A stretch of DNA of 64,000 bases from Nitrospirota bacterium (GTDB lineage: Bacteria; Nitrospirota; Nitrospiria; Nitrospirales; Nitrospiraceae): assembly GCA_963703955.1 (NCBI GenBank), contig CAVPGK010000021.1, positions 32,001 through 96,000 of the forward strand, read 5' to 3'. Of the stretch, positions 1 through 64,000 are shown one piece after another (the stretch's first letter is position 1; each line of letters opens with the position of its first letter). Below the pieces are notes generated by a model, which saw only the letters and a list, made by a program, of their open reading frames with translations, did not search any database and was not told where the DNA came from. The position numbers were made by a program, and so were the translations under genes.

Positions 1-1
1 C

Positions 2-340
2 GGAGATGAACCGACCGATATCTACAATTATTCTCAAACCAATCGCGGATTCCCCCACGAATCCACCAGCGATCAGTGGTTTAGTGAAACCCAATTCGAG
101 AGCTATCGGATGCTCGGTTCCCACATCATTCAACAAATGTGCATGAAAGACTGGGACGAGCAGTGGACAGGGGACGTCGTAACCGGCAAACAACCGCCGC
201 TCGAATTCTTCAAAGCCCAGGTCGAAAAATACCTCAACCTCACGAACGAGCAGACCTCAGAACCAAAGCCATCCCCGGATGGCACCGGCACTCCCGTGGT
301 CGAAAAGGTGCAGACGGACTCCAACCCCATGAAAGCTTAA
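2..340 (+). CDS. C-terminal end of a patatin-like phospholipase-family protein (5' partial)
   Basis: Frame is open from base 2: GDEPTDIYNYSQTNRGFPHESTSDQWFSETQFESYRMLG. The FPHESTxDQWFSExQFESYR motif is, from recall, typical of the C-termini of large patatin-like proteins. Confidence 0.65.
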   Translation, partial: GDEPTDIYNYSQTNRGFPHESTSDQWFSETQFESYRMLGSHIIQQMCMKDWDEQWTGDVVTGKQPPLEFFKAQVEKYLNLTNEQTSEPKPSPDGTGTPVVEKVQTDSNPMKA

Positions 341-382
341 GAATGCGCGTGACGGGACTGAGATGACAAGGAGGAGATCGCG

Positions 383-630
383 ATGAAACACCGTTGTCAT
401 CTTGGGGATCACTCTGTGTCTGGGCCTGGTCACCGTCACCCATGGGACCGATGGTCAAGACCGACAAAAACTTATCCTTCATTACGGAAACGGCAAGACA
501 GACTTAACCGATTCTGAACTTGCGGGCACGCAGCTTTGGTTCGACGCGACAGCCGGCAATGCAGCATCGGTTCGGGGAAGACCTCTCGCTGATCGCGTTT
601 CTGGCAACGTTGTAACCAAAGGACGGCACC
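383..630 (+). pseudogene. Truncated secreted protein, N-terminal remnant (possibly of a large cytochrome c-type protein)
   Basis: RBS AGGAGG precedes ATG 383. Removing one A from atgaaacacc gives MNTVVILGITLCLGLVTVTHG (signal peptide) followed by ELAGTQLWFDATAGN, after which the sequence degenerates. Confidence 0.4.
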
Positions 631-1503
631 ATGCCATATCACACCTCTCGACTGACCTTGTTGCTCGTGGTCGCGCTCCTGGCCGGATGCGGTGAGTCTG
701 CGCCACCACCCGTGAGCTTCGCGCCCAGCGGTGACGGATATGACTCCAAAATGGATTTTGCTCGGCTTGAGCACGAACTGCCGCTCACGCCGGCCGACCT
801 CATGAAGATCACGCCGAAGAACCTCCAAGGCGCCACGCAAGAAGAAGTTGACCAGATCTACGCCAGGCTGACGGCTGGGCCGATCCCTGATGGGGCCTTC
901 AAGGGCGAGATGTTCTTCCCTAAAGGCGGCAGTCGCCGGGCGCGAGTGGCTGAAATCGTAGGGAGTGGTCTGAAAGGACGCCTCGTGGATTTCAAATCCG
1001 CCAAGCTCGAACACGTTGGCGAGATCGTCTGGAAAGGGAAAGTCTTCTACCGCAACCAACGAGTCCTGCGGAACCGAGTGGATGATTTGGCGGTGCTCAC
1101 CCCGTTGCTCGGGAAGAGTATCGGGAGCATCCAGAAGCTGGAGGTGGACGGGAAGGACACCTGGCTGCTATTTCCCGCCAAGTTGTACTGCGGGCAGAGC
1201 CTGCTGGATGGTCGGCGGGAGTCCATCATCATCGACTACGCGTTCACCGACGACATCGATGGGTATCGTGAGATGCCCGACGCCCTGGCCGGGCGCGAGG
1301 GACTGCAGATTCGGGACGAAATTCGAATGGTCCGGCCCGGCTTTTATCTCGGGCGCGCGTATGCGCAGCGCGCATTTCTGTTGAATTTCACGCTGATCAA
1401 CAAAGAGATCGAGGCCAAGGAGTCCGATGCGTTCAAGGCAACGGGCAAGATCGACGAGGACTGTTGGGTGGGCCCTCAGCGAACGACGGCTATGGCGAAA
1501 TAG
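631..1503 (+). CDS. Conserved hypothetical lipoprotein
   Basis: 290-aa ORF with lipobox LAGC and conserved-looking blocks YARLTAGPIPDG, WKGKVF, SIIIDY and IRDEIRMVRPGFYLGRAY. Confidence 0.8.
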   Translation: MPYHTSRLTLLLVVALLAGCGESAPPPVSFAPSGDGYDSKMDFARLEHELPLTPADLMKITPKNLQGATQEEVDQIYARLTAGPIPDGAFKGEMFFPKGGSRRARVAEIVGSGLKGRLVDFKSAKLEHVGEIVWKGKVFYRNQRVLRNRVDDLAVLTPLLGKSIGSIQKLEVDGKDTWLLFPAKLYCGQSLLDGRRESIIIDYAFTDDIDGYREMPDALAGREGLQIRDEIRMVRPGFYLGRAYAQRAFLLNFTLINKEIEAKESDAFKATGKIDEDCWVGPQRTTAMAK

Positions 1504-1741
1504 TGAGACGGTTGCCAATCGATCATGTCGATCGTACCCGATGACGTGACAGTGACGGACTGGCCATATTCCGTTGGTCTCTTCCTCATGGCGCTTGTCG
1601 CCCTGGTTTCGTGCAGCCGCGAGTCGCCCGATGACCCACCGTCCTCTTTAGGCAAGACGAAGGGCTCTGCTCACGCGGTCCAGGCCCAGGTGAATCGCTG
1701 TGCGGAGCGCATCTTCTTTCGCTTGCGAATGTGGGGACTGG

Positions 1742-1817
1742 GCGGCTCACGCCCCTCCTGAAAGAGACCCTCTGGTCGAAGAGATTACCTTCTATCCATC
1801 CTACAGCCAGTTAATCC
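1742..1817. repeat. Degenerate direct repeat, copy 1 (copy 2 at 6247-6361)
   Basis: gcccctcctgaaagagaccctctggtcgaagagattaccttctatccatcctacagccagttaatcc aligns with gcccctcctggaagagatcctccggtcaagaggtttaccttcgatccatcctg[insert]cagctagttaaccc. Confidence 0.8.
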
Positions 1818-2012
1818 AAAAGCTTCTGTACCCTAACGCGGAGGCAATGTCGATCTCTGCCCACTCAAGCCGATTAGGGTTGACCTAAGACCAGCCTATC
1901 GGATACTGTCTGCCCAAAATGGGCTACGGGGCCAGTTTTTCTGAGTTACCCGCCTGAGGCTGTGGAACGCAGGCTCTCACCAGGTCATCGCGGTAATAAT
2001 TTTGAGTGCTCA

Positions 2013-2158
2013 AAGGAGCGCATCGTGCTCGACTACTCTGAGACGTCGTTCTTCGCCCATTGGATCCGCGATGAGCTACGACAGATCGGGCCGCGCTTTT
2101 ATCTCAGCAAGGTGTATTGGAAAAAAGACGGCTGATCGATTTCTGTCTGCCGTTCTGA
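2013..2158 (+). pseudogene. C-terminal remnant of a paralog of the 631-1503 protein
   Basis: Manual translation KERIVLDYSETSFFAHWIRDELRQIGPRFYLSKVYWKK/RLIDFCLPF* matches the SIIIDY...IRDEIRMVRPGFYLGRAY...LLNFTL block of 631-1503. No start codon, and one frameshift in an A run. Confidence 0.7.
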
Positions 2159-2162
2159 TGCC

Positions 2163-3461
2163 GTGACGCCGCAGTCCCAATTCATGCTGGTGGCACAGGT
2201 CACCCCAGGCCGCGAGCGCGCCCTGCGGGAACTGCTGGAGACGATGAACCCGGAGCCGGGTATGGCCGACCCGGCGAACGCGGTGTTACCGTTCGGGCAA
2301 TTCGAACGCCTGCATTTTGCGCGGCTGGCGGTGCTGGACGATCCCACGCTCGGCGACATTGAAGCGCACGGTGTCCCGCGCCCGAGCCTCCCCGTCTACC
2401 TTGTGTTTATCGGCAGTTGTGATGGGCCCGCAGGCGAGTGCATCGCGGATCTGGCACAGCGCGCGGGCACGGGCCTACGCCGAATCTTCATGCACTGCGA
2501 CGGCTTCGACGCGCAGGGCGACCTGCTGGCCTGGATGCAAGCGCATCAACGTCAACTCGCTGCCAATTACATCAATTGGGTCGGTCGTACGGTGCGACAG
2601 ATTAAGGAGGAAAGCGCACTGCGACGCGCTCTCGCCGCAAAGGTGCCGCGCGCGCCGCTCGCATCGGCCGCGCAAGCCCAGCAACTCCGGCGCGAGCTGA
2701 TCGACTTCGTCGATGCCGAAGTAAGCGCCGGGAGGCTTGGCCTGACGCCGCCAGAGCCGACACCACTGCGCTGGCAAATCGCAAAGCTCCTGCATCTCGT
2801 TTCGATTCCGCTGGCGGGCCTGATCTTGCTGCCGTTTTTGATTGTCCTGTCGCCGCTCTTGATCTTCATCTTGCGCACGAAAGAGAACAGCGACGCCGAA
2901 ATCTGCCCGCCCCCGGACCGCGCGGTGCTGCTGGAATTGCAGCATCTGGAAGACTACGACGTGACCAACCAATACACGGCGATCGGCTCGGTCAAGCCGG
3001 GATTGTTTCGCCGTTGGCTCGTGACTGTGCTGCTGGTGCTGATCGACTACACCTGCCGCCATGTCTTTACGCGCGGTTTTCTCGCACGCGTGCAGACGAT
3101 TCATTTCGCGTTCTGGGCCTTTCTCGATGACAAGCGCCGGCTTGTCTTCATGAGCAACTATGACGGCGGCCACGAGGCCTACATGGACGACTTCATCAAC
3201 AAGGTGGCGTGGGGCCTGAATCTCGCTTTCAGCCACGGCGTGGGCTGGCCGCGCACGCGTTGGTTGGTCGCGCGCGGAGCGCGCATTGAAAACAAGTTCA
3301 AGCACTACCAGCGGCGCCATCAGTTGCCGACACAGGTCTGGTACAGAGCCTACCCGGGCCTGGCCCTGGTCGACCTCAAGCGCAACCAGCGCATTAGGAA
3401 AGGGCTGGAGCTTGCGACCGTGACTGATGCGCAGGCTCAGGCCTGGTTGCGGCTGCTATGA
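2163..3461 (+). CDS. Conserved protein associated with DyP/catalase clusters, with one central TM segment
   Basis: 432 aa with repeated LHFARL / IHFAFW motifs and SNYDGGHEAYMDDF. Stop overlaps the DyP start (ATGA). Confidence 0.8.
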   Translation: MTPQSQFMLVAQVTPGRERALRELLETMNPEPGMADPANAVLPFGQFERLHFARLAVLDDPTLGDIEAHGVPRPSLPVYLVFIGSCDGPAGECIADLAQRAGTGLRRIFMHCDGFDAQGDLLAWMQAHQRQLAANYINWVGRTVRQIKEESALRRALAAKVPRAPLASAAQAQQLRRELIDFVDAEVSAGRLGLTPPEPTPLRWQIAKLLHLVSIPLAGLILLPFLIVLSPLLIFILRTKENSDAEICPPPDRAVLLELQHLEDYDVTNQYTAIGSVKPGLFRRWLVTVLLVLIDYTCRHVFTRGFLARVQTIHFAFWAFLDDKRRLVFMSNYDGGHEAYMDDFINKVAWGLNLAFSHGVGWPRTRWLVARGARIENKFKHYQRRHQLPTQVWYRAYPGLALVDLKRNQRIRKGLELATVTDAQAQAWLRLL

Positions 3462-4981
3462 GCACAATCGTCAGCCAGGGCAGATCCGTGGAACTGGACG
3501 ACATGCAGGGCCTGGTACGGTTCGGGTACAAGCACCTGACGGAAGCTTGTTTTTTCCTACTGCGCGTCAAGGATCCGGCCGCTGCGCGCGCCTGGTTGGC
3601 GCAGGCTCCCATAACGAGGGCAGTCAAGGTCGATCCACTGCCCCAGACTGCGCTCCAGGTCGCATTCACGAGCGAGGGGCTGCGTGCATTGGAGGTCGCC
3701 ACTGACCTATGCGAGGGATTTTCAGCCGAATTTGTCGCTGGCATGGCCAGTGACGCCGCACGGGCACGCCGTCTGGGAGATGTAGGCGCCAATGATCCAG
3801 GTGGCTGGAGATGGGGCGCCGGCGAGCGGGTACCGCACGTCGCCCTGCTCCTCTATGCCCGGTCCGGGCGACTGGCGGGGTGGGAACAGGAGATCGAAGC
3901 GCAATGCGCGGCCGGCTTCGTGCGCATCGAACGCCTGTCGACGTCCGATACGCAGGGCCTGGAGCCGTTTGGATTTGTCGACGGCATTTCACAACCGCAA
4001 GTCGATTGGGAGCGCAAGCGCCCGGTGCGCGACCAGGACCAGCTCGAGTACAGCAACGTCAGTTGTCTCGGCGAGTTCCTTCTCGGCTATCCCAACGAAT
4101 ACGGGCTCTACACACCGCGTCCGCTGCTTGCTCCACAGCGTGACCCAATTGGTCTGCTGCCGAGGGCCGAAGACGCACCGGACCAAGCCGACCTCGGACG
4201 CAACGGCTGCTATCTGGTGATACGCCAGTTGCGGCAAGACGTGCAACGCTTCTGGCGCGAACTGGACCGGCAAGCGGACGGCGATGCGGACTTGCGCGAG
4301 CGGCTGGCCGCGGCGATGGTGGGCCGAAGGAAAAATGGCGAACCTCTGGTAGGGCCAAACGAGGAGTCGGTCGCTGACGGCGCTTCGCCGCCGCAATCGA
4401 AACTGAACGCCTTCACCTACCAGGCCGATCCACAAGGCCTGCGCTGCCCGTTGGGCGCGCACATTCGACGGACCAATCCGCGCAATGCGGATTTGCCGCC
4501 CGGTGTGCGTGGAATCCTCTCGCGTCTGTGGCGTATGCTGGGATTCATCGCGGCGGCGCGGGAGCAGGATTTGGTTGCATCCACACGCTTTCATCGCCTG
4601 CTTCGCCGCGGACGAACATTCGGTGCAGGCGTGGCGCCGGCGTTGTCTGCGACGCAATCCTCGCCCGGCGCAGATACCGGGCTCTATTTCATCTGCCTTG
4701 TGGCCAATATCAAGCGCCAGTTCGAATTCGTGCAAAGCGCGTGGTTGATAGGGAACAAATTTGCCGGGCTCACCGCCGAAAGCGATCCATTGCTCGGCCA
4801 CCGATTGCCGGACCCGGGGGACTCTCCAACCGACGGCTTCTCGATTCCGCAAGCCGATGGTCCGGATCGTCGGTTGAGCGGCCTGCCGCAGTTCGTCACC
4901 GTGCAAGGCGGCGCCTACTTTTTCCTGCCCGGTATTCGCGCCTTGCGTTACCTCGCGACGACGCACTCAAAGGGGTCGTGA
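3458..4981 (+). CDS. Dyp-type (dye-decolorizing) heme peroxidase
   Basis: GFVDGISQP (GxxDG), proximal His in GAHIRRTNPR, distal Arg in LLRRGR, QFEFVQ and GGAYFFLP. Confidence 0.9.
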   Translation: MSTIVSQGRSVELDDMQGLVRFGYKHLTEACFFLLRVKDPAAARAWLAQAPITRAVKVDPLPQTALQVAFTSEGLRALEVATDLCEGFSAEFVAGMASDAARARRLGDVGANDPGGWRWGAGERVPHVALLLYARSGRLAGWEQEIEAQCAAGFVRIERLSTSDTQGLEPFGFVDGISQPQVDWERKRPVRDQDQLEYSNVSCLGEFLLGYPNEYGLYTPRPLLAPQRDPIGLLPRAEDAPDQADLGRNGCYLVIRQLRQDVQRFWRELDRQADGDADLRERLAAAMVGRRKNGEPLVGPNEESVADGASPPQSKLNAFTYQADPQGLRCPLGAHIRRTNPRNADLPPGVRGILSRLWRMLGFIAAAREQDLVASTRFHRLLRRGRTFGAGVAPALSATQSSPGADTGLYFICLVANIKRQFEFVQSAWLIGNKFAGLTAESDPLLGHRLPDPGDSPTDGFSIPQADGPDRRLSGLPQFVTVQGGAYFFLPGIRALRYLATTHSKGS

Positions 4982-6222
4982 TGCAAAGGAACGTGTTGGG
5001 CTCAATGACGAGCCGCCCGGTGCCGCCTTCTAATACCGGGTCGGCAGTCCTGAACTGGATCAGCGACACGTCACTGCGACTACTACAACTGGAGCGGCGC
5101 ATCGATCCCTGGATGCGTCCGGCCTTCGATGCGGTGCTGCGCGACCCGATCGCACGCCTGACCACCGCGTTGATCAACTGGCGGCGCCCGAACGAAGGAC
5201 TAAAGATCGCCGAGGAACGGCTGCAACCGGACGAAGAGGCCTCACTCCAATCGATCATCGATACCTTCCGGGCCCAGATGCGCGGGCTCTGGAAGCCGGG
5301 CGGATTCGAACGCGGCGGCAACACTAAGACCCACGGCATCGTGCGTGCGGAGTTCATCGTCCACGACGGCCTGCCGCCGCGGTTCCGGCACGGCATCTTC
5401 GCGCAACCCAAAACCTATCGCGCATGGGTACGCTTTTCCGGACCCGGGCCGTACGTGACGCCGGACATCGACGACGTGGGTTTCATGAGCATCAGCATCA
5501 AGCTGATGGGAGTTCCCGGTCCCAAATTGATGGACGAGGAGAAATTCACGCAGGACATGTTCGGCGTGTCCACGCCTACTTTTGTGACGCCGGACACGCG
5601 CGCGAACGCTCAGTTGCAGCTTGAGAGCCTAAAGAACGCACAGATTTTCTACTTCCTGAATCTACACAGGCCGCACGTGCTGGACTTCATCATGCAGGGA
5701 CTGTGGGTCAAGACTCAGAGCAGTCCATTCGAGACGCCATATTTCAGTTGTGTGCCTTATCTTCTGGGAGAAGGGCAGGCGATGCAGTATTCGGTATGGC
5801 CGAAGTCAAGCAAGAAAACACCGATCCCACGCCTGCCGCTGCGGCCGCCTGATGACTACCTGCGCAACGCCATGGTTGCCGCGCTCAATCAGCGCGATGT
5901 CGAGCTTGACATTCGCCTGCAGTTGCAGACTGATCCTCATCTGATGCCGATCGAAAACAATGCGGTGCTGTGGCCGGAGCGGCTGTCGCCCCGCGTTTCG
6001 GCGGCCACGTTGCGCATCCCGAAGCAGAAATTCGATTCGCCGGCGCAGATCGCGTTCGCGCGACGTCTTTCCTACAATCCGTGGCACTGCATCGCCGAAC
6101 ATCGCCCGCTCGGCAATCAAAGCCGGGCCCGGCGCCGCATGTATTTCGAGTTGTCGAAGTTGCGGCACGACATGAACGGTGTGCCGCACTATGAGCCGAG
6201 TGGGGATGAAACGTTTGCTTAG
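4981..6222 (+). CDS. Catalase-like heme protein (catalase-related / allene oxide synthase-like fold)
   Basis: TKTHG, WVRFS, YNPWH, HRPLG and proximal RRRMY. The likely start is ATG 4981, overlapping the DyP stop. Confidence 0.85.
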   Translation: MQRNVLGSMTSRPVPPSNTGSAVLNWISDTSLRLLQLERRIDPWMRPAFDAVLRDPIARLTTALINWRRPNEGLKIAEERLQPDEEASLQSIIDTFRAQMRGLWKPGGFERGGNTKTHGIVRAEFIVHDGLPPRFRHGIFAQPKTYRAWVRFSGPGPYVTPDIDDVGFMSISIKLMGVPGPKLMDEEKFTQDMFGVSTPTFVTPDTRANAQLQLESLKNAQIFYFLNLHRPHVLDFIMQGLWVKTQSSPFETPYFSCVPYLLGEGQAMQYSVWPKSSKKTPIPRLPLRPPDDYLRNAMVAALNQRDVELDIRLQLQTDPHLMPIENNAVLWPERLSPRVSAATLRIPKQKFDSPAQIAFARRLSYNPWHCIAEHRPLGNQSRARRRMYFELSKLRHDMNGVPHYEPSGDETFA

Positions 6223-6246
6223 GCACGCTCGCAGAAACCCCGGATA

Positions 6247-6361
6247 GCGGCCGCTGCCCCTCCTGGAAGAGATCCTCCGGTCAAGAGGTTTACCTTCGAT
6301 CCATCCTGCGGTTCGATAAACTCACCGTCCCGATGAAGATCGAGGGACAGCTAGTTAACCC
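6247..6361. repeat. Degenerate direct repeat, copy 2, with a ~39-bp REP-like insertion
   Basis: Matches 1742-1817 but contains the extra segment cggttcgataaactcaccgtcccgatgaagatcgaggga. Confidence 0.75.
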
Positions 6362-6364
6362 TGG

Positions 6365-6401
6365 TTGACAAATATAGTCATAATAGTAAACAACGTGACT
6401 A
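6365..6401 (+). promoter_or_regulatory. Putative TA-operon promoter/operator
   Basis: TTGACA at 6365-6370 and inverted repeat TAGTCA-N15-TGACTA (6375-6401) in AT-rich DNA just upstream of the antitoxin. The -10 box is weak. Confidence 0.45.
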
Positions 6402-6411
6402 GATTGGATGA

Positions 6412-6687
6412 ATGAACATGCGTACGGTCAACATTGCCAAGCTTAAAGCTAGACTGAGTGAATACATCCGTGCGGCCCGGGCTGGAGAAACGATGCGTAT
6501 TCTTGATCGCCGTCAGGAAGTCGCCCGGCTTTCAGGCGTCCATGCTCCGGACGTCGTGCGGGTTGCCAAAATACTGGTCGAGCGAGGCCTTGCGGAATGG
6601 CGCGGCGGGGTAAGCCCGTCATCAAGCCCTTGAAACCGCGTAAGGGGGCAGCGCATCTGGCTGATGCTGTGCTAGAAGACCTGATGA
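6412..6687 (+). pseudogene. Phd/YefM-family antitoxin (frameshifted)
   Basis: MRTVNIAKLKARLSEYIRAARAGETMRILDRRQEVARL is a Phd/YefM N-terminus. It continues after a G-run frameshift as GKPVIKPLKPRKGAAHLADAVLED. Confidence 0.75.
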
Positions 6688-6818
6688 TTCTCTACCTTGA
6701 TACTTCGAGCCTGCTGAAGCTGTACGTTGAAGGGACAGGGACGAATGAGGTCATGGAAAGGACCGCGCTGTCCGATGTCATCGACATAGCGAAGGAGCTT
6801 TGTCCAAAACACAGTTAA
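6684..6818 (+). pseudogene. vapC: Truncated VapC/PIN-domain toxin
   Basis: MILYLDTSSLLKLYVEGTGT is a PIN N-terminus, but only 44 codons remain. Confidence 0.75.
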
Positions 6819-6871
6819 AGCCCGTCTTGGAGACGTTATGACATTCCGCTGATCTGCAGGGAGGATGACTC

Positions 6872-8329
6872 ATGGCCATACCGAAGTACTGCCTATCGAT
6901 CTCCGTTCTTTTTCTTTCGTTCCTGTTCGCAGGTTGCTTTGCACACGTCCAACATCTTCCAAAAGCCGATCCTGCCCAGCCGAGCTTTCAGCCCTTGCCC
7001 GATCCTGAGCACACGAAAACGCTCGTGGGGATCGCGCTCTCAGGTGGCGGAAGCCGAGCCGCCTACTTCGGCGCGGCTGGACTCGAGGCCTTGGCCCAGG
7101 TGCGTCTTGCTCCAGGTCAACCGTCGCTCCTGGAGCAGGTCGCCTACCTGTCCAGCGTGTCGGGAGGAAGCGTAGCGTCTAGCTATTTTGCCACGCAGAA
7201 ACCGGAAGCCGCCGTGCCCGTGCTGAATCCGAACGGCGCGCTGACCCCGACTTATCGTCATTTTTTCGATGAGTACCGCACCGCGATGAGCAAGAACCTT
7301 CAATGGTCTATGGAATGGCGCCAGTTCTCTAACGTCCGATGGCTCAACTCGAACCAACGCGCCACCTCTCTCAGTGAAGCGCTGGACGCCCATTTCCTGA
7401 ACGGAATCACGTTTGAACAATTTTACGAGCGTGAAAAGACCAGACGCAGCCCGCGCCTGATTCTCAATGCCACTCTCTATAACGACGGGCGGCGGTTTGT
7501 CTTGACCACGGTTCCTCGAGATGACTTCCGCTACGATTTCATTCGCAAGCTGCAAGACAAATTGGAAGAGCGGGAACGGCAAACGACGAGTCGGCCACCC
7601 AAGTCGTTACCGGAGGCGCTCGAACGAGCCAAGGACGCGCTGAACCCGCTGACCTTCCAGGATGAGAGCGCCGACCCACGTCCCATTCCTCTTTCGCAGG
7701 CTGTGGCAGCGTCGGCTTCTTTTCCGTTCGTGATCGGGCCGATTACCGCTCAGGTAAAAGGGGAGTCTAGCTATCTCCATGTCGGAGACGGGGGACTCTT
7801 CGACAATCAAGGCACCGAATCGCTGGTGCAACTATTTTTGAAAAAACTGGAAGATAAGAAGGCCACCCGTGCGCTGGTCATCGCCTTCGACAGTTCCTTT
7901 CCGTTCTGGGTGAAGAATAATACCCTCGATGGCCTGAAGAACGGTTTCGACATTTTCAAGCAAGACACCGGGCGAATCGTCGGCATTATGGAACAGCGAG
8001 CGAATGCGTATCAGAGCATGGTATGGCACATTCTCCAAAGCGAGAGGATCGTCCTCCCGGATGAGGACACGATCAAGGTCATTGTCCTCCGTCATACCGA
8101 CGCCGTCTGGCCAGAAAACCCGCAATCCGTTTTGCCTGACGCCTGCCGGAGTGACGCAGCCAAATTGGCCAGCAAAGAAAAAATCAGAGAACGGCTGGCC
8201 CTGATTCCCACCAAGTTGAAGCTCACCGACGAGTGCGACAAGGCCTTGCTCCGCGAAGCCGCCGTCAAGGTGGTGGAACAGAAAAAAGAGGAAATCCTCA
8301 CGTTCCTCCAAGGCAAAACAGGGAGCTAA
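6872..8329 (+). CDS. Patatin-like phospholipase, lipoprotein
   Basis: Lipobox FAGC, oxyanion motif ALSGGGSRAA, nucleophile SSVSGGS, ASASFP and DGGLFDN. Confidence 0.88.
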   Translation: MAIPKYCLSISVLFLSFLFAGCFAHVQHLPKADPAQPSFQPLPDPEHTKTLVGIALSGGGSRAAYFGAAGLEALAQVRLAPGQPSLLEQVAYLSSVSGGSVASSYFATQKPEAAVPVLNPNGALTPTYRHFFDEYRTAMSKNLQWSMEWRQFSNVRWLNSNQRATSLSEALDAHFLNGITFEQFYEREKTRRSPRLILNATLYNDGRRFVLTTVPRDDFRYDFIRKLQDKLEERERQTTSRPPKSLPEALERAKDALNPLTFQDESADPRPIPLSQAVAASASFPFVIGPITAQVKGESSYLHVGDGGLFDNQGTESLVQLFLKKLEDKKATRALVIAFDSSFPFWVKNNTLDGLKNGFDIFKQDTGRIVGIMEQRANAYQSMVWHILQSERIVLPDEDTIKVIVLRHTDAVWPENPQSVLPDACRSDAAKLASKEKIRERLALIPTKLKLTDECDKALLREAAVKVVEQKKEEILTFLQGKTGS

Positions 8330-8451
8330 GGAAAGCGCTTGTCCGATTCAGGCTCCGAAGAGGGATTGCATGGACAGAGTTCAAAAAATCCTACGCGAGG
8401 TTTCCACAAGCACCCTAGAAAAACCGAAAGCGAAAAGAGTAGCATACGGCG

Positions 8452-9687
8452 ATGACGGCCCTGCTTGCCACTTCGCGTTCTCTTCATTCCGTTCTCACTC
8501 AGGCTCGCGCCCGCACTGATAGGCTCTTTGGTCTTGTGCGCTCCGACGCATTCTCTTACCGGCCCGTTCCCGAACGTCATCGCATTATTTTCTATCTGGG
8601 CCATCTGGAAGCATTTGACTGGAATCTGATCGCGAACGCGTTAGCACTTCCGTCATTCCATGCCGGATTCGACCGCCTCTTCGCGTTTGGCATCGACCCC
8701 CCACCTGGGCAACTCCCGCAGGATTCGGCTTCAGATTGGCCGGAGGTCTCAGAGGTCCGCCGATATAACGCGCAGGTGCGTCGCACGCTTAATCGCGTGC
8801 TCAATGACCTCCCGGAACTCCTCCTGCATGTCGCGATCGAACATCGATTGATGCACGCGGAGACGTTCGCGTATCTCCTTCATCATCTGGCGTCCGAGCA
8901 CAAGCTCATTCCGGCGCAATCGTCGCCCCCGCAAGGGCCGCGCCCCGTGCGTGCTATGATCGAGATCCCTCCGGGATACGCGACCCTTGGGCAAAGCCGA
9001 ACCGGTCTCTCGAACGAAGGACCATTTGGATGGGATAATGAATCCGAGAGTCATTCGGTGGCCGTCCCCACCTTTGCCATGAACAAGCATAAAGTCACCA
9101 ATGGTCAATACCTCGAATTCGTTCGGGAAGGAGCCGCCGCTCCCCACTTCTGGATTCGTCGCAACGACGGCTGGTGCTGGAGGACAATGGCCGGTGAGAT
9201 CCCCCTGCCGCTCGACTGGCCGGTGTACGTCACCCAGCGCGAAGCCCGTGAGTACGCCGTCTGGGCGGGCGCCTCGTTGCCGACTGAAGCTCAGTTTCAT
9301 CGGGCAGCCTATGGTACCCCCTGCGGAGAGGAACGGGCCTACCCGTGGGGGGACACGCCTCCTGATGCCTCACGCGGCAATTTCAATTTTCGCTTCTCGA
9401 ATCCCATTTCGGTTTCCGCTTCACCCCGTGGAGATAGCGCCTTTGGTGTATCCCAACTTGTCGGCAACGGATGGGAATGGACATCGACGGTCTTTCATCC
9501 GTTCCCCGGTTTTCAACCCTTCCCGTTTTACCCTGGATATTCGGCTCCATTTTTTGACGGCGCTCACTTTGTCATGAAGGGCGGATCGTCACAGACTGCC
9601 TCGCGGCTGTTGCGCCGGTCATTTCGCAATTGGTTTCGATCGGACTATCCATATGCCTATGCCGGATTTCGAGTGGTCCAGAACTGA
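8452..9687 (+). CDS. egtB: Ergothioneine sulfoxide synthase EgtB (DinB + FGE-sulfatase domains)
   Basis: Fe-binding His in FYLGH and EHRLMH, then LPTEAQF, GNGWEWT, YPGYSAPFFD, KGGS and RSFRNWF. Adjacent to egtD. Confidence 0.85.
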   Translation: MTALLATSRSLHSVLTQARARTDRLFGLVRSDAFSYRPVPERHRIIFYLGHLEAFDWNLIANALALPSFHAGFDRLFAFGIDPPPGQLPQDSASDWPEVSEVRRYNAQVRRTLNRVLNDLPELLLHVAIEHRLMHAETFAYLLHHLASEHKLIPAQSSPPQGPRPVRAMIEIPPGYATLGQSRTGLSNEGPFGWDNESESHSVAVPTFAMNKHKVTNGQYLEFVREGAAAPHFWIRRNDGWCWRTMAGEIPLPLDWPVYVTQREAREYAVWAGASLPTEAQFHRAAYGTPCGEERAYPWGDTPPDASRGNFNFRFSNPISVSASPRGDSAFGVSQLVGNGWEWTSTVFHPFPGFQPFPFYPGYSAPFFDGAHFVMKGGSSQTASRLLRRSFRNWFRSDYPYAYAGFRVVQN

Positions 9688-10681
9688 ATCGATCTCTTCT
9701 GCTGCCCTCTCTCCGCAAGAACTGCCGGATTTCGCGCGGGCGGTTCGTGAAGGCCTGAGCAAGCCGGGTCAGCGAGAACTTCCGTCCATCTATCTGTATG
9801 ATGAGCTCGGGACGGCCTTGTTTGAGGCCATCACCGTCACGCCCGAATACGGCTTGACCCGGGCGGATGAGCGCCTCCTCCAACGGTATGCCACGGCCAT
9901 CTTGGAATACGTTGCCCCTCCTGTGTTGGTCGTCGAACTGGGCAGCGGAAGCGGGAGAAAAACTCGATGGCTCTTGGAGGCTCTGGCGCACCGTGAAGCC
10001 GTATTCTACTTTCCCATCGACCTCTCGACGTCCGCCCTCCTGAAATGCCGGCAACAACTGCACGACCTGGGGAGCGTCAGTATCGTGGGGCTCGAGAAAT
10101 CCTACCTGGAGGGCTTACAGGAGGTCGCCTGTCGCCGGCGAGGAGGCCAAAGACTGCTGGTGCTCTTTCTGGGAAGCAGTATCGGCAACTTCGATCGTCC
10201 TGCCGGAGACACCTTCTTGCGTGAGATCCGACGCTGCTTGGCTCCAGGCGATGCCCTGCTGCTCGGGATGGATCTTGAGAAGTCTGCCGGCGAGATGCTC
10301 TTGGCCTATAATGACGCTGCCGGCGTCACCGCCGCGTTCAATCTGAATCTACTCGCTCGCATCAATCGCGAGCTACAGGGCGATTTTGTCCTGAGAGCGT
10401 TTGAGCATGAGGCGCGGTACAACGCCCAGGAGCGTCGAATTGAAATGCATCTCCGGTCGAAGGTGGATCAGAGGGTGTCGATCAATGGTGCGGAGCTCTC
10501 CATCACACTGCGAGAAGGCGAAACGATCTGGACGGAAGCCTGTCACAAATACCGCCTCACGGAGATCCCCGAGATGGCACACCGGACTGGGTTTACGTGC
10601 GAAGCCCAGTGGGTGGACGGAGAATGGAGTTTTGCCGAAAATCTGTGGATCGCCGCTCCCGCTTCCGCCTCAGCCCAATGA
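9653..10681 (+). CDS. egtD: L-histidine N-alpha-methyltransferase EgtD
   Basis: LPSIYLYDELG, ELGSGSGRKT, FLGSSIGNF, AYNDAAGVTAAFNLN and RIEMHL. Confidence 0.92.
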   Translation: MPMPDFEWSRTESISSAALSPQELPDFARAVREGLSKPGQRELPSIYLYDELGTALFEAITVTPEYGLTRADERLLQRYATAILEYVAPPVLVVELGSGSGRKTRWLLEALAHREAVFYFPIDLSTSALLKCRQQLHDLGSVSIVGLEKSYLEGLQEVACRRRGGQRLLVLFLGSSIGNFDRPAGDTFLREIRRCLAPGDALLLGMDLEKSAGEMLLAYNDAAGVTAAFNLNLLARINRELQGDFVLRAFEHEARYNAQERRIEMHLRSKVDQRVSINGAELSITLREGETIWTEACHKYRLTEIPEMAHRTGFTCEAQWVDGEWSFAENLWIAAPASASAQ

Positions 10682-11421
10682 GCCCCCTTGTCTCATTCCA
10701 GAACGTCTCCGCCCGCATCGGCTCGAAAGATATCCTCCGCGAGGTCAGTTTCGACATGGAAGCCGGAGAAACGCTGGTGCTCTTGGGCCGTAGCGGATCC
10801 GGCAAGACGACCGCGCTGAAGCTGGTCAATGCCTTACTACAACCGAGTACCGGCGAAGTCCTGGTCGAGGACAAACCCACGACCAAGTGGGACCCTATTC
10901 GACTACGGCGTCGGATCGGCTACGTGATCCAGGAGGGAGGTCTCTTTCCGCACTTCACTATCGCGGACAACGTCGGTTTGGTCCCTCGGCTGGAGGGTTG
11001 GTCACGAGACGACGTCAAGGCGCGTGTCGAGTCGTTGCTCACTCAGGTCGGCCTTCCTCCGGAAGACTTCGCCACCCGATATCCGCGAGAACTTTCCGGC
11101 GGGCAGCGCCAGCGGGTGGGCGTGGCGCGCGCGCTCGCCGGGGACCCGCAGCTCCTGCTGTTCGACGAACCGTTCGGCGCGGTGGATCCCGTCACACGAC
11201 TCGATCTGCAGCGGCAATTCCTCGCGTTGCGTCGCCGGTATGGCAAGACCGCGCTCTTCGTCACGCACGACATGCGAGAGGCCCTGGCGCTCGGCACGCG
11301 CATCGGGCTCCTTCACCATGGCAGGCTGGAACTTTTGACCACGCCGTCCGATTTTCTTCAGACCAAGAACGAGGAAGCTCAAGCCTTTCTGGCGTGTCTC
11401 AATCCAACCACGGAGATGTGA
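10678..11421 (+). CDS. ABC transporter ATP-binding protein, OpuA/ProV (EgtV-like) type
   Basis: Walker A GRSGSGKT, GYVIQ, LSGGQRQRVG, DEPFGAVD and VTHD. ATGA overlap with egtD. Confidence 0.9.
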   Translation: MSPLVSFQNVSARIGSKDILREVSFDMEAGETLVLLGRSGSGKTTALKLVNALLQPSTGEVLVEDKPTTKWDPIRLRRRIGYVIQEGGLFPHFTIADNVGLVPRLEGWSRDDVKARVESLLTQVGLPPEDFATRYPRELSGGQRQRVGVARALAGDPQLLLFDEPFGAVDPVTRLDLQRQFLALRRRYGKTALFVTHDMREALALGTRIGLLHHGRLELLTTPSDFLQTKNEEAQAFLACLNPTTEM

Positions 11422-12038
11422 TGCCGTCGATTTTGATCCAAGAAATTAGTGACCAGACCTTGGAGCATCTCTTTCTTGTGACGGTCACCATGGTTATCGC
11501 GGCCTTGCTTGGCATTCCTGCCGGAATCTTCCTGACCAGACAGGCTAGACTGCAGAGATGGGTCATGGGGTTCATCAGCGCGGCGCAGACCATCCCCAGC
11601 TTGGCATTGTTCGGCTTCCTGATTCCGCTCCCGTTTCTGGGCGGCATCGGCAAGTCCACGGCAATCATCGCGCTGGTTCTGTATGCGCTCTTGCCGATTG
11701 TGCAGAATACCGTGGCCGGTATCCTAGGGGTGGACAGAGTCGTGAAAGAATCCGCCATCGCCATGGGACTCACGAATCGGCAACTGTTGTGGGAGATTGA
11801 ATTTCCCTTGGCGGGACGGACGATTCTGACGGGTCTCAGAATCGCCACGGTCACCACCATCGGCACGGCCACCATTGCGGCTGCAATCGGAGCAGGCGGA
11901 CTGGGGGTCTTTATTTTTCGAGGCCTGGCTTCGGTTGACGCAACCCTGCTCCTCGCCGGAGCGATTCCTGCCGCCATCATGGCTATCATCCTCGATCGGG
12001 GGCTCGAATGGGTCGTACAAAAGGTCTCGCCGGTGTAA
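11421..12038 (+). CDS. ABC transporter permease, OpuB/ProW type
   Basis: QTIPSLALFG, YALLPIVQNT, EAA loop ESAIAMG and IGAGGLG. Start ATG 11421. Confidence 0.9.
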   Translation: MPSILIQEISDQTLEHLFLVTVTMVIAALLGIPAGIFLTRQARLQRWVMGFISAAQTIPSLALFGFLIPLPFLGGIGKSTAIIALVLYALLPIVQNTVAGILGVDRVVKESAIAMGLTNRQLLWEIEFPLAGRTILTGLRIATVTTIGTATIAAAIGAGGLGVFIFRGLASVDATLLLAGAIPAAIMAIILDRGLEWVVQKVSPV

Positions 12039-12898
12039 CGCTCCTTGTCGTGGCCGGTTGGATGAGCGCCTGTGATGGGGAGCGCCCTATTACGGTCGGC
12101 GCCAAAAACTTTACCGAGCAGGTCATCTTGGGAGAAATTGTCGCGCAACACCTCGAGCGCAGGCTGGGTCGTCGCGTCGACCGCAAATTGAACCTGGGCG
12201 GGACACTCCTGGCGCATCAAGCTCTCGTCAAAGGTGACATCGACCTGTATCCCGAATACGCGGGGACCGCACTAACGGCGGTTCTAAAACTTCCGGCCTC
12301 TTCCGATCCGAGCCACGTATGGCAACTGGTCAAGGACCACTATCAGCGCCGGTTTGACATTGAATGGTTGGATCCCCTTGGCTTCAACAATACGTTCGCC
12401 ATGGTGATCCGCGGGGAGGACGCTCGACGACATCGCATCACATCACTAAGCGACGCCGCTGGGTATAAGCCCGGTTGGAAAGTCGGAATGGGGTATGAAT
12501 TTCAGCAACGGCCGGACGGCCTTGCCGGTCTGATGAAGACCTACAACCTTCCCCTCAAGGGATCACCCGTCACCCTGGACCTCGGGTTGCTATACCAGGC
12601 GCTCGAAGGGAGACAGGTCGATATGGTGGCAGGAAACGCGACGGATGGGAGGCTAGCAGTCCTGGACGTCGTCATCCTGTCTGATGACAAACAATACTTT
12701 CCTCCCTACCAGGCCGCATTGGCGGTGCGCACCGAGGCGGTGAAAGCGGAACCGCTCCTCCGACAAGTCTTAAACGAACTCTCCGGCAGATTGTCAGACG
12801 CGGCCATGCGAACACTGAACCACCAAGTTGACGGCGAACACCTCCCTCTTCAAAAAGTCGCCGAGCGGTTCCTGCGGGAAGCGGAGCTTGCCGACTGA
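12008..12898 (+). CDS. Glycine betaine/ergothioneine-type ABC substrate-binding lipoprotein (OpuAC/OsmF family)
   Basis: Lipoprotein signal ending MSAC, VGAKNFTEQ, YPEYAGT, FNNTFA, EFQQRPDG and FPPY. Confidence 0.9.
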   Translation: MGRTKGLAGVTLLVVAGWMSACDGERPITVGAKNFTEQVILGEIVAQHLERRLGRRVDRKLNLGGTLLAHQALVKGDIDLYPEYAGTALTAVLKLPASSDPSHVWQLVKDHYQRRFDIEWLDPLGFNNTFAMVIRGEDARRHRITSLSDAAGYKPGWKVGMGYEFQQRPDGLAGLMKTYNLPLKGSPVTLDLGLLYQALEGRQVDMVAGNATDGRLAVLDVVILSDDKQYFPPYQAALAVRTEAVKAEPLLRQVLNELSGRLSDAAMRTLNHQVDGEHLPLQKVAERFLREAELAD

Positions 12899-13007
12899 CG
12901 ATGGACGTAGCGCCAACGCGTGCTACACTTTTCCTGACAGGCCGGTAAGACGGCCTTCCCGCCAAACAACAATAGATCGCGACAACACTTTCAAGGGGAA
13001 CAAAGCT

Positions 13008-13544
13008 ATGAGTTCAGCAGGTTGGAACACCGTTGCAGTTCTAGGAATCCTGGCCTTCGTCGCCGCCACATTTTTGGCTACCAGCGCCGCGTTGTTCTTA
13101 GGGCTGTTGCCGATCTACCGAGAACGACATCAGCGTCGCGAGCAAGCCTCACTGATGCGCTCCCAACTGCTGGCTCACCTGAGAGTGATACGAGAATCCA
13201 TCGCGCCTCGCAGTCACCCGTTGGACTTGTTGCAACGGGAAGCCTACGAACCTCTTCAATATTTGTGGATACAGGCGCATGTTCTTGAAGCTGAGGAACT
13301 ACGACTAGTCAATCGGGCTCATGCCCTACTGCTCACCCTGCGCAACAGGCCCTCGATCAACCAGAGAGAGACACGAATGGCACAAGATCTGATCGATCAG
13401 ACGTGCATGGCACTGGAACGATACGATCTGGACTCCCGTTCAGAAAGAGCCAAGCTATCCCCCGCTGATGTACTGTTTGCCTACGTGCAAACTCGATGGG
13501 CCTCTCGTAGCGGCTCATTGAGCAAGCGGATAGAACCAGCCTAA
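13008..13544 (+). CDS. Hypothetical membrane-anchored protein
   Basis: RBS AGGGGA precedes ATG 13008. N-terminal hydrophobic helix followed by a helical soluble domain. Confidence 0.65.
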   Translation: MSSAGWNTVAVLGILAFVAATFLATSAALFLGLLPIYRERHQRREQASLMRSQLLAHLRVIRESIAPRSHPLDLLQREAYEPLQYLWIQAHVLEAEELRLVNRAHALLLTLRNRPSINQRETRMAQDLIDQTCMALERYDLDSRSERAKLSPADVLFAYVQTRWASRSGSLSKRIEPA

Positions 13545-13573
13545 CCAACCTCCCCGGAACGCAAAGCCGCCAC

Positions 13574-13752
13574 GCCGCATGTAATCGAAGCGGCGATTCA
13601 CGCCAAGCAATGTCTACCTGAGGTATTGACTCTCCGCATCTGATCGAAGCGGGCAGCTCAAGAATGTAATGCAGGGGATCGCTGGAGGCACTTATCCGGG
13701 CGCATCAGTTGGAGGTATTGGGTCTCCGGGCCGATTTGATCGAACGGCCCCG
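13574..13752. repeat. Three hairpins with a conserved 11-nt loop downstream of tRNA-Cys
   Basis: gccgc-atgtaatcgaa-gcggc, ccgc-atctgatcgaa-gcgg and gggccg-atttgatcgaa-cggccc. Confidence 0.65.
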
Positions 13753-13771
13753 GCTCACACGAAGTGCGGTT

Positions 13772-13847
13772 TGGAGGCGCCGAGCGGGTTCGAACCGCTG
13801 CATCGCAGTTTTGCAGACTGCTCCCTTAGCCACTTGGGTACGGCGCC
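13772..13847 (-). tRNA. tRNA-Cys(GCA)
   Basis: Reverse complement GGCGCCGTACCCAAGTGGCTAAGGGAGCAGTCTGCAAAACTGCGATGCAGCGGTTCGAACCCGCTCGGCGCCTCCA forms a cloverleaf with GCA anticodon and encoded CCA. Confidence 0.97.
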
Positions 13848-13849
13848 TT
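13806..13849. repeat. att site (44 bp, within the intact tRNA-Cys)
   Basis: cagttttgcagactgctcccttagccacttgggtacggcgcctt. Confidence 0.95.
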
Positions 13850-13871
13850 TGGTTGTGTTTTCAAGCATTTC

Positions 13872-15074
13872 TCACGCAGGCTGCGCCTGGCTCACTAGGC
13901 CAGGTTGCGTCAGGGTTGCGGATTTGGCCGCTTCGGCGCTCATTCCCGGCCCTGCGTCTTGTGGGTCATCCAGTGCCTGCACATGGTGACGATTCGCACC
14001 TGGAAACAGGTAACAATAGATATTCAACGTGACGGAGATAGTACCATGGCCGAGTTGCTCCTGGATATACTTTGGATTGGCCCCTTGCTGAATGAGCAGG
14101 GACGCGAAGGTATGGCGCAGGTCATGAAATCGGACATGCCGCAGACCGGCCGCCTCCAGGCTGCGATACAGGGCCTTCCTCAGCGTGCGGGCACTCAACC
14201 GTTGATCGGAGGGGCCGAGAAATACCCACTCCGGCATCGGCTGGCCCTTCATCGCATACTCTAAACGCCTTGTCTCTTTCAAGGCCGCCAGGACAGCCGC
14301 TAATTGCGGTGACAGATCGACACGCCGGATCTTATGCGTCTTGGGCGTCGTCACCTGATGGCGCACGATTCCGCGCCGCACCTCAAGAAATTGGCCCCGG
14401 AAGTCGATATCCCCCCATTGCAGTCCGATCAATTCGCTTTCCCGCAGTCCGGTTCTGACCGCACAGAGCAAGACGGGATAGAACGCCGCCCAACGGTCCT
14501 GTGCCGTTTTGAGGAGGAGGCGGACTTCCTCAGCGGTCAACGGGTCAATATGGCTATTCGACGTGTCCCGCCGGCTGACCAAGCGGCCAGCGTTCAGGAC
14601 TGGATTGACGGTCACCAATCCATCATCGATGGCATGGTTGTAGGCCTCTTTCAGCGGTGTGAGAATGTTGTGCACGGTTTGCTTCTTGCGCCCGCTCGTC
14701 ACCAGCTCGGCAATCAGGCGCTTGACATCACTCCGCGTGACTTCATGCAGGGACCGCCCGCCGAGCGCCGGCAGAATGTGTTTCACAATGACCTTGCGAT
14801 ACTCGCTCGCCGTGCTTGCCTTACAATGCACGTCCGCATACGAGGAAAGCCACTCCATCAGATAATCCGCCACCGTGGGGATGCGGCCATCCGGCCGGGT
14901 GAGCGCACCTGTTCGCCACTCTGTTCGGCCCATTTCAGCTTGGCCGATAGTTTTTCGGCAAAGGCCTTTGCCTGTTTCTTGTCCTTGCCAAAGATCTTCG
15001 CCTTGCGCCGACCCTTCCAATCCGTCAGAACATACCAACCCTTTCCTGGTCGCTCACGTCAGTTTGACGCCCAT
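13872..15074 (-). CDS. Tyrosine recombinase/integrase (two apparent frameshifts near 15059 and 14908)
   Basis: TGLRESE, HDLRHT, QLGH and TLNIY. RBS AAGGAGG precedes ATG 15074, giving MGVKL/RERPGKGWYVLTDWKGRRKAKIFG after indel correction. Confidence 0.9.
13901..13923. promoter_or_regulatory. Putative integrase arm-type sites (left end)
   Basis: caggttgcgtcagggttgcggat, two GGTTGCG units 11 bp apart. A near-identical pair lies at 20960-20982. Confidence 0.6.
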
Positions 15075-15216
15075 GGGACTTCACCTCCTTCTCGCCGAGC
15101 TCTCGCTCCAACAAGCTCCGAATATACCCGCTCGCGGTGTAGCTCTGTGTCCGCAAAGCGTCGAGCTTCGCCTTCAAGGATAGTGGCAATTGAATGACCA
15201 CTCGTTTCATTTGCAT
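15025..15216 (-). CDS. Small ribbon-helix-helix-like DNA-binding protein upstream of the integrase
   Basis: MKRVVIQLPLSLKAKLDALR...SGYIRSLLERELG has a beta-alpha-alpha pattern. Removing the same extra A as in the integrase would end it at about 15054. Confidence 0.65.
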   Translation of the reverse strand: MQMKRVVIQLPLSLKAKLDALRTQSYTASGYIRSLLERELGEKEVKSHGRQTDVSDQERVGMF

Positions 15217-15236
15217 CTAACTTCATCCTCTCATCC

Positions 15237-15311
15237 GATAATATGGTGTATGATAATATGGTCCCATGATATCAAACTAGCAAGATTGATGTAAAGTGAA
15301 TAAGATTGACA
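15237..15311. promoter_or_regulatory. Divergent promoter/operator region
   Basis: AT-rich, with direct repeats GATAATATGGT x2 and AAGATTGA x2, and TTGACA at 15306, between two divergent RHH-like genes. Confidence 0.5.
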
Positions 15312-15342
15312 GCAACGATGCACGTGGTTACGGTACCGAGCG

Positions 15343-15522
15343 ATGTCGAACGAGACTACACGGCCCGCTAAACAGCAGCTTGGTATCCGTATCGACCAGG
15401 ACGTTGTTGTCGAAACCAAGGTCCTGGCTGCACGCCAGCGCCGACGCGTAAATGAGGTCGTGGAAGAAGCGCTCAAGGATTTACTGAAGAAATATCAGGG
15501 GAAGCGGAAGGAACGGCGATAG
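15343..15522 (+). CDS. Ribbon-helix-helix regulator (59 aa, below the ORF-track cutoff)
   Basis: Manual translation MSNETTRPAKQQLGIRIDQDVVVETKVLAARQRRRVNEVVEEALKDLLKKYQGKRKERR*. Confidence 0.75.
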   Translation: MSNETTRPAKQQLGIRIDQDVVVETKVLAARQRRRVNEVVEEALKDLLKKYQGKRKERR

Positions 15523-15534
15523 GAGTATATTGCC

Positions 15535-16125
15535 TTGACTGAATTCGTTACGTTTGGCGCCCTTGGCGTCATTGTTCTGATCATTGTCCTTGCTGGACGC
15601 CTCCCCCAGATGGGAGAACGTTTGGGGCAACTCCTCAAGCGGAGGCAGGCTTCCGGCAAAAGGGCCTCAGCGGCAGCGATACGTCACGAATCGGTACTTG
15701 CGGAGCAGTGGGCTCCGGCGTGCAGGAGACTAGATACCATCCTAGCCGTTCTCGGTCAGATCGGCGATGCTTTAGTTGTTGAAAGTGAAGCTATGGGGAC
15801 CAAAATTGCGGGGTTAGAGCGGCAGTTCGAACGAGAGTCAACCGCTGACAGAACCGAGGCCTTCAAAGCCCTACAGGATTCTAGTGAAAGGCAGAACCGA
15901 CGTTTGGAAATGGCCCGAGGCCTCTGGGACGAAGCCAATACGCTCGTACGGATTCTCTCTTTGAGTGCTGATGAATTAGCGCTTCAAGGGCATGCGGGGC
16001 GTTTGGGTCTCGGGAACAAGAATCGTGCTTGTCATTTCGCGGGCTTCCAGCGAGTTCGGTTTCTTGTTTTGCTTGTTCCCTTAGATTTACTTTGTCGCGC
16101 AGAAAATTCGCAGACCGGCGTATAA
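15535..16125 (+). CDS. Hypothetical membrane-anchored coiled-coil protein
   Basis: RBS AGGAG precedes TTG. N-terminal TM plus amphipathic helix (GRLPQMGERLG). The C-terminus may be spurious. Confidence 0.5.
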   Translation: MTEFVTFGALGVIVLIIVLAGRLPQMGERLGQLLKRRQASGKRASAAAIRHESVLAEQWAPACRRLDTILAVLGQIGDALVVESEAMGTKIAGLERQFERESTADRTEAFKALQDSSERQNRRLEMARGLWDEANTLVRILSLSADELALQGHAGRLGLGNKNRACHFAGFQRVRFLVLLVPLDLLCRAENSQTGV

Positions 16126-16518
16126 AGACTGATTGGTGGCTACGGTCACTAATCGCTGTCCTATTTCTCAAGCTAGTGAAGCCGTGGCGGGCAGCCACTT
16201 TTGCGAAATGTGCGGAGTCAGCCTGGATCATCGGCGGGCCAACGCACGCACTTGCGGACCGCGATGTCGAAAGCGCTTGAGCCTACGACGCTTACGGCAG
16301 TAAGGGGCTTAGGGCTGGGGTGACTCTTTTCGGCTTCCATCTTTAAATTTCTTAAAATTGTTCAGCCAACCGAGGATGGAGTGGGATGATGGACAGGCGC
16401 GCGGCATCTTGCGTACGCGTGGCTATCGCGGGTTGTTCTATCCGCCTCATCTCCGTTATTCATGCGCCTCTCCTGCCGTTTTCCGGCGATGAAGGACACG
16501 TTTCCCGTATTGTCACGA

Positions 16519-16620
16519 GGAGTGCAGGAGTTGGGCGGATGGGCCAGCCTCTCACTCGTCCAGCGGTATGCGCACGTTTCCCCCGTCCAGGAAGGCGGAG
16601 GCGGTCGAAGAGCTCGTGAG
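16519..16620 (+). pseudogene. C-terminal remnant of a second tyrosine integrase
   Basis: GVQELGGWASLSLVQRYAHVSP matches the box II / catalytic Tyr region of tyrosine recombinases. Confidence 0.75.
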
Positions 16621-16686
16621 AAATTCTACTACGCTATTTACTACGCCCGAAACGCGGCAATTGGTAACCGCTTGAAACTACGGCCC

Positions 16687-16728
16687 GGAGGGGTGACGGA
16701 GCGGCCGAACGTGCCGGTCTTGAAAACC
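16687..16728 (+). pseudogene. 5' half of tRNA-Ser(TGA), att-like remnant
   Basis: GGAGGGGTGACGGAGCGGCCGAACGTGCCGGTCTTGAAAACC gives the acceptor 5' strand, D arm and anticodon arm with TGA. No variable or T arm follows. Confidence 0.8.
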
Positions 16729-16981
16729 TCGCGGAGCGGGGTAACGGAACCCGATGAAAACGCGTGAAACACTGCATGGATACTGGCGAAACGCAGTGAG
16801 CGATCGTTCCCCCGCCGTACCCGAAAGTACCCCGATTTACCCCGGCATTCCCCTACGCGATTCACTACATTTTCTCGCGGCCCCTAGCGATTGCAACGCG
16901 ACAAGGGCGGACACTCTCTCTGCCTTGGGGCCGCGTCTTTGGAGAGGCGCGAGGAGAGACGCGCATGGGCACCACACGAGC

Positions 16982-17158
16982 ATGTGGAATCAGGACTGGT
17001 TCAAGGAAGATGATTACGACGCCGATGACCTGGGCCGATTCCCGCAGGGCGTCGGCTTTCCCGGCGCACAGTCAGCCGACTGGGGCTGGGCGCAACACAT
17101 GCTGGCATCTCTGGCCGAAAACGGACGAGCCGCGATCGTCATCGACACCGCGGGCTAA
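16982..17158 (+). pseudogene. hsdM: Internal fragment of a type I restriction-modification methyltransferase (HsdM)
   Basis: MWNQD...RFP..G.PG..SADWGWAQHMLASLAENGRAAIVIDT resembles the HsdM segment after the catalytic NPxx motif. Confidence 0.7.
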
Positions 17159-17267
17159 AGTGGGGCAGTTCTCTTTTTGAGCAACAAAGCTATCTCACTT
17201 TACCTGACTGCAATTCAGCAGCATACGATCCTGATAGACTTTGGCCCCGAATAAGTCGCGCTTTTAG

Positions 17268-18854
17268 GTGTCGTCAAGGATGCCCCACGAATACAAGACT
17301 CTCCCGCTCGCTGTCTGGAAGCCAATGGCTCAACTTTTCAAGAGAATTTCCGGTTCTACGATTGCGAGCGTTTTGATCCTCATCTGTCTGATCAGCATCC
17401 CGGAGTACATCGTCCAGGGATTGTCGCTGTTTCGTCTCGACGAAGCGGGATACGGAGACAGCTACATCCTCTACGATGTGCTCCAGTTCCAGAAAACCGG
17501 TAGGATCTATCGAAACCTGGCAGAGCCGCCCTTTTTGCCGGCGCAGTACAGCCCTCTCGTTTATGTGCTCTACTCACTTCCAGGGCGCGTGGCGAGTTGG
17601 GAGAATCTCTTCGTGGCGCCGCGGCTGGTCGCGATTGCCGCATTCCTTGCCTGCATCTGTCTGATTACATCCATTGTCCGTGTTCTCTTTCGTTCAGGCC
17701 TGGTTTGGGTCTGGGGTCTTCTCCTTCCGTTTTCAATCCGCCTTATACCCCTCTGGATTCTTCAGCTGCGTGGCGACTTTCCGGGGCTCGCTCTCAGTCT
17801 GCTTGCGATTCGCTTCCTGTTATCCGACTCTCGCTGGGCGGTGCCGCTTGCCGCGGTGTGTGCAGGATTGGCAGTACAAGTAAAGTTCACATTCGTCGCT
17901 GCGGCCTCAGCAGGGGCTGCATGGCTGCTGGTTCAAAGACGATGGCGAGACCTCGCTCGATTTATCGCGTTCTTTGCGGTCTCATCCATGGGCCTGTTTC
18001 TTCTCTATTCTCTGCGTGAGCCAGGGATGATTTCACAAATGCTCTCCCTGTCTCCCGGTGTCAGAAACGTCGGCGGAAACGTGGTGCTCATGAATAAGGT
18101 AGCCGGCGAACTCGTGATACTTCTGAGCCTGGTCGGTCTGGCAAGTATGGAATGGCGCGCGTCGGCAAAGGAAACCCTCCTGGCTCTCTATCTTGCAACA
18201 TCCTTCATGGTTGCCGCCGTGACGGCCGTTCAGGCAGGTGCGAATACCAACTACTATTGGGAAACGCTCTTCGCTTCCATCCCCTTTGCTGTGCTCGGAG
18301 TGTTGCGGCTGATGGAACTGGCAGGACGGCATACGGCGCTGGGGCCGGCACTGGCTGTCTTCCTTTTCATTCATTCCCTCTTTCCTGTCGCGATGAGCGC
18401 GTATGAAGGCGTCCCAACGCTCAAAAAGGGATGGGCGGAATCCGGCGACGATGAAATGCGCAAACTGAGCCAGGTTCTGGCAGGCTCGCGCATGTTCTCA
18501 TCGTTTCCGCGTCTGGCTCTCCTTGACCCCAATCCTCCCTTGACGGAACCTTTCCTTCTGTCCTACCTTCACCGCCTCGGGAAAGTGGATCTGGGACCCT
18601 TCACACAGCCTCTCCTCAGACGCGAATATGATGTTGTGATTACCTATGATTCGCCGCGCGTCTATCGCAATGTCAACCAGTTAGACCCGGAACTGCGTAG
18701 CGCCATCGCGAGTTCGTACAAGCCGTATTGCACGTTCCACCATGGCCTGTTCCACTTCCCGGATGGTGTGGATCCGTCCACGAGCATCCTGAAGGGGCGC
18801 TTGAGAGAGATTGGTTGCTCGCCGGTTTCCGACGAAGGCACGAAGAACTGGTAG
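17268..18854 (+). CDS. Polytopic membrane protein, probable GT-C-fold glycosyltransferase
   Basis: About 11 hydrophobic segments, N-terminal loop YGDSYI...YSPLVY, RGD and VKFT, plus a soluble C-terminal domain. Lies next to a GT2. Confidence 0.6.
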   Translation: MSSRMPHEYKTLPLAVWKPMAQLFKRISGSTIASVLILICLISIPEYIVQGLSLFRLDEAGYGDSYILYDVLQFQKTGRIYRNLAEPPFLPAQYSPLVYVLYSLPGRVASWENLFVAPRLVAIAAFLACICLITSIVRVLFRSGLVWVWGLLLPFSIRLIPLWILQLRGDFPGLALSLLAIRFLLSDSRWAVPLAAVCAGLAVQVKFTFVAAASAGAAWLLVQRRWRDLARFIAFFAVSSMGLFLLYSLREPGMISQMLSLSPGVRNVGGNVVLMNKVAGELVILLSLVGLASMEWRASAKETLLALYLATSFMVAAVTAVQAGANTNYYWETLFASIPFAVLGVLRLMELAGRHTALGPALAVFLFIHSLFPVAMSAYEGVPTLKKGWAESGDDEMRKLSQVLAGSRMFSSFPRLALLDPNPPLTEPFLLSYLHRLGKVDLGPFTQPLLRREYDVVITYDSPRVYRNVNQLDPELRSAIASSYKPYCTFHHGLFHFPDGVDPSTSILKGRLREIGCSPVSDEGTKNW

Positions 18855-19011
18855 TTAAGTGCTATAGGCATCCTGATACCAAGATGTTAGAGTTACTGCC
18901 ACTTCTGAACCTGCGTTTGCTGGAAGTCTGAAACGAAGCTTCTACATACGATTGGTTTGTCATCTCCTTCTGTTAGGTGTCGAAAAGCAGCTGAGAGCAG
19001 AATGGTGAACC

Positions 19012-20022
19012 ATGCGAAAAGTCGTCACAGCCACCTCTGCAACGCAAGCCAGGAGGCTGCCTCCTCTTTTCTTCTTGGGCAGCCTCATGATCGTATTCGG
19101 CCTCGGTGTGTATTTCTTCGGCATCGTCTTCTCGATGTTCCGCCTGATCTTCCAGTTGGGAGAACCGTTCTATACGTGGAACACGATGATTCTGTGGTAT
19201 AGCGGTCTTCCTACCACACTGGGCGTTTGTCTCGCAGGTCTTGATCTGGCCCTGCTGTTTCCCGCAAAGCGCAGAGAGTCGCGGCGAAGGATTCTCGCTC
19301 CCGTTCTGGACAGACACGTGGTCGTGGCGCTGACAGCCTACAATGACGAAAAGAGCATAGGGCTTGCGGTGGCGGATTTCGTGAGCCACCCACTAGTAAA
19401 GCGCGTCATCGTTGTCGACAACAACAGCCGTGATCGGACTTCCGAAGCTGCCATGGAAGCGGGAGCCCGTGTCGTTGTGGAAAAAGAACCGGGATATGGA
19501 CGATGCGTCTATAGATGCTTCAAGGAAGCCCTGAGCGAAGACGGCGAATTGATCGTTCTCTGCGAGGGCGATATGACCTTCCGCGCCGGCGACATTGACA
19601 AACTGCTGGCCTATGTCGACCATGCCGATGTCGTGAATGGCACGCGTATCGTCGAGCAACTGCGGGATTACTCCACGCAGTTATCGACGTTCATGTATTA
19701 CGGCAACTTCTTTGTGGGAAAGTTGCTGGAACTGAAGCATCTGGGACGCGGCACATTCACGGACATCGGAACAACCTATAAGCTGCTCCGGAGAGACAGT
19801 CTTGTGCGTCTGATGCCGCAACTGAATCCGGCGGTCAATATGGAGTTCAATGCGCACTTTCTCGACACGGCTCTTGGAAGCGGCGAAAGGCTCGTCGAGT
19901 GTCCGATTACGTTTCACCCCAGAGTGGGTGTAAGCAAGGGCGGCAATGTGAATAATGGGCGTGCACTGAAAGTCGGACTCCGGATGATCCTGGGCTTGTG
20001 CTTTGGATGGCCTACCCCATGA
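19012..20022 (+). CDS. Family 2 glycosyltransferase (polyprenol-phosphate glycosyltransferase-like) with two N-terminal TMs
   Basis: TAYNDEKSI, VVDNNSRDRT, GYGR, EGD (DxD variant), VNGTR and RVGVSK. Confidence 0.88.
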   Translation: MRKVVTATSATQARRLPPLFFLGSLMIVFGLGVYFFGIVFSMFRLIFQLGEPFYTWNTMILWYSGLPTTLGVCLAGLDLALLFPAKRRESRRRILAPVLDRHVVVALTAYNDEKSIGLAVADFVSHPLVKRVIVVDNNSRDRTSEAAMEAGARVVVEKEPGYGRCVYRCFKEALSEDGELIVLCEGDMTFRAGDIDKLLAYVDHADVVNGTRIVEQLRDYSTQLSTFMYYGNFFVGKLLELKHLGRGTFTDIGTTYKLLRRDSLVRLMPQLNPAVNMEFNAHFLDTALGSGERLVECPITFHPRVGVSKGGNVNNGRALKVGLRMILGLCFGWPTP

Positions 20023-20657
20023 CGCGAGAAATGTACTTTAAGACGCGGTTCGTGCAGGACGCACAACGCGATGTCCTCTGGCAGACTCTTTGTCGCTACT
20101 ACTTCAGCCATCGGATTAACCCTGACGATTGCGTGCTGGAACTTGGCGCGGGATATGCCTGCTTTATCAATGCCGTCGTCGCCAAGCGAAGAATCGCTGT
20201 CGATTCATGGGATGGTTTCACCAAACATCTGGTATCCGGTGTGGAAGGCCACGTCGGTGACGTGACCGATCTCGGATTTCTAAAGCCTTCATCCGTGAAT
20301 TTCGTTTTCGCCAGTAACCTCTTCGAGCACGTCAGCCAGGAGGCCTTCGCCTTGGTGTTGCAACAACTGAAGACTGCGCTGGCGCGCGGCGGAACTCTGA
20401 ATATCCTGCAGCCCAACTACTATTACGCATATCGGGAGTACTTCGACGATTACACCCACCGCACCGTATATACCCACAAGAGCATTTGTGATTTTCTGGA
20501 AGCATATGGCTACAAGGTAATGGAATGCCATCCGCGATTCCTGCCACTCACGGTGAAATCCCGGTTACCTGTCTCACCGATACTGATACGACTTTATCTG
20601 TCCCTTCCCTGGAAGCCGATGGGGAAGCAGATGTTCATTCGCGCAAGGGTGAAGTGA
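20019..20657 (+). CDS. Class I SAM-dependent methyltransferase
   Basis: VLELGAGYA, SNLFEH and YFDDYTH. ATGA overlap with the GT2. Confidence 0.88.
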   Translation: MTREMYFKTRFVQDAQRDVLWQTLCRYYFSHRINPDDCVLELGAGYACFINAVVAKRRIAVDSWDGFTKHLVSGVEGHVGDVTDLGFLKPSSVNFVFASNLFEHVSQEAFALVLQQLKTALARGGTLNILQPNYYYAYREYFDDYTHRTVYTHKSICDFLEAYGYKVMECHPRFLPLTVKSRLPVSPILIRLYLSLPWKPMGKQMFIRARVK

Positions 20658-20959
20658 AGAACGCCGGGCTCACGCGTAGTGAGACCCGGGATAGAGCAGT
20701 TCATCCTAGCGTTTGGAGATCGTGTTTACCGCCTGGCATACAAGCACCTGCGGCCAGAGGAGTACAGCCTGCTGGTCAGGCTGCCCCACTACAGCCGTAG
20801 GATCAGCCAGGAAGCGCATAGGACCGTCCTTCGCACCGATCCCCGAGAGGCGGTCATTTTCAAAAGTTGTGCGGGAGGGATAAACGCCACTGAGACGGTG
20901 GTGGCTGGGGGAGCGCTGCCCCCGGCCTCCCACCATCCCTTGAATGCCGGCGCCCCGCG

Positions 20960-21016
20960 CAGGTTGCGGCTGGGTTGCGGAGTTGCGGACAGGTGGCTAA
21001 GGTATGACGCAACCTG
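20960..21016. promoter_or_regulatory. Putative integrase arm-type sites (right end)
   Basis: caggttgcggctgggttgcggagttgcgg plus an inverted copy acgcaacctg. Confidence 0.6.
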
Positions 21017-21072
21017 CCCACTGCCTGACACACAAGATGTTGTGGAACCAAGCACTTAGGGTGGACTACTAT

Positions 21073-21116
21073 CAGTTTTGCAGACTGCTCCCTTAGCCAC
21101 TTGGGTACGGCGCCTT
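21073..21116 (-). repeat. att site: orphan 5' half of tRNA-Cys
   Basis: Identical to 13806-13849. Covers tRNA positions 1-42 only. Confidence 0.95.
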
Positions 21117-21122
21117 GACGGC

Positions 21123-21152
21123 ATTATAGCGAGCCGTCCCGCTACAACTCAA
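21123..21152 (-). promoter_or_regulatory. Sigma70 promoter, probably the native tRNA-Cys promoter
   Basis: Minus strand TTGAGT-N18-TATAAT, ending 8 nt before the tRNA 5' half. Confidence 0.8.
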
Positions 21153-21220
21153 GGCGAGTACCTGCCCACCTCTCCTGCAGAGGCAATGGTATTGAGGTTG
21201 AAATCAGAAGGTTGAAAAGT

Positions 21221-22420
21221 CTACCGCTTGTTGGGAAGGACGGGGATTTCTCGAGTCGAGGACGACTGTGTGCTTGTCAATGACACCGGCTGTTCGGGGT
21301 ACCTTTTTCCACCATGAAGTGATGGGGCCGATTCGATCTGGTCAGAATCCTCCGCTTCTTTCTCTTTCGCCAAAATTTCGACTTCCTGAATCAGTGTCTC
21401 CATCAACTCTTCGGAGGGCACCTTGCGCAAAAGCTTGCCCTTCTTGAAAAGAATCCCGACACCTTCGCCGCCCGCGATGCCGATATCCGCTTCCTTCCCC
21501 TCGCCGATGCCGTTGACCACGCAGCCTAACACCGAGACGTTCAACGGGGCTCTGATGTGGCCGAGGCGCTTCTCCAACTCGTTCGCCAGGCGGACCACAT
21601 CGATCTCCACTCGGCCGCAGGTGGGGCAGGCGATCACGTTGATCCCGCGGTGGCGCAGTTCCAGCGACTTCAGAATTTCAAATCCGACCTTGACCTCTTC
21701 CACGGGGTCGGCCGCCAACGAGACACGGAGCGTATCACCGATGCCTTGCGACAGCAGCCAGCCGATGCCGATGGCCGATTTCACCGAGCCGGTCAGAATC
21801 GTACCGGCTTCGGTGATCCCCAAATGGAGCGGGAAATTGGACTGCTGCGAGAACAGCCAGTAGGCATCGACCGCCATGTGCACGTCAGACGCTTTCAGCG
21901 ACACTTTCATGTTGGTAAAGCCCACGTCCTCAAGCGCGTGCACGGCGTTCAGCGCAGATTCCGCCAGGGCTTCAGCCGTCGGATAGCCATATTTGTCGAG
22001 CAGGTGTCTCTCTAACGACCCGCCGTTTACGCCGATGCGTAAAGGAATCCCCCGGTCATTGACCGCCCTGATGACCTCGGCGGTCTTCCACCACGCACCG
22101 ATATTGCCCGGATTGATGCGCACGCAATCAACCACTTCGGCCGCCTTCAACGCCAGCCTATGGTCGAAATGAATATCGGAGATCAGCGGCACGGTCATCT
22201 GCGCCTTGATTTTGGGCAGCGCGTTGGCAGCCTCCATGTCCGGCACCGCCACGCGGATGACCTCGCAGCCAGCCTCCTCTAAACGGCGAATCTGCTCGAC
22301 CGTCGCCTTGATGTCGCGAGTGTCGGTAGTCGTCATGGATTGGACGGAGACTGGCGCGTCCCCTCCGATCTTGACCTTGCCGACCTTGATCTGTCTGGTT
22401 TTTCGCCGCGTGATGTACAT
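21221..22420 (-). CDS. ispG: (E)-4-hydroxy-3-methylbut-2-enyl-diphosphate synthase
   Basis: [31 protein letters not shown] and GCVVNG. Confidence 0.97.
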
Positions 22421-22441
22421 GCTCGTAGAGCTATCTTATTC

Positions 22442-24418
22442 TTAACTGCCCTGTTCATCGCCCTCGGATTGACTTCTCGCTCCAGGAACCACGGTGAACA
22501 ACTGGTTCCGGGCAGCGGTAGTCGGACGTGCTTTTGGCTCGGAGGATATCTGGTCCAGCAACGCTTTTGCGCTTTCGTAGATGCCTTCCGCCGTCAAGCC
22601 ATATCGTTCGCGCAGCAAATCCTGCGGTCCTTGCTCGATGTACCAATCCGGGAGCCCGACGATTTTCGTCGGCAGGTGCGTGACGCCTTGGTCGGACAGC
22701 GCTTCTAACACCGCTGATCCGAATCCGCCCATGCGAGCTCCTTCTTCCACCGTCAGTAGACACCGTACACCCTTGGCCACGTCGCCGATCAGAGCGGTAT
22801 CGAGCGGCTTCACAAATCGCCCATTCACGACCGCAGCGGAGATCCCTTCCTGCTCCAATCGTTCCGCCGCCTTGACGGCGGGCCAAACCGTCACGCCGAT
22901 GGCGACAATCGCGATGTCGCTTCCCGGCCTGAGGATCTCGCCTTTTCCGACAGGCAACGCGACCGGCTCCGGGTCCATCTGGACCCCGAGGCTCGTTCCG
23001 CGGGGATACCGCACCGATGCCGGTCCCTCGCAGCGCAGACAGGTCTTGATCATGTGCTGCAGTTCATTCTCATCCTTTGGCGCCATGACGATCATGTTGG
23101 GGACATGACGCAGGTAGGCAAAATCAAACGCGCCATGATGCGTCGTCCCATCCTCGGCTACCAGCCCGCCGCGATCAATGCAGAACGTGACCGGCAAATT
23201 CTGGGTGGCGACGTCATGGACGACCTGATCATACGCTCGCTGCAGGAAGGTGGCGTACATGGCCACGACCGGCCGCATGCCTTGCGCCGCAAGGCCGCCG
23301 GCGAAGGTGACCGCATGCTGCTCCGCAATGCCCACATCGTACAGGCGGTCGGGAAATTCCTTTTCAAAAGCCGTCAGTCCGGTTCCTTCGCACATAGCTG
23401 CCGTGATCGCCACGATCCGCTTGTCTTGCCTGGCCAATTTGGCCAGCGTGTTCATGGCAATGGCGGTGTAGGTCGGACGCGGCGACTTCTTGGCCGGCTT
23501 GCCGGTTTCGCGCTCGAACGCCGGGCAGGCGTGAAACCAGACGGGGTCTTGCATCGCCGGTCCGAATCCCAGGCCTTTCCTCGTAATGATGTGCAACAGG
23601 GTCGGACCTTTGAGTTTGAGGACGTTCTGGAGAGTCGGCAGGAGATGTTGGAAGTCGTGACCGTCGATCGGACCCACATAGCGGAACCCGAGTTCTTCGA
23701 ACAGCAACCCCGGAAGAATGAGCCCCTTCGCCAACTCCTCGGCCCGCCGGGCCATCTTCTGCATGGGCTCACCAATTTGAGGAATCGAGCGTAGAAACTG
23801 TCCGGTTTCCTCCCGGATGCGCGTGTAGAACTCGCCGGTGAACGTCCGATTCAAATACGACGAGATGGCTCCCACGTTCTTGGAAATGGACATCTGGTTG
23901 TCGTTCAGGATGACGAGAAAGTCCTTGCCCAAGCCACCGGCGTGGTGCAACCCTTCGAGGGTCATTCCCGCCGTCATGGCCCCATCGCCGACGACGCACG
24001 CGACCTTATGCGATTGCCCGAGTTGCTCTCGGGCTTCGACCATGCCGATGGCCGCGGACACGCCGGTGCCTGCATGGCCGGCATTAAAGGTGTCGTACTC
24101 GCTCTCTTCGCGCTTGCAGAACCCGCTCAATCCACCATACTGCCGAAGTGTGTGAAATCGCTCGCGACGTCCAGTGAGCAGCTTGTGCGTATAGGCCTGA
24201 TTGCTGGTATCCCAGACAATCTTGTCCTTGGGGGTATCCAGCAGATAATGCAGAGCCACAGTCAACTCCACGACCCCGAGATTTGAAGCAAGATGGCCCC
24301 CAACATTGGAGACCACGGAGATGATCTGTTCACGGATCTCCTGGGAGAGGGTCGGAAATTGTGCCGGAGACAGCCGTTTCAGATCATCTGGGCTATGAAT
24401 AGTTTTCAACAACGACAT
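22442..24418 (-). CDS. dxs: 1-deoxy-D-xylulose-5-phosphate synthase
   Basis: GGHLASNLGVVEL, GDGAMT...NDN, GPIDGH, DVGIAEQH, FLQRAYDQ and DRGGLV. Confidence 0.96.
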   Translation of the reverse strand: MSLLKTIHSPDDLKRLSPAQFPTLSQEIREQIISVVSNVGGHLASNLGVVELTVALHYLLDTPKDKIVWDTSNQAYTHKLLTGRRERFHTLRQYGGLSGFCKREESEYDTFNAGHAGTGVSAAIGMVEAREQLGQSHKVACVVGDGAMTAGMTLEGLHHAGGLGKDFLVILNDNQMSISKNVGAISSYLNRTFTGEFYTRIREETGQFLRSIPQIGEPMQKMARRAEELAKGLILPGLLFEELGFRYVGPIDGHDFQHLLPTLQNVLKLKGPTLLHIITRKGLGFGPAMQDPVWFHACPAFERETGKPAKKSPRPTYTAIAMNTLAKLARQDKRIVAITAAMCEGTGLTAFEKEFPDRLYDVGIAEQHAVTFAGGLAAQGMRPVVAMYATFLQRAYDQVVHDVATQNLPVTFCIDRGGLVAEDGTTHHGAFDFAYLRHVPNMIVMAPKDENELQHMIKTCLRCEGPASVRYPRGTSLGVQMDPEPVALPVGKGEILRPGSDIAIVAIGVTVWPAVKAAERLEQEGISAAVVNGRFVKPLDTALIGDVAKGVRCLLTVEEGARMGGFGSAVLEALSDQGVTHLPTKIVGLPDWYIEQGPQDLLRERYGLTAEGIYESAKALLDQISSEPKARPTTAARNQLFTVVPGARSQSEGDEQGS

Positions 24419-24597
24419 ACAGTCTTCTCCTCGTAAGGTGGCGGCTTAGCCTTCTGAGCTTATGAATGAAGTAGCTTGCTGACAGGGGTTCTTCGCAGGT
24501 ATGGGGTAGTTGACTAAGCTTCCGGCTAGTTTCCCACAGATTGTTTGTCATGTCAAGCACTTAGGCCAAGATCTTTAGACCGGCCTAGCTAATAGGG

Positions 24598-25629
24598 TCA
24601 CCGAGGAAACCGATAGGTGACGACGGTGGACAGGGTAAAATCAGCCGCCGCTCCCGTGATCAAATCTACATTCTGAATCCCATAGACCTGCCAGAGCAGA
24701 TTGTTCCGGAGGCGATAGTTGAACCCTGCGGCGACTTCAGTGACACCCCGATCTAGGACCTTGATACCGGTTCCATAGTAAGGACTTGAATAATAATCAA
24801 ATTGTGCGGTGATGGAGAACCGCGGCGACCAGAGATACTCGAGCCCGACGAGGCTCGTTATGAACGGTTGCAGTGTCAGACCCTCCACCTTACCTGTGGG
24901 AAAAACACCATTGACGTTGCCATAAAAAACCAGGGTCGACCGAACCGCCTTTTCGATCGCCAGCCCGATTCCGAGATCGACCTCGCCGCTCCCGAACAGT
25001 TGGCTAGAGTTTCCGGTGGGCGCCTTGACTGCAACACGTAAGGACACGGCAGGGAGACGTTCGGTCTGGGACAGGAGCAGATACTTACCGTGCAGCGAAA
25101 TATCGCTCAATCCGAACTGATCCTCCCCTCCCGCAAACAGCGTCTGGCCGTTTTTACTGACGTTGTACGCGTATCCGATCCCTTGCAAGGCCTGCCGGGT
25201 TCCGGACAACCCGCTTGTGGCTCGTTCAACCGCGGTGATGAGCCCGTTCAGCGCCCCTCCGCCGTACCGATAGATAGCCGGGATCTCAAGCCCAACTTCC
25301 AGGCGGTTGGTGAGCCCATAACGAAGGAACAGCGCCGAGCGCTCCGTCTCCAGATTCATCGTCGTCCGTACAAGCGCGAAGAAGGGTGGGTTTGTCTCCT
25401 CACTGGCGATCATATTCGTCACCGCCAACTCGACCCGAACATCCAGCGTGCCTTTCTTGAGGACAGCCGCCGGAGCTCCGGGCATGTTCAAAAACAAGAG
25501 CTGCAGGGGTTGGAAATTCCTGACCGGAAGCGGGCCGAATCCCTCGGCTTCTGCCTCGGCTTGGTGAGCACCGACGAGCACAAGGAGAACGGCCACAGTC
25601 GCCGCCCAAGCGAGTTTCAGACGACTCAT
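24598..25629 (-). CDS. Outer-membrane beta-barrel protein (DUF3187-like)
   Basis: Signal peptide, GPLPVRNFQP, alternating beta strands, KAPTG and C-terminal YRF. Confidence 0.7.
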   Translation of the reverse strand: MSRLKLAWAATVAVLLVLVGAHQAEAEAEGFGPLPVRNFQPLQLLFLNMPGAPAAVLKKGTLDVRVELAVTNMIASEETNPPFFALVRTTMNLETERSALFLRYGLTNRLEVGLEIPAIYRYGGGALNGLITAVERATSGLSGTRQALQGIGYAYNVSKNGQTLFAGGEDQFGLSDISLHGKYLLLSQTERLPAVSLRVAVKAPTGNSSQLFGSGEVDLGIGLAIEKAVRSTLVFYGNVNGVFPTGKVEGLTLQPFITSLVGLEYLWSPRFSITAQFDYYSSPYYGTGIKVLDRGVTEVAAGFNYRLRNNLLWQVYGIQNVDLITGAAADFTLSTVVTYRFPR

Positions 25630-25646
25630 GCTTCGCGGGTGCTCAG

Positions 25647-26846
25647 CTAGAAGGGAAAATCAAGTCCGGCAAAGACCGCGCCTCCTTCGCTGCTGTAGCC
25701 ATAATCGATCCGCCCGACCATACTCGGCCTGACCAATCCGCGAAAACCGATGCCCGGCGTGACTTCATAGTCGCGGAGCGGTCGCTTACTGAACGCGTTA
25801 AAGACTTTGCCCATATCGACGAAGGGCGCGATTTCAAAATCGGCTGCCACGTTAAAAATCTTGGTTCGCATCACGTGAATGCGTTCTTCAATGTTCAGCA
25901 CCACCAGATGGTCGTCGATAAACCGGTCCACACCATAGCCTCGAAGGTTATTCTGCCCACCGAGTGAGCTTAGTTCATAAAAGGGCACCTGACTCCCGAA
26001 TGTCAATTGCATCTCGCCGCGCACCACGAGGATCATCCGCTTCGACTCGCTCGGAAACAGCTTTTTGACCTCGAGCCCATACCGGTAGTACAACGGATTG
26101 TCCCCGTTGCTGAAATTTTGATTCAGTTCTGCGTAGGCGGTGAATCGAGTCCCGGCCGTCGGCGTCACCAAACTGTCGCGGGTATCGTAATAGAACGTGA
26201 CCCGACTGCCCAGAATCGAAGCCCCGTCCATTCCGGCCACCTGCGGAAACACCTGGGCAGAGAACGGCAGGTCGGGCACGATGCCTGGCTCGACACGCAC
26301 GTCGCGATACCGTTGACCTACCGAGACTTGCGTCACCTCATTGAGATGCAAACCGAATCTCCAACTGGCACGAATTTCTCTGGCCGTATAGTTCGTCTGA
26401 TCGCTTAACGTCGTCTGTTGGCTGATCCCGAAGAAACGTGACGTCGCATTCTTGAAGAACGAACCGCCGACATCGAATGCGTATCGGCCATGGCTGAAGG
26501 CAGGGTCCGAGTAACTGAGGACAAGCTTCCGCTCGATTTTTTCCGAATACGATCCGATGAATACGAACTGCCGCCCCCCTGGCTCGTACTTGAACAGATT
26601 GAAGGACCCTCGGGCGCCCACGAACGAATTCACGATGAACATCGGGGCGACGAGGTACTTAAGCTCTCCGTCCGGGGCCGTCTTAAGAATCGGCACGATG
26701 AATCCGGCATCATTGCCGTCATTTTTGCTGGTCGAGACGGAAGGAATCGGAAAGTACGACGTATCGGCGCGAGTCGGCTTGACACTACCGAGAACACAGG
26801 CAAGTGCCACGAGAAGAGACAGGAAGACGCGCAAGCCCGCAGGCAT
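25647..26846 (-). CDS. Omp85/BamA-TamA-family beta-barrel without POTRA domains
   Basis: Signal peptide, YYDTRD, LGGQNNLRGY (the Omp85 L6 motif) and C-terminal Phe (GLDFPF). Confidence 0.8.
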   Translation of the reverse strand: MPAGLRVFLSLLVALACVLGSVKPTRADTSYFPIPSVSTSKNDGNDAGFIVPILKTAPDGELKYLVAPMFIVNSFVGARGSFNLFKYEPGGRQFVFIGSYSEKIERKLVLSYSDPAFSHGRYAFDVGGSFFKNATSRFFGISQQTTLSDQTNYTAREIRASWRFGLHLNEVTQVSVGQRYRDVRVEPGIVPDLPFSAQVFPQVAGMDGASILGSRVTFYYDTRDSLVTPTAGTRFTAYAELNQNFSNGDNPLYYRYGLEVKKLFPSESKRMILVVRGEMQLTFGSQVPFYELSSLGGQNNLRGYGVDRFIDDHLVVLNIEERIHVMRTKIFNVAADFEIAPFVDMGKVFNAFSKRPLRDYEVTPGIGFRGLVRPSMVGRIDYGYSSEGGAVFAGLDFPF

Positions 26847-27031
26847 TCGGGACACAACGCAGGATCGTTGCAGAATATTGAACCGCACCAACACCGTCGC
26901 GCTCGGTTGGTCACATCTCCTTGTCGATCGAGCGACCCTGCAGGCGATTCGAGTGCCTGTCACACCACCGCATCTGGGCAGCTATGCGGCCGAATCGGGA
27001 GCCCAGAGCAGCTAGACCAACCGTGGAACAC

Positions 27032-27691
27032 TCACCTGTCTTTGTCGTCAGCCTTCGGAGCTGAGAAGGTGTCCGACTTATGGCGCAGCTTCTCGACCAA
27101 ATCTTCATACGAGGACGAGTGGAGAATCTTGGAGAATTGCCCTCGGTAGTTGCTGACCATACTGACCCCATCCAACACAAGGTCATAGACACGCCACTCA
27201 TCTGATTTTTTCAGGAGCCGATAATCCAGAGGGATTTCGGTCTTGCCTGTCATGATCTTGGTTCGCACCTCGGCATACCCGTCCTTGAGCCGCTCGTTCA
27301 GGAACTTGACCTGTTGCCCCGAGTAATCTTGGATTCTACTGGCGTACGTGTTGGTAAGGAGTTTCTGAAACAGTCCCACGAATTCGTGCTGTTGTGTTTC
27401 ATCCAATTTCGGCCACTGCGCGCCCAGGGATCTCTTGGCCATTTCCTCATAACTGAACCGTTCCTCGAACAGCTTTTCGAGTTTCTGGCGCCGCTCCCTA
27501 GCGTGCTCCGGCTTTTTCAGTTCCTTGTCCTCTAAAACGTGAACCATTTGATCAAGCAGATTCTGCACCGATTCGGTCGCGGTCATGGTGGCCAGACTCC
27601 GCGACCCCCCTATCATGAGGCTTCCCATGACAAGACCGAGCACGATCGGCCTCGCAGCGTACCGATTCGGTCTTTGAATCAACGACCACAT
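27032..27691 (-). CDS. mlaC: MlaC/Ttg2D (HpnM-like) periplasmic lipid-binding protein
   Basis: FSYEEMAKRSLG, WRVYDLVLDGVSMVSNYRGQF. RBS GGAGGG precedes ATG 27691. Confidence 0.88.
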   Translation of the reverse strand: MWSLIQRPNRYAARPIVLGLVMGSLMIGGSRSLATMTATESVQNLLDQMVHVLEDKELKKPEHARERRQKLEKLFEERFSYEEMAKRSLGAQWPKLDETQQHEFVGLFQKLLTNTYASRIQDYSGQQVKFLNERLKDGYAEVRTKIMTGKTEIPLDYRLLKKSDEWRVYDLVLDGVSMVSNYRGQFSKILHSSSYEDLVEKLRHKSDTFSAPKADDKDR

Positions 27692-27729
27692 ATTCCCTCC
27701 ACTTTCGTTAAGCCTTCTTGCCTGTCTTG

Positions 27730-27835
27730 TCCAACTGCGCGCATCGATTACACCCGCCCACCCCAGGCGCCATCTCACCCGCCCGCCCCGAGCTGGCCAA
27801 GACCAGCTCTTTGCCCGATGGACGCGCCCCTTCCT
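27730..27835 (-). repeat. Intergenic hairpin family copy (core plus inner module B)
   Basis: Minus strand gggcgcgtccatcg-ggcaaagagctggtcttggccagctcggggcgggcgggtgaga...cgatgcgcgcag. Confidence 0.7.
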
Positions 27836-27863
27836 GAAGGGTCCCCTCTCTTCACACCTTACA

Positions 27864-27959
27864 AGCGGGTAGTTCGGCTTGCCACTACTGCGCGCGTCCA
27901 CCGAGCACATTCTTATCGTGCGCGGTGCGCGAGCACGGTGGCTAGCCGAGCTACCCGCT
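27864..27959 (+). repeat. Intergenic hairpin family copy
   Basis: 22-bp outer stem enclosing actgcgcgcgtccaccgagcacattcttatcgtgcgcggtgcgcgagcac. Confidence 0.85.
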
Positions 27960-27966
27960 CCTCCAT

Positions 27967-28410
27967 TCATTTTACGTTACCATGAATAAACTGACCAAGC
28001 AGTTGCTCCAAGTCAAGACCTGACTCCGTATCATGAATCTTATCGCCGGCTTTCAACGCCTCTCCGCCTCCGCCCGGTGACAACCCGACAAATTTTTCTC
28101 CGATGATGCCGCGCGTCTTGACCGACGCGATCGTATCGCTGTACAGCGTGACGCCGTCCTGAATCGCCATCTTGATGGAAGCCCGATCCTCCTTCAAGGT
28201 GATCGCCTTGATGCGCCCCACTTCCACTCCGGCGATTTCCACGGTGGCTCCCGGCTTCAATCCGGACGCCGAATCGAATTCCGCCTCAACTTCGTAAATG
28301 TGGCCGCCGATGAGCTCCAACTTCCCCAGCTTGATCGACAGATACCCTAGACAGACAAGGCCGATCGCGACGAAGATACCCACGATCAATTCCAGTTTGA
28401 CTTTCTCCAT
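27967..28410 (-). CDS. mlaD: MlaD/MCE-domain protein
   Basis: N-terminal TM, FDSASGLKPGATVEIAGVEVGRI and TRGIIGEKFV. Confidence 0.93.
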   Translation of the reverse strand: MEKVKLELIVGIFVAIGLVCLGYLSIKLGKLELIGGHIYEVEAEFDSASGLKPGATVEIAGVEVGRIKAITLKEDRASIKMAIQDGVTLYSDTIASVKTRGIIGEKFVGLSPGGGGEALKAGDKIHDTESGLDLEQLLGQFIHGNVK

Positions 28411-28504
28411 GCCCCCTCCGCGGACGTGAGTCGTTACACGTTAATTGTCAAAGGGATTTTCAATCTCCTGAGCCAGATCATCCATCGAGCATCCCGATTC
28501 ACGA

Positions 28505-29254
28505 TTAACGATCAACCTTCAACGGTACGCTCCCTCCCGCCGTAATGAACTCCCGCACAGCCGGATCCGTTGTGCGTTGAAATTCCTCCGTGGGCGCCAT
28601 CACGGCAATCTTCCCGTCCTTCAGCATTGCGACCCAGTCTGAAATGGAAAAAATCTCCGGGATCTCATGGCTCACCATCACGGCGGTGAACTTGAACCGC
28701 TGCTGCGTCGCTGTGATCAGATCATGGATCGTCTTGGCCATTAGCGGATCCAATCCTGTGGTCGGCTCATCAAACAGGATGATTTCTGGCTCCATCACCA
28801 GGGCACGCGCGAGGCCCGTCCGCTTTTTCATCCCGCCGCTTAACTCGGCCGGAAACTTATACCCCATCCCGGACAGGCCGACCTGCTGCAGCTTCTCCTC
28901 GACCCGCCGCGTCACCTCCGTATTCGGCAGCCGGAGTTTCTCCCGCAACGGAAACGCGACGTTCTCAAAGACCGTCAAGGAATCAAACAGGGCCGCTCCT
29001 TGAAACAGCATCGCAAAGCGTTTTCTCACCTCGTTCAATTCTTTCGATTTGAGACGTGAGATTTCCACTCCATCGACCCAGACCTCCCCCTTGTCCGGCT
29101 GCAAGAGTCCGATGATGTGTTTGAGCAGCACGCTCTTTCCCCCGCCGCTCCGCCCGATCACGGTAGTCAGCTGACGAGCTGGGATCGTCAGATCGACCCC
29201 ATTCAGAACCGGCTGACCACCAAGTCTTTTCTCAACGCCGACAAGTTTGATCAT
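28505..29254 (-). CDS. mlaF: MlaF ABC ATPase
   Basis: GRSGGGKS, FQGAALFDSL, LSGGMKKR and DEPTTGLDP. Confidence 0.92.
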   Translation of the reverse strand: MIKLVGVEKRLGGQPVLNGVDLTIPARQLTTVIGRSGGGKSVLLKHIIGLLQPDKGEVWVDGVEISRLKSKELNEVRKRFAMLFQGAALFDSLTVFENVAFPLREKLRLPNTEVTRRVEEKLQQVGLSGMGYKFPAELSGGMKKRTGLARALVMEPEIILFDEPTTGLDPLMAKTIHDLITATQQRFKFTAVMVSHEIPEIFSISDWVAMLKDGKIAVMAPTEEFQRTTDPAVREFITAGGSVPLKVDR

Positions 29255-29266
29255 GCGAATTCAACA

Positions 29267-29320
29267 CCGAGGACTGAGTGCTGAGGACTGAGGGAGTTCC
29301 TACACTCAGCACTCAGCGCT
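29267..29320. repeat. Short heptamer tandem repeats in inverted arrangement
   Basis: ccgagga-ctgagtg-ctgagga-ctgaggg followed by actcagc-actcagc-gct. Confidence 0.6.
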
Positions 29321-29322
29321 TC

Positions 29323-30096
29323 CTAGAGCAGCACCGAGGTCAGGAAATAATCCCATACCAAGATCACAACCGACGACAAGACGACCGCTTGTGTCGTTGC
29401 CATTCCCAAGCCTTCGGCGCTCATTCTCGTGTAGTACCCCTTGTAGCAGCACACCCAGGTGATCAGGAGCCCGAAGCTGATGGACTTGAGAATGCCGCCA
29501 TAGACATCTTTCCATTCGACAGCCGACTCGATGGAGCTCCAATACGAGCCTGCGTTGACGCCCAGCAGATCGACCCCGACAAGATAGCCACCGTAAATTC
29601 CGACAACATCGAAAATCGCCACCAACAGAGGCACGCCGATCAGCCCTGCCACCACCTTCGGTGCAATGAGGTACTGCTGAGGATTGATGGCCATGGTATC
29701 GAGCGCGTCGATCTGTTCCGTAATGCGCATGATGCCGATTTCCGCCGTCATCGCCGACCCGGCGCGGGCGGTGACCATCAGCGAGGCCAGAACCGGTCCG
29801 AGTTCCCGAATCATACTCAACGCCACCGCGGAACCTAAGAGCGCTTCGGAGCCGAACTTTCTGAGCGTGTAATAGCCTTGCAATCCTAGCACCATGCCGG
29901 TAAAGGCGGCCGTGAGGATCACCACGAACATGGACTTATAGCCGATAAAGTGGAGTTGCTTGAAGATCTGGAACGGACGGAACGGCGGGCGAACGAGCCA
30001 CATGAAGGTGGTGAGCAGAAACAGCAGCATCCGCCCCATCTCCTCTACCAGCGACAGGGTCCTGCCGCCGAGGTGTGACAACGAGCGGATCACCAC
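29323..30096 (-). CDS. mlaE: MlaE ABC permease
   Basis: IRELGPVL, RAGSAMTAEIGIMRITEQIDAL and ATTQAVV. Confidence 0.93.
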   Translation of the reverse strand: MVIRSLSHLGGRTLSLVEEMGRMLLFLLTTFMWLVRPPFRPFQIFKQLHFIGYKSMFVVILTAAFTGMVLGLQGYYTLRKFGSEALLGSAVALSMIRELGPVLASLMVTARAGSAMTAEIGIMRITEQIDALDTMAINPQQYLIAPKVVAGLIGVPLLVAIFDVVGIYGGYLVGVDLLGVNAGSYWSSIESAVEWKDVYGGILKSISFGLLITWVCCYKGYYTRMSAEGLGMATTQAVVLSSVVILVWDYFLTSVLL

Positions 30097-30135
30097 TGGA
30101 ACATCCGCGTGACCATGAGGGTCCGGCGATGACGG

Positions 30136-30888
30136 CTATCCACGAAGATCATCGAAGAACCTCCCAAAAAAGACGGTGAGCCGGTCGGACGCCGTCGCGG
30201 CTTGTGAGCGCAGACGATGCAGGCCGATCAGAGAAGACGGTCGTGTCAAGCATGCCAACATTCCCTTCGGCCAGTCTATCGGATTTCTGAAGAGATTAAA
30301 ATCCACGGGAAGATCTTCGTCAAGCAAATCGGACACTGTCCGGATGACTGCAAACGGCATGTTCCATTCGACGGCACACATGCCCACGGCTGCGCTTTCC
30401 ATATCCAGACCAATGGCGCCGCTCTTGGCCGCGACCCTGCGCTTCTCATCGGCGCGCCATAGGATGCGCGGCACCGATACCACTCGACCGCTTCGCACTG
30501 AGATAGCTGTGGCTTTCGCTGCGATCACGGCCGCCTCGATCACATCGGAAACGCAGGAGATCGACTCACCTGCCCCGCCAAGATCATCGGGATTCTCTCC
30601 ACTGATCACATCCGTTCCGATCACCAGATCGCCGATACCGGAAGCGCTTAGCGCGCACACAAATCCTGAGGAGACAATCAGATCAAGCTGGTGATGTTGC
30701 AGCATCGCCCGGCAGGCCTCTTGCGCTTTGACCATCCCCACACCGGTTCGAATCACCATGACTTCGCACCGCCCCCGTTGCCCGATCAATCCGGGTCGGT
30801 CGCTAAGACGCCGCACCTTGCCGGAGAGCGCGCGGCGGACCGCGTTCAACTCCCATCGGGTTGCCATACAGATTCCGACCCGTTTCAC
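30136..30888 (-). CDS. hpnG: Hopanoid-associated nucleoside phosphorylase (HpnG-like)
   Basis: PNP/UDP fold: TGVG, SSGF, DMESAA and RTVSD. Directly downstream of shc. Confidence 0.72.
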   Translation of the reverse strand: MKRVGICMATRWELNAVRRALSGKVRRLSDRPGLIGQRGRCEVMVIRTGVGMVKAQEACRAMLQHHQLDLIVSSGFVCALSASGIGDLVIGTDVISGENPDDLGGAGESISCVSDVIEAAVIAAKATAISVRSGRVVSVPRILWRADEKRRVAAKSGAIGLDMESAAVGMCAVEWNMPFAVIRTVSDLLDEDLPVDFNLFRNPIDWPKGMLACLTRPSSLIGLHRLRSQAATASDRLTVFFGRFFDDLRG

Positions 30889-31093
30889 CCGGATGCACTC
30901 AACCGTTGCTTAGCCGTGTCGGTGAGAAGACTTTATCCGATCACACCAGCGAACCGAAAGGCTTCGGGTATGAGGACCGTTGAATGCATGCGCTATGCTC
31001 GGCGCTGATTCAACCAACCCTGGATGCGCGGCGTCTCGGCGAAAGAGCGAGCTTCGGCATGTTCGACCGGGCGGGGAACCCGTGTGGGGTGGC

Positions 31094-33277
31094 TTACCAT
31101 CCTGTATCAGACCGGAAGCACCCGGATTCCTGGGTGATCCGACGCAAGTCATCCGCCCGAGCGTACCCACGGGACCTGACGTTGCGATACATGGCGAGCG
31201 CCCAGAGAGGAAAGTATTGGCAGTACCAATGATAGCGGAGGTAGAAAACACGAGGGAACCCCGTGCCGGTGTGTCTGACCTCGACCCAAGATCCATCTTC
31301 CCGTTGATGCCGAAGTAGATAATTAACCCCCCGTACTGTGGTGAGCGAATCCGATACGCCGGCCGACAGCAAAGCCAGGATAGCCCAAGCCGTCTGCGAG
31401 GGCGTGCTGTCGCCCCGGCCGGCCTCGGCCTGATCCGCATAGGAGAGGCAGGATTCCCCCCATCCCCCGTCAGGATTCTGCTTGGACTGTAGCCACATGA
31501 CCGCTCGGCGGACCGACTCCGACGACATATCCTCGCCAATGGCCTTCAAGCCAGCTAAGACCGACCACGTGCCGTAAATATAGTTAACCCCCCAACGCCC
31601 ATACCAGCTTCCGTCGCTCTCCTGTTCTCGTCTGATAAATTCCAGCGCCGGTCGGACGGCCGGATGTCTGCGGTCATACCCAAGCGCCCCCAACATCTCA
31701 AGGCATCGCCCGGCAAGGTCGGCGGTACTGGGGTCCAGAAGCGCACGGTGGTCGGCAAACGGAATCAGATTGAAGACCATCTTATTGTTGTCTTTGTCGT
31801 AGGCGCCCCAGCCGCCATCAGAGCCTTGCATAGCCATGACCCACCGATATCCTCGAGCCATCGCCTGCTGCTGGACTTCACGATCAGCGAGGCGAAGCTT
31901 GGCCAACGCCATCAAGACCACGGCGCTATCATCGACGTCCGGATATCGCTCATTTTCAAACTGGAAGTACCATCCGCCGGGCTCTGCTGCGGGCGCCGAC
32001 TCTTTCCAGTCACCGACCGTGCGGGTTTGGCGCGACAACATCCATTCGGCCCCTTTGACCAGCGCCGGATGATCCTCCGGAAGACCCGTCTCAATCATGG
32101 CGTTGATCAGCAACGCGGTATCCCAGATGGGGGAGAAGCATGGCTGCAAGTGGAGCGTCTCGACTCGCCCATGGGCGGTGTTCATGGCCTCGTGGACTTC
32201 GAGTTCTTCGAGTTCCCGCAGGCCCTTGACCACCAACGGATGATCGACACCATACCCCAAGCATCGTAGCGCAAGAATGGAGTTGGCCATGGCCGGGTAG
32301 ATGGCGCCGAGGCCGCCGTTGCCCTTAAGATGATCCAACATCCAATCCGCAGCTCTCTGCAGGGCGGCGGCCCGCAGGGAGCGAAGCGGGATACGATCGT
32401 AGAGCTTCAATGCCGAGTCCAGGGTAATGAACAGATTGCGCCAGGTGAAGAACGCCGCATCTTTTCTTAAGGGCAACTCCTGGGAATAGCGCACCTGATG
32501 GCGGGGTGTGACAAACAGCTCATCGATCCCCTGCTCTTTCGGAATACGGAAGACTGGCCGGTGGGCAAAGACGATCAGCAGCGGAATGAGAACGGCCCTC
32601 GTCCAGTAGGAGACGGCATAGATGCTGAAATAAAAGCGCTTGGGCAACAGCATGATCTCGGGCGGCATGCTGGGAATGCCTTGCCAATCGTATTGGTCGA
32701 ACAGAGCCAACACAACCTTGGTGAACACATTGGCCGACACCACCCCGCCCTTGGCGAGAATGGCTTCTTTCGCTCGGATCATGAACGGTTCATCCGGCGA
32801 GACTCCCGCCAGCTTGAGCGCAAAATATGCCTTCACCGACGCGCTGATCTCACAGGGACCCCCATGGTAAATCGGCCAACCGCCATCAGCGAGCTGGATC
32901 GCCTGCAGATAACGGACCGTCTTCCGTTCCCGTTCAGGATCGACGAGTCCCAAAAATCGTCGGAGCATCAGATACTCGGAGGTCAACGTGGAATCTGCCT
33001 CGAGTTCAGCGACCCAGAAACCCTGCTCCGGATCTTGCCGCTGCAATAGCCATGTCTTGCTCCGACGGATTGCCTCGTCGATCGATTCCGAATGACCGAC
33101 CGATGCACCGACAGCCCGGCGGGTCGAGGGATCGGCTGTGGGGATCGGATGAGGGTTGTGCGACACCAAGCGAAGCGCCGGAGAAGAACGAAGGCGGACT
33201 CCGACCTTGAGCCGATTCGGCACAGAGGCAAGCAGGCTATCAGACAAACGGGTAATCAGACTCCTAATGAGCTTCAT
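31094..33277 (-). CDS. shc: Squalene-hopene cyclase
   Basis: YPDVDDSA (DxDD), QW repeats (QxxDGGW), SPIWDT and GTGFPRVFYLRYH. Confidence 0.97.
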   Translation of the reverse strand: MKLIRSLITRLSDSLLASVPNRLKVGVRLRSSPALRLVSHNPHPIPTADPSTRRAVGASVGHSESIDEAIRRSKTWLLQRQDPEQGFWVAELEADSTLTSEYLMLRRFLGLVDPERERKTVRYLQAIQLADGGWPIYHGGPCEISASVKAYFALKLAGVSPDEPFMIRAKEAILAKGGVVSANVFTKVVLALFDQYDWQGIPSMPPEIMLLPKRFYFSIYAVSYWTRAVLIPLLIVFAHRPVFRIPKEQGIDELFVTPRHQVRYSQELPLRKDAAFFTWRNLFITLDSALKLYDRIPLRSLRAAALQRAADWMLDHLKGNGGLGAIYPAMANSILALRCLGYGVDHPLVVKGLRELEELEVHEAMNTAHGRVETLHLQPCFSPIWDTALLINAMIETGLPEDHPALVKGAEWMLSRQTRTVGDWKESAPAAEPGGWYFQFENERYPDVDDSAVVLMALAKLRLADREVQQQAMARGYRWVMAMQGSDGGWGAYDKDNNKMVFNLIPFADHRALLDPSTADLAGRCLEMLGALGYDRRHPAVRPALEFIRREQESDGSWYGRWGVNYIYGTWSVLAGLKAIGEDMSSESVRRAVMWLQSKQNPDGGWGESCLSYADQAEAGRGDSTPSQTAWAILALLSAGVSDSLTTVRGVNYLLRHQREDGSWVEVRHTGTGFPRVFYLRYHWYCQYFPLWALAMYRNVRSRGYARADDLRRITQESGCFRSDTGW

Positions 33278-33442
33278 GCCACCTTGTACAAAGCTGGAAA
33301 CGAGAAAGAGAACCTAGGAAGGGAGGACCCACCTTCCACCGCACGCCCGCGACAGCCAGGGCAAAAAGCATTTTGACAACAGGGGTTTATAGCAAAGCGT
33401 GGCAGGGCTGTCAAGCAAAAGGTAGGGGGGCGGAGGGAGTAC

Positions 33443-33550
33443 CTAGGGTCAACTCCGAACTCGCGCACCGCGCACGTTTTCCGCCCAAGCGCGCCAAGAC
33501 GCACTCCCTCCCGGGACTGCGCACGGTGAACGCGCAGGAGAGTCGCCCCA
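33443..33550 (-). repeat. Intergenic hairpin family copy (with module B variant)
   Basis: Minus strand ctgcgcgttcaccg...agtgcgtcttggcgcgct...gtgcgcggtgcgcgagt within an outer stem. Confidence 0.7.
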
Positions 33551-33633
33551 AGCATTCCCCGAAAAAGGTGGCGCAAGAAGGTTTAGCGCCCGAGCTGAGA
33601 ACCGCGAACGCGCTTGTCACCTCAAAATAAACG

Positions 33634-36600
33634 TCAAGCGGGTTGGAGGTCCGCGAGCCGCACCGAGACCAGCTTGGAGATACCCGGCTCTTCCATTGTG
33701 ACGCCGAACAGAGAATCAGCAAGGGCCATCGTCTGCTTGTTATGCGTAATCACGACGAATTGAGCGCCATCGGACAGGTCGCGCAACACACCGGTGAATC
33801 GTCCGATGTTTTCCTCATCCAGAGGGGCGTCGATCTCATCGAGAATGCAAAAAGGCGTCGGCCGGATAAGAAAACTGGCGAAAATCAGCGCCATGGCGGT
33901 CAGCGTCTTCTCTCCACCTGATAACATGGCGATACTCTTAAGACGCTTGCCAGGCGGTTGCGCAGCGATATCCACCCCGGGTTCCTCCGAACCAGGTCCC
34001 GAATCGAGGTCCGGCTGCGGTTCCGTCAATACCAGCTCGGCGCGGCCTCCGGGGAAGAATCGACCGAACACCTCCCCAAACTTTTCTTGTAACTCATCGA
34101 ACGTCTCGCGGAACAACTCCTTGGTTGTCCTGTTGATGCGGCTGATGATTTCTTTCAATGAGCTCACCGATCGAGAGAGGTCTTCTTCCTGCGTGGTGAG
34201 GAATCGGTGGCGCTCTTCCAGTTCCCGATGCTCTTCGATCGCAGCCAAATTGATCGGCCCCAGCCGTTCGAGTCGGTCGCGAATCTTCTGAAGTTGATTC
34301 CTTAGCACGATCGAAGAGTCTTCCGCGGGTTCGAGGCCCACTCCGCCTGATTCGGCACGCGCCTCGACAGGTTCCTGAGCCAGGGCCGCTTCGATCGTGA
34401 GCTGATAGGTCCCGGACAAGGTGCTCTCCCGGACCGATAGCTGGGTGGTGACCTCTGCTCGTCGCACTTCGACCGAGGTGCGCGCTCCTCGGTTCGAGTT
34501 CAATGCCGCGCGCACGGCGGCAAGCTTCTCTTCCAATTCCCGCGACGCGTCTAGATGCCGGTTGTATTGTTGCTCGGCCGATACCAGTTCTGTCCGTGTC
34601 ACGCCAGCACGCTGATCCAGGTTACGGACGAGGGCAACGTTCCGGTCACGCTCCACGCAATTCTGTTGGATCGACAGGTCCAACGCGCGAAGCTGCTCTC
34701 TTAGCTCATTCGCCCGACCATCGCGTTCTTCCTGTTCTCGTTGCAGACGGGTCCAATCCGCTTGGCCGTGCTCCAGCCTCGCACGCACGGATGCGAGGGA
34801 CATCCGTGATTCGGTCAGCCTGTGCTGCAGGCCCAGGCTCTCCTCTTCCATCGTCTTCAGCTCGGTCTGTAGTTGGGTGAGACCGCTCTCACGAAGCGTT
34901 TTTTCCTCAACCAGGCGCGCGACTTGATTGCCAACGGTTTGGAGTTCCTCTTGGATACGGATCCGTTCTTGCTCATCCACCTGGCGTTCGGTTCGAATCG
35001 TTTCGAGACGGCGAGCCAGATCCTCCATACTGTCCCTGAATGCCGCTTCATCCTTCGTCAAGGCCAGCCCGCGCATTTCTGCGTCACGGATCACTTCTTC
35101 GAGACGTTGCACCTTGGTGCGAATCGATTCGCACTGGACCGACAACCGTGCGCGATCCTGCCGGTTATCTTCCAATGTTCGCGACAAGACGCCGCGTTCT
35201 TCTTCCAGCCGCTGAATTTCCCGCCGGCGCAGCAGCAGACCTCCCGCGGTGCCAGCGGTTCCGCCGGTGATCACGCCCGCCGCGTCCATCACTTCGCCGT
35301 CGATGGTCACCAGCGTTGGGCCGTCGGGGGCCGACCACAACCCGCGCTCCCATTGCTCCACCGCCACCTCCAACGAGCTGACGATCACCACCCTCTCGAA
35401 CAAGGATGCCAGAACCTCTTGCGCCTCTGCTCCTGCCTGGACGAGGTCGATGGCACGCCCCCGTACTCCCGGCTTTCCCTGAAGCAACGGCCACCAGGCA
35501 TTCGATGGCCCCTTCGACGTCTCTTCCGCGTACCGCGGATGCATAGGCACGAATGCGCCTCGCCCCAGCCCCTTCTGATTCAGGAATTCGACCGCCCGGC
35601 GCGCCTGCATCGGAGTCTCCACTAACCATGCGCGCATACGTTCGCCCAAAATGGCTTCGACTGCCCGTTCCAGTCCCGGTGGGACGACAAGCCATTCCGC
35701 CACGGAATCCCGCACGCCCTGACAAGCGGCTCGCAACGAAGTATCCTCTTCCTCTCCGACTCGGCCGTAACCCATTTCTTCGCGCAGCACACCCTGCAAG
35801 GTGCGCAACCGTGATTGCACCGCGGCGAGTTCCTCTTGCCGTCGCGCCACCGTTTGATCGACTGTGCGGACATCTTCGACCAATCGCTCGGCCTCCCCGA
35901 CGGCAACCGCCATCTGAGCACGCAGATCCTGGACCGCCCGTGCCTCTTCTTCCCGGCTGATGACCGTCCCTTGAAAGCGCTCGAGCGCCACGGCATGCAG
36001 CGCCTCGATTTCAGCCAATTCCGTTGTCAGTCGTTCGATACGCCGGAGAGATGCCTCGTCCTGGTTGGTGAGACTCGCCAGCGTATTTTCACCGCTGGTG
36101 GCTTGTATCGTGATGGTGATGATCTCTCCCCGAGCTCGCTCCTCCTCTTTCCCTGCTTTCGCCCGGCGTATCGTCAGAGCTTCCCCAGCGACCTCGATGT
36201 CCGCGCAGATTTGCGTGCTCGCTTGGACATCGGCTTCCTCGGCTGAGAGCCGAGCGCGAAGGGCCGCTATCGCGACTTCCGCTTGCTCGCGACCGACACT
36301 GAGACGAGCCACCTCCTGCGTGTGCCTGAGCCCGTTGCTGCTCGTACAGGGCTAACCGTCCCTTTTCGATTTCGGCAGCGGTCAGCGCTTGCGCTTGCTC
36401 ATGTTCGACACGGGCCAACTCTTCCCGGACCCGGCCGACCGACTCGCTCCCCTCCAAAATGAGCAGCTTCAGCGCCTCGAAGTCGCCGTCGAGTCGAGCC
36501 TGCTCCGCCATCAGACCCGCCTCCTGCGTATCCAGCTTGCCCAGTTCGGTTTCCACTACGGCCCGATTTTCGATCAACGCACGGCATTCGCGAACGAGCA

Positions 36601-37312
36601 ATCGGATCTCCACAGCTCTGGCTTCCTGTTGCAGGGTTTGATACGAGCGCGCCTGGCGGGCTTGGCGCTCCAGCGAATTCAGTTGCCGCTTAACCTCAGT
36701 GACGATGTCCCGCACGCGCAGGAGATTCTGGTGTGTCGCATCAAGTTTCCGAAGCGCTTCGGCTTTTTGCTTCTTGTATCGGACGATGCCTGCGGTCTCT
36801 TCGATCAGTTCTCGGCGATCCTGAGGAGAGGCGTTCAGGATCTGTTCGATCCGTCCTTGCTCGATAATCGTATGACCTTTGGTTCCCGCTCGACTATCCA
36901 GGAACAAACTACGAATATCCTTCAGGCGGCAGGGCGTCTTGTTGACGAGGTACTCGCTCTCGCCGTTCCGGTAGAGCCGTCGGGTGACCATCACTTCATG
37001 GTATTCACCGAGACCGTGCGGGAAGGATGCCAGTCCATTGAGTCTCTCTTCACCAACGCCACCCATGATCAACGAGACTTCAGCCATCCCTAATGGCTTG
37101 CGGGCTTCGGTTCCGTTAAAGATGACATCCTCCATCCGCTCACTGCGCAGCGTCTTGGCGCTCTGTTCACCAAGAACCCAGAGTATAGCGTCCACCACGT
37201 TGCTCTTTCCGGTGCCGTTCGGCCCCACCACCGCGGTCACGCCTTTTGGAAATTCGATCCTGGCTTCGGCGAATGACTTGAACCCTGTCAACTCCAAGCA
37301 TTTCAGATACAT
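33634..37312 (-). CDS. smc: Chromosome segregation protein SMC (one frameshift near 36320)
   Basis: GFKSFA and GPNGTGKSN in the 36089-37393 ORF. Hinge, LSGGEK and LDEIDAPLD in the 33634-36312 ORF. Confidence 0.95.
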
Positions 37313-37476
37313 CCTGCCCCCTCTTGCTGGCTCTGGACCAGGCGCCGACCTGAAAATTTCGGCACTTCTACCACAGCTTTTCAACAAAAGCAAAAGAAAA
37401 CACCGTATCCGGTGGCATGTCAGAAGCTCTCCCCCCAGATATAGGAGGGGGACTAGGGAGAAGGGGATCGGCTTGC

Positions 37477-38424
37477 TTACGCCGTATTTTGGGAGGTCTT
37501 CACGGACACGAGTTCTTTCGGGAGTAAGAATTCAACGTCTTCATCAATGACGGTCAGCTCCTCGACATCATCGGCACCGTGGTCCTTGAGGTAGGCCACG
37601 ACTTCGGTCACCAGAACCTCAGGCGCGGATGCACCGGCCGTAATGCCGACGGCCCGGGCATGCTTGACCCATTTCGGATCTATATCCCGGGATGAGTCGA
37701 TGAGATAGGACGAAATTCCGCAATGCTCCGCCAACTCCCGAAGGCGATTGGAGTTCGAGCTGTTGGGTGAGCCGATGACCAGGATGACATCGACGAACTT
37801 GGCCAGTTCCTTGACGGCATTCTGTCGGTTCTGGGTTGCGTAACAGATATCTTCCTGGTGAGGTCCCTTGATGCCCGGAAACCGGCGGTTCAACGCGGCT
37901 ACGATATCGCGACATTCATCCACGCTCAAGGTCGTCTGCGTGACGTAGGAGAGGTGATGCGGGTTCTCAACCTTCAAGCTTTCGACGTCACTGACAGACG
38001 AGACGAGGTGGAACTTGTCGGGAAGCTGTCCCAACGTTCCAATGACCTCGGGGTGCCCCGCATGGCCGATGAGGATCAGCTCATACCCCTGGTTGTAATC
38101 CCGGTTCACTTCGTTGTGCACCTTGATCACGAGAGGACAGGTCGCATCGATGATCTTGAGATTTCGTCTGTTCCCTTCTTCCCAGACTTCCTTGGCCACT
38201 CCATGGGCGCTAAAAATCACGATAGCGCCATCCGGCACCTCACTGAGTTCTTCCACAAAGACGGCGCCTTTCTGACGCAACGAATTCACGACATGGCGGC
38301 TATGCACAATTTCATGCCGGACGTAGATAGGCGCCCCATAGGCTTTGAGCGACAGATCCACAATTTCAATCGCCCGATCCACGCCGGCACAGAACCCACG
38401 AGGCTTCGCCAGATAAATCTTCAT
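37477..38424 (-). CDS. ispH: 4-hydroxy-3-methylbut-2-enyl diphosphate reductase
   Basis: [32 protein letters not shown] and TAGASAPE. Confidence 0.97.
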
Positions 38425-38719
38425 ACCTTCATTCCTCATTCCCTTATTTCTCAGGATCATTAAGCTTTTACCATACGTCAGACATCCGCCACGCGTCAAC
38501 TGAAATCAGGAATTCGCGTTGTTCCGATGCGAGACTGCCCGTATGACTAGCCTCATTCTCCCATTATCAAACTTCGTTCCAGCGAGCCCACTCTGCACGA
38601 GAAGGAGCGCGTCGTGCGTTGGGAGAGATGGGTGAAAACTTCCGCGCTGCGCAAGCAGTGCGTTCTCCTTTCACAATCACCTCACTTCCAGGTGTCAACG
38701 CGATACATGGATCAAATAT

Positions 38720-38818
38720 GACGGAGCGGCCGGGCGGCCTCTAACTGGGCGCGTCCAGCGAGCACTCTTCCGAGAGTGGGCGCTGCGCGAGCAATGGAGG
38801 CTGCCCGGTTGCTCCGTC
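38720..38818 (+). repeat. Intergenic hairpin family copy
   Basis: 22-bp outer stem enclosing actgggcgcgtccagcgagcactcttccgagagtgggcgctgcgcgagca. A degenerate copy lies at about 38600-38670. Confidence 0.85.
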
Positions 38819-38873
38819 TTCATTTCCTCTCTCGCTTGACACCCTCCCCCCCTTCTCATTACGCTGTCGCTCG

Positions 38874-39581
38874 ATGGGCGCACCCACCGGCAAGAAAATC
38901 CTGATCGTGGAGGATGAAAAAGACATCCTCAATCTCGTTAAATTGTATTTGGAGAAAGAAGGGTACCGGGTCAGCACCGCGTTCACCGGCCTCGACGGGC
39001 TCAAGCTGGTAAAGACCGAGCGTCCCGATCTGGTGATCCTGGATCTCATGCTCGCCGAGATGGATGGTCTGGAGGTGTGCAAGCGAATCCGAGGGGCACC
39101 CGAGATCGCCATGACCCCCATCATTATGCTCACCGCAAAGGCCGAGGAGTCCGATACCATCATTGGCTTGGAATTGGGGGCGGATGACTATGTGACCAAG
39201 CCGTTCAGCCCGAAGGCGCTGGTTGCGCGAGTCAAAGCGCTCTTCCGGAGATTGGAACGCACGAAAGAAGGCCCGACTCGCCTCGTGTATGGAACGATTA
39301 TTATGGATCTATCCCGCCATGAGGTGACCACCGACGGCAGTGACGTGCCGCTTACGGCAAAAGAGTTCGGCTTACTCGAGCACCTCCTGCGAAATGCGGG
39401 CCGGGTTCTGACCCGAGATACACTGTTGAGCTCCGTCTGGGGATACGATTACTACGGCACCACACGGACCGTAGACGTCCATATTCGTCGGCTGAAGCAA
39501 AAGCTCCCTCCGCTCAGCGACGCCATCGTGTCCATCAAGTCGCTTGGCTACAAGCTCAAGGATTGGCAGAGCCCCTCTTAG
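38874..39581 (+). CDS. phoB: OmpR-family response regulator, PhoB/PhoP-like
   Basis: Receiver domain (VEDE, LDLML, GADDYVTKPF) plus winged helix (RTVDVHIRRL). Paired with a PhoR-like kinase near pit. Confidence 0.8.
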   Translation: MGAPTGKKILIVEDEKDILNLVKLYLEKEGYRVSTAFTGLDGLKLVKTERPDLVILDLMLAEMDGLEVCKRIRGAPEIAMTPIIMLTAKAEESDTIIGLELGADDYVTKPFSPKALVARVKALFRRLERTKEGPTRLVYGTIIMDLSRHEVTTDGSDVPLTAKEFGLLEHLLRNAGRVLTRDTLLSSVWGYDYYGTTRTVDVHIRRLKQKLPPLSDAIVSIKSLGYKLKDWQSPS

Positions 39582-39594
39582 CCGGGCTCGTCTC

Positions 39595-41451
39595 ATGAAT
39601 CTGCCGATTCGGTGGAAAATCACATTGAGCGCACTGCTGGCGGTGTTCCTAGGGCTCGCCGTCGCCGGGTGGGTCGCGCTCCGGTCGATTGAGCGGCTGG
39701 AGCTCGCCGGCTTGACTGAAACCCTCACAGCCCGGACGGCGCTCGCGGCGCTGTCGCTGCAGCCCGTTCTCCAGCGCTCGGAGCGCGCCGGTGAAAACCA
39801 CCCCGTCCAGTTCCAGATGATGACTCGCACCCTGAGCCGTCATGCGCTGGCCAGGGTCACCGTCATCGGACCGGATGGGACCGTGCTGGGTGACAGCGAG
39901 ACTGCGGACGACGCCATCGCTCGACTCGACAATCATCGGAGCCGCCCGGAAGTAGCCAAGGCCCTCTCGGGAGAACGCGGCACGGATATCCGGCTGAGCC
40001 GGACCATCGGGCAGCGGATGTTCTATTTGGCTATTCCGGTCATGGCAGCCGAAACTTCCCGTCCTTCCGGCGCTTCCAGCTCTCCCACCGGAACCCTCGC
40101 CGTGGTTCGGCTGGCGATCCCGATGGCCGCCGTCGAAACCAAGATTCATGATCTGCAAGTCAGCCTGGGCATCGCCTTCGGGGTAGCGCTGGCCGTCGCA
40201 GCGACCCTCAGCGTGCTGCTAGCCAGAGGATTGACGCGTCCTCTCTCAGACATGGCCGCCGTCGCCCGGCAACTTGCCGGCGGAGCCCTCGGCCAGCGCA
40301 TCTCGACGGGCTCGCACGATGAGGTCGGCGTACTGGGGACGACGCTGAATCAGATGGCGGAGCAACTGGAATCCACCATTCGTGAGGTCTCGGAGGATCG
40401 CGCGCAATTGCTCGCCGTCATGACGTCAATGGTGGAAGGCGTCATGGTGTTGGATTGTCGCGGCAGAGTCTTGCAAGTGAACCCGGCCTTCGAACGCATG
40501 TTCCTCCTGCGAGCGACCGAGACTCGAGGTCGTTTTCACTGGGAGGTCGTTCGCCACACCGAATTCAACGAGCTCATCAAGGAGGTCTTGGAGACCAGGC
40601 AAAACCACGGGGGCGAGATCACGTTGCAGCCGAGCGGGCGCATTCTGCGGGTAGAAGCCTCGGTCTCAGGCTGCCAGCGCGAGAACGAAGCCTGTGTCGT
40701 CCTGGTATTTCACGACGTCACCACGCTTCGCCGCCTGGAAAAGGTCCGAAAGGATTTTGTCGCGAATGTGTCTCACGAGCTGCGCACGCCGCTGACGTCC
40801 ATCAAGGGGTATGTGGAAGCGTTGGTCGACGGGGCGAGGAACAACCCGGAAGAATCCAGTCGCTTCTTGGACGTGATTCTCAAGCAGAGCGATCGGCTCA
40901 ATCTAATTCTTGAAGACCTCCTGCAGCTTTCGCAGATCGAGTCAGGCCAGGCCCTGTTTAAACGCGAACCCGTCCACTTGACCGTGGTCGTGGAGCGCAC
41001 CCTTGCGTTGATCAAGCCCTTGGCCGAAAAGAAAGGACACCAGATCAGCGTCGTGATTCTTCCCGATCTGCCGCCCGCGCTCGGTGATGAAGAACGGCTC
41101 GTGCAGGTGTTGACGAATCTTCTGGACAACGCCGTGAAATACACGCCGGAACGGGGCTCAATTCGGATCGAAGGCCGTCACGTAGCCGGCCACCACCCCG
41201 GATCGGTGGATCTCGTGGAGCTCAGTGTCTCCGACAATGGTCTGGGCATCCCTGAACCCGACAGACCACGCGTTTTTGAACGATTTTATCGGGTGGACAA
41301 AGCGCGCTCGCGGGAACTCGGTGGCACGGGCCTCGGCCTCGCAATCGTCAAGCATATTGTGGAAGGACATGAAGGCCAAATTTGGGCGGAAGGCAATCAA
41401 CCCACAGGAAGCCGCTTCGTGATGAGAATTCCGGCCGCGCGCTTGAGCTGA
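39595..41451 (+). CDS. phoR: PhoR-like sensor histidine kinase (TM-HAMP-PAS-HisKA-HATPase)
   Basis: [24 protein letters not shown] and FYRVDKARSRELGGTGLGL. Confidence 0.85.
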   Translation: MNLPIRWKITLSALLAVFLGLAVAGWVALRSIERLELAGLTETLTARTALAALSLQPVLQRSERAGENHPVQFQMMTRTLSRHALARVTVIGPDGTVLGDSETADDAIARLDNHRSRPEVAKALSGERGTDIRLSRTIGQRMFYLAIPVMAAETSRPSGASSSPTGTLAVVRLAIPMAAVETKIHDLQVSLGIAFGVALAVAATLSVLLARGLTRPLSDMAAVARQLAGGALGQRISTGSHDEVGVLGTTLNQMAEQLESTIREVSEDRAQLLAVMTSMVEGVMVLDCRGRVLQVNPAFERMFLLRATETRGRFHWEVVRHTEFNELIKEVLETRQNHGGEITLQPSGRILRVEASVSGCQRENEACVVLVFHDVTTLRRLEKVRKDFVANVSHELRTPLTSIKGYVEALVDGARNNPEESSRFLDVILKQSDRLNLILEDLLQLSQIESGQALFKREPVHLTVVVERTLALIKPLAEKKGHQISVVILPDLPPALGDEERLVQVLTNLLDNAVKYTPERGSIRIEGRHVAGHHPGSVDLVELSVSDNGLGIPEPDRPRVFERFYRVDKARSRELGGTGLGLAIVKHIVEGHEGQIWAEGNQPTGSRFVMRIPAARLS

Positions 41452-41508
41452 CGCGGCGGCCAGCGCCCAATCCCTCCCCCGGGGGCCGCAGCCAGCCAAA
41501 TGGGCCGC

Positions 41509-42504
41509 TTAAAAGAATCGAATAATCCCCTTATACAGAAGCACACTCAGCACAGCCGCGCCCGGAAGCGTGAAGATCCATGCGTAGAGGATTCTGGCGG
41601 TCACCCCCCACCGGACAGCTGACAGCCGCTTCACGACACCCACCCCCATGACGGAAGAGGTAATGGTATGGGTCGTGCTCACGGGCAAGCCGATATGCGC
41701 AGTCGCGAGCAACACCATCGCGGCGCCGGTCTCCGCCGCAAATCCATGGACCGGATCGAGTTTCATAATTCGCATGCCCAGTGTTCGGACGATCTTCCAC
41801 CCGCCCACGGCCGTTCCAAGTCCCATCGCCAGCGCGCACGCGACGATCACCCAGGTCGGCACTTCCGCGGTCCGGATCTGACCTCCCGAGAAGAGGGCCA
41901 GCGTGATGATACCCATGGCCTTTTGCGCGTCATTGGCGCCGTGGCTGAACGCCATGAACGCGGCCGACAGGAGCTGCAAGCGGCTGAACAGCCACGTTGC
42001 AAAGCTTCGCGCGGTCCGGAAGAACGCATGACTGATCAGGACCATGAGCAACAGCCCCATGAGGAACCCCAACAGCGGTGACAGGATCATCGCTTCCAGC
42101 ACAGACCGTAGCCCGCCAAATTTGACGACCGCCCACCCGCCGTGGGCCAATCCGGCCCCTACTAGACCGCCGATCAGCGCATGCGACGAGCTCGTCGGCA
42201 ATCCCAGCATGAGCGTAAACAAATTCCATACGATCGCGCCCCCCAAGGCGGAGGCCACCATCACCTGTGTGACCGCGGTGGGGTCCACGATCCCCCCACC
42301 CACCATCTTCGCGACGGCGGTCGACATGAAGGCCCCGGCTACATTCAACGAACCGGCCATCAACACCGCCGCCAGCGGGCTCAGGACGCGGGTGGAAACC
42401 ACCGTCGCAATCGCATTCGCGCTGTCGTGCCACCCGTTCGAAAAATCAAACAGGAGCGCCAACACCACGACAAGGAACAGCATTCCACCAAGATCGGGTA
42501 TCAT
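41509..42504 (-). CDS. pit: PiT-family inorganic phosphate transporter
   Basis: NGWHDSANAIAT, PTSSSHA, HGANDAQK and PVSTTH. Confidence 0.93.
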   Translation of the reverse strand: MIPDLGGMLFLVVVLALLFDFSNGWHDSANAIATVVSTRVLSPLAAVLMAGSLNVAGAFMSTAVAKMVGGGIVDPTAVTQVMVASALGGAIVWNLFTLMLGLPTSSSHALIGGLVGAGLAHGGWAVVKFGGLRSVLEAMILSPLLGFLMGLLLMVLISHAFFRTARSFATWLFSRLQLLSAAFMAFSHGANDAQKAMGIITLALFSGGQIRTAEVPTWVIVACALAMGLGTAVGGWKIVRTLGMRIMKLDPVHGFAAETGAAMVLLATAHIGLPVSTTHTITSSVMGVGVVKRLSAVRWGVTARILYAWIFTLPGAAVLSVLLYKGIIRFF

Positions 42505-42666
42505 GCGGGCAGGCCGGACGCGTGAGGTACCGGGCGCGGGGTGTCAGGATGAACCGAGAACAAAACGTCACATGCGCGCGACAACATCGTGTCAACGACC
42601 TTTCGCTAGAGAGCATGCGCCAGCGCCTTCATGTGTTTTTGTGACGCGCCTCGCGCGTGACTTGAA

Positions 42667-43284
42667 TCAAATGTGCTTGAGCGCGATGCGTTCCAAAACA
42701 TTAGCCACATCTTCGCAGCGATCCGTGCCCTCTTCAAAATTCTCATAGATTTCTTTCCATTTAATGACGGCGATCGGGTCTTTCTCGTGTTCGAATAGGT
42801 CAGAAATGGCGTCCCGTGTGACCCGGTCCGCTTCATTTTCCAAGCTGTTGACCAGGACGCAACAAGCATTGATGTCGGCGTGGGGTTTCCCAAGCCGGTC
42901 GATACCGCCGCCGACCGCCACGGAGGATTGATAGAGAATCCCGGCCAACTTCATGGCCGGTTCAGTCGGTTTGGTTACTTTGAAAACGACAAACCGATCG
43001 GCGATGGCTTCGACAATATCGAGAATGTCGTCCATGGCGCTTGCCAGATCATGGATATCTTCACGATCCATGGGTGTGATGAATGTCTGGTTCAGTTTCC
43101 GGGCAATGTCGTGGGTAATCCCATCTCCGATGTGTTCGATGTCCTTGATGCGGCGGGCCTGCTCGACCGGATTCCGGAAATCTTCCATCATCTCCTTCAG
43201 AAGGCGGCTACCTTCGATCATGTTATGGGCTGCCTTCTGAAACATTTCAAGAAACGCCGTCTCTTTCGGAATCAAACCAAACAT
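42667..43284 (-). CDS. DUF47 (PhoU-like) Pit accessory protein
   Basis: EHIGD, FITPMDREDI, ENEAD and DRCEDVAN. Confidence 0.9.
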   Translation of the reverse strand: MFGLIPKETAFLEMFQKAAHNMIEGSRLLKEMMEDFRNPVEQARRIKDIEHIGDGITHDIARKLNQTFITPMDREDIHDLASAMDDILDIVEAIADRFVVFKVTKPTEPAMKLAGILYQSSVAVGGGIDRLGKPHADINACCVLVNSLENEADRVTRDAISDLFEHEKDPIAVIKWKEIYENFEEGTDRCEDVANVLERIALKHI

Positions 43285-43310
43285 ATCACCACCACCCTGT
43301 CACACCTCTC

Positions 43311-44300
43311 CTACCATCGCACTAGACCCGTCGCCCATGTCAACCCTCCCCCAAATGTTCCCAGCAGGACCAGATCCCCCGGCCGGAGCCGGCCGCTTCG
43401 GGCTGCATGGTCCAGGGCAATGGGGAGCGAGGCCGACGACGTATTCCCGAATTGTTCGATTACCGAATACATCTTTTCCCCCGGTGACAGGCCCAAGCGC
43501 CGACCTAACGCGTCCAGCAACCGCCCATTCGCCTGATGAAAAATCGCCTGCCCCAGATCCTCGATGCCGAACCCAAACTCTTTCAAAAGATCCCCCACCG
43601 CTGCCGCCAACCGTTTGACCGCGACTCGAAAAAGCGGGCCGCCTTGCATGCTCAAGGCGTGCAGCCGATTCTCCACGGTCTGCAGATTCGTCGGCTGGCG
43701 TGATCCACCCGCTGGGATCCGAATTAATCCGTGCCGTGTTCCGTCTGCATACAGGCGGATATCTAGAATACCGGATGATGACGCGGCGCCCCTGTCGGCT
43801 TCGACGAGCGCGGCGCCGGCCCCATCTCCAAATAGGATCGCAGTCGCCTCATCGTTCGGATCGAGAAACCTGGACTTGATTTCGGCCGCGACGACCAGGC
43901 ACCGCAAGAATTGCCCGCTTCTGACCAATCGATCCGCCATTGACAGCCCATACAGAAATCCCGAGCAGGACGCCGTCAGATCAAATGCGGCGGCACCCTT
44001 CAATCCCAAGCGGTTCTGGAGGTGACACGCCGTTGAAGGGAACCCCATGTCGGGCGACGTCGTTGACACGATCACGGCGTCCGCCGACGACAAGGTGACG
44101 GCGGCGGATTCGCAGGCTCGACGCGCGGCCATCTCGGCGAGGTGAGACGTGCATTGTTCATCGTCGGCCCAATGACGAGTCCGAATACCCGTTCGCTGAA
44201 AGACTGCTTCCCCATCCAGCCGGAGCAACCGGCTGGCCTCCTCGTTGGTCACAACTCGGGCAGGCACATACGAGCCGGTCCCAATAATCTTGCTTCTCAT
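43311..44300 (-). CDS. fabH: 3-oxoacyl-ACP synthase III
   Basis: ASCSGF, FGDGAGA, HQAN, GNTSSAS and FGGGLTW. Confidence 0.92.
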   Translation of the reverse strand: MRSKIIGTGSYVPARVVTNEEASRLLRLDGEAVFQRTGIRTRHWADDEQCTSHLAEMAARRACESAAVTLSSADAVIVSTTSPDMGFPSTACHLQNRLGLKGAAAFDLTASCSGFLYGLSMADRLVRSGQFLRCLVVAAEIKSRFLDPNDEATAILFGDGAGAALVEADRGAASSSGILDIRLYADGTRHGLIRIPAGGSRQPTNLQTVENRLHALSMQGGPLFRVAVKRLAAAVGDLLKEFGFGIEDLGQAIFHQANGRLLDALGRRLGLSPGEKMYSVIEQFGNTSSASLPIALDHAARSGRLRPGDLVLLGTFGGGLTWATGLVRW

Positions 44301-44491
44301 TAGAGAGACGTCGTGAGTGGAGAAGGAGAGTGTGTTGAAAATGCCACCCGGTACTGGCCGGGATTATAGGTCGCCCACCATCGAGCGTCAATCATGGCGG
44401 CGGATTGCATTTGAAAACCTGATTTGCTAACGTGCGCTATACTTGATCATAGATGTGTCATCGCTTCTCACCTGTGGAGGCAATTCCCACG

Positions 44492-45391
44492 ATGGTTTCA
44501 CGGTGGCTGTCTGTGGCGCTCTTGATCGGTGTCAGTCTTACGGTTGGGTGTTCGAAGACGCCGAAACAGGTCCAGTCCGACGGAAAATCGTTGAGCGGTA
44601 CCGACGAGCAGATCTTCATCGGCGACACGATCGAGAAAAATTACGATCCGAATGTCATCATGAAGCGGGCTGAGTCCTTTTTCGACAAGGAGGACTACCC
44701 TGAAGCGATTATCGAGTATCAGCACTTCCTGGATCTCCATCGGGTGCATACGCTCGCCTTTTACGCCCAATACAAACTTGCCGAAAGCCATTTCAAGCAG
44801 ATCAAGAGCGTTGACCGTGATCCAGATCCCGTCTACAAGGCGTTAGAGGCGTTCGAAAAACTCAGACGAGATTATCCAGGAAACCGCCATGAGGCCGACG
44901 CGATCGAACGGATTCGCGCCTGCCATGATTTCATTGCCCAAGCCTACATGTTCGTGGGCAAGTTTTATTATCGACGGGAGGCGTATTTGGCGGCCGCCCA
45001 CCGGTTTGAATCAGTTCTGAAACAATATCCCGATATGGAAATCGCAGGTGAGGCCCTCTATTACCTGGCCCTGACCTATAACGAAATGGGGGCGGAAGAC
45101 TGGGCGCGAGAGAAGCTGATTGCGCTGGATGAACGGTTTCCAAATAACGAACATGCAACTTCTGGACGGAAACTTCTGGCGAAACTGAACGCGAACCAGC
45201 CAGCGGAAACGGTTGCCCTTTCGAAAAACCGGTCTAATGGAAGCTCCTCAGACAGCTACAGCGCCTCGAATGGAACATTGCCGCCACCTGTCGTCTCACC
45301 CAACCTCAATTCGGTCACAGCGCTCAGCGGGTCAGCCAAGGGATCGCCTTCGACGGAGACGACCCTGTGCCGTCTCGGCGTCTGGTGCTAA
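44492..45391 (+). CDS. bamD: Outer-membrane protein assembly lipoprotein BamD
   Basis: Lipobox TVGC, TPRs, DRDP, FYYRREAYLAAAHRF and a Ser-rich tail. Confidence 0.88.
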   Translation: MVSRWLSVALLIGVSLTVGCSKTPKQVQSDGKSLSGTDEQIFIGDTIEKNYDPNVIMKRAESFFDKEDYPEAIIEYQHFLDLHRVHTLAFYAQYKLAESHFKQIKSVDRDPDPVYKALEAFEKLRRDYPGNRHEADAIERIRACHDFIAQAYMFVGKFYYRREAYLAAAHRFESVLKQYPDMEIAGEALYYLALTYNEMGAEDWAREKLIALDERFPNNEHATSGRKLLAKLNANQPAETVALSKNRSNGSSSDSYSASNGTLPPPVVSPNLNSVTALSGSAKGSPSTETTLCRLGVWC

Positions 45392-45424
45392 CCACGCCAC
45401 TGAAAAAAGCCCCCAACTTCGTTC

Positions 45425-45588
45425 AAAACAGGAAGGTATCCGGCCGCCTCACCGACTCCGCGCCGCGCACGAACGTGGCGCTCTTTTATTCATCGCGCCG
45501 CGCGCTCTCAACGTAACCATGGGAAAGAGCCGGTCTCGGCCGGCTCAGGGTTGGGCGAGTGAAAATGTGGCTATGCCTCTGGTTTTTT
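45425..45588 (+). repeat. Intergenic hairpin containing module B
   Basis: gggaaagagccggtctcggccggctcagggttgggcgagtgaaaa (45521-45565) within an imperfect outer stem. Confidence 0.65.
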
Positions 45589-45673
45589 CTCGCCTGCCGC
45601 CTTGTTGGTTGACATTCTTGAGCAGCGTGGAAGTTTGCAGGAAGCTGAATGCTGATTGCTGATAGCTTGTTTG

Positions 45674-46867
45674 CTAATTGAAGCGCAGGGCTTTCTGAAA
45701 AAGGTCCCGAACCGACGCCTTCACCAGACCCTTTGCCTTCATCATGAACGTCTGATAGGTCTCTCGTCCGCGGAGAACATCGTAGTATAGATGAATGACG
45801 TCCTGGTAACGATATAGCAGACGATGGCACAAACGCGGGAAGGTGTAGACAATCTGGGCGATGCGGGCGGCCACGTGGAATTCGGGATAGATTTCACGCG
45901 CCACGGCTTGTTCGTACTCCGACAACCCACGGCGAGGATCCCGAAAGAACCCGCGAATACTGCTCGCCGCCATTTGACCTGAGCGCACTGCGTAGTAGAT
46001 CCCTTCCCCGAACAGCGGGTCCACAAGATGTCCAGCGTCACCCACCAACAGGGTGCGATGCCGAATCAACCCAGGCGGTGCGCCGGGTTCGCACGGGTAG
46101 AGCGGCAACGGATGGCCGAACGGTGGTGGCACCTTCAGATGCGATAGACCGGGCTCGTCACGAATGAACCGCTGGAAGAACTGTTTCGGGCCGCCCAGGC
46201 GGCCATTGAAGCCGCCCAAGCCGATCGACAATCGCTCCCTTTTCGGAAAGATCCACGCGTAGCCTTTTGGGGTGGCTCCTATGTCGATCACGGCCGTTCC
46301 TTCGCCGGGATACAAGGGCGCCGCTCCAATGTCGATCTCGCTCTCCAGTGTCGGCATGCGGCGCAGACGGCGTTCGGGAAAAAGGCGTTGAGCGACTGTG
46401 CTATTGGCGCCATCCGCGCCGATTAGGACTTTCGTCCGATACCGCCCGCGATCGGTGGTCACTTCTATCCCGTCCGGGAATTCAACAAACGTCGCAGCTT
46501 GCTCGCATTGTCGCACCTCGGTACCCGCATGGCGGGCCTTTTCAACAAGAAGGTGATCAAATCGGTCGCGCATGACCATGTAGGCGAATGGCTCTGAGGA
46601 TTCGATGAGGACCGGATCTTTCCCTCCGTACGCAAACTGGACGCTCCGGACCGCATGCTCGATAGTGGATTGAAAGCCGGGATCAAGAACGCGGTCGATC
46701 CGGACAGAAATCCCTCCCCCACACACCTTGTACCGAGGGTGGACTTGTTTTTCGAGCCCTATGACCGATAGGCCGACTCGGCTCAGCTCATACGCAGTGG
46801 TTGCGCCCGCCGGCCCCATGCCGACGACCAAGACATCGCAGGATTTTGCATCAGGCAAGGTGGGCAT
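45674..46867 (-). CDS. Geranylgeranyl reductase-family FAD oxidoreductase
   Basis: GMGPAG, RYKVCGGG, GADGANS, GYAWIFPK and GDAGHLVDPLFGEGI. The likely start is MPTLP at 46867. Confidence 0.9.
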   Translation of the reverse strand: MPTLPDAKSCDVLVVGMGPAGATTAYELSRVGLSVIGLEKQVHPRYKVCGGGISVRIDRVLDPGFQSTIEHAVRSVQFAYGGKDPVLIESSEPFAYMVMRDRFDHLLVEKARHAGTEVRQCEQAATFVEFPDGIEVTTDRGRYRTKVLIGADGANSTVAQRLFPERRLRRMPTLESEIDIGAAPLYPGEGTAVIDIGATPKGYAWIFPKRERLSIGLGGFNGRLGGPKQFFQRFIRDEPGLSHLKVPPPFGHPLPLYPCEPGAPPGLIRHRTLLVGDAGHLVDPLFGEGIYYAVRSGQMAASSIRGFFRDPRRGLSEYEQAVAREIYPEFHVAARIAQIVYTFPRLCHRLLYRYQDVIHLYYDVLRGRETYQTFMMKAKGLVKASVRDLFQKALRFN

Positions 46868-46881
46868 GAAGGGAAGCGGAG

Positions 46882-47628
46882 CTACTGGCCGAGATACCAG
46901 CCAATTCCATACCGCTCCAGAAAGCTCGTGATCATAGTCAACGAATTGGCATAGATCATCACGCCGACCACGACTAAAAACACACCGCTCACGGTGGATA
47001 CTCCCCAAAGGTACGACCTGACCTGTTTGAAGTAGCTGAGGAATCGGTCCACGCCGAGCGCCGTGGCAAAGAGCGGTAAGCCCAATCCGAGCGAATAGGA
47101 GGCGAGAAGCATGACGCCGTTCAGCAGTGAATCCGTGGTGCTGGCGTACAGCAGAATCGTCCCCAACACCGGCCCAACGCATGGCGTCCAGCCGGCCGCA
47201 AACGCCACACCGATAAGAAACGAGCCCACATATCCCGCGGGCCGACTCCCGAAGTGCATCCGCTTTTCGGTGCTCAAGAAACGGATGTTGAGCATACCCA
47301 ACAGAGACAATCCAAACACCACGATGAGGACGCCGCCGATTTTGCGAATATGATCTTGATAGGTGATCAGCACTTGTCCGATCAAGCTCGCCGAGGCTCC
47401 AAACGCGATGAATACGCACGAGAACCCGGCAATGAACAACAGGGAGTTGATGATGATCGACTTCCGGAATCGCTGCCGCTCCGCGGGATCCGTCAACCGC
47501 TCCAGGGATAATCCCGTGATGTAGGAGACATATGACGGAACCAGAGGGAGCACGCACGGGGACACGAACGACAGAAGGCCGGCCGCAAACGCGGCGAACA
47601 ACGAGATCTGCTGAATAGAATTGCCCAT
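46882..47628 (-). CDS. ccdA: Cytochrome c biogenesis protein CcdA
   Basis: SPCVLPLVP and WTPCVGP. Confidence 0.93.
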   Translation of the reverse strand: MGNSIQQISLFAAFAAGLLSFVSPCVLPLVPSYVSYITGLSLERLTDPAERQRFRKSIIINSLLFIAGFSCVFIAFGASASLIGQVLITYQDHIRKIGGVLIVVFGLSLLGMLNIRFLSTEKRMHFGSRPAGYVGSFLIGVAFAAGWTPCVGPVLGTILLYASTTDSLLNGVMLLASYSLGLGLPLFATALGVDRFLSYFKQVRSYLWGVSTVSGVFLVVVGVMIYANSLTMITSFLERYGIGWYLGQ

Positions 47629-47630
47629 GG

Positions 47631-48200
47631 CTAAGAGGTCCGAATCAGCGCCTGGATCATCTGCAACGCTTCAGGGCTTTGCCAATCACGCGCGCCGAAT
47701 ATGCGATGGGTAATGATGCCTCGGCGATTGACCAGAAACGTCATCGGAAGCGTCCGCGTGCCGTAGGTGACTCCGACCCGAAAATCCGAATCATGAAGAA
47801 TGGGGAAGGACAGTCCCATCGAATCACGAAACGGTCTGGTCACCGCAGCGCCTTGCGCATCAGTCGAGATCGCAAGGATCTCGAAATCCTTGCGGTTGAT
47901 CTGTTGATAGAGCACTTCCATCGCGGGCATTTCGACGCGACATGGACCGCACCACGTCGCCCAAAAGTTGAGCATCACCACGCGGCCTTGGTAACCGGAA
48001 AGCGTGACGGGGTCCCCGTTAAGGTTCCAAAGCTGAAAGTCCGGCGCCGTCCCGCCGATTTGCACGATGGCGCGTCCCTGGCCCGCCGCCTTCGCCACCG
48101 CCGTTTCGGCGGCCGAATCCGTGGACCCTGTGTCGCATCCAGCGGCGTTGATGAGCAGCATCCCCAGCACCACGGCCTGGATCGGTCCCCTGTGTGTCAT
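47631..48200 (-). CDS. TlpA/ResA-family thiol-disulfide oxidoreductase (lipoprotein)
   Basis: FWATWCGPCRVEMP and lipobox AAGC. Confidence 0.9.
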   Translation of the reverse strand: MTHRGPIQAVVLGMLLINAAGCDTGSTDSAAETAVAKAAGQGRAIVQIGGTAPDFQLWNLNGDPVTLSGYQGRVVMLNFWATWCGPCRVEMPAMEVLYQQINRKDFEILAISTDAQGAAVTRPFRDSMGLSFPILHDSDFRVGVTYGTRTLPMTFLVNRRGIITHRIFGARDWQSPEALQMIQALIRTS

Positions 48201-48207
48201 GGTGCCA

Positions 48208-48816
48208 TCACGTCGTCGGAGACGGCTGCGCGGATTTCGAGCCGTTCTTCAGCATGGCCGTAATGTTCTTGAGGTTGTCCAGCACCGTCCAGTCCCGAGG
48301 GCCGATGACCTTTTCTCTGAGAATTCCCTGCTGATCGATGATGTAGGTCTCCGGCACCCCCATCAGCTTGTAGCGCTTATCGGTTTGTCCCCACGAATCC
48401 ACTAGGATCGGAAAAGTGAGACTCATACTTTTCACGAATGGTGGAATGTCCTTCTTCGTGGTGACCCGATCGATGCTGACCGCCAACACTACGAACCCGT
48501 CTCCTTCAAAGTTCTTATACAGCACTTCCATCGACGGCATTTCTTCCCGACAGGGCTTACACCACGTCGCCCAAAAATTCAGAAATACGACCTTGCCGCG
48601 GTAATCCGACAAACGCACGGTCTTGTCGTTCAAATCGGGCAGATTGAAATCGGGCGCAGGTTTCCCCACTGTCAGCGGCTCATACTTGGAACTCTGCATC
48701 CAGACCACGCCGAAGGCCACGGCGAGGATCGCGAGGGAGATGATGGTTATCGTCAATCGAGACCTTGGTGGTGACGCTCCCGTCGGCGTCGAATCTGTCA
48801 TGATCTGCTCAGCCAT
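48208..48816 (-). CDS. TlpA/ResA-family thiol-disulfide oxidoreductase (membrane-anchored)
   Basis: FWATWCKPCREEMP and GVPET. Confidence 0.9.
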   Translation of the reverse strand: MAEQIMTDSTPTGASPPRSRLTITIISLAILAVAFGVVWMQSSKYEPLTVGKPAPDFNLPDLNDKTVRLSDYRGKVVFLNFWATWCKPCREEMPSMEVLYKNFEGDGFVVLAVSIDRVTTKKDIPPFVKSMSLTFPILVDSWGQTDKRYKLMGVPETYIIDQQGILREKVIGPRDWTVLDNLKNITAMLKNGSKSAQPSPTT

Positions 48817-48914
48817 AATCGAGAAGCTAGTAGAACGCGGCGAATCACTGGTAGCAGAGATTCAATGCGCTTCGCTATTCCCAACCAATCATACGCTTGG
48901 TCTTCATGCGTACT

Positions 48915-49829
48915 TCATGCGTACGCGTGAAGACCACTCAGCAGGAAGTTGACACCCCAGAAGCAAAAGATCACCATCAGGAAGCCGAACACGGAATAGA
49001 TGGCGGCGCGCCGTCCTTCCCACCCATGCGTCATCCGCGCATGAATGTAAGCGCCGTAAATGAGCCAGACAATGAGGGACCATGTCTCTTTCGGATCCCA
49101 ACTCCAGTACCCGCCCCAGGCATAATTGGCCCACATGGCCCCCAAAATAACCCCGAATGCCAGGAGCGGAAACCCAACCATAATCGCCTTGTATTCCAAC
49201 TCATCGATCGTTTCCAGGCTCGGGAAGGCGGCATAGAGACCGGACCGGATGCCTCGCCGCTCAGCGCGTTCCTTCAGCAGGTACATAACGCCCAACCCGC
49301 CCGCCATGGCAAAGGCCGCATAGCTGGTCAGCGTGACGGAGACGTGAATGTAGATCCAGTAGCTGTTCAGAGCCGGCACGAGGGGTTCAGCCGTCTGGTA
49401 TCGATACGGAAGCAGAGAGGCCGCTCCCATCGCGATGAAGCCGATGCCGACAACAAACGCGCCGATCGCTTTGATGCGGTATCGGAATTCCAATAAGACG
49501 TACCCGAGAATAATGGCCCACGAGACGTACGCCATCGCCTCGAACTGGTTGGACCACGGCGCGAAGGTGCCGGAAATCTGCATGCGCTCGTAGGCACGGG
49601 CAAACAGCGCCAGCGTGTTCACCATCCAGCCGAACACCGTCACTATCGTCGCCACCTGCCCGATTTGAGCTGCCCATCCGTTATCGCCCTCTCCAAACTC
49701 CTCCCATGGATGGCCGGCAGGCGCAAGCTGCATGGCGGGCCGCTTGGCCAGCATATACCCAATGTACAGGCCCAATGCAGCCAGATAGAGCCAGAAGGTC
49801 ATATCGAAGAGGAACAAAGATTTTGCCAT
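48915..49829 (-). CDS. resC: System II cytochrome c synthase, WWD subunit (CcsA/ResC)
   Basis: WANYAWGGYWSWDPKETW, IHV and GLHAY. Confidence 0.93.
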   Translation of the reverse strand: MAKSLFLFDMTFWLYLAALGLYIGYMLAKRPAMQLAPAGHPWEEFGEGDNGWAAQIGQVATIVTVFGWMVNTLALFARAYERMQISGTFAPWSNQFEAMAYVSWAIILGYVLLEFRYRIKAIGAFVVGIGFIAMGAASLLPYRYQTAEPLVPALNSYWIYIHVSVTLTSYAAFAMAGGLGVMYLLKERAERRGIRSGLYAAFPSLETIDELEYKAIMVGFPLLAFGVILGAMWANYAWGGYWSWDPKETWSLIVWLIYGAYIHARMTHGWEGRRAAIYSVFGFLMVIFCFWGVNFLLSGLHAYA

Positions 49830-49914
49830 GTCAACCTCCGCAGGATAGCCCTCAGCCGTCGGCATTTAGCGGTCAGCTCTGAAGCCGATCGCTGAACGCT
49901 CACGTCATTCTCCG

Positions 49915-51345
49915 TCAAGAGTCGAGCTTTGAGATCTGTCCCGTCAGCTTGCTGAATTCTTTCTGAAAATCGATCTGACTCTTGTGAGTAGTCCCACCCA
50001 CGTACACCGTGACCCCGGTGCCATGAGGGATGATCTTCGCCCACAACCGACGATGATAGATAAATGAAGAGAGTGTGATGCCCACGACGATCATGGTCGA
50101 GCCGATCCAGACGATCGTCACGCCGGGGTCTTTGGTGATCTGCAGCCCCGTGAATTTCTTCGGCTGGTATCCCACCAGTTCAAACGTGTAGCGGGAACCC
50201 TGAATATCGAACAGATCCGGGTAGTGATAAAAGATCCATGGCGCCGCCTGAACCGTTTTCCCTTCCGTCACCGCGAGACGGATGGCGGGATTGGCGTGTT
50301 CGATCGTCTTGGAATAGACCTTCTTCTCCGTTGAATTAAAACCAAAGTCGGCCACGAAGTCGGTCATCGCCAATTTGAGGCCGAGCTTGTCCAGGTTAGC
50401 CTCCTTTTGCCATTCGAGATCTACGGTCCCGACGAGCTTGTCGGTTTCTTTGTCCTTGATATTGATGCGCGCGACTTCCACCCGGTCCCAGGCATCGCCG
50501 TAACTGGATTGGTAGAACCAGATCCCTTTGTGCACAAGCGGATCGTTGACGGTAATCGTTTTCGTGGCGACCTTCTGGCCCTGCTCACTCACGGTTAAGG
50601 TACTGTTGTAGGATTTGACCGCGCCGTTTTCGTGATAGTCGATCCAGAACTTATCCACGTGGAGATCGAAGTTCCCTTTGGGAATGTGGTAGGTCTGGCC
50701 TTCCAGGCAAACCCCGAACTCTTGAAACCCCCAGTAGCTGCCGATCAACCCTCCCAGGACGATGACGGTGGCGCTCAAGTGCGCCATATGGGCTCCGACC
50801 CGCCCTATGATGCCCTTGGTCGCATAGAGCGTCGCCTCTTGTGCCTCATTCTTTGCCAGAACCCGATACCCTTTCTCCAACAGCAGTTGCACCATTCCCT
50901 CGGCAACACGCTCTTTCTTCGCGGCAACGGGAATTTCCACGGTGTGCTTCATGTTCTTGATGAACGGGAGGGCGACGTTCACCTTGTCTTGCCGCATGGA
51001 GCGCCAGACCGCCGGAAAGCGCTTGTAAAAGCACGTCAACGAATTGATACAGAGGAGGGCCAGAAGGCTCGTGAACCACCAGGTATGATACACATCGGTA
51101 AATCCGAGGCGAAGGAACCACTGGTAGGCGGCCTCCCCGTATTCCTTAACATAGGCTTCGGGGCGCTCATTTTGCTGGATCACGGTGCCGATCGTGGCCG
51201 TCATCGCCAGCACGATAAAAAGGAACATGGCCAGCTTGATGGAGGCGAAGAACGTGACCAATTCAGTCCGGATCTCGTCCCAGCCGAGACCAGATGATCG
51301 CTGTGCTGCCTGTTTTTCCGCTACGATCTCTTGTTTTCCGTTCAT
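49915..51345 (-). CDS. resB: System II cytochrome c biogenesis protein (ResB/Ccs1)
   Basis: IGTVIQQ, VYHTWWF, AHLS, VNDPL, YQSSY and DPG. Confidence 0.92.
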   Translation of the reverse strand: MNGKQEIVAEKQAAQRSSGLGWDEIRTELVTFFASIKLAMFLFIVLAMTATIGTVIQQNERPEAYVKEYGEAAYQWFLRLGFTDVYHTWWFTSLLALLCINSLTCFYKRFPAVWRSMRQDKVNVALPFIKNMKHTVEIPVAAKKERVAEGMVQLLLEKGYRVLAKNEAQEATLYATKGIIGRVGAHMAHLSATVIVLGGLIGSYWGFQEFGVCLEGQTYHIPKGNFDLHVDKFWIDYHENGAVKSYNSTLTVSEQGQKVATKTITVNDPLVHKGIWFYQSSYGDAWDRVEVARINIKDKETDKLVGTVDLEWQKEANLDKLGLKLAMTDFVADFGFNSTEKKVYSKTIEHANPAIRLAVTEGKTVQAAPWIFYHYPDLFDIQGSRYTFELVGYQPKKFTGLQITKDPGVTIVWIGSTMIVVGITLSSFIYHRRLWAKIIPHGTGVTVYVGGTTHKSQIDFQKEFSKLTGQISKLDS

Positions 51346-51591
51346 ACAGCAGATCGTCTCTTGGTCATCGTAGGGCTCGAAGCACGGACATTGTATATGA
51401 TGCTGGAATCGCTGAACCTGGTCACGGCGTGGAAATGGCAGGGTGGTTTGCTGTGGACGACATGCCTCCTGGAGACTAAAATAATAGGACCGGCCACGCT
51501 CAGAAGATGACACGCCATCTTACAAGCCGGCTCCAAGAGGTGTCAAGCAAACGCATGCGAACATTATCCTTCTGGATGATGGTGATTCTGA

Positions 51592-51725
51592 TTGACAAAT
51601 CAGTGGCTTCTGGTTTATTCAGGAGCAGTCCAGAGAGGCTCCTTTCCCCCGGTCATACCGGATGAACAGAGTCCGTACAATTCCCACCCACGGCATAGTT
51701 TGCTATTTAAGCTTGAGAGGGAGAC
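51592..51725 (+). promoter_or_regulatory. metK promoter and structured leader
   Basis: TTGACA at 51592, TTTATT about 16 nt later, hairpins AGGAGC/GCTCCT and CCGGT/ACCGG, and RBS GAGGGAG. Confidence 0.45.
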
Positions 51726-54212
<2,487 letters not shown>

Positions 54213-54213
54213 G

Positions 54214-54315
54214 AGCATGGGCTGCAGGCGGTAATTCCCCTGCTCCCGGAGCGCGCACGATCAGAATGTGCTCGCTCGACGGCCGCAAAAGGAATCACCC
54301 CCCGCAACCCCTGCT
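54214..54315 (-). repeat. Intergenic hairpin family copy
   Basis: Minus strand ttgcggccgtcgagcgagcacattctgatcgtgcgcgctccgggagca within a ~25-bp outer stem. Confidence 0.85.
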
Positions 54316-54330
54316 GGGGGAAGGGTGATG

Positions 54331-54360
54331 AAAAGGCCACCTGGTGAAGGTGGCCTTTTT
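54331..54360. terminator. Bidirectional intrinsic terminator after ahcY
   Basis: aaaaggccacct-ggtga-aggtggccttttt. Confidence 0.85.
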
Positions 54361-56152
54361 ATTTCTGTGGCCTTGTTGGATGACCTTTTTTTGAGCATCC
54401 TGTATTTGAGCGCCGCGCTTGTAAAACTAGCCTGTCCCCCTTTTGCCGACCCTGACTTTGTTTAACCGCTTTATTGCTACCATCCATGGCTCTGTTATGA
54501 ATCCATCCGGCATGTCGATTTCAAGCCCCTCAGGCGAATTCCTTAGCTGCCCCGACTCACATTTGTGCAATATAATTTGCTGACGACTTTTCTATCCTGT
54601 GAGACCGAATGCAAAGGCAATACTATCTAAGCAAGTTCATTGGTGATGGTAAGACCACGGCCACGGCGTTTAAGCCCAAAGTGGCGCAATACGGCGACCG
54701 GTGGGGTAAGGTCGATCTCAGGCCGGATCAAACCAAACAGGCAGGTTGGTGTGTGGCCTATTTAGACTCCGATGACCACTCTGGTCTAGATGGTAACCCC
54801 GAAACTATCTGTCTCGGAGCCGATCCTCACGCCCCACTCCCGGAAAGTTTGAGACAGCGTCTTAACGATGCCTTGGAAGTAAAGTGCGGGGGTGTGTCCA
54901 TTTCAGACATCCTCATGGAGTTATGTCTCAGCAGTCCAGACTTCCGTCCAAATTTGGATGGCAAATACGAAATCCATTTGGGAGGGTTACTAAAGGAGTT
55001 GACTGAAGAAGAGGCTATGGCCTTCATCGGGCGAATAGTGACCGCTAAAGATCCTCCTCATGTCCCTTCAGACCGCACCCAGAAATTAAGTGACCAGTTG
55101 CGGACTGCCCTTGAATCTGTTGCAGCATTAGCCAACTACAAAAGAGCCGGCTGGCTTGAAAAGCAAAGATGTGCCTTAGTACTACAGCAGAGCAAACATC
55201 CTCTTGCCATAAACTACCAGCAGGCTTGCAATGATTTAGCTGCTGGTGAAGAAGCGATTTGGTCTTCTCATGCTGCTCACTGGGTGATGATGCTCGCTCG
55301 GGATGTTGACCTTCTTGCAGACAAGTTAAATTTGCCGCAAGTTGCGGGGCGCTTGCGCAGTCCGAAAGACTGCGAACCAACCAAATTTGAACTTTATGTG
55401 ATGGCTGCCTATCAGAGAGTAGGGGCACGCTTGGAAAAAACTGACAATAATAGAACAGGAGAATTCAGGGTAAAACACGGTGATTCGTACATATATGTTG
55501 AGTGCAAGCAAAAATCCCTGGACTCTGTTAAGGAACGTCGAGTGCGAGAGATCTATAAACGCGGGACCGAATACCTGCAGGATCTAATGTTGAGGAGAAG
55601 TCTGTTTGCTACCATCCACATCACTCTCAGTTCAGACCCAATAGAGGCTGACCTGGAAGAGATTTTGAAAGTCGTGGACCAGGAGTTTCCAAGAGATTCG
55701 AGTCAGGTCAAACATCTGAAGAAAGGAAAGAGCCAGATACTCATAATTCCTTCACGAATTCCTCCGCCTTCAGGCGCTGACCATCAGATGCTCAAGACGC
55801 CAAGGGGTTATGACCACGCAGTATCTCAAGGCCGTGTTCAGGAAAACGCGAATGGTGGAAAGATACTAGTGGATGTGTGGGGAGTGGCTTGGCGTTCTCT
55901 AAGACCCACAGGATGGGTAACTAGCGCTATCGAAAGCGTCAAGAACGCAGCGAAGCAGTTACCCAGCGATGAACCGAGTCTGATCTACCTGGAGGTACCT
56001 CGCGGCGATCATGAAGTAGTAGCTGGGCGGATCGCGTTTCTGGCCCGTAGAATTCAACCATTCCTTGAGTCACGGAAACGGATAAACGCCCTGATCCTAA
56101 CCGGCGTCTCTCTGGTAAGAGACCCTCACGCATCACATATCGCAATAACTAG

Positions 56153-57664
56153 CCTTAATCCGAAAATAAAAAATTCGGGTTTTTGCTGAACCGGATCAAC
56201 AAAAAAGGCCTCCTGTGTGGTAAAGAGAGCGGGCGCGCCAACGCACGACTCTCAACACAGGAGGCCCCGAAAATGCGCTTGAGACTAGCAAGCCTACGCC
56301 GCATTGTCAAAGGTGATCTCCGCGTGGAATTCGTCCGCCAGGAGTTGACCTCGTACAGTGGATTGGAACTGCTGCGCCGGTACTTTGCCTTGCTCGATTT
56401 GCATCGCCGCATCCGACAGGCCTTCAGCGCCTACGGACTCGCCGGCGACTATGGGTGTGGGCGCCTGGTCCTGCTGATCATCGCCCTGCTCGTCGTCGGC
56501 GCGCGCCGGCTGGAGCATCTGCGCTATATCGCCCATGATCCGCTCGTGGGGCGACTGTGTGGCCTCGCACGGATTCCCTCGGATCGTACGGTCGTCAACT
56601 GGCTCAAGCAGTTTACCCAGGAGGCCCTGCAGGCGCTGATCACCCTCAATAGCGCACTGCTCTATGAGCAAATCGAGCGGCTGGGCTTGAGCCGACTGAC
56701 CATTGATGTGGATGGCACGGTCGTGCGGACTGGCGGCGCGGTCGCGTGGGCCTTTCGGGGCTTCAACCCCCATCATCGCAAAGATCCCAGTTACTATCCG
56801 CTGCTGGCGCATCTGGCGCAGACCGGCCAGATCCTGCGCCTGCGCAACCGGCCGGGCAACGTGCATGACAGTCGGGGCGCCGTCACCTTTGTGCGGGACC
56901 TGGTCCGTGAACTGCGCGGCCGGTTCGGGCGTGCCCTCCCGCTGGAATTCCGTATGGACGCGGCCTTCTTCCAGCAGGAGATCCTGGCGCTGCTGGTCCG
57001 GGAGGGCTGCGAGTACGCCATCAAGGTCGGCTTCTGGACCTGGCTGGACCTCAAGGCACGGGTCGCCGCTCAGACCCGCTGGGACCGTGTCGACGACCAA
57101 GTGAGTTGCTGTGAGGCCAAGGTCCCCGTTGAGCCCTGGGGCCTGACATTGCGGGTCGTCCTCTATCGCAAGCAGGTCCGCCACGAGACCCGCAAGAATT
57201 TCCAACTCGATCTCTTCTCCCCCGATGACGGACACTTCGAGTACTCGGCGGTGACGACCAACAAGGCGCTCAGCGGCCCGTCGCTCTGGGCCTTCATGGC
57301 CGGCCGCGGGGCCCAGGAGAAGACGTTGGCGGAACTCAAGGGCGAATTCGCGCTGGACGTGGTCCCCACGAACCACTACGGCGCCAACAGTGCCTGGCAG
57401 CAGCTCAGCGTGCTGGGCCATAACCTGCTGCGGAGCTTCCAGCTCCACACGCTGGCGACGCTGAAACCCCGAACACGCAAGCGCACCTACGCCTATGTCT
57501 TGCAGAGTATGCGGACCTTGCGTTTCCTGTTCATCAACCGGGCTGGCCGACTGACGCGGATCGCCGACCACCAGGTGCTGCGAATGACCAGCAATCCGGC
57601 TACGGAGGCGCTGTACTCGCAAGTCTCCCATGCCTTGGTGACCTAATTTATTTTCGGATTAAGG
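56153..57664 (+). mobile_element. Complete IS1380-family insertion sequence (1512 bp)
   Basis: Perfect 18-bp terminal IRs CCTTAATCCGAAAATAAA / TTTATTTTCGGATTAAGG, with 4-bp target duplication CTAG at 56149-56152 and 57665-57668. Confidence 0.93.
56273..57646 (+). CDS. IS1380-family DDE transposase
   Basis: LTSYSGL, IDVDGT, YYPL, RPGNVHD, RMDAAF and RGAQEKTLAELK. RBS CAGGAGG. Confidence 0.93.
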   Translation: MRLRLASLRRIVKGDLRVEFVRQELTSYSGLELLRRYFALLDLHRRIRQAFSAYGLAGDYGCGRLVLLIIALLVVGARRLEHLRYIAHDPLVGRLCGLARIPSDRTVVNWLKQFTQEALQALITLNSALLYEQIERLGLSRLTIDVDGTVVRTGGAVAWAFRGFNPHHRKDPSYYPLLAHLAQTGQILRLRNRPGNVHDSRGAVTFVRDLVRELRGRFGRALPLEFRMDAAFFQQEILALLVREGCEYAIKVGFWTWLDLKARVAAQTRWDRVDDQVSCCEAKVPVEPWGLTLRVVLYRKQVRHETRKNFQLDLFSPDDGHFEYSAVTTNKALSGPSLWAFMAGRGAQEKTLAELKGEFALDVVPTNHYGANSAWQQLSVLGHNLLRSFQLHTLATLKPRTRKRTYAYVLQSMRTLRFLFINRAGRLTRIADHQVLRMTSNPATEALYSQVSHALVT

Positions 57665-57999
57665 CTAGATATCGATATCACACGATCTATCAGAAGAAGC
57701 CGCGCATACCGCTTCCCGACGGCTTTAATGTTTTCGGCGATCATTTCACCAGACTGTGATTCATATTAACTAATGCTTCATTGGGTGAACGGAGGCGATT
57801 TGGGAGAGAAAGGGGCAGGCCCACTGCTGTCCAAAATAATCTGGTTCTCCTGAGCGAGTCCGCATGAAATCGGCCAATTGGACGACTTCGTGCCAGGTTG
57901 TGGGGCGGGAAAAAGGTGTCAGGAACCATTTTGAGCATAATCCGACCACAACCTGACGGCCTGCGATGACGACGGCCATCCATCTAAGAGGAAAACAAC

Positions 58000-58644
58000 A
58001 TGAAGATTGGAATCCTTGGATCAGGTACAGTGGGGCAAGTGCTGGCTAATGGCTTTATAAAGCACGGCTATGAAGTCATGCTGGGCACGCGCAGCCCGGA
58101 AAAGTTGTCCGAGTGGAAACAAAAAGCAGGCAAGAATGCGCGGACCGGGAGCTTTGCCGAGACAGCGGCCTTCGGCGAGATGATCGTGCTTGCGGTGAAG
58201 GGCACAGCGGCTAAAGACTCGCTGGACCTGGCCGGCGTAGAGAAGCTCAAGGGCAAGACCATTATTGACGCTACCAATCCGATTGCCGATCGGCCGCCTG
58301 AAAACGGCGTTCTTAGGTTTTTCACCTCGCTGGACAATTCTCTCATGGAACGATTGCAGGCCGCATTTCCTGATTCACACTTCGTCAAGGCCTTCAACAG
58401 TGTGGGAAATGCGTTGATGGTCAATCCAAATTTCGGAGGCGTCAAACCCACCATGTTCATTTGCGGCCGCAATGCCCGTGCCAAAGAAGAGGTGGGCAAG
58501 ATCGTCCGCCAGTTCGGATTTGAGGTTGAAGATATGGGCGGAGTCGAAGCAGCCCGAGCCATCGAGCCGCTCTGTATGCTGTGGTGCATCCCGGGTCTTC
58601 TCCGCAATGAGTGGACGCATGCCTTTAAGCTCCTCAAACAATAG
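58000..58644 (+). CDS. NADPH-dependent F420 reductase-like (NADP oxidoreductase family)
   Basis: GILGSGTVG, IDATNP, VKAFN and ARAIEP. Confidence 0.85.
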   Translation: MKIGILGSGTVGQVLANGFIKHGYEVMLGTRSPEKLSEWKQKAGKNARTGSFAETAAFGEMIVLAVKGTAAKDSLDLAGVEKLKGKTIIDATNPIADRPPENGVLRFFTSLDNSLMERLQAAFPDSHFVKAFNSVGNALMVNPNFGGVKPTMFICGRNARAKEEVGKIVRQFGFEVEDMGGVEAARAIEPLCMLWCIPGLLRNEWTHAFKLLKQ

Positions 58645-58780
58645 GGGCATAAGCTCGGGAATGGGAAATAGCCTGCCGATGGCGACGGCCGAACCTACAA
58701 CCAGGCAGCGAAACCCGTGAAGCGGAAGTATGCTGACCCTCGGTATCGCATGACTTCCACTCCAGCCTTTTGCCTTTGTC

Positions 58781-61141
58781 TCAGGGGTAGCCTGAAGTGG
58801 CGGAGTGAATCGGCAACGTGAAGAAGAACCGGCTGCCTTCGCCAGGGACGCTTTCGACCCAGATGCGGCCTCCGTGTAGTTCCACCAGGCTCTTGGTGAT
58901 GGCCAGACCCAAGCCGGCTCCACGTGACTCGGACGTCGTTGAATCCCCGCGATAAAACCGTTCGAAGATCTTTTCCAACTCGTGCGGCTGGATGCCGCAC
59001 CCCGTATCCGCCACGCAGACCTGAACGAACTTGTCGCCGTCCATCCGCGATCGTACCGTGATCTCTCCGCCGGATGGGGTAAATTTCATTGCGTTCTGAA
59101 TCAAGTTGGTGAGAATCTGATGCAGCTTATCCCGATCGCCTTGGATCACGGGAAGCCCTTCGGCGAGTTCACACCGGAGAGACAACGCTCTTTCGTTCGC
59201 CATCGAGTGAAAGCCCTCCGCCACGTCCGCCACCAGTTCAGCCATCGATACCGCTCCGACCTTTACTTTGACCACGCCGGCCTCAATTCTTGAGAGATCA
59301 AGCAGGTCGTTGATCATGCGCGTAAGCCGCTCGATGTTGTATTTGACGCGACCCAGATAATGGGACTGCTTGTCGTTCAGACCACCGACGACCCCATCCA
59401 ACAGATTGTCCACGTATCCCTTGATCGAGGTCATCGGCGTACGCAGCTCGTGGGAGACCATCGAGACGAACGCCGACTTCATGCTATCCATTTCTCTGAG
59501 GCGGGCATTGGCGCCTTCCAATGCGCGATTCACCATCTCCAATGCCGCAGTCCGATCTCGTACTTTCGCTTCAAGCCCGGCATTGAGGGTTTCGATCTGG
59601 TGGTACGCGTCAGCATTGTCCAAGGCAATAGCCACTTGCCCGGCCACGGTAACCATCAGGTCCAGATCTTCCTGCGTGAGACTCTCTTCCTTGGTCCGAT
59701 CCACCGTCAGAGACCCGATCACTCGATCTTTTACTTTCAACGGAACCGAGATGACCGCCGTCGCCTGAGTGGCGAGCGCCAACTGGCGGTTCAGCGGATG
59801 CAAGCGGTCCCATACCGCGCGGAGATTTCCTACGAGAACCGGCTTGCCTTGGAGCATGACGGTTCCTTCCAGGCTGTCCGGATCAGCGAGAGGGATATCA
59901 TGGCCCTGTCTGAGGGCCGCAATCTCGTCCGGGACCCCGAAGATCCTGGCGTCTCGCTCAACCCGACGGTCGGCGTCATAGAAAGCGATCATGGCCCGAT
60001 CATAATGCAGGTCCGTGAGGATGGCCTGCATGACGGCCTTGATGAGACTCTCGCGATCGATGGTCGAACTGAAAATCAGTCCGGCATCGTGGAGCGTGGT
60101 CAGTTGACTGATCTTGCGTCTGAGCTCCACCGTTGTGCGCTGCTGTTCCACATAGGCGTCGCGCAGCTCTTCGTGTCGAGTTTCGACGAAACGCAGTTGC
60201 TCCTGAATAATCTGCTCTCGAGCATCAACATCGGCGCGCCAGGCTCTGAACCCAGCGGTCATCCATGCAACCACCGCCGGGAACAGCGCAAGAATCAGCG
60301 CCTCCACAAACCTCATCTCCGGATAACGGATGCGCAGGATAGTCAACACCGCTCCACCAGCCAACAGTCCCACCGCCGGTTTGAGCCAACGGCCCCGGGG
60401 CTGCGGTGTCCAGGCAACGCTCCATTCACAATACTCATCGCCGTTGGCCATGCAACTGAGATCCGTGATGGTGGCTGCCGGGAGCGCATGGACCCGCTCC
60501 GGAACCGCCGCCAGCCCGCCTTTTGAGGATTGGCACACCAGTTCGGCGCACCCGTAGCGATAGCGGCCGAATTGCCGATACACATCGTCCGTGCATTTCA
60601 TCCGCAGCACTGCCGTGCGATCCGTTACCGTGCCGACTTCGAACAAGAGCGAGCCCTTCGCGAACTTGTCGCCGAAATGGGGGAACATGGAGTAGATCTG
60701 GGACAGGGAGAAGGGACGCCCCAAAGTCTGGATGATGGGAGAAATGAGCTTTTCCTTCCCGACCTTGTAGGGAAACTGCGGATCGTTGGCAATGACTTTA
60801 CAAAACTCTCCCAGGAAGCAGAGAAACTCATACGAATAACTGTTCCAAACATTCTTAAGGAAGGCGGGCGTGACGTGGTAGGTCGGGTCGTGGATGCGCT
60901 CGTTGAGCAGGCGGGCTAATTCGTCGAGCGCGCGGGCACCGGCGTCCGGTCCTTTCTTAGACGCCACGACATCCTCAAGGTAGTCCACATAGGCGCGAAT
61001 CTTTATCCCGCTGGCATCCCGGATCATCTTCCCGGATGCATCCATCCCGAAAGGACGATGATCCATGTGGGGTTTTTCAAGAATCCGGTGGTCTTTGGAC
61101 AGCAGGTCAGTCACAGTCTCAGCTCCACGAGTTTCGTCCAT
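58781..61141 (-). CDS. Sensor histidine kinase (HNOX/V4R-like - 2TM - GAF - HisKA - HATPase)
   Basis: [12 protein letters not shown] (V4R-like), GAF with SVPL...[20 protein letters not shown] and GAGLGL. Confidence 0.88.
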
Positions 61142-61300
61142 TCGCCGGACACCCAATCATCCTGGCAGGCTTCCGTGTCATAGCATAACGTGGACCGCGT
61201 TGGTATCAATCGATGGAACTACGTATTCAGAGAGAAGCCGATGAACGACTGCTGAAATTCGGTAGAACCCTATGATCCGAATGGGACGATAATCAGATGA

Positions 61301-61828
61301 TCAATGGTGCAGGTGCTTGAGCGCGGCTGCACAGAGGATGATGAAGAGCCCCATCCAGAGCGCCACGCGTTGGAACGGAACGGGCTCCTGCACCTGTTCC
61401 TCTTGTTCCTCGGCCGTTTCGTCGCCGGTCGGCTCGTTCTTAAAGATAATGGTGTAGAGGAAGATCGTCACTACTCCGAGGACAAGGCAGAGCTTGATAA
61501 AGAGAATGATCAAGTACTTGTTGTTCTGCGTGATGCCCGTTCCCGTCTGCGAGATCATCATCTGGCTGACATAATGGAGATTGATGCCGCCGGTGAAAAG
61601 GATGACGAACATCAGGATGCCGATCACCCGGCGGTAGCGACGGTAAAAGACGTCGCTGATCCGTTTGACATATTCTTTGGGGACTGCAGTCTGAAGGCCC
61701 GGCGTGACGGCCATGACGAGGAAGGCGAGGCCGCCGATCCAGATCACGGCGGACATGAGATGGAACCAATGATTGATGATCGGAATAATCTGATTGATGT
61801 CGGTGAGGACGCTCTGCAGGTCAGTCAC
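61301..61828 (-). CDS. CopD-like four-helix membrane protein
   Basis: HWFHLMSAVIWIGGLAF, FTGG and IKL. Confidence 0.65.
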   Translation of the reverse strand: MTDLQSVLTDINQIIPIINHWFHLMSAVIWIGGLAFLVMAVTPGLQTAVPKEYVKRISDVFYRRYRRVIGILMFVILFTGGINLHYVSQMMISQTGTGITQNNKYLIILFIKLCLVLGVVTIFLYTIIFKNEPTGDETAEEQEEQVQEPVPFQRVALWMGLFIILCAAALKHLHH

Positions 61829-61920
61829 GTGGGTCCGTTATTTCCGGTGGGTCCGTTCAGTTATCACCCGCCAATTCTGGAGCGGCCGGAACGGACTCAA
61901 CGGAACTCACGTTTCAAGGT

Positions 61921-63332
61921 TCAGAATTTGAAGACCGGCGTGTCGTTGCCGAATCGCTTTTTTCGCAACTCCTCCATCAATTCCACGGTGATGATGGGGA
62001 GTCCCTGCTCGCGGGCATGTCGCTCGACCCCTTTCTTTACCATGGCCCGAAGAAAGTACGGGATTCGACTCAGCCGAATCTGAGCCGCCTCATCCCACAC
62101 CACATCGCCGGCCTCCGGCGTATTGAAGGCAACGCGAATCTTCTCACTTCCCTTCGGGGTGTAGAGGCACCACTGATCCTCATCCAGCCAATCGCCATGA
62201 TCGACATAGGGACGCGCGCGGCAGCCGCCGCAGATCTCGCTGTACTCGCAATCGCCGCATTTGCCCTTCAAGTGTGGGTATCGTGAAGGAATCGAAAATA
62301 TCCGACCGCTCCCAGAGATCCGCAAAACTCTTCTCCCGGATGTTGCCGGCCGAGAGCGGCATATATGGACACGGGGTCAACTCCCCATTCGGCGTCACGC
62401 GGGCATAGTTGGTGCCTGCCAGACACCCGCCCCCCATGTATCCCTGCGCTTTGGTGATCGGCGAATTGGGATCTTTCTCGTACGCCAGCCGCTTGAAGTG
62501 CGGCGCGCATCGGGCTCGCACCAGCATGTCCTTGTATCTGTCCTGGCAGTCCACCAAATACCCCAGCACCTCTTCATATTGGGTCGGGCGTGATGTCGGT
62601 CAGTTCTTCTCCCCGCCCGGTGCAGACCATAAAGAAAACGTTCAGCACCTTGGCGCCGAGGTCGTGGGCCCACTCGATGACGTCGGGCAATTCCCGATAG
62701 TTCATCGGCTGGGCGCTGAAGTGAACCTGAAACTGAAGGCCGTTGCGCTTACATGCCTCAATCCCAGCGACCGCGCCTTCCCACGCGCCGGGAAGCCCCC
62801 GGAAGGCGTCGTGCTTGGCGGCATCGAGGGAATCGATGCTGATTCCGACGCCCATGACGCCGATCTCCACAAGCTCCTTGGCCATCCGATCGTTGATCAA
62901 CATGCCGTTGGTCCCGAAGACCACCATGAATCCGTGCTTCACCGCATGGCGCGCGATGTCGAGAATATCGGGACGCGTCAGCGGCTCGCCGCCGGTGATG
63001 ACCAGCAGACACCCCTTGTTCACCTCGGCAATCTGATCAATCAGACGGTAGCATTCGTCCGTCGCCAGCTCGTCGGATCCACCGCCGGCCTTGGTGGTGG
63101 CATCCAGATAACAATGGGCGCACTTGAGGTTGCAGCGTTTGGTGAGGTTCAGCGCAATCAGGAAGGGCTTGAAGTCATCGACGGTCCGACCGTCGTTTGG
63201 ACGGTGAGTGCCCTCATCGGAGGCCGCGGTGGCGGAAAGCCCCGGGGTCACGAATCGTTTGATCTGTTGCTCTAGCGAGTCGAGAGCTCCCGCACTGTGT
63301 GAGAAGTTGAGGATCGGAAGGGACTTACCCAT
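61921..63332 (-). CDS. Radical SAM/SPASM protein (NirJ/AhbCD-like) with a C-terminal PCP_red domain (frameshifts at ~62585 and ~62285)
   Basis: CNLKCAHC and TGGEP, SPASM motifs GCLAG...PCPY and KCGDC...CGGCRAR, then WDEAAQIRLSRIPYFLRAMVKK. Confidence 0.85.
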
Positions 63333-63364
63333 GTATCAATAATTTCACATTCTGAATGTACATC

Positions 63365-64000
63365 TTAGATTGAGGACTTGCTCTTAGAGGCGCCCGCTCC
63401 TGTCAGGTTCGTAATCATGTCCTTGAGGTTGCCGGTCTTCATCGCCTCTTCCATATACCCTTTGGCTTGCTCGATCCCTTCGTTGGCAACGTCGAGGGTA
63501 ATGGTCGTCGTCCCGATCTTGTCGGCGTGTTTCTGGATCAGCGCGCGTGTGCAGTCGCGCATGAATCCGGCGGGGGCCCGTTCCAGGCGCAGCTGGGCTT
63601 CGGGCGTCCAAGTATAAGGCGACGAAGGCGCGGTGCGCTCCTCGGAGCCATTCGTGGCCTCGCTCCCAAGCTCCTGCTTGCTCCCGTTGCCGTCCTTCAC
63701 CATCGTTTCGGCCGATGGATTGGTCCCGCTGCCCTTGTTGGCAAAGATCGGGGTGTATTCCTCCGACGCCGCCTCTTTGATCATGGGCGCCGCGTATTCC
63801 AAGGTAATCGTCGTCATGCCCAGCTTCCGTGCGCTCTTCTCGATCTTTGCTTTGGCGCGCCGGCGTTGGAATCCGGCCGGAACGGCCCGGATCGCTTCCT
63901 TCGCATCCTTGGTCCATGCATGGGGACATCGTCGTAGGCGATGTCCGTTTCCAGCGTGCCTTCCGCCTGCGCGGCCGCCTCGAAGATACTCTTATCAACC
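63365..64000 (-). CDS. 3' part of a protein with tandem PCP_red-like domains (5' partial, frameshift at ~63920)
   Basis: WTKDAKEAIRAVPAGFQRRRAKAKIEKSARKLGMTTIT and WTPEAQLRLERAPAGFMRDCTRALIQKHA. Confidence 0.7.

Follow-up and report, generated by a model that had tools for sequence, protein, structure and literature searches.

Integration at a tRNA gene with reversed target orientation was reportedly first described by Zhao and Williams in 2002. In the Islander collection, islands carrying a 5' fragment of their tRNA account for 159 of 3,919 (Hudson, Lau and Williams, PMC4383910, Table 1). According to the available portion of that article, such an island is bounded by an intact tRNA gene and a same-strand 5' fragment upstream, carries a tyrosine integrase inside, uses an anticodon-centred site and measures 2-200 kb; we found no discussion of the promoter of 5'-fragment islands in that portion. 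Islands that enter from the 5' side face the loss of the host tRNA promoter, a problem that ordinary islands avoid. Archaeal 5'-side integration is given as considerably rarer than 3'-side integration in the accessible part of the literature, which offers no analysis of the promoters. In tRNA-dependent lysogeny (Guerrero-Bustamante and Hatfull 2024, PMC10865867), the host is left relying on the integrated element for an essential tRNA; as far as the accessible text describes it, the core is short, about 10 bp, and the phage does not rebuild the host gene but carries a complete tRNA driven by its own promoter. Certain PICIs damage the displaced tRNA fragment and, by the available text of PMC10111431, may act like an addiction module.

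The locus analyzed here lies in a stretch of 64,000 nucleotides (the window) from a Nitrospira-like assembly, G000, with a completeness of 82% and several tRNA types missing. An island of the tyrosine-integrase type (13850-21116, 7,267 bp) is inserted in the sole tRNA-Cys gene of G000, with the following features at its two ends:

13772..13847, minus strand: intact tRNA-Cys(GCA), made of an island-supplied 5' half and the host 3' half
13806..13849, minus strand: 44-bp att core copy on the tRNA side (tRNA -2 to +42)
13850..13926, minus strand: att arm at the integrase end, with an IHF-like site (13859-13871) and tandem CGCAACC arm-type repeats (13901-13926)
20960..21072, minus strand: att arm at the host-promoter end, with CGCAACC repeats (20960-20990) and an IHF-like site (21046-21058)
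21073..21116, minus strand: att core copy, the displaced (orphan) host 5' half of tRNA-Cys
21123..21152, minus strand: native tRNA-Cys promoter, TTGAGT-18-TATAAT, pointing into the island
21221..22420, minus strand: ispG, a host gene and the native upstream neighbor of tRNA-Cys in relatives

The two core copies form a perfect 44-bp repeat (13806-13849 and 21073-21116) spanning tRNA positions -2 to +42, and the displaced half is undamaged (44/44 identical to the copy at the tRNA end). A BLAST search with the tRNA recovers positions 1-42 at the second site and matches of 13-17 nt at most for the 3' part, confirming the preliminary description, which had the repeat cover the 5' half of the gene and not its 3' end. 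The core copy at the tRNA ends in a symmetric CAGT-CTGCAAA-ACTG around the anticodon loop; this symmetry, together with the end of the block at position 42, suggests a crossover in the 7-nt anticodon loop. The sites at 13859-13871 and 21046-21058 resemble the IHF consensus, and the integrase-end arm is conserved in 5'-type and 3'-type homologues. Also as first described, the tRNA starts 24 nt past the integrase stop (13872-13874), and the near-consensus promoter at 21152-21123 is directed inward.

Alignment to relatives bore out the expectation that the DNA from 21117 onwards joins the full tRNA where the island is absent. Of 29 relatives' loci, 26 have the ispG-side promoter joined to a whole tRNA (25 of 28 if the unpublished G006 is left out), and the sequence from 21117 is therefore native upstream DNA. 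These sequences support a replacement of the 5' half by the island, with the native promoter staying beside the orphan half. We hold the architecture, a reversed 5'-side insertion, with very high confidence. The sequence past the tRNA 3' end was rejected as a native-flank marker: it matches G023, but also follows tRNA-Pro in G013. On the left flank, gene-level synteny was not found in 9 loci.

The interior of the island holds the following features:

13872..15074, minus strand: tyrosine integrase, R-K-H-R-H-Y residues present
14038..14046, minus strand: suggestive candidate for an extended -10, TG-G-TACTAT, in His-Gly-Thr-Ile codons that follow the LGH motif, 196 nt upstream of the tRNA
15025..15216, minus strand: small CopG/RHH-like gene overlapping the integrase start, 66% identical to its L032 counterpart
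15266..15295, minus strand: TTTACA-18-TG.TATCAT, promoter-like site of the RHH-integrase operon, 10/12 consensus
15343..15522, plus strand: divergent gene for an Arc-like ribbon-helix-helix repressor
15535..16125, plus strand: 196-aa ORF without a family match
16520..16728, plus strand: relic left by a further 5'-type element, with a half-tRNA, an IHF-like arm and the degraded C-terminal end of a different integrase
16754..17158, plus strand: N6-DNA methylase gene fragment
17268..20657, plus strand: cargo block transcribed towards the native promoter, coding for a 528-aa protein without a family match, a GT2 glycosyltransferase (19012-20022) and a SAM methyltransferase (19998-20657)

The integrase matches PF00589 with 113 bits, and the XerC, XerD and integron models stay far under their cut-offs. 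Its gene carries two frameshifts, an extra base near 15059, which brings a stop at codon 7, and a missing base near 14906, so that the reading frame is wrong for the first ~55 residues; from TTG 15038 a frame of 388 aa stays open. None of 21 control genes of G000 is frameshifted. The CopG/RHH-like gene may code for a directionality factor or regulator. Within the relic, 16687-16728 is the 5' half (1-42) of a tRNA-Ser(TGA). Neither this second half-tRNA nor the N-terminal double frameshift appears in the preliminary description. The scanned island ORFs include no capsid, terminase, primase or AlpA gene (small ORFs outside the scan could hold relics), and the island contains no further whole tRNA.

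With its original 5' half and promoter left behind at 21073-21152, the tRNA would need a promoter in island DNA, and its transcription most likely depends on that DNA. Our main reading, to which we assign a probability of roughly 0.55, joins the reversed insertion to an island promoter inside int and a later fixation. More specifically, the lambda-type tyrosine integrase of a small integrative element would have recombined at the tRNA-Cys anticodon loop with attP polarity reversed. Sequence and relatives show that the host promoter and 5' half were left at 21073-21152 and that the element's own 5'-half copy became attached to the host 3' half at 13772-13849. The main tRNA supply would, as related 5'-type elements suggest, come from a dedicated promoter in the 3' end of the integrase gene (TG-G-TACTAT, 14038-14046), with a leader of ~190 nt, to which read-through from the RHH-int promoter may add. 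The N-terminus of the integrase has broken later, probably leaving the island fixed.

The assignment of the promoter to 14038-14046 is, in our analysis, an even call. The tRNA had been described as having no evident promoter; this holds for the 80 nt before it, where the best promoter score is 5.9 against 9.0-11.1 for 27 native Cys promoters, but not farther upstream, where this weak candidate lies within the integrase gene. A good -35 is absent, 17% of random 260-nt genome windows score equally well, and comparison with synonymous recoding gives p=0.20. Conservation of the candidate amounts to roughly one synonymous base and a codon type that is inherited; in any case, four clade members agree at 4 of 44 fourfold sites. 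Within the window's clade, a TAnnAT hexamer occupies this position in all 8 distinct 5'-type rows with an intact tRNA, which represent about six lineages of common ancestry; the same position carries it in 1 of 19 close 3'-type rows and in neither of two orphans. Among 3'-type elements, the hexamer occurs in L363 and, of 70 distant rows, in 5. A recoding test with the protein held fixed gives p<0.05 in 6 of 22 5'-type integrase ends and in none of 64 3'-type ends.

Other candidates were rejected or set aside. A TTGA motif 12-17 nt before the tRNA, taken as a -35, would place the -10 within the tRNA, and 3'-type arms share it. TGG-TATGTT at 15034 (score 9.7) arises from Trp-Tyr-Val codons, and its hexamer is not the same in the homologues compared. 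TATACT, placed at the codon for the catalytic Tyr, occurs in 6 of 8 5'-type clade rows; the window lacks it, and the 3'-type element L123 has it. The idea that integrase stubs are kept beside a tRNA to drive it was likewise dropped: stubs in G000 also adjoin the 3'-type tRNAs Met, Lys, Leu-CAG and Arg-CCT.

The preliminary description had the tRNA cut from an RHH-integrase operon transcript starting near 15260, with its supply following island regulation. The promoter at 15295-15266 exists, is on the same strand and outscores (at 11.1) every other promoter-like site in the upstream 1.65 kb, such a site stands upstream of int in every clade member examined, only one weak terminator-like hairpin (15052-15036) lies on the path, and the stop-to-tRNA gap of 24 nt is matched by 27-31 nt in L031 and L032. 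However, similar promoters precede int in 3'-type relatives (L034), so that the site at 15266-15295 is explained by int control. It lies 1.4 kb from the tRNA and faces the Arc-like repressor, whose expected effect in the integrated state is to damp it. With its early stop, the message may be exposed to Rho (present in G000) unless translation restarts at 15038. Furthermore, the RHH pair is absent in some 5'-type members (L406, L119 group), and related 5'-type elements have separate promoters close to the tRNA. Dependence on island DNA is thus the part of the claim that we retain, while a supply by RHH-int read-through alone seems doubtful. It is highly improbable that the native promoter at 21152, strong and conserved as it is, reads through the whole 7.3-kb island to the tRNA. 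A minus-strand scan from 21116 to 15052 found no intrinsic terminator, but the transcript would run untranslated for ~5.8 kb, antisense to the cargo genes, in a cell that has Rho, and homologous Ser-TGA islands have 25-81 kb between the tRNA and the displaced half.

The present gene need not be expressed at all if the part of the genome missing from the assembly holds another tRNA-Cys gene, for which we see very little chance. G000 has one Cys gene among 38 tRNA genes, in line with the single copy first supposed, and an Rfam search adds only the orphan half-tRNA as a weak match. The incompleteness of the assembly and the two Cys loci of the relative G022 leave some room for a further copy; yet 35 of 36 relatives with a tRNA-Cys match have it in one place only, and the copy in G000 has the same sequence as in many relatives and shows no decay. 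Least probable of all is an assembly artefact at a repeated tRNA. This is a metagenome assembly, and no contig of four runs spans the whole island, but the arm repeats are directed inward at both ends, homologues have the same layout, and the integrase-tRNA-Cys junction recurs in a contig from another study (X5 record 26), with 13 differing letters over 13771-13993.

Returning to the reading with an integrase-internal promoter and later fixation, the N-terminal breakage of the integrase means that the island is probably fixed. Integration and excision had been proposed to act as a promoter switch. The geometry allows this, but a live switch is unlikely because of the two frameshifts, and neither an island-skipping (attB) nor a circle (attP) joint was found in contigs of 4 of the 24 listed runs, although contigs cannot show absence; the proposal is weak. 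Protection of the island's left end from deletion fares no better, as the integrase stubs of G000 also stand beside 3'-type tRNAs. Precise excision would, with the displaced half intact, restore the gene together with its native promoter.

In a quick tree, 10 5'-type rows and L118 form one branch among 3'-type relatives (SH-aLRT 96); L118 and L134 end in orphan 5' halves. The window's integrase belongs to a clade in which 5' polarity is retained whether the target is Cys or Ser. In G000, 5'-side hits affect at least five tRNA genes. No further close clade members were found in viral contigs or in the order of G705. A separate Chloroflexota clade, whose integrase is about 33% identical, has TTTAC[AT]-17-TATAAT within int in 9 of the 11 loci of the first round (it is absent from the other 2) and in 2 of 2 later loci, or 11 of 13 in total, and in none of three 3'-type sisters. 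The motif (TTTACA-17-TATAAT) sits in fixed synonymous codons of the integrase catalytic region: among nine carriers, only 3 of the 107 codons for invariant residues have the same DNA sequence throughout, each of them within the two hexamers.

The comparison suggests one solution to promoter loss, a promoter hidden within the integrase gene. We tentatively propose, at somewhat less than even odds, that 5'-side integrases have repeatedly evolved a host-tRNA promoter in synonymous codons of their own catalytic-domain coding sequence, the TG-G-TACTAT of the window included, and that Nitrospira-like genomes are unusually rich in such elements. If so, one stretch of DNA would both code for the integrase active-site region and drive an essential host gene, and a clade could switch tRNA targets while keeping its polarity, with the integrase 3' end under host selection. 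Were this general, integrase remnants ahead of tRNA genes would be working promoters and not junk, and integration vectors with such integrases should retain the promoter stretch. A literature search in which subscription journals were thinly covered found no tRNA promoter supplied by, or within, an integrase gene.

Compared with the described systems, the island is, judged from its sequence, a member of the catalogued reversed 5'-fragment class, and its architecture is nothing new. An intact tRNA and a terminal fragment lie on the same strand with the 5' fragment upstream, the PF00589 integrase inside is neither a Xer nor an integron integrase, the length falls within 2-200 kb, and the empty site is seen in relatives. 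The identity block reaches the anticodon stem and the host promoter is left with the fragment, as in the anticodon-centred reversed class. The archaeal cases, as far as accessible accounts go, share the insertion side and differ in hosts and promoters. Unlike in tRNA-dependent lysogeny, the gene here is rebuilt by the 44-bp block and the loss is confined to the promoter; no further whole tRNA is supplied. The idea that a tRNA ties the host to its island is shared with the PICIs of PMC10111431, in its available text, but here the displaced fragment is 100% identical over 44 bp, and prophage or PICI genes such as those for primase and capsid are absent among the scanned ORFs. The island is an ordinary, probably immobile member of its class, to which the present comparison adds a polarity that tracks integrase clades over several tRNA targets, at least five 5'-side hits in one genome and, in one clade, a promoter coded inside int.

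ARAGORN calls and sequence comparison reproduced the repeat, the promoter ahead of the orphan half-tRNA and the integrase-to-tRNA spacing from which the preliminary description had argued that an island cuts tRNA-Cys from its promoter. The integrase stop lies 24 nt ahead of the intact tRNA. The repeat, covering tRNA positions -2 to +42, terminates within the 3' strand of the anticodon stem, at the symmetric CAGT-CTGCAAA-ACTG.

Features of the tRNA-Cys locus
13772-13847, minus strand: tRNA-Cys(GCA)
13806-13849 and 21073-21116: copies of the perfect 44-bp direct repeat
14038-14046: TG-G-TACTAT, candidate promoter for tRNA-Cys
16687-16728: 5' half of tRNA-Ser(TGA), preceded by the decayed terminus of another integrase
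16981-20900: glycosyltransferase cargo
21152-21123: promoter-like TTGAGT-18-TATAAT preceding the orphan half

The tRNA-Cys 5' half was matched in 36 of 40 relatives, at one place in 35 and at two in G022. In 26 of 29 relatives' loci, ispG is followed by a whole tRNA-Cys with TATAAT 14-26 nt ahead of it (one locus comes from the unpublished G006, on which no result rests). Because the sequence from 21117 on joins a whole tRNA in these loci, as had been expected, it is native upstream DNA, which delimits the island to 13850-21116 (7,267 bp). Contig ends cut off two of the remaining loci; G015 has its tRNA 3.4 kb farther on, behind the same promoter. There (L111, G015 C8:1-4500), two genes that on visual inspection resemble those for topoisomerase VI subunits stand between ispG and tRNA-Cys; the native-type promoter is retained ahead of the tRNA. 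A contig of another study shows the same integrase-tRNA junction with 13 letters different. Beyond the tRNA 3' end, 13575-13770 holds short palindromic repeats, and the first 14 bases recur after tRNA-Cys in G023 and tRNA-Pro in G013.

No further tRNA-Cys gene was found among the 38 tRNA genes of the 82%-complete assembly of G000, the genome holding the window. The native promoter stays with the orphan half, and the 80 nt before tRNA-Cys score 5.9, where 27 native Cys promoters reach 9.0-11.1 (our own simple sigma-70 score). The earlier core proposal, that tRNA-Cys depends on island DNA, is thus likely right. TG-G-TACTAT, singled out before the homologues were viewed, is a candidate promoter. 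TG-G-TAGTAT occupies the same position in L031, L032 and L231. At this place, a TAnnAT hexamer is present in 8 of 8 distinct 5'-type integrase sequences (elements on the tRNA 5' side, with a displaced 5' half) with an intact tRNA and in 0 of 2 orphans, compared with 1 of 19 close sequences of the usual 3'-type (L363 was a manual addition) and 5 of 70 more distant ones. Against the candidate, random windows score as well in 17% of cases, synonymous recoding gives p = 0.20, and this clade has some 9% of its fourfold sites in common regardless. Alternatively, tRNA-Cys may be fed by read-through from the promoter-like site at 15295. Against this stand the distance to the tRNA, an Arc-like repressor facing the site, the occurrence of a comparable promoter in one 3'-type relative, and an early integrase stop in a cell with Rho.

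Outward from the tRNA, the island carries the integrase (PF00589), a CopG-like ribbon-helix-helix gene, a promoter-like site (TTTACA-18-TG.TATCAT), a divergent Arc-like repressor, relics, and cargo comprising a 528-aa unknown, a GT2 glycosyltransferase and a methyltransferase. Tandem CGCAACC repeats lie just inside both island ends, and homologous integrases show them conserved at their ends as well; IHF-like sites separate the repeats from the core. The host is Nitrospira-like, since Nitrospirota records supply the closest integrases and a same-family genome shares the element with a named Nitrospira record. The segment 16520-16728 (decayed integrase end, arm and Ser-TGA half) is a relic of a second 5'-type element, and resembles DNA ahead of both Ser-TGA genes of G000. 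High-identity copies of the glycosyltransferase cargo occur in contigs of three other studies and, because some run into unrelated DNA, the cargo may move apart from the island.

Relative to its homologues, the integrase gene has gained a base near 15059, which brings a stop at codon 7, and lost one near 14906. In the stretch between these positions the homologous N-terminal peptide, presumably the arm-binding region judging by its position, sits in a different frame; family models gave no match to this stretch. As 0 of 21 control genes in G000 were frameshifted, both frameshifts are probably real. They make self-excision unlikely, and the island is probably immobile. Integration does swap the DNA upstream of tRNA-Cys, as the suggested promoter switch implies, but the integrase is frameshifted and no attB/attP junction was seen in contigs of four runs, which cannot show absence. 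As for the proposed protection, the host would be harmed only if the left end were lost imprecisely; since the displaced half carries no damage, a precise excision would bring back the native promoter. Stub retention was dropped as a test of protection, since 3'-type islands of G000 also keep integrase stubs. Overall, dependence on island DNA is likely, while the transcription route put forward is one candidate among others and a live promoter switch is unlikely.

We surveyed 260 integrase-hit loci, a set that includes self-matches and near-duplicates. At an identity of at least 50% to the window integrase, 11 point into a tRNA 5' end, 4 converge on a 3' end and 4 are without a tRNA; at 35-50%, all 35 loci with a downstream tRNA are 3'-type; below 35%, 13 additional 5'-type loci were found. 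In a quick tree of 91 integrase sequences, the window integrase groups with nine 5'-type sequences and L118 (SH-aLRT 96) among 3'-type neighbours, with Cys, Ser-TGA and Ser-GCT as targets. A second 5'-type clade (11 sequences, support 100) has targets of seven amino-acid types. Three Ser-TGA genomes have the displaced 5' half 25-81 kb upstream and a fourth has it on a different contig; L160, L409 and L411 also show one upstream. These patterns mark insertion polarity as a trait of the integrase clade. At L301 and L307 (G293), the rebuilt tRNA-Ser(TGA) 5' half differs from the displaced one, so that the tRNA sequence was apparently altered by the island; an AT-rich stretch with TG-G-TATAAT at -44 precedes the rebuilt half.

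The finding of greatest interest comes from beyond the window. Close members of the second clade occur in Chloroflexota genomes, with targets including Ser, Thr, Phe, Lys, Trp and Arg. TTTAC[AT]-17-TATAAT is located within their integrase gene, between the LGH motif and a point just beyond the catalytic Tyr, in 9 of 11 first-round loci, 2 of 2 later-found loci and 0 of 3 3'-type sisters. The clade's integrase 3' ends in question are those of L154, L155, L158, L160, L169, L176, L183, L187, L190, L344 and L345; in L158, the -10 lies ~145 nt ahead of the tRNA at 8391. Among the nine carriers (two non-carriers excluded), 3 of 107 invariant residues have DNA-identical codons, namely the Phe, His and Ile codons spelling both hexamers. 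This clade therefore appears to carry a promoter in fixed synonymous codons, a clearer picture than in the window's own clade. In two additional 5'-type lineages, different but likewise good promoters stand at -110 and -15. When codons were resampled with each protein kept constant, 6 of 22 5'-type integrase ends reached p<0.05, compared with 0 of 64 3'-type ends (medians 0.18 and 0.80; kin are not independent). The 3'-type ends score below the recoding expectation on the sense strand, a pattern that would fit avoidance of promoters directed antisense into the tRNA. Within a limited library, no publication describing an int-encoded promoter was found.

Other tRNA-associated remains in G000
C17:335922-335959: displaced 5' half of Gly-GCC, native tRNA position
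C15:177583-177622: displaced 5' half of Leu-CAA, native tRNA position
C11:74138-74181: displaced 5' half of Pro-TGG, native tRNA position
C21:5601-5641: displaced 5' half of Thr-CGT, native tRNA position
C6:160306, C16:1285, C15:123972, C6:176489: integrase stubs or IHF-like arms directly upstream of Ser-TGA (two copies), Gly-CCC and Ser-GCT
C11:272563, C6:62676, C6:184255: additional 5' fragments of Ser-CGA, Pro and Arg genes

The four displaced halves stand where relatives have the whole gene (five relatives searched per gene). The intact Thr-CGT gene is absent from the assembly, and an IS separates the rebuilt Leu-CAA gene from its integrase. The C16 stub contains TTGCCA-17-TATCAT at -179. 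The complete relative G001 has a 32-kb 5'-type island in tRNA-Pro(TGG) (C1:3655817 and 3688282; L449, L451), whose arms resemble those of the Pro island of G000. About eight tRNA genes of G000 have 3'-type islands or relics.

In Islander, a catalogue of tRNA-gene islands, 159 of 3,919 islands have a 5' fragment (PMC4383910, Table 1); the 5' share in G000, a single genome, is far above this 4%. For the 5'-fragment class, PMC6563490 refers to Zhao and Williams 2002 and to archaeal examples. The island is not a case of tRNA-dependent lysogeny, and the fragment-damage model does not fit it, the displaced half here being undamaged. The island is a real, ordinary member of a rare known class.
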